Source of the DNA: Chloroflexota bacterium
GTDB taxonomy: Bacteria > Chloroflexota > Limnocylindria > P2-11E
Direction of reading: 5' to 3'
Assembly: GCA_031394155.1 (NCBI GenBank)
Contig: JANMWW010000307.1
Span: 1-36,764 of the forward strand
DNA length: 36,764 nt
Within the stretch, counting starts at the first letter, position 1; each line of letters begins with the position of its first letter. The position numbers and the translations under genes were made by a program. This document shows, one piece after another, positions 1 through 36,764 of this stretch. Below the pieces are notes generated by a model, which made no database searches, had not been told where the DNA came from, and worked only from the letters and a program-made list of their open reading frames with translations.

Positions 1-2696
1 CCGCTGGTCGGCCGGTGGATGGAGCTCTCCCGCCTCGACCTTGCCTATCAGTCCTCTCGCCTTGGCCACACCGAAGTCGTGCTCATCGCGGGCGAGCCGG
101 GAATCGGCAAGAGCCGGTTGCTTTCCGAGTTCACCGGTCTCGCCACCGCGTCGGAGGAGGGCGCGAACTCGGCGGATGCGCCGCGCGTTCTGCGCTGGAC
201 CTTCTCGCGCGTGAACAACCGTGCGTACGCGGGCTTCATCGAGCCGCTCATGGTCGAGCTGCGGATCGATGTGACCTCAGCCGACGCTCAGACGCACCTC
301 GAGGAGCGGCTCGCGGAGCTCGACTTCATGAATCCAAAGATGGTCTCCCCGATCCTCGCGCAGTTCGCCCATCTGCCGGGCGCGCCTGAGCCGGCGAGCG
401 ACTCAGAGGAATGGAAGCGGACGATGTTCATCGCCGTCTACGACCTCATCGTCGCGCTGGCGCGCAGCCGCCCACTCCTCTACATCCTCGAAGACCTGCA
501 CTACGCGGACGCAGCCTCCCTCGACCTGTTGTGGTTCCTGGCCTCACGTACGTCGCGCGTGCCGCTGCTGTTCCTCCTCGCGCAGCGCATCGGTCCCGGC
601 ACGCCTGACCCGCGGCCGTCGCGCACGAACTTCACGCAGCTCGTCCTCGAGCCCCTGACCGACGAGGAGGCCGCGCGCATCGTCGAGGCGACCTTCGACT
701 GGCTGCCGGACGAGCTGCGTGACCGCATCGTCGCGCGCGCTGGCGGCAACCCGTTCTTCATCGAAGAGAGCCTGCGTTCGCTCGTCGAGTCTGGCGCCGT
801 ACAGAAGGACGCCATCGGCGAATGGACGCTGCGTGACCGCCCGTCGGTGCTCGAGGTGCCGGCGACGCTGCACGCCGTCGTCGCGGCGCGTATCGACCGC
901 CTGCCCGTGACGGCGCGGGAGTGCATCCAGCTCGCGTCGGTCATCGGCCAGCGCTTTGGCGATCGCGTCTTGCGCGAAGCCGGGGGGAGTCGGATCGCGG
1001 ACGCGGTCGACCAGCTCATCGCCGCGGACCTGGTGCTCGAGGCTGCTCCGGGTGAGCGTCGTGAGGGCAGATATCGGTTCAAGCACGCCGTCGTTCAAGA
1101 GGTCGCGTACAACACGCTGCTCGTGCGCCGCCGCGCGGAAATGCACAAGCGCGTGGCCATCGCGTACGAGACCGTACTCAGCGAGAACGAGCTCAAGGAC
1201 TTTTACGCTGCGCTGGCGCACCACTATCTCCTGGGCGACGTGCCAGAGAAGGCGGTCGAGTACGCCTGGAAGGCCGCGCAGCGCGCGACCGCGATCCACG
1301 CGTACGTCGAGGCGGTGCGATTCGCCGAGCAGTCGCTCGAGCTGTACGAAAAGCTGAACCGCACGGCCGAGGCGGTGGAGTCGCTGTACCTGATCGCGCG
1401 CATCCGCCGCTACCGCGGCGAGAACGATGGAGCGCTCGCGGCGTTCGAGCGCGCGCTCGTGCTCCTCGAAGCAAGCGATCCGAATGCGCCAGCGGTCGGG
1501 ACCGTGCTCGCGCACATGGCGGAGCTCTGCACGCGTTGGAACGCGAAGCATCCGGACCTGCCGGGCATCATTGCCCGCGGGCTCGCGATCGTCGATGGAA
1601 AGCGCAACCGCGACAAGGTGCTCTTGCTCGCCGCGAAGTCATTCCTGACGCGCAGAGGTTCGAAGCCGACCGACGCCGACTGGGAGACCTCGCTCGCGAC
1701 GGCGAAGGAAGCCCTCGGTATCGCAGAGGAGCTCGGCCTGCTGCGCGAGGTGAGCCTGTGTCTTGACGCGGTGGGCTACGCGTACGGCGAGCTCGGCAAC
1801 TACCGCGAGTCGTACGCGCAGAACAAGCGGCGCCTGCCGATCGCGCAGTCTCTGCAGGACAGCGACGAGCTGATCGACGCGCACACGATGGTCGCTGTCG
1901 CCTCGATCGTCCTCGGGAATTTCGGCGAGGTGCTCGAGAACGCGACCGCAGCGTGGGAGATCGCCGATCAGACGGAGAAGCCGCGCCTGGGCTCGGAGGC
2001 CGTCCAGGTCGAGGCCCTCGCGCGCCTCCTGTCGGGCGACTTCCAGGGAGCGCTCGACGCCGCAGCGCGGCGCGAACGGATCATGCCGGTGGGCAAGCCG
2101 TACGCGGCGCTGGTGGTCGCGAGCGCGGCCGCGGCGGCGATGGCGCTCCCAGAAGAGAAGACCATGCGGGAGCGTCTCGTCGAGCTCGAAGCCGCGCCGA
2201 TCGACATCGCAGCGTGCGACTTCCTCACAGCGGTCTACGGATCCCGCGAGGCGGAATCGAGCTATCGCGCGATCCGCAGCGCCGGCTACCCGAAGGGCTC
2301 GGTGGACAACATCGTCATCGGCCCGCTCGCCGTGCTCAGTGCGGCGCGGTGGCGCATCGATGACGCGGCTTTTACCGAGCGCATCGAGAACGCGGTGGAA
2401 CGCGCTGGCCACGCACGCGGTCGTGCGCTGCTCGTCCAGGCGGAGGGGCTGCGCGCGCAGAACGCCGGCGAACATAGCAAGGCGGCGAAGCTGCTCTTCG
2501 ACGCGGTGCAGTCGTTCGCAACGCTGAACCTCGACTACGAGCGCGCCGTGCGCTCGCCGATCTCGCGCGCTCGCTCGCGGAGACAGGTGGCCGTGATCAG
2601 GCGCAGTCGCACCTCGATGAAGCGAAGGCGATCGCCGATCGACTGAAGGCCGTCGCTCTACGCACCGCGATCGGGCAGGTGGCCGTCACGGCCTGA
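1..2696 (+). CDS. STAND/AAA ATPase with C-terminal TPR-like helical repeats (adenylate/guanylate cyclase-associated type); 5'-partial; 1-nt frameshift at about 2550
   Basis: Frame is open from base 1 (PLVGR...). Walker A GEPGIGKSRL, Walker B YILEDLH, GGNPFFIEE and YRFKHAVVQEVAY motifs. The ORF track ends at 2646, but a protein-like tail (ALADLARSLAETGGRDQAQSHLDEAKAIADRLKA...) continues in another frame to TGA at 2694-2696. Confidence 0.85.
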
Positions 2697-2744
2697 CGAC
2701 CTGACTCGGGCTCTGCCGGTCAGCGATCAGATTCACGGCCACGT

Positions 2745-2782
2745 GAAGAAGGCGGTCGGACCCACGGAGGATCCGACCGCCT
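2745..2782 (-). terminator. Intrinsic terminator (possibly bidirectional) between convergent genes
   Basis: Minus strand reads AGGCGGTCGGATCC-TCCGT-GGGTCCGACCGCCT (14-bp stem with one G-U) followed by TCTTC. Confidence 0.8.
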
Positions 2783-2795
2783 CATGTCGCGTGGG

Positions 2796-3398
2796 CTACT
2801 CGGTCGCGATGTCTCCCTGGTTGCCGCCCTGATCGGAAGAGGCGTTCCGCCAGTGACGGAAGGCAAGGTGCTCGCCTTCAGCGTGGTAATTGAACTTGAA
2901 GGGAACGACGTTCCAGGTCGCGCCCGCGCTGAAGTGGAGGGCCACGAACGCGTCGCCGGTGCACGGTGCCGGACAGCCGCCGACCGGGTTGAACGAGCTG
3001 GCGGTGACGGATCCGCTCAGGAAGCCCTTGAAGTTGCCCCTGATCCCGGCCGTCACGATCGTGCCATGCGCGCCGGATGTCTCGCAGGCGCCCGGGCTCG
3101 CGCCGGCGACGGTCACGAACTTCCCGTCCTTGAAGTCTTCACGGAGCTGCCAGGTGCCAGAGGCGTTCTGGCTGACGGTGAAGACGCGATTGAAGGTGTC
3201 GTTGGCCCAGTCGTTGCCGCAGGTGCCGGAGTCCGCAGAAGAACTGGCGTAGGGGCCGAACTTCATCTGGTCGCCCCTGTCACCGTGGTCGCCCTGCTCC
3301 CCCTGGTCGCCCTGGTCCTCGTCATCAGCGAGAGCGATCTGCGGGAACGCCAGCAGCAGAAGCGCGAAGATGACTGTCAGCATGCTAAAACGTTTCAT
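2796..3398 (-). CDS. Secreted hypothetical protein with acidic Gly-X-Y N-terminal repeats and 4 Cys
   Basis: AAGGAG RBS before ATG at 3398. Sec signal peptide MKRFSMLTVIFALLLLAFPQIALA. Terminator downstream. Confidence 0.85.
   Translation of the reverse strand: MKRFSMLTVIFALLLLAFPQIALADDEDQGDQGEQGDHGDRGDQMKFGPYASSSADSGTCGNDWANDTFNRVFTVSQNASGTWQLREDFKDGKFVTVAGASPGACETSGAHGTIVTAGIRGNFKGFLSGSVTASSFNPVGGCPAPCTGDAFVALHFSAGATWNVVPFKFNYHAEGEHLAFRHWRNASSDQGGNQGDIATE
3267..3311 (-). repeat. Five imperfect 9-nt tandem units encoding GDQ GEQ GDH GDR GDQ
   Basis: Read directly from the sequence (ctggtcgcc-type units on the + strand). Confidence 0.8.
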
Positions 3399-3490
3399 TG
3401 ACTGCTCCTTATCCCGAATAGGTTGTAGCAGATGAGGCAAGGGACAGTTGGCAAGTGAGCGCACAGTAGAAAGGCGGCTCGGGCGATCAG

Positions 3491-3529
3491 AAGAAATCCA
3501 AAGAAGTGTCACGACATCGTGACTTGGAT
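3491..3529 (-). terminator. Putative terminator hairpin after the FAD oxidoreductase
   Basis: Palindrome GTCACGA-CA-TCGTGAC at 3508-3523 with outer ATCCAA/TTGGAT arms, followed by a T-rich tract on the minus strand. Confidence 0.45.
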
Positions 3530-4944
3530 CAGGCGAGCGACCGCCGCAACGCACTGCGCGCTCCGTGATAGCCGCACATGCCGTGCACTCCCCCGCCCGG
3601 CGGCGTCGCGGCGCTGCACAGCGTGATATCGCGCGCGCTGGTCGCGTATGGATCGAGCGCGATGCGCGGGCGCATCAGCAGCTGCAAGCGCGCGTGCGAG
3701 CCGTTCGCGATATCACCGCCGATGTTGTTCGCGTTCTCCCGCTCGACATCCGCGGGCGTCGACACGACGCGCTTGAGCACGCGCGTTTGGAATCCCGGCG
3801 CGAACCGTTCGATCTGCGCTTCGATGCGCCCGGTCATGTCGGTGGTCGAGCCGTTCGGCACGTGGCAGTACGCCCACAGCGTGTGCTTCCCGATCGGGGC
3901 TCGAGTGTCATCAAAGAGACTCTGCTGTCCCACGAGCACGAAAGGCCGTTCAGGGTGTCCTCCTCGCGAGACCTCGCGCTCGCTCGCGGCGATCTCGTCG
4001 AACGTGCCGCCCAGATGCACCGTGCCGGCGCGCAGACAGTCAGCGGCGCGCCACGGCACGGGTCCATCGAGTGCGTAATCGAGCTTGAACACACCCGGCC
4101 CGCGCCGATAGCGCAGCATCCTGCGCCGGTACGACGACGACAGCCGATCGCCCGCGATGAGCGCGAGTGCCGCAGGCGACGTGTCGAAGAGATACGCACG
4201 CGCCGGCGGCAGATCGCTCATCTGCTGAACGCGCCGGTCGGTGGTCACCGCGCCGCCGAGCGATGCGAGCTGCGACGCGAGCGCGTGCGCGATCTCGCCC
4301 GAGCCCTTTCGCGCGATCGGCCACCCCACCGCGTGTGCGGAGACGCCGAGGCTCAGAGCGAACGCGGCGGTGAACGGGTCGTCGAGGGGCAGGAACGAAT
4401 GCGCGGCGATCCCAGCAAGCAGCGCCGGTGCGCGATCGGCGCGAAATCGGCCGACGAGCGAGCGCGCGGAGCGCATCGCGCTGAGGCCGAATCGCGCGAG
4501 AAGGAGTGGATGCCTCGGAACATGACCGATCGGGCCAAGGATCTCATCGAACAGATCGCTCCACGAATCAACGAGAGGCGCCATGAGCGATGCGTATGCC
4601 GGGCCGTCTGCCCCGAGACTCCGGACCGTCGCATTGACCGATCGCTCGAGCACAATTGCCGACCCGTCATCAAGGGGGTGCGCAAGTGGCGCCTCGGGTT
4701 GAATCCACACGAGACCCTGCTCCTCCAGACGCAGCGCGCGGAAGAACGGCGACGCGGCACCCATCGGATGGAACGCCGAGCAGACGTCGTGGATGAAGCC
4801 GGGAAGCGTCAGCTCCGCGGAGCGCGCGCCTCCGCCGATGTCGTGATTGGCCTCGTAGACCGTGACGCTCCGGCCGGCACGCGCGAGAGTGATCGCCGCG
4901 GCGAGGCCGTTCGGCCCCGCGCCGACGACGACGGCATCAGGCAC
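3529..4944 (-). CDS. Phytoene desaturase-like NAD(P)/FAD-dependent oxidoreductase
   Basis: N-terminal VVVGAGPNGLAAA dinucleotide-binding motif. C-terminal CSAATPPGGGVHGMCG. GTG start at 4944 overlaps the stop of the upstream gene. Confidence 0.9.
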   Translation of the reverse strand: MPDAVVVGAGPNGLAAAITLARAGRSVTVYEANHDIGGGARSAELTLPGFIHDVCSAFHPMGAASPFFRALRLEEQGLVWIQPEAPLAHPLDDGSAIVLERSVNATVRSLGADGPAYASLMAPLVDSWSDLFDEILGPIGHVPRHPLLLARFGLSAMRSARSLVGRFRADRAPALLAGIAAHSFLPLDDPFTAAFALSLGVSAHAVGWPIARKGSGEIAHALASQLASLGGAVTTDRRVQQMSDLPPARAYLFDTSPAALALIAGDRLSSSYRRRMLRYRRGPGVFKLDYALDGPVPWRAADCLRAGTVHLGGTFDEIAASEREVSRGGHPERPFVLVGQQSLFDDTRAPIGKHTLWAYCHVPNGSTTDMTGRIEAQIERFAPGFQTRVLKRVVSTPADVERENANNIGGDIANGSHARLQLLMRPRIALDPYATSARDITLCSAATPPGGGVHGMCGYHGARSALRRSLA

Positions 4945-7747
4945 GCGCCCCCAGATAGCGGTCGAACCACTCGCTCGCGCGCCGCAGCGAATCGATCGCA
5001 TTCTCGCGCGTGCGGAACCCGTGGCCCTCGCCCTCGTACACGTGCTGGTCGAACGTCTTGCCGGCCTTGGCGAGGGCGTCGGTCATGAGCTTCGCCTCGC
5101 TCTGCGGCACGCGCGGATCGTTCGCTCCCTGCAGCACGAGCAGCGGCGCCTTGATCTTCGAGACGTGCGTGAGTGGGGAGCGATCGCGATACAGATCCGG
5201 CACCTTCGCCGGATCGCCGAGCTCTCGCTCGAGGTAGTCCTTCAGGTCACCGCGCGTCGTGTCGTGCAGCGTCTTCCACGAGACGACGCCGACGACCGAG
5301 ACGCCCGCGGCCCACACATCGGGCGCCTGCGTGAGGACCATCAGCGTCATGAATCCTCCGTAGCTGCCGCCGTACGCGCCGATGCGCCTCGGGTCGGCGA
5401 TGCCATCGCTCACCAGCCACTGCGCACCCTTCACGACGTCCTGCAGATCCTTGCCCCCCCAGTCGCCGCGGTTCGCTTCCTGGAATTCGCGGCCATAGCC
5501 GGTCGAGCCGCGGATGTTCGGCGCGAGCACGACGTAGCCGTTGTTCGCGAACCACTGCGATGCCCGGTCCCACCAGCGCAGGTGCTGCCCGGTCGGGCCG
5601 CCATGGATGTGCACGATCGCCGGCGGGAGCGCGCCGCCGCGGATCGCCTCGGCGTGCGGGACATACAGGAGCGCGGGGATCTCCCGTCCGTCCGCTCCTG
5701 GATACCGCACGTGCATCGGCTCAACGAGCGTCGCGGGGTCGATGGTCGCCGGAAGCGATCGCGTGAGTCGCTTCGGCGCGACCATGCGCTCACCGGTGAC
5801 GTACACGTCCCAGGGGTCGCGCGCGCCGGTCCAGAGGAACGCGACAAGGTCTGAGTCCGGACCGACATGCGCAGACGCGTGCACGCCGGGCCGGTCCGCG
5901 ACGGCGTGTGTCGCGTGGGACACGGCGAACACGCGGCGGACGGAGGTCGCGGACTCCTCGCTGTGGAGGTAGAGCAGGCCGCGGCCGTCGGGCCGCCAGG
6001 TGGGCTCGGTCTCGTCGTGGATGTTCTGCGTCAGGTACTCGATTTCGCCGACCGTGTCCCCTGTTGGATCGAGCTTCGCGATCGCGGGCTCGTAGCGGCC
6101 GCGCACGTTCGTCGTGAACGAGATGCGACCGCCGTCGGGCGAGAACGACGCGTGCTGTGATTCGCCATCCTTCCCCTGGCGCGTGTCGAGCATCGTGGCG
6201 GGGCCGCCGCCGGCAGACACGAGGTACGTCCCGACATTGGTCCGCGACTTTTCGCGGCGCGAGGCGAAGATGATCTTCCTGCCGTGTGGCGACCAGCGAG
6301 GCTGCAGGTCCTCATGCGATCCATCGGTGAGGGGGACACGAACGCCGCTCTTCACGTCGATGATGCTCACGCCGAAGCCGTTGCCGCCGACGTTCGAGAC
6401 GTAGGCGATGCGCTGCCCATCGGGCGACCAGGAGATGTCGCGGTGCGAGACGCTGGGCTCGTCCGTGATGTTGCGCTCCTGCTCGCCGGAGCGATCGACC
6501 ACCCAGATCGCCCAGCGCTCGTTGCCGCCTGTGTCACGAAGGAAGGCGAGCTGCTGTCCATCGGGCGACCAGCGGGGAGACACGCTTCGCTCCGTGCCGT
6601 CGGTGAGCTGATAGAGCGTTTCCTTCTCGATCGGCGCGCTGTAGATCTCGAAGTTGCCGGTCTTGTTCCAGCTGAACGCGACCTCGTCGCCCTGTGGCGA
6701 CAGATCGATCGCGCCGAAACTCCAGTCGACGTAGGGGGAGCCGACAAGATCCTCGATCGGCAGCCGCTTGAAGCGGGGGCCCAGCGGACGCGGCCGGTAG
6801 ACGCCCGCTACGCTCGCTTCGCTCGCTGAACGGGGGCCCCTCCCCCCGGGCACGATGTCGGCCACCGGATTCGCGATCGTCGTCGGCGGCCGCTCCGTGC
6901 CGTGCGCGTCCCAGTCCTCGGCGAACGGCTTCGGTCGCTTCGTCTCCTTCGGCGGTGCCACGCTCGCTCCGGGAGCGTCCCCATTGCCGGCTGCGGCCGG
7001 CGGCGTCGAGGGCACCGGCCGCTTCGCGTGCTCGATCAGATCGCGCGACTGCCGCGCGACCACGAGCGTGCTCGTGCCCATCGCGGCCTCGCGCGGCGCG
7101 GTCGCTTCGCGCGGGACGATCTTCTCGTTGTGCGCCATCAGGTTCTCGAGACGGCCCTTGTACGCGCGGTCCCAGGGCGGCGGGATGAGGATCGAGAACT
7201 GCTTCTTGGGCTTCGGCAGCTCGCGCTGCAGCTGGAGCAGTGTGTCCTTTCCGGCGTTCCACATCGGCGAGCGTCCCGCCGACAGGACCGCCGAGAACTC
7301 GAGCTCGATCAGCTCGTGCGCGGCGTCGGACGCGAGATCGAGGTCGCCACAGACGAGGACTCCGCCAGCCTTGCGCAGGAGGATGACCGTCGCGCCTTCG
7401 CCTCGTGTCCGCACGCGTATCGCGCGCGCGTCCGGCCGCAGGAGCTCGTCGTCTCCGAACACGACGTCTGGCTCGCCGCCGAGGGCCAGCGCGTCGTCCT
7501 TGTGCACCGCGATGCGCACGCCGAGCGCTTCACGAAATTTCTCCGCTTCCTTCGCGCGGGCCGCGTTCGTCGCGACGAGCAGCGATGGGCGGCCCGTGCC
7601 TTCGATGAGACGCGAAGCGCGCGGGCTGAAGGGTGGGATGTCGATGAGGAGATTGCCGCGAGCGAAGTCGTAGACGATGTACTGGCGCTCGTTCTCGAGC
7701 GGCTCGTACAGCTCGAAGATCCACGATCGAAGCTGATGGATATCCAC
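4937..7747 (-). CDS. S9 family (acylaminoacyl/prolyl oligo-) peptidase with PD40 beta-propeller, Pro-rich linker and N-terminal degenerate MBL-like domain
   Basis: WSPDG repeats, IHGGP, catalytic GGSYGG / GANDPRV / EGHGF. About 340 extra N-terminal residues. Confidence 0.9.
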   Translation of the reverse strand: MDIHQLRSWIFELYEPLENERQYIVYDFARGNLLIDIPPFSPRASRLIEGTGRPSLLVATNAARAKEAEKFREALGVRIAVHKDDALALGGEPDVVFGDDELLRPDARAIRVRTRGEGATVILLRKAGGVLVCGDLDLASDAAHELIELEFSAVLSAGRSPMWNAGKDTLLQLQRELPKPKKQFSILIPPPWDRAYKGRLENLMAHNEKIVPREATAPREAAMGTSTLVVARQSRDLIEHAKRPVPSTPPAAAGNGDAPGASVAPPKETKRPKPFAEDWDAHGTERPPTTIANPVADIVPGGRGPRSASEASVAGVYRPRPLGPRFKRLPIEDLVGSPYVDWSFGAIDLSPQGDEVAFSWNKTGNFEIYSAPIEKETLYQLTDGTERSVSPRWSPDGQQLAFLRDTGGNERWAIWVVDRSGEQERNITDEPSVSHRDISWSPDGQRIAYVSNVGGNGFGVSIIDVKSGVRVPLTDGSHEDLQPRWSPHGRKIIFASRREKSRTNVGTYLVSAGGGPATMLDTRQGKDGESQHASFSPDGGRISFTTNVRGRYEPAIAKLDPTGDTVGEIEYLTQNIHDETEPTWRPDGRGLLYLHSEESATSVRRVFAVSHATHAVADRPGVHASAHVGPDSDLVAFLWTGARDPWDVYVTGERMVAPKRLTRSLPATIDPATLVEPMHVRYPGADGREIPALLYVPHAEAIRGGALPPAIVHIHGGPTGQHLRWWDRASQWFANNGYVVLAPNIRGSTGYGREFQEANRGDWGGKDLQDVVKGAQWLVSDGIADPRRIGAYGGSYGGFMTLMVLTQAPDVWAAGVSVVGVVSWKTLHDTTRGDLKDYLERELGDPAKVPDLYRDRSPLTHVSKIKAPLLVLQGANDPRVPQSEAKLMTDALAKAGKTFDQHVYEGEGHGFRTRENAIDSLRRASEWFDRYLGARA
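6810..6847 (-). repeat. Short GA-hairpin element, copy 1 (in-frame in the S9 peptidase linker)
   Basis: Minus strand ggggggaggggcccccgttcagcgagcgaagcgagcgt, highly similar to 22514-22553. Confidence 0.8.
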
Positions 7748-7782
7748 GGCTCAGGCCCGCGTATCGTACCGGGCGGCCCGGC

Positions 7783-8625
7783 TCAACGCGCCAGCTCCGG
7801 GAGCACCAGGAGCGTGTCCAGTCGGACGAGACCGCCGTCCGCTTCGACGCTCGCGATAGCGCGTTCGGTCCGATCGCTCTCCCAGTCGAAGAGACGCCCC
7901 ACTTTCTTCGGCGACACCCCACCGGCGAGCTCGATAAGCCGGCGCAGCACCGCGGCAACGGCTTCCGTCGAGGAGATCCCCTCCGCGGCCTTCACCGTTT
8001 CGGGATAGCGGCGCACGAACAGGTCGTAGGTGTAGTTGTAGTCGTCGCTGCGCTCCCCCACGGCCCTCACGCGCGCGACATACATGAGGCGCTGCAGCTC
8101 CTCGATCGCGTGCTCGAGACCGCCGCGGCCTTCCTTCGACTCGATGCCGAGGTCGGCGCGCATCCGCTTCTTCTGCGTCTCGCCGCGGTGCTGGAGGTAT
8201 TCGACGACGCGCCGGCCGAGATCGGTCAGCTTGCCGGCGCGCACATCCTCGAGGTGATCGTCCTCTTCACCGGCGCGACCGAAGGTCGCGTAGAAGGTCG
8301 GCAGCATCTTCATCGACACGAAGGTCGGCTTCTTCAACAGAAGCTTTCCGTAGTAGAGCTTCTTCGCCTCGGGCAGCTCGTCCTTCCACGGCCACATCCA
8401 CTCCCATTTCTTCCCGTCGTCGGTCGTGGAGAGGTGGTCGAAGCACGCGGGCACCGGGTACGAGGATTCGCCGCTGAACGCGAAGCAGAAGCCGACCGCG
8501 TCGACCATCGCGACCAGCTGCGTGGCGTTGCGAACGCGATGCGCGCGCTCGATCTTCTCGCGATGCGATGCGAGGACCGCCGCGATGTCCGGCGCCGCAC
8601 GCTTTGGCCGGGTGATGAGCTTCAT
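7783..8625 (-). CDS. AlkZ/YcaQ-related winged-helix protein (putative DNA-binding or repair)
   Basis: ATG at 8625. W-x-WKDELP...YYGKL...PTFVS motif and a wHTH-like middle region, recalled as AlkZ-related; not verified by search. Confidence 0.55.
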   Translation of the reverse strand: MKLITRPKRAAPDIAAVLASHREKIERAHRVRNATQLVAMVDAVGFCFAFSGESSYPVPACFDHLSTTDDGKKWEWMWPWKDELPEAKKLYYGKLLLKKPTFVSMKMLPTFYATFGRAGEEDDHLEDVRAGKLTDLGRRVVEYLQHRGETQKKRMRADLGIESKEGRGGLEHAIEELQRLMYVARVRAVGERSDDYNYTYDLFVRRYPETVKAAEGISSTEAVAAVLRRLIELAGGVSPKKVGRLFDWESDRTERAIASVEADGGLVRLDTLLVLPELAR

Positions 8626-8650
8626 GAGAGAGATATCCGGGCGATCCGCT

Positions 8651-9136
8651 TCACGAGAGAAATGTCGCGATGAGGCCGGCGATGATGGCGAGGCGCATCG
8701 CCCGCGATGAACGCCGGTGGAGCGCCGCGAACTCGCGCCGCAGCGGTGTGGTCTCGGGCATCTCGTCCCAGGCCGGCGTCTGGGCGCGCAGAGATCGCGC
8801 CACGGGATTCGCCCACCCGCTCGAATAGAGGACTGCAACAGCCATGACCGCGACGGCGATCCACCGCGCGGCCAGACGCCCTTCGAGGTCGCCGGCGACC
8901 TCGTACGCGCCGGCCTTCAGCGCGCTCGTGACGACGACGAGGATGACGCAGAGGATCGCGAGCCCGTCCCAGCGGGCCAGGACCAGCCCAAAAACCCCGC
9001 CTGCCTCGCTCCGTGAGCTCATCGTTCGAAAGACAACCGGAGCCACGACAGAGCCGAGGACGACGCCGCCACCGACCAGGATCGCCAAAGCCAAGTGATA
9101 AAGGAACTGAAGCGTGTCGCCGTAGAGGGTCTCCAC
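8651..9136 (-). CDS. DUF4149-like 4-TM membrane protein
   Basis: Four hydrophobic helices with VAPVVF and FAALHRRS motifs. GTG at 9136. Confidence 0.7.
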   Translation of the reverse strand: METLYGDTLQFLYHLALAILVGGGVVLGSVVAPVVFRTMSSRSEAGGVFGLVLARWDGLAILCVILVVVTSALKAGAYEVAGDLEGRLAARWIAVAVMAVAVLYSSGWANPVARSLRAQTPAWDEMPETTPLRREFAALHRRSSRAMRLAIIAGLIATFLS

Positions 9137-9171
9137 CTCATTTGACCCTAGCCCCTTCGCACACAAAAGGG

Positions 9172-9200
9172 ATTTCCGACTGGCATGCTCGGTTTAGACT
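9172..9200 (+). promoter_or_regulatory. Putative Rrf2-family (IscR/CymR-type) operator overlapping the moeB promoter
   Basis: ATTTCCGACTGGCATGCTCGGTTTA contains CCGA-N9-TCGG with AT-rich flanks. -10-like TAGACT at 9195-9200. Confidence 0.45.
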
Positions 9201-9220
9201 GAGTGCCAAGGGAGCGTTCA

Positions 9221-10438
9221 TTGCCCACATATCGTGACTACTTCACCGAGCTAAAGAAGCGCGTCAAGGAAGCGACGCCACAGCAGGTCGCCGACCTGCT
9301 CCGCAGTGGTGACGTGCAGCTGGCGGATGTGCGCGAGAAGGACGAGTGGGATGCCGGGCACCTGCCGGGCGCGGTCCACGTCCCGAAGAGCTTCCTCGAG
9401 CAGTGGGCCGAGGAGCGGATCCCCGATAAGAACAAGGCGACCGTCCTGTACTGCGCGGGCGGCGTGCGGTCGGCGATAGCCGCCGACACGCTCAGCAAGC
9501 TCGGCTACACGAACATCGTCTCGATGGCCGGCGGGTTCAACCGCTGGAAGGACTCGGGCATGGCCACCGTCACGCCGGAGTCATTCACGCCCGAGCAGGC
9601 GCAGCGGTACAGCCGCCACCTGCTCATCCCCGAGGTCGGCGAGGCCGGCCAGCACACGCTGCTCCGCAGCAAGGTGCTCCTCATCGGCGCGGGCGGGCTG
9701 GGCTCACCCGCCGCGTATTACCTGGCCGCGGCGGGCGTGGGCCAGCTCGGCATCGTCGACTCGGACGTCGTCGACCAATCCAATCTTCAGCGACAGATCC
9801 TTCATTCCACCGACCGGCTCGGACAGCCGAAGGCGCTCTCGGCAAAGCAGACGCTCGAGGCGCTCAATCCCGACGTGACGGTGGTCCCCTATCAGGAGCG
9901 ACTCACGAGCGAGAACATCGACCGGATCATCGCGGACTACGACGTGATCATCGACGGCGCGGACAATTTCCCGACGCGCTATCTCCTGAACGACGCGTCG
10001 GTGAAGTGGGACAAGCCCGTCGTCCACGGGAGCATCTACCGCTTCGAGGGACAGATCACCGTCTTCAAGCCGCAGGCCGGGCCGTGCTATCGCTGCCTCT
10101 TCCCCACGCCGCCACCGCCGGAGATGGCGCCGTCGTGCGCCGAAGCCGGCGTGCTCGGCGTGCTCCCGGGCGTGATCGGATCGCTCCAGGCGAACGAGGC
10201 GATCAAGCTGCTGCTCGGCATCGGCGAGCCGCTCATCGGCCGCTACCTCCTGTTCGACGCGCTCGACACGTCCTTCCGCGAAGTCAAGCTGCGCCGCGAC
10301 CCGGCATGCCCGGTGTGCGGCACGAACCCGACGATCACTGAATACATCGACTACGAGGGCTTCTGCGCATCGCCGGCGGAGTGGCAGGCCGAGCACGCAG
10401 CAAAGCAGGTCTCGAAGGTCTCGACCGCCGCCGACTAA
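9221..10438 (+). CDS. moeB: Rhodanese + ThiF/MoeB adenylyltransferase-sulfurtransferase (MoeZ-type, rhodanese domain first)
   Basis: YCAGGVRS rhodanese loop, RYSRH, GAGGLGS, SNLQRQILH, CYRC and CPVC. TTG at 9221 follows GGGAG. Confidence 0.92.
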   Translation: MPTYRDYFTELKKRVKEATPQQVADLLRSGDVQLADVREKDEWDAGHLPGAVHVPKSFLEQWAEERIPDKNKATVLYCAGGVRSAIAADTLSKLGYTNIVSMAGGFNRWKDSGMATVTPESFTPEQAQRYSRHLLIPEVGEAGQHTLLRSKVLLIGAGGLGSPAAYYLAAAGVGQLGIVDSDVVDQSNLQRQILHSTDRLGQPKALSAKQTLEALNPDVTVVPYQERLTSENIDRIIADYDVIIDGADNFPTRYLLNDASVKWDKPVVHGSIYRFEGQITVFKPQAGPCYRCLFPTPPPPEMAPSCAEAGVLGVLPGVIGSLQANEAIKLLLGIGEPLIGRYLLFDALDTSFREVKLRRDPACPVCGTNPTITEYIDYEGFCASPAEWQAEHAAKQVSKVSTAAD

Positions 10439-10468
10439 GGACCAATCACGCGAAGATATGCTGACCGT

Positions 10469-11617
10469 GTGAAGCAATCACGTTTCGCGGTCATCGCCTT
10501 CGCCGTCTGGTCGATCGCGATCTCCTGCACCCCCACCGCGACGCCGCCCGCCGGGTCGGCCACCTCGGCCGTCGCCGAGAAGCCCGCGATCAACGAGACC
10601 ACGCGCGGCGAGATACAGGCGCTCCTCCAGAAGCAGGTCAATACGATGTCCGCGAAGGACCAGACGTCCTTCCAATCGACCATCGACCAGGACCGGCGCG
10701 CGCTGGTGCGCTGCGCGAACGAGTCCTATGACGTCGCGACCCGCCTGGGCGTGGGCGCGGCGCCGCAGGTCGGCAAGATCGAGGCGTACCTCGACACTTA
10801 TGTCCGCGCGTACGTGCAAGAGGGTGCGAACGGGCTGCGGCGGATCTTTTTCCGAAAGGTCGACGGCAAGTGGGTCCAGACCGAGCCGATGGACAGTGAG
10901 CTCGGCGGCGAGAAGAAGACCACGGTCCAGGACATCCAGATCGACTATTGGGGCATCGATCAAGATGTGATCGACGCGATGGGCAAGGGCACCCTCGTGT
11001 CACGCAAGCTCGTGCTCGACAACCTGCTCTCCGATACACGGCGCGATCCGCTCGCGATCCGCTTCTATCCCACGCGCAGCGTGTCGGGGATCCAGGGCTG
11101 TACCGTCGTCGGCTTCCATCTCACGAACGTCGCGTCCGACCCGTACGTGCGCTTCTTCCGCTATTGGTTCAACACCGATGGCTCGATGTCCCCCTCGACG
11201 ATCACGTTCATCAGCCATGAGTGGCTGCACTGGGCTCAGGACCAATTCAGCCCCGGCATCACCGCGCGACTGCCGTGGTGGCTCGTCGAGGGATGGCCGG
11301 ACTACGTCGGCCAGTCACGCAGCGAGGGCACGATCAAGTTCGTGCTCTGCCAGACCGCCACACCGACGCTGAAGCAGCTCGAGGACGGCGCGGATCCCAA
11401 CGGTCCGCCCGAGCTCTCGCCGCAGTACTACGCCTTCGCGAACTCGATGGTCGAGTACCTGTACGCCACGTACGGCGGCAAGGACGCCTATCGGAAGCTC
11501 GCGCTGGCATTCAAAGAGGACGCGGTACCCGCGAACGTCTTCCCGAAGGTCCTCAATGTGACCGCCGCGAAGTTCTACGACGATTGGAAGGTCGCGGCGA
11601 AAAAGAAGTACTGCTAA
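10469..11617 (+). CDS. Putative lipoprotein with gluzincin (peptidase MA-like) domain
   Basis: Lipobox-like IAISC, Pro/Thr linker, HEWLH followed by WLVEG third-ligand motif. Confidence 0.75.
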   Translation: MKQSRFAVIAFAVWSIAISCTPTATPPAGSATSAVAEKPAINETTRGEIQALLQKQVNTMSAKDQTSFQSTIDQDRRALVRCANESYDVATRLGVGAAPQVGKIEAYLDTYVRAYVQEGANGLRRIFFRKVDGKWVQTEPMDSELGGEKKTTVQDIQIDYWGIDQDVIDAMGKGTLVSRKLVLDNLLSDTRRDPLAIRFYPTRSVSGIQGCTVVGFHLTNVASDPYVRFFRYWFNTDGSMSPSTITFISHEWLHWAQDQFSPGITARLPWWLVEGWPDYVGQSRSEGTIKFVLCQTATPTLKQLEDGADPNGPPELSPQYYAFANSMVEYLYATYGGKDAYRKLALAFKEDAVPANVFPKVLNVTAAKFYDDWKVAAKKKYC

Positions 11618-11770
11618 AAGTCCCGCGCGTCCCGCCGACGTGTTAGCTGTACTCAAACCATTCCAGACGATGGCCAGGTCGCTTGCTCTCGCGTAGCCCA
11701 TCGGTACTAGGACTCGTACGCAATGAGTGCGAATGAGGCGAGATGTGACCTATTTGGTACCGATAAAGGG

Positions 11771-11799
11771 TTGGCGTGACGCCATTGCGCCGATATGGT
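11771..11799 (+). promoter_or_regulatory. Sigma70-type promoter candidate for the ECF sigma gene
   Basis: TTGGCG-N17-TATGGT. Confidence 0.5.
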
Positions 11800-11840
11800 C
11801 GCTCTCAACCACGAGCAGAGGGATAGGGAGCACTCAAGCA

Positions 11841-12434
11841 GTGACACTCATCAACGTCGAGATCGCGCGACCGCAGCCGCTGACGCTGGCCGAGCTCACA
11901 CCGATCCCCGACGTCATCGAACGCGCGCGCGGCGGCGACCGCGTGGCCTTCGCCGACCTCTACGACACCCACTGCGACGCCGTCTACCGCTACATCCTCT
12001 ACCGCGTGCGTGAGCCCAGCGACGCCGAGGACCTGACGTCCGAGGTGTTCACCCGGGCCTTTGCGAACATCCACCGGTACACCTGGCAGGGCAAGTCATT
12101 TCTCGCCTGGCTCTACACGATCGCGCGCAATGCGGTGACCGATCGTCGCCGCCGCGAGCGTCCTACGGTCGACCTCGACGACGCCTATGGCGTGGCCGAG
12201 GAAGGCCCGACCGCTCACGATCGCGCGGTGCGTGGCGAGCAGGTCGACGCGCTTCGCGGCGCGGTGAAGCACCTCACGACCGAGCAGCAGGAGGTTCTCG
12301 TCCTGCGTTTTGTCGAGAACATGTCCAGCCGCCAGGTCGCGAAGGTGCTCGGGAAGAACGAGGGCGCGATCCGCGCTCTTCAATTCCGCGCACTCGGACG
12401 ACTGCGCAAGATCCTGACGCCAGAGGTCGCTTAA
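11841..12434 (+). CDS. ECF sigma-70 factor, BldN-like
   Basis: Region 2 AEDLTSEVF..YTWQG..AWLYTIARN and region 4 LGKNEGAIRALQFRA. GGGAG RBS before GTG at 11841. Confidence 0.9.
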   Translation: MTLINVEIARPQPLTLAELTPIPDVIERARGGDRVAFADLYDTHCDAVYRYILYRVREPSDAEDLTSEVFTRAFANIHRYTWQGKSFLAWLYTIARNAVTDRRRRERPTVDLDDAYGVAEEGPTAHDRAVRGEQVDALRGAVKHLTTEQQEVLVLRFVENMSSRQVAKVLGKNEGAIRALQFRALGRLRKILTPEVA

Positions 12435-12485
12435 CGACTCGCTCGCGACCCATATCGCTTCGCTCACGAACTTCCTCGCCTCGCG
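12435..12485 (-). repeat. Intergenic relative of the GA-hairpin element
   Basis: Minus strand carries gttcgtGAGCGAAGCGA. Bases 12435-12446 are the exact reverse complement of 36327-36338. Confidence 0.55.
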
Positions 12486-12539
12486 TGTGTGAGCAAGCTC
12501 CCACAGCTCGGCTCGTCGGCTCGTAGACTGAACACCGAG

Positions 12540-13862
12540 ATGCCCCTGCGCCGACTGACCCTTCTCTTTGCGTTCACGGTCGTCGCGGTCGGCTGCTCGA
12601 TCCTCCCCGCCGACCTGCAGCACGAGCTGCTGCCCTCGCAGACGCAGTACGCGACAGCATCGGCCGCCTTCCAGATCATCATCGACAAGCACGTCGACAA
12701 ACCCACCTCGAAACAGCTGATTCCAGGGGCTCTGGACGGGGTCGCGGCGTACCTGAAAGCCCAGAATATCGAGGCCAATCCGGTCATCGACCGTCCCGAC
12801 CTGACCGGAAGCCAGTGGTCCGACTTCGCGAAGCTCAGCGCCTCGCTTGACGCCGTCCTGCAGCGTTATCCGGCCGCGAAGAAAGACCTTCTCGAGCGCG
12901 CGGCGGTCGACGGGATGGCCCGCTCGATGAACGAATGCCACACCTATTACTTGGATCCCGATCGTGCCAAGGGATTCAACAAGCCCCCTGCGCCCGTCTC
13001 GGGGATCGGCGTGACGATCAATCAGTCTGAGCCGAACACGCCCATCGAGGTCATCGACGTGATCGCGAACACACCCGCAGAGAAGGCCGGCGTGAAGAAG
13101 GGCGACAAGATCATCAAGGTCAACGGCGAGGACGTGAGCAAGCTCACGACCTCCGAGGTGGCCGACCGCGTGCGGGGACCCGAAGGGACTCCGGTCACGA
13201 TCGTGTTCGACCGCCAGGGGACCAGCGTCGAGCTCACGATGAACCGCGCGAGGTTCACCGCGCCGCTCACCGAGACGCGTCTGGAGAGCGGCGACATCGC
13301 GTACGTGAAGATCAAGCAGCTCATCTCGACCGTCGCGGATGACTCCACGACCGCCCTGCGCTCGATGCAGAACGCGCGTGGCGTGATCCTCGACCTGCGT
13401 GACGATCCGGGCGGCCTGCTCGACGTCGCCATCGACGTCGGCAGCCTCTTCGTGAAGAACGGGCCGCTGGTCTACCAGACAGCGCGCGACGGGCAGAAAA
13501 ACCCGATCGAGGTCAACCCGCGCCGCTACCTTGGCATCAAGGCGCCGCTAGTCGTGCTGGTCAACAAGAACTCCGCCTCAGGCTCCGAGATCATCGCGGC
13601 CGGCATCCGCTCGAGCGGCACGGGAACCGTCATGGGCACCCAGAGCGCCGGCTGCGTCGGCAGCGCACAGCCACGCGACCTTCCGGACGGCGGCGTGCTC
13701 CTCGTGACGCTCACCAAGATGCAGGACGCCAAGACCGGCGCGGACCTGAACGGCCCGGGCAAGGGCGTCGTGCCGGACCAGACCGTGGAGGACGATGCCA
13801 AGACGACGAACGTCGACGAGGTCATCCAGGCAGCCGTCGCGTACCTACACGCACACGGTTAG
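12540..13862 (+). CDS. S41 family carboxyl-terminal protease with PDZ domain, lipoprotein
   Basis: Lipobox VAVGC, PDZ (GIGV...PAEKAGVKKGDKI), DLRDDPGG and SASGSE motifs. Confidence 0.9.
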   Translation: MPLRRLTLLFAFTVVAVGCSILPADLQHELLPSQTQYATASAAFQIIIDKHVDKPTSKQLIPGALDGVAAYLKAQNIEANPVIDRPDLTGSQWSDFAKLSASLDAVLQRYPAAKKDLLERAAVDGMARSMNECHTYYLDPDRAKGFNKPPAPVSGIGVTINQSEPNTPIEVIDVIANTPAEKAGVKKGDKIIKVNGEDVSKLTTSEVADRVRGPEGTPVTIVFDRQGTSVELTMNRARFTAPLTETRLESGDIAYVKIKQLISTVADDSTTALRSMQNARGVILDLRDDPGGLLDVAIDVGSLFVKNGPLVYQTARDGQKNPIEVNPRRYLGIKAPLVVLVNKNSASGSEIIAAGIRSSGTGTVMGTQSAGCVGSAQPRDLPDGGVLLVTLTKMQDAKTGADLNGPGKGVVPDQTVEDDAKTTNVDEVIQAAVAYLHAHG

Positions 13863-13964
13863 ACCCGCCCTCGCTTTGCAGGCCAAGAACCGGAAGTGTC
13901 TCGCCCTAGCTTTTGCAGTCCAAAAACCACGCGCGACCCGCTTTAACTTTGAAGGCCCAGAGCA
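13862..13964. repeat. Three degenerate tandem units of about 36-37 nt; the last is the 3' end of the EamA gene
   Basis: gacccgccctcgctttgcaggccaagaacc / gtctcgccctagcttttgcagtccaaaaacc / gacccgctttaactttgaaggcccagagca. Confidence 0.7.
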
Positions 13965-14803
13965 ATCAATCCCCCGACCAGGATGGCGACGCCCACGTAC
14001 TGATTTGGCGCGAGACGCTCGCGGAGCACCAGTATCGCCAACACGGCGGGAATCAGAGGGTACGCGCCGCTGCCGGTCATGACGAATGATGCGTACCCGG
14101 ATGCGATGCCGAGCATCAGGAGCACGTTCGCTCCGGTGTCGAGGACGCCGACGAGCGCGATGATCGCCAGCGTCGATGGCACGAGGAGCGGCGCGATCGG
14201 CGTTCGCTTCCACAAGATGAATGCCGACATCATCGCGATGCCCCAAAGACGCCAGATGATCACGAGCGCGAACGGCTCGTTGCTGCGCGTCGCCGCACTC
14301 AGCATCACGCCCCATACGGCGAACCCGAGCGTCGCCAGAACACCAAGCCGCACGCCTTCTGTCGGCCGCCCCATCGTCTGGCGCAGCTCTCGGATGTCCG
14401 TCGAGGCGATCGCCACGCCGACGAACGTGACGGCGATGGCGATGGTCTGGCCCAAATTCAGCCGCTCGCCGAGGAAGATGACGATCCCGATGACCGAGAG
14501 CGCCGCGTAGCTCGCGACGACCGGGCTGACGACGGCGATCGGACCGAGCGCGAAGGCGCGGTACAGGAACACGAGCGAGGACGTGCCGATGAGCGCGAGC
14601 GCGAAGGCCCAAGGGACCTGCGACCACTCGAACACCGGCCACCGCTGCAGCGCAAGAAGGACGAGGACGAGCACGGCGTTGCCGATCACTTGCATCACGA
14701 GCGCTGTCCACGCGAAGCCCGCACGGCGTGTGGCCATCGCCGCCGCGTAGTCGCCGAAGCCGAACGCGACGGCTGCGCCGACGCCGTAGAGGAGCGCTTC
14801 CAC
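13943..14803 (-). CDS. EamA/DMT family transporter
   Basis: About 10 TM helices, GPIAVVSPV, and FLGERL / VLRERL duplicated domain ends. Confidence 0.9.
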   Translation of the reverse strand: MEALLYGVGAAVAFGFGDYAAAMATRRAGFAWTALVMQVIGNAVLVLVLLALQRWPVFEWSQVPWAFALALIGTSSLVFLYRAFALGPIAVVSPVVASYAALSVIGIVIFLGERLNLGQTIAIAVTFVGVAIASTDIRELRQTMGRPTEGVRLGVLATLGFAVWGVMLSAATRSNEPFALVIIWRLWGIAMMSAFILWKRTPIAPLLVPSTLAIIALVGVLDTGANVLLMLGIASGYASFVMTGSGAYPLIPAVLAILVLRERLAPNQYVGVAILVGGLIALGLQS

Positions 14804-14805
14804 GG

Positions 14806-15963
14806 CTAGACGATCAGCTGTCGAGGAGCGCGGGTGAAGTTGCGGGATCCACGTTCGGTGATGAGCAGCATGTCTTCGAGGCGCACGCCGCCGATCTCGG
14901 GGTCGTAGACACCAGGCTCGACGGTCACGACGTCTCCCGCGGCGAGAGGGTCGGTCCCACTACGACCGACGCTCGGCGCCTCGTGGATCTCGAGTCCGAC
15001 GCCATGGCCGGTGCCGTGGATGAAGCCCTTCGGGAGCGCGCCGTTCGCACGCGGGCCGTGCTGCTGGCCCGGGCGGAGCGTGTCGTACCCGGCGGCGAAG
15101 ATGATGTCCTCCACCAGTTCGTGCACCTCGCGGCCGGTGATGCCGGGGCGGAGTGCCTTGATGCCCGCGTCCTGCGCGCGCTTGACGACCTCGTACATCT
15201 TCAAGATCTCCGCGGGCGGCTCGCCCTTCGACACCGTTCGCGTCATATCCGCCCAATACCGGCTCGCCTTGTGCTGCGGAAAGATATCCATGACGATCGG
15301 CTCGCCCGCGTGCAGCGGACCCGAGCCACTCATGTGCGGATCGGCCGCCTGCGGGCCTGGCGCGATGATCGCGCCGTCGGACGCGTAGCCGAGCTCGAGC
15401 AGCCGGCCCTCGACCACGGCGCGGAGCCGCTCCGCGGTGAACGTTGCGCCATCGAGTTGAAGCACCTTGTCGGCGCCAACGGTCGCGCGCCGCAACGCGT
15501 CGACGCCCCGGGACCACGCATCTTCGGTCGCGCGCTGCGCGGCGTCGAGCGCTTCGATCTCGTCGGGGCGCTTGGCTCGCCGGCGCTCGCCGATGCTGTG
15601 CACGATGTCGAGCTCGATGCCGAGGCCACGCAGTCGCTCTGCAATTCCCACTGGGAAATACCACGCGACGCGCACGCGCTTCGTGCCGCGCGATGCGAGG
15701 AAGCGCGCGATCACGTTCGCGTCGAGCTCCTCGCGCGACAGGCCCGTACCCGAAAGCTCCTTCGCACCGAACGCGTCGATGTTGAACACGCTCGTGGCGC
15801 GCGACTGCTTGCGCACGCGGCCTTCCTCGAGCGAATTGGCGACGACGATCACCTCGCTGCCATCCTCGAGCGCGATGATCGCGTCGGACGACAGGAATCG
15901 AGTGAGGTGATAGACGTCGGGGAACTTGTACCCGTCGGCATAGAAGAGGAGCGGAGGGACCAT
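14806..15963 (-). CDS. M24 family Xaa-Pro aminopeptidase
   Basis: DIFP, ADMTRT, HGTGHGVGLEIHE, TVEPG and GVRLED motifs. ATG at 15963. Confidence 0.92.
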   Translation of the reverse strand: MVPPLLFYADGYKFPDVYHLTRFLSSDAIIALEDGSEVIVVANSLEEGRVRKQSRATSVFNIDAFGAKELSGTGLSREELDANVIARFLASRGTKRVRVAWYFPVGIAERLRGLGIELDIVHSIGERRRAKRPDEIEALDAAQRATEDAWSRGVDALRRATVGADKVLQLDGATFTAERLRAVVEGRLLELGYASDGAIIAPGPQAADPHMSGSGPLHAGEPIVMDIFPQHKASRYWADMTRTVSKGEPPAEILKMYEVVKRAQDAGIKALRPGITGREVHELVEDIIFAAGYDTLRPGQQHGPRANGALPKGFIHGTGHGVGLEIHEAPSVGRSGTDPLAAGDVVTVEPGVYDPEIGGVRLEDMLLITERGSRNFTRAPRQLIV

Positions 15964-16035
15964 CCGGACCAATTTAGTGCCGCGTGCGCTCCACGTGCTC
16001 AGACGCGCGGTCTCTGCCTGCACGAGCCCGTCTGC

Positions 16036-16920
16036 CTACGTAGGTCGCGAGTCTGCCTGAACGCTACGCAGGATCGCCACGGCGAGTGGGATGACGATCA
16101 AGAGCAGCGAAACCGCGACGCCGACGCTCAGGATCGGGGCGAGCTCGAGCGGCGCGGATCCCCCGAGCGCTTGTCCGAGCTCGATAGCCAACAATCCGAG
16201 GTATCCGACCGAGGCAATGAGCACGAGCACCACGCGTCGCTCCACCGGCACGCCGAACCGTGCGGCGAGCCACACGAGGACGAGCAGCACCTGCAATGCA
16301 TGAAGCGCGAGCGCATGCGGGAACGTGAGCATGCCGCGTGCGCCCACGGTGATCGGTGATGTCGCGGTGCCGGCGGAGGCCTGGGCGATGCCCTCACCGA
16401 GCAGCAGGAATCCGACACCGAGTCCCGCGACGAAGAACAGCAACCCGAGCCGCACAGCCCAGACGGTCGCGCGATCGCTTGCCACACGCCCGAACGCGCG
16501 GATCGCAAGCCAGAGGACCGCGAAGGAGATCAGAAGGATCAGGACGCCCATCGTCGAGAACACGGCTACGTCGAAGTCGGTCGCGGAGTTGAAATGCGAG
16601 GCCGTTCCGCGCCAGCGCTGCAGGATGATGAGGCCGACCTCGCCGACGCTCGACGCGCCGTAGACGATCGCGAATGTCATGTCCTGGACCCGTCTCGCCG
16701 GCAGGAGACCGAGGATCCACGCGAGCGTCGCCGTCGCGATCGCGAACGACAGGCTGAACTCGATTGGCTTGCGCCAGGTGACTGCACCTTCCCATGCGCC
16801 ACCATTCAGCGCGTACACCCCGGCGTGGATGACGGTGCTCGCGAAGAAGAGGAGCGCGACCGCGTAGAGCAGGCGCTGCGGTCCGCGCGCCTCTCGCCAT
16901 ACGGCCTCGCGAGCGTTCAC
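16036..16920 (-). CDS. Hypothetical multi-pass membrane protein
   Basis: About 8 TM helices with WRKPIEF, QRWRG..SHFN and HALALHALQ conserved-looking motifs. Confidence 0.8.
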   Translation of the reverse strand: MNAREAVWREARGPQRLLYAVALLFFASTVIHAGVYALNGGAWEGAVTWRKPIEFSLSFAIATATLAWILGLLPARRVQDMTFAIVYGASSVGEVGLIILQRWRGTASHFNSATDFDVAVFSTMGVLILLISFAVLWLAIRAFGRVASDRATVWAVRLGLLFFVAGLGVGFLLLGEGIAQASAGTATSPITVGARGMLTFPHALALHALQVLLVLVWLAARFGVPVERRVVLVLIASVGYLGLLAIELGQALGGSAPLELAPILSVGVAVSLLLIVIPLAVAILRSVQADSRPT

Positions 16921-16973
16921 GCGTCGAGCCTAAAGCCCACGCACACCCGCGACCGCCCTCGGATGTGGTCTTC

Positions 16974-17524
16974 CTAGCGCAGCTGCCACCGTTCGCGCAC
17001 GAAGGCCAGCGCGTCGTCATTCGATGACGCTCTCGATCGCTTCCTCACGGTCCCCAGATGTGAGCGTCCAGATCCTGTCGCGGCCCGCCACGATCTGCGA
17101 TTGATCCACAACGAGCACCACAAGGCCGAGCGCGGCGTAGCGCAGTGCCTCGTCTCGCATCTCGACGCCACTCTGGTTCGAACCCGGGCTCATGAGGAGG
17201 CCGGGCCGCTTCGCCTGCACCGCCGGAGCGAAGCGCGTGGCGTTCGCGACGCCATCACGGCCATTGGCATACTCGAGATCGCTCACGGGCCACACTGCCC
17301 GAAGCCGAGGCCGCGGACTCCTTCAGCTGCAAGCCCGCGGCCTTGTCGTACACGAATTGGGCGCCGAGGTCCTCCGCTCGCGCCGAAGCCGGCAAGGCGG
17401 TGGTCGGACGCGCAGCCGCTGTGGACGACGATGCGGTTGAGGACGCCGGCGCCGACGCTGGCGTACCCCCGCATGAGACGGCGATCACGAGCGCGACCGC
17501 GGCGCTGCGCGACGAGAGGGTCAC
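16974..17524 (-). pseudogene. Disrupted lipoprotein alpha/beta-hydrolase (acetylxylan esterase-like N-terminus) with a frameshift and an internal deletion
   Basis: Three consecutive frames: lipobox IAVSC...FVYDKAAGLQLKE, then VSDLEYANG...KRPGLLMSPG...EALRYAALGLVVLVVD...ESVIE, then DDALAFVRERWQLR*. No GxSxG core remains. Confidence 0.6.
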
Positions 17525-17576
17525 AACAGCGCATAACGCGACGGTCGCCGCCAGGTTCGCTGGATACTCTTGCGCG

Positions 17577-17642
17577 GTGCCAAAAGATGCCGCGCGCACG
17601 GTGGAGGTGGACGCGATCGTCTATCTCGGAGAGGAGTTCTGA
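17577..17642 (+). pseudogene. 21-codon ORF resembling fused N- and C-termini of a RidA/YjgF protein
   Basis: MPKDAART + VEVDAIVYLGEEF. TACTCT lies 6 nt upstream of the GTG. The stop overlaps the next ATG (TGATG). Confidence 0.5.
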
Positions 17643-17938
17643 TGTCCAAGGGGTACGTCGTCGTCAACGTGAAGGTCAAGGACTCGGATCACTACCCCGA
17701 GTACGCGCGACTCGCGCGGGACACCGTGGCGAAGTACGGCGGCCGGTATCTCGTGCGCGGCGCGACCCCGACCATCGTCGAGGGCGCGCCAAAGTTGGAG
17801 CGCTTCGTCATCCTCGAGTTCCCGTCGCTCGAACAGGCGCGGCGCTGGTACGACTCCGATGAGTACCGGCCGGTGCGAGCGCTGAGGCACAAGTGGGCCG
17901 ATACCGAGCTGTTCATGATCGAGGGACACGAGGGCTGA
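17642..17938 (+). CDS. DUF1330 domain protein
   Basis: KYGGRYLVRG...VILEFPS...ARRWYDSDEY signature. GAGGAG RBS. Confidence 0.92.
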   Translation: MSKGYVVVNVKVKDSDHYPEYARLARDTVAKYGGRYLVRGATPTIVEGAPKLERFVILEFPSLEQARRWYDSDEYRPVRALRHKWADTELFMIEGHEG

Positions 17939-18832
17939 TCAGGCCGGCTCGATCTCCCCCGTCGCCGAGCGCGGCCCGGAGTGAAGCGTCGCCACTCGGA
18001 CGCCGGCAAGGATCACCGCGCCGCCGACCACCTCGAGGGGCGCAGGTTGTTCTCCCAGGATCAGCACGGCCTGCACCAGCGCGAAGATCGGCACGAGATA
18101 GCTGACCATCGACGCGGTCCCTGCGCCGAAACGGCGCACGCCCCAGTAGAACAGCACGAATCCGACGATCGTGGCGAACACGACGAGGTACGCGATGTCC
18201 AGCCACGCGAAGACCGACCAGGACGGCACGTCGGCGTAGCCCTTCTCGAGGAAGCCCAGCGGGAACAGCATCGCCGCACCGGCGAGACACGCGACCGCAG
18301 TGACGCCGAGTGGTGAGCCTTGGCGTGTCGTGATCGCACCGATCGTCGCGTACACGCTCCACGCAGCTGCGCCGCCGAGATGCAGCAGGTCGGCGGTCAG
18401 GCGCTGGCCGGTGAACGTAAGTCCGGTCGCGGCGGCTATGACCAGGATCGCGCCGACCGTCGCGAGGCCCAGACCAGCGAGCTTGTACCTGTTCAATCGC
18501 TCTCCGATGACTGTCGCGAACACGACGGTCAGCACCGGATTGATGGTCGGCACGATGAGCGCACCGTCGGAGGCCGGAGCGATCGTGAGCGCGGAGAAGA
18601 CCAGCGCGTTGTAGACGAAGATCCCGAAGAACCCAGCGACGATCAGGAGTGGCCATCGCTCGAGACCGAGCGGCTGCCTCGTGATGCGGGCGAGCGCAAG
18701 CATGAGCGACCCGGCGATCGCGAAGCGGATCGCGGAGAGCTCGAACGGTGGGACCGCGGTCACGCCGAGCTTGCCGAACGTCCAGCTGCCGCTCCAGCAG
18801 AGCGCGACGGTGACGAACGCGCCGACGGTCAG
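17939..18832 (-). CDS. EamA/DMT family transporter (start uncertain)
   Basis: CWSGSW, PPFELSAIRF, IGERL and LILGE motifs, about 10 TM. No ATG/GTG at the expected start; CTG at 18832 used, ATG at 18901 is an alternative. Confidence 0.85.
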   Translation of the reverse strand: MTVGAFVTVALCWSGSWTFGKLGVTAVPPFELSAIRFAIAGSLMLALARITRQPLGLERWPLLIVAGFFGIFVYNALVFSALTIAPASDGALIVPTINPVLTVVFATVIGERLNRYKLAGLGLATVGAILVIAAATGLTFTGQRLTADLLHLGGAAAWSVYATIGAITTRQGSPLGVTAVACLAGAAMLFPLGFLEKGYADVPSWSVFAWLDIAYLVVFATIVGFVLFYWGVRRFGAGTASMVSYLVPIFALVQAVLILGEQPAPLEVVGGAVILAGVRVATLHSGPRSATGEIEPA

Positions 18833-18842
18833 GACTCGCGAG

Positions 18843-20018
18843 CTAGGCGACGCGCACCCCCTGCTGGTACACGGCCCACACGCGCCAGAGCGCGCGGGCA
18901 TCGGAAAGCGGATCGCCGTGGACGAGCACCAGATCGGCGGGCAGGCCCTCCGCGATCTGGCCCGCGTGCTTGACGCCGTAGAGGGTGCCGCCATTGCGCG
19001 TCGCCGCGGCGAGCGCTTCGAATGGCTGGAGACCTGCGGCCACGAGAAGCTCGACCTCCCATGCGAGATGGCCGGCGCGCACCGATCCGCCGCCGAAGTC
19101 GGAGCCCGTCGCGATCGTCACGCCGGCGCGTTTCGCTGCGGCGACCGACGCGTAGGCGCCCGCTTTGCGCTTCGCGATGCGCTGGCGGCTGTCGGCCGTC
19201 GCGAAGCGATCGATGGTCGTCGTCGTCGCGAACGTCTCCCACGACGCGAAGACGGAGAGCGTCGAGACGAGTGTCACGTTGTTGCGCTTCATCGTTCGGG
19301 CGATGTCGTCATCGAGCTCCATGCCATGCTCGATGGAATCGACGCCGCCCTCGGCCGCGACGCGCGCGCCATCGAGGTAGCCGGAGTGCGCCGCGACCTT
19401 CGCGCCGCGCGCGTGCACGGCCGTGACGGTCTCGCGCACCGCATCGACCGTGAACGGCGAATCCTTCACGCCGCCGGGCGCGTCCATGTAGAGCTTGACG
19501 AGATCGGTCCCGAGATCGAGCTGTCCCATGGCCGCGTTCTTCAGGCCCGGGCTGTCGGTGGTCACCCACATGTCCGGGTACCCCGTGCCCCCGATCCACG
19601 TGCCCGCCACGCGCATATACGGCGCGCCGGTCTTGCCCTTGTGCTCGTCGCGCACTCCGATCGCGATCGGGACGCCACTGGCGCTCGGCGATCCGACGTC
19701 GCGGGACCACAGCACGCCGGCCTGCACCAGTCGTTTGGCGTTGTCGCGCGCGACCTGCCGGAGCACGTCCGGGGGGTCGTCGCCGCGCTGGATCCAGTGG
19801 CTGCCGCCCTGCATGGTGAGGTGGCTGTGGCAGTCGACCATCGCCGGAACGATCACCGCGCCACCCGCATCGAGAACCTCGGCCCCGTGCGTGTCGGCGG
19901 AGTCGTTCGGACGGATCCACGCGATCTTTCCGTCCTCGATCGCGAGGCTCACGCCCGTTCGCAGGGACGCGGACGTGCCGTCAGCGAAGGCTGCGTCGTG
20001 AAGGACGATGCGCGTCAC
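18843..20018 (-). CDS. Metal-dependent amidohydrolase (Xaa-Pro dipeptidase / imidazolonepropionase-like)
   Basis: DCHSH, VKLY, AAHS, SIEHG and GSDFG metal-ligand motifs. GTG at 20018. Confidence 0.9.
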   Translation of the reverse strand: MTRIVLHDAAFADGTSASLRTGVSLAIEDGKIAWIRPNDSADTHGAEVLDAGGAVIVPAMVDCHSHLTMQGGSHWIQRGDDPPDVLRQVARDNAKRLVQAGVLWSRDVGSPSASGVPIAIGVRDEHKGKTGAPYMRVAGTWIGGTGYPDMWVTTDSPGLKNAAMGQLDLGTDLVKLYMDAPGGVKDSPFTVDAVRETVTAVHARGAKVAAHSGYLDGARVAAEGGVDSIEHGMELDDDIARTMKRNNVTLVSTLSVFASWETFATTTTIDRFATADSRQRIAKRKAGAYASVAAAKRAGVTIATGSDFGGGSVRAGHLAWEVELLVAAGLQPFEALAAATRNGGTLYGVKHAGQIAEGLPADLVLVHGDPLSDARALWRVWAVYQQGVRVA

Positions 20019-20040
20019 GGTTCGCGATGGTAGGCGAGCG

Positions 20041-20310
20041 CTAGCGTTCGGGCTTGCGCACCAGGCGCTTTGCCAGGAGGTACAGAAAGAGCAGCACGCC
20101 TGCGGCACCGCTTGCCAGCGCGAATTCCTTGCCGACGCCCGCGATCTGCAGGACGAAGATGAAAAACCAGGCCGCGAGGACCCATCCAAGAGCTTCGATG
20201 CGCTCGTCTGAGGTCATGCCCTGTCCGCCACGTCGGGGACGGAAAGCAAATCCGAGGAGCGCGATCACCGTGGCCGCGATGAGGCCGTAGACCACGTTCT
20301 CAAGGCTCAT
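20041..20310 (-). CDS. Small 3-TM hypothetical membrane protein
   Basis: 89-aa ORF with three hydrophobic segments filling the gap between genes. Confidence 0.7.
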   Translation of the reverse strand: MSLENVVYGLIAATVIALLGFAFRPRRGGQGMTSDERIEALGWVLAAWFFIFVLQIAGVGKEFALASGAAGVLLFLYLLAKRLVRKPER

Positions 20311-20381
20311 TCGGAGAGGCGCATCTCTGCCGCTGGTATACGCCCGCCGTCAATCCCTCCACGCGCGATTGCTGCGGCGGC

Positions 20382-21410
20382 TCAGTCCGTCCAATCCATG
20401 ACGACCTTGCCGCACTGGCCCGAGCGCACGACGTCGAACGCCTCCGCGAAGTCCTTCGCGGCGAAGCGATGCGTGATCACGGGTGTGATGTCGAGTCCGC
20501 TCTGCAGCATCGAGCCCATGCGGTACCAGGTCTCGAACATCTCCCGGCCGTAGATGCCTTTCAGCGTGAGGCCCCGGAAGATCACCTGGTCCCAGGAGAT
20601 CGGGATCTCCTCGCTGGGGATCCCGAGGAGCGCCACCCGCCCGCCATTGTTCATGAACTTCAGCATCGAGCGAAGGGCCTCGGGTGCGCCTGACATCTCG
20701 AGGCCGATGTCGAACCCCTCGAGCATGCCGAGCTCCTGCATGACTTGGTCGAGCGTCGTCGTGCGGTAGTCGACTGCGAGCGTCGCGCCCAAGCGGCGCG
20801 CGAGGTTGAGCCGATACGGATTGGAATCGGTGACCACGATGTAGCGCGCGCCGGCCATCTTCGCCACGGCCGCGGCCATCACGCCGATCGGCCCGGCGCC
20901 GGTGATGAGCACGTCCTCCCCCGCCAGCTCGAATGACAGCGCGCTATGCACGGCGTTTCCGAGCGGATCGAGGCACGAGCCGATCTCGTCGGGCATGCCC
21001 GGCGGCAGCACGTACGCATTCGACGCCGGAACCGAGACGAACTCCGCGAACGCGCCGTCGCGGTTCACACCGATGCCTCTTGTGTTGCGGCAGAGATGGC
21101 GGCGGCCGGCGCGGCAGTTGCGGCAGTGGCCACACGTGACGTGCCCCTCCACCGAGACGCGCTGGCCCGTCGTGAATCCCGACACCTCGCTGCCGACGTC
21201 GACGATCGTTCCCTCGAACTCGTGACCGAGCACGAGCGGGATCTTTATGGTCCGCTGCGCCCACGCGTCCCAATTCACGATGTGCAGGTCCGTGCCGCAG
21301 ATCGACGCGTAGTGCACGCGAAGGAGCAGGTCGTTCGGCCCGATCGTCGGCTTTGGGACGTCTTGCAGCCAGATGCCGGGTTCGGCCCGGCTCTTCACGA
21401 GCGCTTTCAC
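20382..21410 (-). CDS. tdh: L-threonine 3-dehydrogenase
   Basis: [26 protein letters not shown] and [12 protein letters not shown]. Adjacent to kbl. Confidence 0.97.
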
Positions 21411-21435
21411 GACGTTCTTGGCCGCGTGAGAACTC

Positions 21436-22668
21436 TCACGCGGAGGGGATCACGCCGAGGGAACGCCCGACCCTGGTGAACGCCGCGATCGCGCGGTCGA
21501 CGTGCTCCGGCTCGTGCGCGGCGGACAGCTGCACACGAATGCGCGCTTGATCGCGCGGCACTACCGGGAACGAGAACGCGATGACGTAGATGCCTTCGTC
21601 GAGGAGCCGGTCGGCCATCGTGGACGCGAGCTTCGCGTCGCCGAGCATGACCGGGACGATGGGATGCTCGCCCGGCACGAGACGGAAGCCCGCCTTCGTC
21701 ATCCCCGCGCGAAAACGCGCGGCATTCGCGACGAGCCGTTCGCGCAGATCGTTCGCCGATTCGAGCAGATCCAGCACGGCGATCGACGTCGCGGCGATGA
21801 CGGGCGCCAGCGTGTTGGAGAAGAGGTATGGCCGGCTGCGCTGCCGCAGGAGCTCGACGATCTCCTTGCGACCGCTCGTGTAGCCACCCGATGCGCCACC
21901 GAGCGCCTTCCCGAGCGTGCCGGTGAGGATGTCCACGCGCCCCATGACACCGCGAGCCTCGTGCGAGCCGCGACCGCCCTTACCCATGAACCCCACGCCG
22001 TGCGAGTCGTCGACGAACACGAGCGCGCCGTGCTTGTCCGCGAGATCGCAGATCGCGGGCAGGTCCGCGAGGGTGCCGTCCATCGAGAACACGCCGTCCG
22101 TCGCGATGAGCTTGAAGCGCGCATCCTTCGCGGCCTCGAGCTGCTTTGCGAGATCGGCCATGTCGTTGTTGGCGTAGCGGAAACGCTTCGCCTTCGAGAG
22201 ACGGATCCCGTCGATGATGCTCGCGTGGTTGAGCGAGTCGCTGATCACCGCATCCTCTTCACCCAGGATCGTCTCGAACAGTCCCCCGTTCGCGTCGAAG
22301 CATGAGCCGTAGAGGATGGTGTCTTCCGTGCCGAGGAACCGCGTGAGCCGACCCTCGAGCTCCTTATGGATGTCCTGGGTGCCGCAGATGAAGCGCACTG
22401 ACGACATGCCGTAGCCCCAGCGATCCAGCGCGGCGTGCGCGGCCCGTAGGACCACAGGATGGTCTGAGAGACCGAGGTAGTTGTTCGCGCAAAAGTTGAT
22501 GACCTCAAACTGCAGGGGCAGGGGCCCGTGTTCAGCCGAGCGAAGCGAGGCGTGTACGCGGATCTCGGCGCCCTGCGGCGACGTGATGATCCGCTCCTTC
22601 TTGTAGAGCCCGGCCTCGCGGATCTGGCTGATCTGCTCGTCCAGGCTGTCGAGGAAGCGCCGGTCCAT
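21436..22668 (-). CDS. kbl: Glycine C-acetyltransferase (2-amino-3-ketobutyrate CoA ligase)
   Basis: [28 protein letters not shown] (PLP lysine) and [13 protein letters not shown] at 22668. Confidence 0.97.
22514..22553 (+). repeat. Short GA-hairpin element, copy 2 (in-frame insertion in kbl)
   Basis: aggggcaggggcccgtgttcagccgagcgaagcgaggcgt matches 6810-6847. On the kbl strand it encodes most of [14 protein letters not shown]. Confidence 0.8.
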
Positions 22669-22717
22669 CGCGGGCATCATCGCCCGTCGGCCCGTGACTT
22701 GCACGCGGCCGCCCTGC

Positions 22718-23005
22718 CTACGCGGCCCTAGCGCCCTCCGCTGCTGCGCGGAACGCTTCCGCGCACACGTCCCGCACCGCGATCGGCGATGCGTCGCACT
22801 CATCCGCGAGACCCATGAGCGCGTCGAACATCGCGTCGGATCCGCGCTTGGGCAGGTCGCCGTTTCCGCCGCGCCAGTTCTCGCGCGCGTCGTTCACCAG
22901 GCGCACGACGCTGTCCTGGAAGTTGTCGCTGCGGAACTCGTTCCACAGCGCAACGCGCTCAGCCGCTTCCGCCAGCACGCGAGCGCGCTCGTCCGACGCT
23001 TTCAT
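22718..23005 (-). CDS. Hypothetical helical protein (95 aa)
   Basis: ATG at 23005, GC3-rich codons, fills the gap between the GT4 gene and kbl. Confidence 0.65.
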
Positions 23006-23039
23006 CCCTGCACCGTCACTTTCAACTGCGACCCGGAGG

Positions 23040-24080
23040 TCACGAGACCACCGCCTGCTGCTGAGCGAGCACGGCGTTGTACACGTCCAGGTAGTCGGAG
23101 ACCATGCGATCGCGGCTGAAGCGCTCGGCACAGCGCGCGCGGACGGCACGCCGATCCAGCATGCCGACCTTCGCGAGCGCCGCAAGCGCGCCATCGACAT
23201 CGTCGACCACGAACCCGGTCACGCCGTCGTCCACCACCTCCGGCACCGATCCGCGCCGCCGCCCGATGACCGGCGTCCCGCAGGCCATGGCTTCGATCAT
23301 CGACAGGCCAAAGGGCTCGGCGAAGTTCACCAGGTGCACGAGGGCAAGAGCATTGCCGAGAAGCTCATCTCTTTCCTTCGGTCCTGCGGAGCCGACGTAA
23401 CGAACGCGGTCATCGTCGATGTGCGGTGCGACCTCGCGGGCGAAATAGGCCTCATCGTGGATGATGCCGGCGATCACGAGCCGCATGTCCGCTCGGCGAG
23501 CGAGCTCGATCGCCTCGGCCACGCCTTTGTCCGGATGGATGCGTCCGAAGAACACCAGGTACTCGCCGGCAGCCTCGCGTGGTGTGAACTCATCGAGTGC
23601 GATGCCGTGATAGACGGTCGCGAGATAGCGAAGCGACGGATGCCGGTCCGCGTTGCTGATCGAGACGTAGCTCGACCGCCCGTCGTAGCGCTTGAAGACG
23701 GGCAGGATCCGCTCGGAGGAGAAGCCATGGATCGTCGTGACGAGCGGAACATCAGTGAGGCCGCTGTACGACAAAGGCAGGAAGTCGTAGTGGTTGTGAA
23801 GCAGATCGAGTCCGAGATCGCGCGCTCGCTCGAAAGCGTTCGCGATGTGCAGGCTCTCCCAGACCTTTGCGTCCAGGGAGTCGTCCTCGCTGAGCGGACG
23901 CGGCGCCACGCTCTCCAAACGAGCCGCGGTGATCGAGTCCGCGGTCGCGAAGAGCGTGACATCCACCCCGCGCTCAACGAGTCCCTCTGTGAGAAGCGAG
24001 ACGACTCGCTCCCAGGGACCGTAGTGACGGGGCGGCACTCGCCACGAGATCGGGGCGAGGATGCCGACCCGCAGGGTCAC
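23040..24080 (-). CDS. Glycosyltransferase family 4
   Basis: PPRHYGPWE, GRIHPDKG and EPFGLSMIEAMACGTPV. Confidence 0.93.
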   Translation of the reverse strand: MTLRVGILAPISWRVPPRHYGPWERVVSLLTEGLVERGVDVTLFATADSITAARLESVAPRPLSEDDSLDAKVWESLHIANAFERARDLGLDLLHNHYDFLPLSYSGLTDVPLVTTIHGFSSERILPVFKRYDGRSSYVSISNADRHPSLRYLATVYHGIALDEFTPREAAGEYLVFFGRIHPDKGVAEAIELARRADMRLVIAGIIHDEAYFAREVAPHIDDDRVRYVGSAGPKERDELLGNALALVHLVNFAEPFGLSMIEAMACGTPVIGRRRGSVPEVVDDGVTGFVVDDVDGALAALAKVGMLDRRAVRARCAERFSRDRMVSDYLDVYNAVLAQQQAVVS

Positions 24081-24574
24081 TTCTGGCCGGTCGGGCTGCT
24101 CCCGGAGGTCCCAGGCTCGACCTTGCCGCCATGGATCTCACCGCGCCACGCGCCCGTTGGGACTTGGCGCTTCTCGATGAAGTCCTTGAAACGACCGAGG
24201 TCGCCGGAGACCCGTCGGTCGAGGACGCCAAGGGCGTCGCCGACCTTCTCGGCCGCGTCGCGCGGCTCGTACGAGATCTCGAGAAAAACCCGGGACGTCT
24301 CGCCGACTGGCTCGAACCGCACGGTGCCGGCGTTCGGCGTGCCAGTGGTGCTGCGCCACGCGATGATCTTGTTCGGGGTCTGCTCGGTGATCTCGGCTTC
24401 CCACTCTTCGGTCTTGAGACCGATCTGCGCGGTCCAGCGCAGCGTCTTTTCGTCGAGCTGGACGACTTCCTTCACGCCTTCCATGAACTCGGGGAAACTC
24501 TCGAACTGCGTCCACTGGTCGTACGCGACTTCGACCGGAACGTCGACGACGATGTCCTTCTGGATCCGTGCCAT
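24077..24574 (-). CDS. SRPBCC (polyketide cyclase/dehydrase-like) family protein
   Basis: AYDQWTQFESFPEFMEGV...GDLGRFKDFIE...GAWRG. GGGAG RBS. Confidence 0.92.
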   Translation of the reverse strand: MARIQKDIVVDVPVEVAYDQWTQFESFPEFMEGVKEVVQLDEKTLRWTAQIGLKTEEWEAEITEQTPNKIIAWRSTTGTPNAGTVRFEPVGETSRVFLEISYEPRDAAEKVGDALGVLDRRVSGDLGRFKDFIEKRQVPTGAWRGEIHGGKVEPGTSGSSPTGQK

Positions 24575-24596
24575 GTGCGTGACTCCCTTTTTTCTT

Positions 24597-24884
24597 TTAC
24601 GCGGCGCGGGACGTGATGATCTCTTCCACCGTGCCGTCCCACCGTGTCAGGAACTCGTGTGCATCGAGCACGTCGTCGCGGTTGATCGGTTCGCTCACTT
24701 CACCCGGGCCGTCGCGCTTCACGATCGCCAGGCTGTTCTCCCCACAGACGCTGCACGCCAGACGCACGACGAGGGCATTCGGCTCCGCCGTGATCCCGCG
24801 CACCGCGCAGCTCCGCAGATGGGCGCCGCAGTTGGGGCATTCCATTTGTCGGATGCTGTCGAAGACCGCGCCGATCCAATCCAC
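24597..24884 (-). CDS. Small Zn-ribbon protein (CxxC...CxxC) with acidic C-terminal helix
   Basis: CPNC, CSVC and INRDDVLDAHEFL. Confidence 0.8.
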   Translation of the reverse strand: MDWIGAVFDSIRQMECPNCGAHLRSCAVRGITAEPNALVVRLACSVCGENSLAIVKRDGPGEVSEPINRDDVLDAHEFLTRWDGTVEEIITSRAA

Positions 24885-24976
24885 ACCGCTGTCCTCTGCA
24901 CGTCCCTCGCCACATGCGGCGCTCGCTCGCTCGTTGAGCGAGAGAGCAGGCAGATTGTGGACAGATCCTGTGTTTT

Positions 24977-25444
24977 CTAGGGCGTTTCTTCGTCCGTCGC
25001 GAAGGCGCCGATCAGCGCCCCCGTGATCCGCGCCTGCGAGACAAGCTCCGTCCAGACGGTCTCGATGGTCGTGTCGTCAGGTGCGTCTTCCTGGCCGCGC
25101 ACGCGACGCAGCGCCGCCACGACGCAGGAGCGAAGCGATCGCGCCGAGAGGTAAGCCCCGTCCGCGACTCGTGCGACGCTCGCTGCCATGGCTGCGCGAC
25201 GGTGCGCCTCGATGTACGCGGGCATGTCGTCAGGCGGAGAGCCGTGCAGGGTGGAGCCGTCTGAGTAGAGGACGACCGCGACGTCGTACGGCGTGATCGT
25301 GGAAAGGCTCGCGCTCCGACCGCCGATATACACGACGTCATGGAGCCGCAGCGTGACCCGCCCTTCGGCGGCGAGCGCGCCGGCGCGCGCGAGGATGCGC
25401 GTGGCGATGACCAGTTCCGTGGCCGGCTGCTCGCGCACCAGCAT
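24977..25444 (-). CDS. Degenerate class II aldolase/adducin-like protein
   Basis: N-terminal pattern EL..ATRIL..AG....GRVTLR...ITPYDV.V...DG....G.P follows the aldolase II head. No HxH Zn motif. Confidence 0.55.
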   Translation of the reverse strand: MLVREQPATELVIATRILARAGALAAEGRVTLRLHDVVYIGGRSASLSTITPYDVAVVLYSDGSTLHGSPPDDMPAYIEAHRRAAMAASVARVADGAYLSARSLRSCVVAALRRVRGQEDAPDDTTIETVWTELVSQARITGALIGAFATDEETP

Positions 25445-25460
25445 GCGGATAGGGTGGCAC

Positions 25461-25486
25461 GGAACCCGAAAGCCGGCACGGACGTC
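25461..25486 (+). promoter_or_regulatory. ECF-type promoter candidate
   Basis: GGAAC-N17-CGTC just upstream of ATG at 25498. Confidence 0.5.
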
Positions 25487-25497
25487 GTAGGAGTGAG

Positions 25498-26130
25498 ATG
25501 AGAACTTGCTTGCTCGTCCTGGTGGCGCTCCTCTGCGCGGCCGCCTGTGCGCCCGCCGCCGGCTTACCGGCGCGCCAGGCGGATATCACCGGCCTCGTCA
25601 CGAACGTGGGTGCGGGCACGCGCACGATCCTGGTGGAGGAGTTGCGCGATCCGAACACCGGGGCGAAAGCGTCGGTGACGATCGACGACTCGACGCGCAT
25701 CTGGACCGCGAACGGACAGTCGGTCACGCGTGTGGCACCGGATGCTCTGCGCGTCGGCGCGAGCGTTCGTGTGTGGTTCAACGGACCTGTCGCGACGTCG
25801 TATCCGGTGCAAGGAAAAGCCGCTGACATCGCGATCGCCGCTTCTTCCGGCGTGCCACGGCTCGACGTCCTGAGCAAAGGCGGCCCGACGGTGGTGGTGC
25901 GAGTGAATCGCGTGGACGCGGCGCACGTCGCGTGCAACGGCGGCGACGTGATCTTCGCCGCCGATCAGGGAGCCTTCCTGCTTCCGTGGAACGTGCAGGT
26001 GGTACGCGAGTCCGACGGAAAGATCCTCCTCGATCAGCGCGTCACGGATCTCCCGCGCTGGATGCTCGTCACGCAGGCGGCGGTGGGCATCTCGGAACAG
26101 GCGATCGCCGGTCCCTACGTCGCCTGCTAG
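25498..26130 (+). CDS. Lipoprotein with DUF3221-like OB-fold domain plus a second small domain
   Basis: Lipobox AAAC and LRVGASVRVWFNGPVATSYPVQGKA motif. AGGAG RBS. Confidence 0.75.
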   Translation: MRTCLLVLVALLCAAACAPAAGLPARQADITGLVTNVGAGTRTILVEELRDPNTGAKASVTIDDSTRIWTANGQSVTRVAPDALRVGASVRVWFNGPVATSYPVQGKAADIAIAASSGVPRLDVLSKGGPTVVVRVNRVDAAHVACNGGDVIFAADQGAFLLPWNVQVVRESDGKILLDQRVTDLPRWMLVTQAAVGISEQAIAGPYVAC

Positions 26131-26155
26131 AGGACAATCTGGGGGTGATGCACTC

Positions 26156-27235
26156 GTGACGCGCGTCCTCGTCATCGGCGGCACGGTATTCATCGGGCCG
26201 GCTGTGGTGCGCCAACTCGGGCAGTCCGGACACGAGGTCGCGGTGTTTCACCGCGGCGAGAACGAGATCGATCTCCCCGAGAGCGTGCGACACATCCACG
26301 GCGACCGCGCGCGCATCGCGGACTCGCGCGCGGAGATCGCCACCTTTGCGCCGGAGGTCGTGGTCGACATGCGTGCCATGACCGAGGCAGACGCGAAGGC
26401 GGCAGCCGACGCGGTCCGTGGCATCGCGAAGCGCTACGTCGTCATCAGCAGCATGGACGTGTACCGCGCGTATGGCCGTCTGCATGGATCCGAGCCGGGT
26501 CCCGCGCTGACGCCGCCATTCAACGAGGACTCGTCGCTCCGCGAAAAGCTGTACCCCTACCGGCCAATGACTACTGCGGAGCCGCAAGGCGCAGCAGCAG
26601 GACGAACAGCCACGCCTGAGTGGCTGTTCTCCTATGACAAGGTCCTCGTCGAGCGGGTCGCGCTGCAGGACCGTGAGCTCGCGGGCAGCGTGGTCCGCTT
26701 TCCGATGGTCCACGGTGAACGCGACGGGCAGCGCCGCTTCTACGCGATCTGGAAGCGGATCGCCGACGGCCGTCGCGCGATCCTGCTGAGCACCGGCTTC
26801 GCGGGATTCCGCTCATCCCGCACGCATGTCGACAACGCCGCGCACGCCGTCGCGCTCGTCGCGACCGACGATCGTGCCGCGGGCCGCGTGTACAACGTCG
26901 GCGAGCCCGACGCGCTCGCCGTCAGCGAGTGGGCGGCGCTCATCGGAAAGCAGATGAGCTGGGGTGGGCAGCTCGTGATCCGGCCGTCCGGCGACCTGCC
27001 GGCGCATTTGAAGGACGAACGGCCCGACATGTGGGAGCACCACCTGGTCGCCGACACCTCCCGCATCCGTCGCGAGCTCGGCTACCGCGAGATGGTCTCG
27101 CGCGAAGAAGGCCTGCGGCGCACGCTCGCGTGGTACTCCAACGTGCCCGCGCCAGACCCGAAAACTGCCGCAAATCTCGATTACGAGGCCGAGGACGCCG
27201 CGCTTGTCACGATCCGCGACCCGGCGGTGCGTTGA
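26156..27235 (+). CDS. NAD-dependent epimerase/dehydratase family (atypical SDR)
   Basis: VLVIGGTVFIG, VISSMDVY, YDK and GRVYNVG. Confidence 0.9.
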   Translation: MTRVLVIGGTVFIGPAVVRQLGQSGHEVAVFHRGENEIDLPESVRHIHGDRARIADSRAEIATFAPEVVVDMRAMTEADAKAAADAVRGIAKRYVVISSMDVYRAYGRLHGSEPGPALTPPFNEDSSLREKLYPYRPMTTAEPQGAAAGRTATPEWLFSYDKVLVERVALQDRELAGSVVRFPMVHGERDGQRRFYAIWKRIADGRRAILLSTGFAGFRSSRTHVDNAAHAVALVATDDRAAGRVYNVGEPDALAVSEWAALIGKQMSWGGQLVIRPSGDLPAHLKDERPDMWEHHLVADTSRIRRELGYREMVSREEGLRRTLAWYSNVPAPDPKTAANLDYEAEDAALVTIRDPAVR

Positions 27236-27243
27236 AAGAAGAC

Positions 27244-27768
27244 ATGGACGCAGCACTGCCCCTCCGCGCAGCCCGGGCCGCGCCGGGATTGCCGCCGTCA
27301 TTTGAGACGCTCTTTCGCAGGGAGTACGCACGGGTGGCCGCCATCGCTCAGCGCATCGTCCGCGACGCCGATGAGGCGGAGGATGTGGCTCAGGACGTGT
27401 TCGTGTCCTTCTACCGCAAGCACCCCGCGGATGCCGGCTACGCGCCTGCCTGGCTCCATGCGGCCGCCGCCCACACCGCGCTGAACGCGATACGGTCGCG
27501 CGAGCGTCGCGGCCGGCGCGAGACCGCGCACGCGCGTGAATTCGACCGCGGGGTCGATCCGCAGCGAGCGGTCGAAGACGTGGAGACGCGTACCGAAGTG
27601 CGTGCGGCTCTCGCGCGAATGGACGAGCGCGCCGCGTCGCTGCTCGCGCTCCGCTACAGCGGCCTTTCCTACGACGAGATCGCGGCGGCTTTGGGCCTCC
27701 GCAAATCGAGCATCGGAACGCTGCTCAGCCGTGCTGAAGACGCGTTCCGCAAGGAGGTCACGCGATGA
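27244..27768 (+). CDS. ECF sigma-70 factor (SigX-like group)
   Basis: AEDVAQDVF, AWL, and LRYSGLSYDEIAAALG...SIGTLLSRAE. Confidence 0.9.
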   Translation: MDAALPLRAARAAPGLPPSFETLFRREYARVAAIAQRIVRDADEAEDVAQDVFVSFYRKHPADAGYAPAWLHAAAAHTALNAIRSRERRGRRETAHAREFDRGVDPQRAVEDVETRTEVRAALARMDERAASLLALRYSGLSYDEIAAALGLRKSSIGTLLSRAEDAFRKEVTR

Positions 27769-28787
27769 ACGAGAAGACGGTCGAACAGCTGATGTCGGTG
27801 CCCCAGGCGCCGGTCGACAGCGAACGCGCTCTGTCGAGGATCCGCGATCGGATCGAGAGCGAGACGATCCAGCCAAACACTCGGACCGCTGTGGGCAGTG
27901 CGCCCGTTCGCCGGGACGGCGCCCTTGTCTCGGTGTGGTTGAAGGGTATCGCCACGGCCGCGTCCGTCGCGCTCATCGCCGTGCTGTTCACGGCGAGCGG
28001 TCTCGCCGAGACCATCCTCACGATCTTCGAGCCAAAGCACGTTGTGGCCGTGCCGATCACCTCCGCCGACCTCATGAGCGCCGATGGTTTTGCGCGGTAC
28101 GGCACGCTCACGTGGTCGGTGCCGCCAAAGCCGTACGACGTGCCTGACCTCGCGACCGCTCGGAAGGACAGCGGCCTCGCCGTCCTCACCCCGGCGCAGC
28201 TCCCAGCGGGCATCACCGCCACCGCCGTGCGCTACGGAGTGATGCCGCGCACCACAGCCACGTTCACGTTCAGCGCGGATCTCGCGCGTCAGTCCGCATC
28301 GAGCATCGGACGCACGCCACCGCCGATGCCGGCGAACATCGACGGCAGCAAGCTGTTCGTCACTGGCGGGCCTGCGGTCGTGCAGTTCTACGGCGACGGC
28401 GCGACGCCGTCGTCGACGACGGCTGGCAATCCGCTCGGTGGACTCCCGAAGCTGATCATCGCGCAGGGCAAGGGCCCGACGGTCCAGTCCGACGGCGTGA
28501 CCGTCGAGCAGCTTCAGCAGTACCTGCTCGCGCAGCCGGGCATCAGCCCTGCGCTCGCGGCGCAGATCAAGGCGATCAAGGATCCCTCGAGCACGCTGCC
28601 CATCCCGATCCCGGTCGACATGGCCAGCTCGAAGCCGATCACGGTGCAGGGCGTTCAGGGCGTGTTCGTCGGTGACTCGACCGGCCTGGGCAGCGCGGTG
28701 ATCTGGTCAAAGGACGGCACAGTCTTCGGCGTCGCGGGAACGCTGACTGAAATGGAGATCCTGGCGGTGGCGAACAGCCTGCGTTGA
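27765..28787 (+). CDS. Putative single-TM anti-sigma factor
   Basis: ATGA overlap with the sigma gene. Short cytoplasmic N-terminus, one TM and a large extracytoplasmic domain ending VIWSKDG...EILAVANSL. Confidence 0.75.
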   Translation: MNEKTVEQLMSVPQAPVDSERALSRIRDRIESETIQPNTRTAVGSAPVRRDGALVSVWLKGIATAASVALIAVLFTASGLAETILTIFEPKHVVAVPITSADLMSADGFARYGTLTWSVPPKPYDVPDLATARKDSGLAVLTPAQLPAGITATAVRYGVMPRTTATFTFSADLARQSASSIGRTPPPMPANIDGSKLFVTGGPAVVQFYGDGATPSSTTAGNPLGGLPKLIIAQGKGPTVQSDGVTVEQLQQYLLAQPGISPALAAQIKAIKDPSSTLPIPIPVDMASSKPITVQGVQGVFVGDSTGLGSAVIWSKDGTVFGVAGTLTEMEILAVANSLR

Positions 28788-28812
28788 AAGCGCGAACGAC
28801 GGCGCGAAAGGC

Positions 28813-29721
28813 GTGATCGACTCGCCCGCGATCAGCACGAAGAACCTATCCAAACGATACGGGAACATCGAGGCGCTCTCGGGCCTCACGATGACGATCC
28901 CGCGCGGCGCGGTGTTCGGCTTCCTCGGGCCGAACGGCGCGGGCAAGACCACCGCGGTGAAGCTGCTACTCGGCCTCGCATCTCCGACGAGCGGCTCGGC
29001 TGAAGTCCTCGGACAACCCATCGGCTCGCGGCAGTCCCGTCGTCGCGTTGGCTACCTGCCCGAGCTCTTCCGCTATCAGTCGTGGCTCACCGCGCGCGAG
29101 GTGCTCCAGTTGCACTGCGAGCTCGCGGGCATCGATCGCGCGGCGTGGTCACGCGAGATCGAAGATGCGCTCGCGGTGGTGGGGCTGACCGAACGCGGCT
29201 CGACGCGCGCTGGCACGTTCTCAAAGGGTATGCAGCAGCGCCTTGGACTCGGCGTCGCGCTGCTCGGCGATCCGGAGCTCGTGCTGCTCGACGAACCGAC
29301 GAGCGCGCTCGATCCGGTCGGACGGCACGATGTGCGCGAGATCATCCGCGCGCTCAAGGATCGCGGTATGACCGTGTTCCTGAATTCGCATCTTCTCTCC
29401 GAGGTCGAGCAGGTCTGCGATCGCGTGATCATCATCGACCACGGAAAGGTCGTGGCGGACGGCACGCTCGACGAGCTCCTGCGCGCCGACACCGTTCGCA
29501 TCCGCGCCACCGACCTGCCGCGCGACGCGCACGTGACGCTCGCGCGGTTCGGCGCGATCGCGCACGAGGGCGAGTGGCTGACCGTGCGCGGCGTCGATCC
29601 GGAGCGCGTCCCGGAGCTTGTTTCGGAGATCGTTCGCCTCGGCGGACGGGTGCACGCGGTCGAGCCGAAGCACGAGTCGCTCGAAGACCGGTTCCTGAGC
29701 CTCCTGGGCGGCGGCGTGTGA
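28813..29721 (+). CDS. ABC-2 type exporter ATP-binding subunit
   Basis: GPNGAGKTT, FSKGMQQR, LLDEP and NSH. Confidence 0.95.
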   Translation: MIDSPAISTKNLSKRYGNIEALSGLTMTIPRGAVFGFLGPNGAGKTTAVKLLLGLASPTSGSAEVLGQPIGSRQSRRRVGYLPELFRYQSWLTAREVLQLHCELAGIDRAAWSREIEDALAVVGLTERGSTRAGTFSKGMQQRLGLGVALLGDPELVLLDEPTSALDPVGRHDVREIIRALKDRGMTVFLNSHLLSEVEQVCDRVIIIDHGKVVADGTLDELLRADTVRIRATDLPRDAHVTLARFGAIAHEGEWLTVRGVDPERVPELVSEIVRLGGRVHAVEPKHESLEDRFLSLLGGGV

Positions 29722-30572
29722 CGCTGATCATCACGATCGCGCGCCTCACGGTGCTCGAGATGCTGCGCCGCCGTCTCTTCCTGGTGCTGCTCGGCCTCAC
29801 GCTGCTGGTCGTCGCGTTCACCAGCTGGGGCTTCGGTCAGATCACGACGGTCGGCAATCGCCCGATGACGCGCGTCGAGCAGGTCGCGGTCGTGTCGCAG
29901 CTCCTGATCCTCGTCGGATTCATGTTCAGCTTCACGCTCGCGTTCTCCGCGGTGTTCGCCGGCGCCCCGTCGCTCTCGGGTGATGTTGAATCGGGGACCG
30001 CGCTGTCAATGCTGGCGCGTCCGATCTCTCGCGCCGAGTACGTCATCGGCAAGTGGCTGGGGGTCGTGGTCACGATCCTCGTGTATGCGATCCCCACGAC
30101 AGCGCTGCAGTTGTTCATGGTCGACCGCATCGTGCAATACGTTCCGCCACATCCGATCGAGTTCGTGGCGTTCCTCTCGCTCGAGGCGGTCGTGATCCTT
30201 ACGCTCGCGCTCGCGCTCTCGACCCGGCTCGCGGGTATGGTCGGCGGCGTCGTGACCCTCATCCTGTGGGGCGTCGCGTGGATCGGCGGGATCGTGGGCG
30301 GCGTCGGTGCAGCGCTGGGCAACGACACGGCCATGCATGTGGGCACCGCGACGCGCCTCATCCTGCCGACCGACGGCATGTGGCGCGGTGGCGTTTGGGC
30401 GCTCGAGCCGGCATCGATCATCGCCGCGGCGCAGAGCGCGGGTGCGGGTCTCGCAAGCAACCCATTCTTCGTGGCCAATCCGCCCGAGCCGCTGTATTTG
30501 GGGTGGACCGTCGCCTGGATCGTCGCGTTGCTCGGCGTCGCTGTGTGGAGCTTCAGCCGCCGCGAGATCTAA
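29718..30572 (+). CDS. ABC-2 type exporter permease
   Basis: GTGA overlap, 6 TM, DVESGT..MLARPISR..YVIGKW and C-terminal FSRREI. Confidence 0.9.
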   Translation: MTLIITIARLTVLEMLRRRLFLVLLGLTLLVVAFTSWGFGQITTVGNRPMTRVEQVAVVSQLLILVGFMFSFTLAFSAVFAGAPSLSGDVESGTALSMLARPISRAEYVIGKWLGVVVTILVYAIPTTALQLFMVDRIVQYVPPHPIEFVAFLSLEAVVILTLALALSTRLAGMVGGVVTLILWGVAWIGGIVGGVGAALGNDTAMHVGTATRLILPTDGMWRGGVWALEPASIIAAAQSAGAGLASNPFFVANPPEPLYLGWTVAWIVALLGVAVWSFSRREI

Positions 30573-30591
30573 CGCCGTAGCATGCGCCGCG

Positions 30592-31215
30592 ATGGAAGCG
30601 GACGCGTCGTTCCGGCGCCTCGGTGGATGGGCGGCGTATCTGGTAGCAGCGTTCTCCCTCATGTACGCGATCGTGTACCTCGGCTTCGTCCGCACTGACC
30701 CGGCGAACGCAAGCGCTGCGACGCTCTCGTGGGCACTCATTGCAGCAGGCGCGCTCAGCGCCGCGTTCGCGACAGCGGGCCTCGCGTCGTACATCGGCGG
30801 CGCCGCCGCATCCTTCCTGGCAGCCTTCGGCGTCGGGTACTCCCTCCTCGCGGCGGCGCACGGCGTGTTCGCGGCGATCGCCGACGCGCAGGGATTCGCC
30901 GATCTCGAGCTTTCCCCCATCGATCCCCGCGGCTTCGCGACGTTCGGCCTCGCTGGCGTGTGGCTCCTGATGGCCGGTCTCCGGCTGCGCGTTCACCCTG
31001 GCCTGCGGCCCTTGTATTCTCAGCTCGCGATCGCCGGCGGCATCGACCTGATCGCGCTCTTTGTCGCCACCGTGATCGGCGCGACGCCGCTGATCCTCAT
31101 TACCGGCGGATTGGCCTCGGTCCTCCTTGGTCCCGCGTTCTGGCTCATGACCGGACGGCTGCTGACCGCCGAGGCCGCGACGCCAACGACGACGCGAACG
31201 AGTAGAGCGCCATGA
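30592..31215 (+). CDS. Hypothetical membrane protein (5-6 TM)
   Basis: ATG at 30592, hydrophobic helices with a DPRG motif, ATGA overlap with the next gene. Confidence 0.8.
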   Translation: MEADASFRRLGGWAAYLVAAFSLMYAIVYLGFVRTDPANASAATLSWALIAAGALSAAFATAGLASYIGGAAASFLAAFGVGYSLLAAAHGVFAAIADAQGFADLELSPIDPRGFATFGLAGVWLLMAGLRLRVHPGLRPLYSQLAIAGGIDLIALFVATVIGATPLILITGGLASVLLGPAFWLMTGRLLTAEAATPTTTRTSRAP

Positions 31216-31979
31216 CGAGCACACCAACGGATGGCTTGGCTGCGGCGGATCGTCTCGCTGCGCTTGGGGAGCTCGCGGCGATGCAGCGCGAGCACAAGGT
31301 CGATTCGTCCGGTCGCCTTCGTGCGGCGGTGCTCGGCGCGAACGATGGGCTTGTCTCGAATGTCAGCCTCGTCATGGGCATGGCCGGCGCCGCTCCGGGC
31401 CCGGGCGTCGTGCTTCTCGCGGGAATAGCCGGCGTCGTCGCGGGCGCCCTGTCGATGGCCCTCGGCGAGTACGTCTCCGTCCGGGTGCAGCGTGAATCGT
31501 TCGAGTCGCTGATCGCGCTCGAGAAGCGCGAGATCGCGCACAACCCTGCGCACGAGCTGCACGAGATAGCCGTCATCTATCGCGCGAAGGGGATCCCGAG
31601 GGAGGATGCGGAACGCTTCGCAACGCACGTCATGCGCAACCCGGAAGTCGCGCTCGATCTGATGGCACGCGAGGAGCTCGGCCTGAATCCCGATCAGCTT
31701 GGATCGCCGGCCGCCGTCGCGCTCAGCTCCATGGCCGCATTCGCGTCCGGCGCCATCGTGCCGGTGCTGCCGTTCCTCTTCCTGCCGGTCGCCACAGCAG
31801 CGCCTGCCGCCGCGATCCTCACCGTGATCGCGCTCCTGATCACCGGCGGGGCGACCGCGCGCATGATCGGACGGCCGCCACTGCGTGGGGCTGTCCGACT
31901 GGCACTGCTCGGTGCGGTGGCCGCGCTCATCACCTTCTTCGCCGGTCGGATCGTCGGCACGATCGCTTCTGGCATGTAG
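31212..31979 (+). CDS. VIT1/CCC1 family Fe/Mn transporter
   Basis: LRAAVLGANDGLVS, GALSMALGEYVSV and REELG. Confidence 0.93.
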   Translation: MTSTPTDGLAAADRLAALGELAAMQREHKVDSSGRLRAAVLGANDGLVSNVSLVMGMAGAAPGPGVVLLAGIAGVVAGALSMALGEYVSVRVQRESFESLIALEKREIAHNPAHELHEIAVIYRAKGIPREDAERFATHVMRNPEVALDLMAREELGLNPDQLGSPAAVALSSMAAFASGAIVPVLPFLFLPVATAAPAAAILTVIALLITGGATARMIGRPPLRGAVRLALLGAVAALITFFAGRIVGTIASGM

Positions 31980-32013
31980 CGGCGCGTTGGAAGGGCGATG
32001 GTAGGGTGGGTTC

Positions 32014-32883
32014 ATGAACACGATCAAGACCGTCGGGCTTCTCACGATCCTCACGCTGCTGCTCGTCTTCGGAGCGCGGCTCTTCTTCGGAACGCAGGCG
32101 GTCCCGATCGCCCTCGGCATCGCGCTCGTCATGAACCTCGGCACGTGGTGGTTCAGCGACAAGATCGCGCTCTCCTTCGCCGGCGCGAAGCCGGTGAGCG
32201 AGGCCGAGGCGCCCGAGCTCTACCGCATCGTCGCTCGCGTCGCGCAGTTGGCGGAGCTCCCGCCGCCGCGCCTCTACGTGATCGATCAACCCGCGCCGAA
32301 CGCATTCGCGACCGGTCGCGATCCGCAGCACGCGGTCGTCGCGGTGACGCGTGGCATCCTCGAAGTCGTTAACGAGCGCGAGCTCACGGCAGTGCTCGCG
32401 CACGAGCTCGGTCACGTTCGAAATCGCGACACGTTCGTCATGGCGGTCGTCGCGTCGGTGGCCGGCGCGATCTCCTACTTGGCGCAGATGGCGCAGTGGT
32501 CGATGTGGTTCGGTGGTGGCGACCGCGATAACCGTGACTCTGGCCAGCTTGGGATGATCGGGATGATCCTCGGCATCGTTCTGTTGCCGATCGCCGCGAT
32601 GCTTGTGCAGCTTGCGGTCAGCCGCTCGCGCGAGTACGGCGCCGACGATCAGAGCGCGGCTCTAACCCACGATCCGATCTCGCTCGCATCGGCGCTCCGC
32701 AAGCTCGCGGATTACAGCAAGAAAATGCCGCTCCCCGTGAATCCCGCGGTGGCGCCGCTCTTCATCGTGCAGCCGCTGCTGCCTGGCGGCCTCTCCGGAC
32801 TCTTCTCGACGCACCCGCCGATCGAGCAGCGCATCGCGCGACTCGAGCAGATGGCCGGGAGTTACCTGCCCGAGCGCTCCTAA
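32014..32883 (+). CDS. htpX: Zinc metalloprotease HtpX (M48)
   Basis: PNAFATGRDP, HELGH, SRSREYGAD and FSTHPP. Confidence 0.95.
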   Translation: MNTIKTVGLLTILTLLLVFGARLFFGTQAVPIALGIALVMNLGTWWFSDKIALSFAGAKPVSEAEAPELYRIVARVAQLAELPPPRLYVIDQPAPNAFATGRDPQHAVVAVTRGILEVVNERELTAVLAHELGHVRNRDTFVMAVVASVAGAISYLAQMAQWSMWFGGGDRDNRDSGQLGMIGMILGIVLLPIAAMLVQLAVSRSREYGADDQSAALTHDPISLASALRKLADYSKKMPLPVNPAVAPLFIVQPLLPGGLSGLFSTHPPIEQRIARLEQMAGSYLPERS

Positions 32884-32910
32884 CGCGCACGGTATGCCCG
32901 AGCGCTCCTA
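32867..32910 (+). repeat. Exact 16-nt direct repeat of the htpX 3' end
   Basis: tgcccgagcgctccta at 32867-32882 and 32895-32910. Confidence 0.9.
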
Positions 32911-33294
32911 GGGCGTGGAAATCGCGGGCGTCCGGTACGTGCCGAGGTCGAGGACCGCGCGCCCGGAACCATCGGTGACGGTCCGCGATCCCAGGGGCTC
33001 ACGAAGCGACACGGTCACCGGGACCGGAACACCGAGCGCGACGGAGCTGCCCGCCCGAGTTCGCACTCGCACGATGATCTTCACCGAAGACGGGTCCTCG
33101 CTGACCGTTCGTTCCGCGAAGTCGTCAAGGAGGCCGATCGTCACGACGACGATGATCTTCATCGGATCAGCTGTGCGCTGGAAGCTGTCGATCGGCACGA
33201 TGCGCCCCGAGTTGAGGATCGACGATGCGATAAGAATGCTCAGGACGGCCAGGCCGGCGAGACTCGCCCCGACGATGATCCTCGTGCGGGTCAC
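32908..33294 (-). CDS. Hypothetical exported or membrane-anchored protein
   Basis: N-terminal hydrophobic helix, beta-rich body and L.EPLG.R.V.DG motif. Confidence 0.7.
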   Translation of the reverse strand: MTRTRIIVGASLAGLAVLSILIASSILNSGRIVPIDSFQRTADPMKIIVVVTIGLLDDFAERTVSEDPSSVKIIVRVRTRAGSSVALGVPVPVTVSLREPLGSRTVTDGSGRAVLDLGTYRTPAISTP

Positions 33295-33296
33295 GG

Positions 33297-33653
33297 CTAC
33301 TCCGCGATCGTCGTATTGCCGTCCGCGAGGATCGACCAGTGCGTCATGTCGCGTCCCGGATTGGCGCCGTGCCAGTGCTTCGTGTTCGCAGGGATGAACG
33401 CGACATCGCCGGCGAGCACGCTGCGCTCCTCGGTCTCATCGGCAACGGTGCCCTCGCCCGCGGTGACCACGAGGATCTGATCGCACGAGTGCATGTGCCA
33501 CTTGTTGGCGGCGCCATCCTTGAAGTGGACCTCGGAGAGACGCTGGTCGCGGGAAACCTCTTCACCGACGGCCGTCTGGTAGTCGACGTTCCCCCGGAAG
33601 ATCGGATTTGCGCTCGGCTCGCGACCCGCTGGTGTGATCCGCTTCACGCGCAT
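33297..33653 (-). CDS. Cupin domain protein
   Basis: WHMH..DQIL...G.G and GDVAFIP....HWHGA. Confidence 0.92.
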   Translation of the reverse strand: MRVKRITPAGREPSANPIFRGNVDYQTAVGEEVSRDQRLSEVHFKDGAANKWHMHSCDQILVVTAGEGTVADETEERSVLAGDVAFIPANTKHWHGANPGRDMTHWSILADGNTTIAE

Positions 33654-33682
33654 GCCCCGATTGTGTCGCACACTTGCAGGCG
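33654..33682. promoter_or_regulatory. Compact bidirectional leaderless promoter candidate
   Basis: 29-bp gap between divergent ATGs containing CACAAT (minus, 33660-33665) and CACACT (plus, 33669-33674). Confidence 0.55.
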
Positions 33683-34408
33683 ATGCCCGCGCTCGTTCTG
33701 CTGCACGCATTTCCCCTCGACCGATCGATGTGGGACCGCGAGGTCCGCGCGCTGGCGGACGTCGCCTCGCCGATCATCGCGCCGTCGTTCCCGGGATTCG
33801 GACGGAGCGCGCTCCCAAAGACACAGCCGACCCTTGACGACTACGCCGACGCCGCCATCGCGGCGATGGACGCGGCAGGCGTGCAGACGGCAGCGGTCGC
33901 CGGCCTCTCGATGGGCGGGTACGTCGCCTTCGCGTTGTGGCGGCGGCACCGGAAGCGTGTCGAGCGCCTGGCGTTGATCGACACGAAGGCCGAGGGCGAT
34001 ACGCCCGAGGCGGCCGCGAACCGTCTCCGTCTTGCCGCGACGCTGCGCGAGCACGGCATTCAGGCGCTGCTGAAGACGCCGCCGAAGTGGCTGCGCGACG
34101 GATCGCCCCACTGGGACGCACTCAAGCCGATGATCCGCGCGCAGGACAGAGAGGCGGTCGCGCAGGGCAGCATCGCGATGTCGACGCGGCCCGACAGTAC
34201 GCCGGACCTCCCTACGATCGACGTTCCCGCCGCGGTGATCGTCGGCGAAGCCGATGCGATCACACCGCTCGCGAACTCCAAGACCATGGCCGACGCGATC
34301 CCCGGCGCGAGCCTCTCCGTCATCCCCGATGCGGGTCACATCTCCAACATCGACGCGCCCGACGCGTTCGAGAAGGCGATCCGGGCGTGGCTGCGGCGAC
34401 CGAGCTGA
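33683..34408 (+). CDS. Alpha/beta hydrolase (PcaD/enol-lactone hydrolase-like)
   Basis: LHAFP, GLSMGG, GEAD and AGHIS triad motifs. Confidence 0.92.
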   Translation: MPALVLLHAFPLDRSMWDREVRALADVASPIIAPSFPGFGRSALPKTQPTLDDYADAAIAAMDAAGVQTAAVAGLSMGGYVAFALWRRHRKRVERLALIDTKAEGDTPEAAANRLRLAATLREHGIQALLKTPPKWLRDGSPHWDALKPMIRAQDREAVAQGSIAMSTRPDSTPDLPTIDVPAAVIVGEADAITPLANSKTMADAIPGASLSVIPDAGHISNIDAPDAFEKAIRAWLRRPS

Positions 34409-35070
34409 TCGTCGAGGCCACCGGCCTCGAACGCATCTATCAAACGGGCGAGACGCGCGTGGCGGCACTTGCCGGCCTCACGATGGACGTGCGGCGCGGC
34501 GAGTTCGTCGCGGTGATGGGCCCGTCCGGCTCCGGGAAGTCGACCCTGCTCAACGTGCTCGCGGGACTCGAGCGTCCAAGCGGCGGGCGCGTCGTCGTCG
34601 ACGGCGTGGATCTGGCCGGCCTCGATGAGAACGGACTCGCGCGTTACCGCCGCGACAACATCGGCATCATCTTCCAGGCGTTCAACCTGCTGCCGCGCTA
34701 TCGCGTGATCGACAACGTCGCGTTCCCGCTGCTCTTCGCAGGGATCCCGCTCGCTGAACGCGAGCGGCGCGCGTCGGTCGTCCTCGACCGTCTGGGGATG
34801 GCGCCGCGCGCCGGTCACCGCCCGAGCCAGCTCTCCGGTGGCGAGATGCAGCGGACCGCGATCGCGCGCGCTCTCGTGACCGATCCGGCGCTGCTGCTGG
34901 CCGACGAGCCGACCGGCAACCTCGACTCCGCGAACGGCGAGGCGCTGCTCGGGTTGCTCGCGGAGCTGCACGCGCGCGGTCAGACGATCGTTCTCGTGAC
35001 GCATGACGCCGCGATCGCGGCGCGCGCGCAGCGTGTCGTGCGGATGCTAGACGGAAAGATGGTCGCGTGA
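34387..35070 (+). CDS. ABC transporter ATP-binding protein (LolD/MacB type)
   Basis: [23 protein letters not shown] and VTHD. Confidence 0.95.
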
Positions 35071-36326
35071 GGACGGCCGATCTTCTCGCGCTAGCGCTCG
35101 GCAACGTAGGCCGTGCACGAATCCGCTCGACGCTTACGATCATGGGCGTCGCGATCGGCACCGCGCTCGTCGTGTTGCTCATCGCGCTCGCGTCCGGCGC
35201 CGAGGAGAACGTGAAGCGCAGCATCTTTTCGATCGGCGACCTGCGACTCGTGACCGTGCAGCCGTTCCAGCCCGGCTCGACCGGCCTCACCGCGGTCTCT
35301 CGCACCATCACCGATGACAACGTGGCCAAGTTCCGCCTGATCCCCCACGTCGAGGGCGCGTACCGGCAATTCGATGCGCCACTGGGCACGCTCGTGGAGG
35401 GCGGCGAAGATGCCGCGATCCGTCCGCAGGGCATCGAGCCCAACGCTCCCGTGGATCGCGGCGATCTGCTCGCCGGACGGCACATCCTCGCGAACGAACA
35501 CGCCGTCGCCGTTCTACCCGGCAATATCGCGCGGCTGATCGCGCCAACGGTCGATGCCGCGATCGGCAAGAAGGTCACGCTGCGACTTGGAGGTGCGGTG
35601 AAGCTCGGGCAAACGCGCATCGCGGGGAGCGGGACGCCGCGCGAGTACGCGATGACCGTGGTCGGCGTGTTCGACGAGCGCAACACCTCGCAGACGTCGG
35701 TCCGTATCTCCCTCGACGACGCGGTCCTCGCGGCCGCCGAGAACCGCGGCCTGCCGCCGGATGACATGCGGAGGACGACTGGCTACAGCGGTGTGTCGCT
35801 CGAGGCGGACGATTCGAGTCACGTCGGCGATGTCGTGACGTCGGTGCAGGAGCTTGGCTACTCCGCGTTCTCGCTCAAGCAGGTCATCGATCAGATCGAC
35901 CAGGGGTTCGGGATCTTCCGCGGGATCCTCGCCGGCATCGGCGGCGTCGCGCTGCTGGTGGCCGCGATCGGCATCGCGAACACGATGATCATGGCCGTGC
36001 TCGAGCGCACGCGTGAGATCGGGATCATGAAGGCCGTCGGCGCCGCGCCGGGGGACATCCGTAAGCTGTTCCTCGCGGAGGCCGCGCTCGTCGGTGTGTT
36101 CGGTGGGCTGCTGGGGCTCGCGCTTGGACTCGGCGGCGGTCAGGTCATCGAGCAAGTGATCCGCCAGCTGAACCCGAAGACCAATCCGCCCGCCATCTTC
36201 GTCGTGGATCTCACGCTCGCACTCGGCGCGATCGGCCTCGCGCTCGCGGTCAGTTTGATCGCTGGATTCCTGCCGTCACGCCGCGCGATGCGGATGTCCG
36301 CGCTCAGCGCGCTGCGGTACGAATAG
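35067..36326 (+). CDS. ABC transporter permease (MacB/FtsX type)
   Basis: RSTLT..GVAIG, large periplasmic domain, ERTREIGIMKAVGA and C-terminal ALRYE. Confidence 0.95.
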   Translation: MRTADLLALALGNVGRARIRSTLTIMGVAIGTALVVLLIALASGAEENVKRSIFSIGDLRLVTVQPFQPGSTGLTAVSRTITDDNVAKFRLIPHVEGAYRQFDAPLGTLVEGGEDAAIRPQGIEPNAPVDRGDLLAGRHILANEHAVAVLPGNIARLIAPTVDAAIGKKVTLRLGGAVKLGQTRIAGSGTPREYAMTVVGVFDERNTSQTSVRISLDDAVLAAAENRGLPPDDMRRTTGYSGVSLEADDSSHVGDVVTSVQELGYSAFSLKQVIDQIDQGFGIFRGILAGIGGVALLVAAIGIANTMIMAVLERTREIGIMKAVGAAPGDIRKLFLAEAALVGVFGGLLGLALGLGGGQVIEQVIRQLNPKTNPPAIFVVDLTLALGAIGLALAVSLIAGFLPSRRAMRMSALSALRYE

Positions 36327-36419
36327 GCGAGCGAGTCGCGGCTTTGCCGCGATGAGCGAGTCGACGAGCGGAGTCGAGGCGGCGAGGCGCAGGCCGCCCG
36401 AAGGCGGGCCGAGCCGAGC
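36327..36419 (+). repeat. Intergenic cluster of hairpins with tandem GA/GA mismatches (REP-like; may also act as terminator)
   Basis: gc-ga-gc-ga-g-tcgcggc-ttt-gccgcga-t-ga-gc-ga-gt and gc-ga-ggc-gca-ggccgcc-cgaa-ggcgggcc-ga-gcc-ga-gc. Confidence 0.65.
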
Positions 36420-36427
36420 GCGAAGAA

Positions 36428-36764
36428 CTAGAAGGGCCCGGCGAGCTCCGGCGGCGCAAAGAGGTAGCACGGCGACTGCCACCACTGGTCGACGGCTTCG
36501 CCACGCACCTGCTTGAGGAGTGCGGCGATCGTGTCCGGCGGCTGACCGCCCGCGGCCGCGAGGACGACGATCTTTCCGGCGCGGAGCGCGGCTCCATACC
36601 GCTTGCGGATCTCCTTCGGTAGTCCGCGTCCCGGCGTGACCTTCGCGAGGAGCTTCGCCAGCATGATCCGGATCCCGCCCCATTTCTTGAACGGGACCCA
36701 CGCGCGATCACCCGCGATCAGCGCAGCGCGCTCGGGGTCCGCCGCGATGACCGAGATGTCCTGC
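36428..36764 (-). CDS. 5'-partial hypothetical protein, possibly general-stress (YflT-like) fold
   Basis: Frame is open to the window edge: QDISVIAAD...GLPKEIRKRYGAALRAGKIVV. Confidence 0.6.
   Translation of the reverse strand, partial: QDISVIAADPERAALIAGDRAWVPFKKWGGIRIMLAKLLAKVTPGRGLPKEIRKRYGAALRAGKIVVLAAAGGQPPDTIAALLKQVRGEAVDQWWQSPCYLFAPPELAGPF

Follow-up and report, generated by a model that had tools for sequence, protein, structure and literature searches.

The window, i.e., the whole 36,764-nucleotide stretch of DNA analyzed here, contains two copies of a 36-nt repeat that, with a probability of about 0.8, belong to a lineage-specific, non-coding, REP-like DNA repeat family that has proliferated within a single genus of “Ca. 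Limnocylindria” (Chloroflexota). One copy lies within the gene for 2-amino-3-ketobutyrate CoA ligase (kbl) and the other within a gene for an S9-family peptidase. Palindromic repeats that invade genes are already known from other bacteria, and the 36-nt repeat is a miniature version of these; its behavior is that of DNA and not that of an encoded peptide or mRNA signal. The source genome of the window, designated G000, is a 2.58-Mb metagenome-assembled genome (MAG).

Both copies were detected with a covariance model (R1) and nhmmer. The kbl copy occupies positions 22513 to 22554 of the forward strand; its first hairpin (H1; CAGGGG-CAGGGG-CCCGTG) spans 22513 to 22530, while the second (H2; 22533 to 22554) includes a GCGAAGC mini-hairpin at 22540 to 22546 and one extra C-G pair, with the conserved 3' CGTG at 22551 to 22554. 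The S9 copy lies at 6809 to 6850 of the reverse strand and has a 36-nt core at 6813 to 6848 (H1 at 6831 to 6848, H2 core at 6813 to 6828) between a 5' CC (6849 to 6850) and a 3' CGTA (6809 to 6812). The two copies show 84% mean column identity when aligned. With filters turned off, R1 detected the kbl and S9 copies in the window at E = 4.1e-15 and 3.5e-11, respectively, the next match having E = 0.1. An earlier note on this DNA had described two copies in opposite orientation relative to their host genes, encoding different peptides and differing by a compensatory pair of indels. Our analysis bears this out: both sequences were recovered within 1 to 3 nt of where the note had placed them, and both host genes are on the reverse strand, which places the repeat antisense to kbl and sense to the peptidase gene. 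The translations also agree with the note (that of the S9 copy is GGRGPRSASEAS), and the kbl copy does carry an extra C and an extra G, which lengthen H2 by 1 bp. The orthologous kbl copy of another genome, G017, has the identical pair of extra bases.

The repeat unit consists of two unlike hairpins, H1 (C[R]GGGG-NAGGGG-CCCC[Y]G) and H2, a GC-GA-GC-GNA-GC-GA-GC mini-hairpin followed by CGTG. In an alignment of 51 distinct copies, 97.6% of the cells were paired, and the covariation score was matched by none of 500 shuffles. One H1 pair was found as A-U in 30 copies, G-C in 18, G-U in 1, and another combination in 2, and one H2 pair as G-C in 46, C-G in 2, A-U in 1, and another combination in 1. 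Covariation was also computed on the set of 11 copies from G000. Both hairpins carry compensatory changes, and the structural conservation suspected from the two window copies extends across the family. Part of the covariation could come from the descent of two subfamilies. The H2 loop reads G-N-A in 38 of the 44 parsed copies, N being any of the four bases; the apex is accordingly GCGNAGC in 38 of 44, and GCGGCAGC in one. GCGNAGC is a mini-hairpin DNA motif (PMC13037366); in that literature, GCGNAGC and GCGNNAGC are synthetic or phage-origin oligonucleotides rather than a genomic repeat family. The predicted folding energies of single copies were no better than those of shuffled sequences (z from -1.6 to +1.05), so it is covariation and not stability that makes the structural case. 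The unit has no fixed stop codon in five of its six reading frames, and 36 nt correspond to 12 codons.

The earlier note had proposed a non-autonomous element with further genomic copies. The unit is indeed too small to encode anything, and nhmmer finds 11 copies in G000 at E < 0.1; R1 recovers the identical 11, all at E ≤ 3.8e-6. R1 matches are present in all 24 genomes searched of the genus, with best E-values reaching 3e-13 and with 1 to 56 copies per genome; copy numbers peak in G012 (56) and G003 (28), the other genomes having 1 to 12. Among genome representatives, an exact 30-position pattern was found in 27 stretches, only in MAG records of Chloroflexi/Limnocylindria, and another 79 stretches came from metagenomes. 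In total, the genomes and metagenomes yielded 111 unique copies in 69 flank clusters. The host group comprises uncultured soil bacteria. Searches of Rfam 15 gave no match at the gathering score, either in the window or in eight loci of the long intergenic form described below. The copies do not form a CRISPR-type array; they are single and dispersed, with at most two to three per 1.4 kb, inside the mosaic repeat.

The host genes are confirmed by Pfam. kbl (21436 to 22680, reverse strand; 414 codons counted from the ATG at 22680) encodes an Aminotran_1_2 protein (E = 1.5e-67), and its best solved relative is the 2-amino-3-ketobutyrate CoA ligase 3tqx_A (E = 1.1e-170), which has a 13-residue gap facing the insert. 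In the orthologue alignment, the insert stands in place of a short V-xPxx-E turn close to the N-terminus. An AlphaFold2 model of Kbl, built from a 10-row alignment of close orthologues, had a mean pLDDT of 43, which is too low to place the loop; its placement was therefore taken from the sequence alignment to 3tqx_A. The S9-family peptidase gene (4937 to 7747, reverse strand; start codon uncertain) encodes a PD40 propeller and a Peptidase_S9 domain (E = 1.2e-59), with the insert in an Ala/Pro-rich linker preceding the propeller. Together with copies in ileS, uvrC, dnaE, and an acyl-CoA-synthetase-like gene (acs), the in-gene copies occupy variable surface loops and linkers.

Comparison with orthologues showed that the insert-free state is the rule, with 20 of 22 kbl, 23 of 24 S9, and 23 of 24 uvrC orthologues lacking an insert at the respective site. 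The idea that the element colonizes tolerant loops, for which the earlier note had suggested looking at relatives, is upheld by these alignments, in which the inserts fall in loops and linkers of variable length and sequence. Each of the compared genomes is a MAG from a different species, and the relatives with empty sites are only 65 to 91% identical. Presence/absence polymorphism of a copy within one strain was not observed. The kbl insert is common to G000 and G017 only, and the kbl copy is inferred to be older than the split between these two genomes. In the S9 gene, the insert is private to G000 among 24 aligned rows and adds exactly 12 residues (36 nt), while G016 alone has a separate 12-residue insert at another linker position. 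The uvrC insert was found in G000 only. Among the 21 ileS orthologues, those of G000, G003, and G012 have an insert in antisense orientation and that of G008 has one in sense orientation; the closest relative, G019 (91% identity), has an empty site. The dnaE linker occurs in several distinct states. Thus, ileS, the S9 gene, and dnaE have each been struck repeatedly by independent insertions. Where orthologues share an in-gene copy, its conservation does not consistently exceed that of the flanks: agreement is 39/40 versus 86% for kbl, 34/38 versus 81% for acs, and 31/38 versus 82% for ileS. Four sequencing runs were compared as contigs, accepted from 88% likeness and probably from other species. 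Positions 22508 to 22555 are replaced by 12 other letters (36 nt shorter) in one X5 contig and positions 22505 to 22560 by 23 letters in one X3 contig. Hence relatives without the kbl insert are present in those samples, which is not the same as polymorphism within a strain.

In most pairs, the net gain is exactly 36 nt. When copies of other genomes were compared with G000, a 36-nt gap was observed in 7 of 11 pairs and a 33-nt gap in one; the remaining three pairs (L074, L077, and L028 versus G000) aligned untidily and were left out of the 36-nt cases. A gain of 36 nt was also seen at both S9 sites, in uvrC, and in ileS. The insert usually lies directly 3' of a CC dinucleotide, which is already there in about 10 of 11 empty sites. 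Neither end of the unit (CRGGGG... and ...GCGAGCGTG) is an inverted version of the other, i.e., there are no terminal inverted repeats, and the target duplication that the earlier note had thought worth looking for was absent at S9, uvrC, ileS, and the seven clean pairs. The 3' end of the unit reads CGTG, CGTA, CGCA, or CGTC, and in the four bases that follow the junction there is no consistent agreement with the empty sites. In the near-identical pair L076 versus G000, the bases flanking the insert on both sides differ from the empty site. From these alignments, noisy as they are, four target bases 3' of the junction appear to be replaced by the CGTG of the element. At the second S9 site, the 36-nt gap has alternative placements one C apart.

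Insertions in variable loops or linkers probably survive selection because they introduce neither a frameshift nor an added stop. As for the spread of the unit, the hairpins may form on single-stranded DNA, and an enzyme or a replication process may use them to copy the unit elsewhere, although this is less likely than not. The single-stranded step is suggested indirectly by the GCGNAGC loop signature and by the retention of the hairpins in both orientations relative to transcription.

A possible, if rather doubtful, route requires no transposase at all. A replication fork stalled by the hairpins would undergo microhomology-primed template switching, or short-patch gene conversion would take place, and the unit with a few flanking bases would be written into sites whose first bases resemble those of the element (CC-CGG...). 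Searches for a dedicated enzyme, which covered Y1, reverse transcriptase, IS110, and TnpB-like genes, returned no such candidate, in keeping with this route. The reverse transcriptase family RVT_1 (PF00078) was found in none of five genomes, a point of difference from retrons and other RT-dependent elements. IS110 genes are present in only three of the five genomes, and a TnpB-like gene exceeded the cut-off in one of five; in neither case does the element lie beside the gene, and R1 with filters off gave nothing better than E = 0.05 at six IS110/TnpB-like loci. The bases adjacent to the insert become the flanks of the element (CC...CGTG) while the net gain is still 36 nt, and many empty sites resemble its 5' end (CCCGG in kbl and dnaE, CCC|GTG in S9). 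Repeated insertion into the same loops of S9, ileS, and dnaE, as well as the frequent location of copies within the loops of other hairpins, also fits. On the other hand, microhomologies of 2 to 5 nt alone would not yield a constant length, and the copy bursts of G012 and G003 look more like episodic activity of an enzyme.

Such an enzyme is unlikely to be a Y1 HUH transposase (RAYT or TnpA) that would recognize the hairpins on single-stranded DNA and insert the unit on the 3' side of a short target motif, as in classical REP/REPIN systems or IS200/IS605-type miniatures. The two sub-terminal hairpins, the lack of both inverted terminal repeats and target duplication, the pre-existing CC conserved on one side only, the loops of the DNA mini-hairpin type, and the precedent of 20- to 40-bp REPs inside genes (PMC3733652) would all suit this route. 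However, the HUH/RAYT/IS200-type nuclease that the earlier note had envisaged did not turn up: none of the 26 genomes searched from the genus, 6 of which are at least 90% complete, contained PF01797, while the control search was positive in 6 of 14 reference genomes. Moreover, the base at the would-be T of the GTAG tag is unconstrained (G, C, T, or A), a net gain of 36 nt despite 40 to 42 conserved nucleotides is not predicted by simple peel-and-paste, and an exact-match search of viral contigs gave no copy.

That the sequence is selected for the function of its product, be it a linker peptide or an mRNA structure tuning translation or stability, so that it is recurrent but not mobile, is highly improbable. 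All five non-coding copies of G000 do lie just upstream of, and co-directionally with, a gene; one of them has mutated to a Shine-Dalgarno-like GAAGGAGG five bases ahead of an ATG, and the long intergenic form has ATGA stop/start overlaps and AGGA close to the next start. However, in-gene copies give unrelated peptides: a GC3/open-frame test assigned 22 of the 69 clusters to coding sequence, spread over five frame classes and either orientation; the test is heuristic, filed at least one 22-member long-form cluster wrongly as coding, and picked the wrong strand for a DUF58 copy. Insert-free orthologues prevail for kbl, S9, and uvrC, Rfam offers no known RNA, and antisense copies, whose RNA would have neither the G.A pairs nor the GNA loop, retain the pairing all the same. 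Stem covariation persists even at the cost of paired amino acid changes (EQGPLPL versus ERGPLPP). Because of this covariation, and because copies of the element occur in either orientation and in five of six frames, we conclude that it acts as DNA. An assembly or binning artifact or a chance similarity is refuted for practical purposes by orthologous copies in independent MAGs (kbl in G000 and G017, acs in L003 and L069, ileS in four assemblies), by reading frames that remain open, and by the low E-values, even though the element does disturb assembly, as seen in the Logan assemblies and in G012, whose contigs often terminate at it.

The closest known counterparts of the repeat are REPs. According to Di Nocera et al. 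(2013; PMC3733652), GTAG- and CGTC-tagged REPs are structured repeats of 20 to 40 bp in families of tens to thousands, and intragenic REP-like elements have already been described, which lowers the novelty of the 36-nt repeat. The latter is likewise short, structured, high-copy, mostly extragenic, and part of mosaic intergenic clusters, and its in-gene hosts include uvrC, dnaE, and ileS. REPs of Thermomicrobium roseum, a member of the Chloroflexi, sit within small palindromes, much as other hairpins may hold the 36-nt core in their loops; the CGTC-tagged families have no dedicated transposase, and none was found for the 36-nt repeat either. In contrast to these REPs, which have one stem-loop, the 36-nt unit has two unlike hairpins and no conserved GTAG or CGTC tag (the position reads G-N-A-G, N being any base), and its 3' end follows a stem architecture different from that of the CGTC families (PMC3733652). 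It is also rarely found in head-to-head dimers, has no RAYT in 26 genomes, and has a fixed length divisible by three (36 nt, or 30 nt in its sister form).

Other elements are more distant. Mitochondrial double-hairpin elements and GC clusters are likewise built of two adjacent G+C-rich hairpins and are dispersed, apparently mobile, and located both intergenically and in coding regions, but they are organellar and unrelated in sequence and are not known from Chloroflexota. The Rickettsia palindromic element RPE-1 measures about 100 to 150 bp; the 36-nt repeat is, like such elements, an in-frame insert in genes, but it is much shorter and unrelated in sequence, and the RPE host is an obligate intracellular alphaproteobacterium. 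These palindromic elements lie in frame within genes that are still functional (PMC3733652). The repeat resembles IS200/IS605-derived PATEs in part, having hairpins near both ends, a short conserved motif on one flank (CC 5' of the insert in most copies and most empty sites), and neither terminal inverted repeats nor target-site duplications. It differs from them in being far shorter, in having no Y1 transposase in the 26 genomes searched, and in the inferred replacement of four target bases, which PATEs do not show. MITEs differ in having terminal inverted repeats of 15 to 30 bp and a target-site duplication.

It is tempting, although decidedly doubtful, to see in the family a hairpin micro-transposon of a new class, or else a repeat that copies itself without a transposase, with 36- and 30-nt units tuned to codon length and four target bases replaced. 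If so, each insertion would add exactly 12 (or 10) codons, and essential genes such as ileS, dnaE, and uvrC would have been colonized without a Y1 HUH enzyme. More generally, the repeat would show that even very small structured elements can reshape core enzyme loops in soil bacteria with a free-living habit, beyond Rickettsia and organelles, and that a repeat family can thrive in the absence of the usual REP transposase. Conserved genes offer many filled and empty sites that arose independently, and these provide a clean natural system for studying the movement of such elements and permit a test of element-level selection for codon-length units. In practical terms, the repeat breaks short-read assemblies, and added loops of 12 residues are to be expected by annotators and structure predictors of Limnocylindria proteins.

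Outside genes, the 36-nt core doubles as a module of an intergenic mosaic repeat of about 140 nt, and the 30-nt sister form is dispersed through the order. The window itself has an intergenic module of a related mosaic repeat at 36327 to 36440 of the forward strand, immediately 3' of a stop codon; it contains no core and reads GAGCGAGTCGCGG-CTTTG-CCGCGATGAGCGAGTC, followed by more GNA-loop hairpins.

The genome of the window (G000) is a 2.58-Mb MAG of 398 contigs and 67% G+C, in which the window is contig C60. Two related hairpin sequences that an earlier note had recognized in the window were confirmed at 22513-22554 (+), within kbl, and at 6809-6850 (-), within an S9 peptidase gene, and align at 84% identity. 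Both host genes lie on the minus strand (Pfam: Aminotran_1_2, E = 1.5e-67, for kbl; a PD40 propeller for the S9 gene), and therefore the element runs antisense to kbl and sense to the S9 gene; the opposite orientations and different peptides described earlier were thus borne out, the peptides being those stated. Against its best solved relative, the 2-amino-3-ketobutyrate CoA ligase 3tqx_A (E = 1.1e-170), Kbl has 13 additional residues precisely at the element, where extra residues had been claimed. The overall reading of the earlier note, a micro-element that colonizes coding sequence, was essentially right.

The genome-wide covariance-model search suggested earlier (R1, model of the 36-nt element) detected 11 copies in G000, all at E <= 3.8e-6 (next match, 1.7e-3), identical to those found with nhmmer seeded with four copies (E < 0.1), on which R1 had been built. 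On the window, the two copies alone score (4e-15 and 3.5e-11; next, 0.1). All 24 other genomes of the genus contain R1 matches, 1 to 56 per genome, with the highest counts in G012 (56) and G003 (28), while other families of the class gave only weak matches; counts including G022 (and, for the order-wide R2 count below, also G053, G063, G065, and G086) involve unpublished genomes, and no claim rests solely on these. De-duplication left 111 unique copies in 69 clusters with distinct flanks. Searching with an exact 30-position pattern gave 79 stretches from metagenomes, none from the viral contigs searched, and 27 from species-representative genomes, whose titles all name MAGs of Chloroflexi, Chloroflexota, or “Ca. 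Limnocylindria.”

The consensus, CC|C[R]GGGG-N-AGGGG-CCCC[Y]G-TT-CAGCGAGCG-N-AGCGAG|CGTG, comprises two hairpins. In the first (H1), C[R]GGGG pairs with CCCC[Y]G; among 51 distinct copies the R/Y pair is A-U in 30, G-C in 18, G-U in 1, and other in 2, and the outer pair is switched from C-G to G-C twice. In the second (H2), GC-GA-GC-GNA-GC-GA-GC, the inner G-C pair is A-U once and C-G twice. A further C and a further G, found in the kbl copy and in its orthologue in G017, lengthen the stem by one base pair, so that the indel is compensatory as had been proposed. The loop of H2 has the form G-N-A in 38 of the 44 copies parsed (GAA 22, GCA 10, GGA 4, GTA 2) and GGCA in one; GCGNAGC and GCGNNAGC are named as “mini-hairpin DNA” motifs in PMC13037366. 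Paired cells amount to 97.6% in the 51 copies, and the covariation score was reached by 0 of 500 shuffles; single-copy folding energies were no better than those of shuffles. The A-T/G-C split may partly be inheritance within two subfamilies.

Six of the 11 G000 copies lie inside genes, with hosts confirmed by Pfam. The sense copies in the S9 peptidase and in an AMP-binding/PP-binding/acyltransferase protein both encode PGGRGPRSASEASV, and that in uvrC, sense in a different frame from S9, encodes QGEGPLFSERSER; the antisense copies yield a 14-residue peptide in kbl, ATLASLAERGLLPPG in a DUF58 protein, and GTLAALEKQGPLRL in ileS. Antisense peptides of the copies listed contain EQGPLPL or ERGPLPP and never mixed forms: a paired stem change is seen as paired amino acid changes, as expected under DNA-level constraint. 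By a GC3/open-frame heuristic, which misfiles a few cases, 22 of the 69 clusters are in coding sequence, in both orientations and five frame classes; the sixth frame contains TGA. The remaining five G000 copies are directly upstream of thrC-like, MBL-fold, serA, membrane-protein, and DUF885 genes, each in the orientation of the downstream gene (5/5). The copy ahead of DUF885 (L009:3623-3664; G000 C387:6622-6663 +) has a diverged H2, GAAGGAGG, five bases before the ATG, and by its sequence looks like the ribosome-binding site of that gene. Another copy (L008:3959-4002; G000 C283:6958-7001 -) has a partial additional H1 upstream and an additional H2 downstream, whose terminal GTG is likely the start of a membrane protein without a Pfam match.

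Alignment of orthologues, as advocated earlier, revealed empty sites for kbl, S9, uvrC, and ileS. The kbl insert is confined to G000 and G017 among 22 orthologues, 19 of which have a short V-xPxx-E turn as the empty state, in one case longer by a residue. At exactly this site G002 Kbl (L039) has a longer, unrelated-looking loop, SGGERSEAHGE, possibly the remnant of a copy that has decayed or lost part of its sequence. Among 24 aligned S9 rows, the 12-residue insert at the window site is found only in G000, and in G016, but in no other row, 12 residues from the element lie at another point of the linker, where the empty site of several genomes, CCC|GTGCC, is filled as CCC-[36 nt]-GTGCC. Compared with window 7107-7708, another Limnocylindria MAG (L060) has a third, antisense S9 insert, GTLAPLAERGPLPPG, in the N-terminal part, where the window is empty. 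The uvrC insert occurs in G000 only (1 of 24; +36 nt versus the closest relatives), and the antisense ileS insert (+36 nt) is common to G000, G003, and G012, while the closest relative, G019 (91% identity), has an empty site and G008 carries a sense copy, offset by a few codons. For 11 in-gene copies of other genomes compared with G000 (blastn and MAFFT), the gap was 36 nt in seven, 33 nt in one, and untidy in three. In every case examined the insertion site is a loop or linker variable among orthologues, in agreement with the earlier claim that the element settles at tolerant loops. The kbl copies of G000 and G017 are identical at 39 of 40 positions (coding flank, 86%), the acs copies at 34 of 38 (81%), and the ileS copies at 31 of 38 (82%); therefore, in-gene copies mostly decay like their surroundings. 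Both A-T and G-C versions of the covarying pair are present in the ileS set.

Neither inverted ends nor the target duplication that the earlier note had considered was seen at the junctions compared. Independent in-gene copies are mostly bounded by CC at the 5' side and CGTG(G) at the 3' side; about 10 of the 11 empty sites have this CC to begin with, and the four bases that empty sites have 3' of the junction are unlike CGTG except at the second S9 site, so about 40 conserved bases arrive for a net gain of 36. Either insertion replaces four target bases, or it uses only targets that already read CC^CGTG and the relatives diverged later, the genomes compared being 65 to 91% identical. For L076 and G000, a near-identical pair, the insert is flanked on either side by bases that differ from the empty site.

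The Y1 HUH family (RAYT, IS200/IS605 TnpA), to which the earlier note had pointed, was found in 0 of 26 genomes, six of them at least 90% complete, with a control search positive in 6 of 14 reference genomes. Reverse transcriptase was not found in five genomes searched; three of the five have IS110 genes and one has a TnpB-like gene, with the element not nearby. GNA loops, one-strand-only G.A pairs, and pairing kept in both orientations to transcription suggest that the hairpins may form on single-stranded DNA. Spread without a transposase, through template switching or the conversion of short patches where a site begins like the element, fits the altered flanks and the repeated hits, but is not enough to explain why the length is constant.

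The closest known shape is that of mitochondrial double-hairpin elements, and Rickettsia RPEs are the classical case of in-frame insertion. REPs of 20 to 40 bp are reported from >80 species, Chloroflexi included, with T. roseum REPs inserted within small palindromes and CGTC-tagged REPs lacking a dedicated transposase (Di Nocera et al. 2013, PMC3733652). The Limnocylindria element behaves alike but lacks both the GTAG and the CGTC tag, no RAYT was found, and its two hairpins are unlike. Our literature searches returned no report tying Limnocylindria or Chloroflexota to such elements. In-gene REP-like behavior is already known, and the two-hairpin, tag-less form is a variant; notable are its exact 12-codon unit (10 codons in a sister form), its mini-hairpin architecture, the repeated and independent hits to essential genes, and the lack of a known mobilizer among the genomes searched.

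Many intergenic copies sit within a mosaic repeat of ~110 to 140 nt, (T)GAGCGAsGAGCGG-CT-[core]-CGTGCG-CGAsGAGCGA-..CCACCAGCCwTGAGCGTGTCTCC-[GNA-loop hairpin]-GGAGATTGAGCAGG, which is located between a stop codon and the following start, frequently with ATGA overlaps and AGGA close ahead of the start. It is reminiscent of BIMEs and of mycobacterial MIRUs. A core-less mosaic, in which the hairpin GCGGC-TNT-GCCGC occupies the position of the core, is common in G000 (one such module is window 36327-36440 +). Cores of both orientations are also found within the loop of the mosaic's third hairpin, and the core occurs in other small palindromes. Further mosaic sites are at L013, L015, L018, and L022 and on G000 contigs C22, C40, C90, C92, C124, C134, C162, and C383; the modules (GAGCGAsGAGCGG hairpin, CCACCAGCCwTGAGCGTGTCTCC, GNA-loop hairpin, and GAGATTGAGCAGG) often contain small ORFs.

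The weak R1 matches in the sister family are a form of ~30 nt, with an identical H1 followed by GCGC-GNA-GCGC. G000 has six copies (C82:3359-3403 -, C82:~6200-6244 -, C255:20964-21009 +, C277:~1500 +, C366:2200-2245 +, and C150:~8112-8157 -), one of which lies within dnaE. A model of this form (R2) has matches in 53 of the 94 genomes from the order, among them 21 of the 22 from another genus. The PHP-to-core linker of dnaE (DNA polymerase III alpha; after IGPGG, L268-L289) is a repeated landing site, for which 22 orthologues show at least three states: the 30-nt form (G000, G013, G003), a decayed antisense 36-nt form (five genomes, one with a double insert, G001), and short and empty (eight or more genomes). 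Contigs of G012 end at or adjoining an element (C80:4364-4409 and C193:196-241), its dnaE being split across two contigs, and a contig of the sequencing-run assembly X3 ends at window 6797, at or beside the element; the repeat therefore fragments short-read assemblies.
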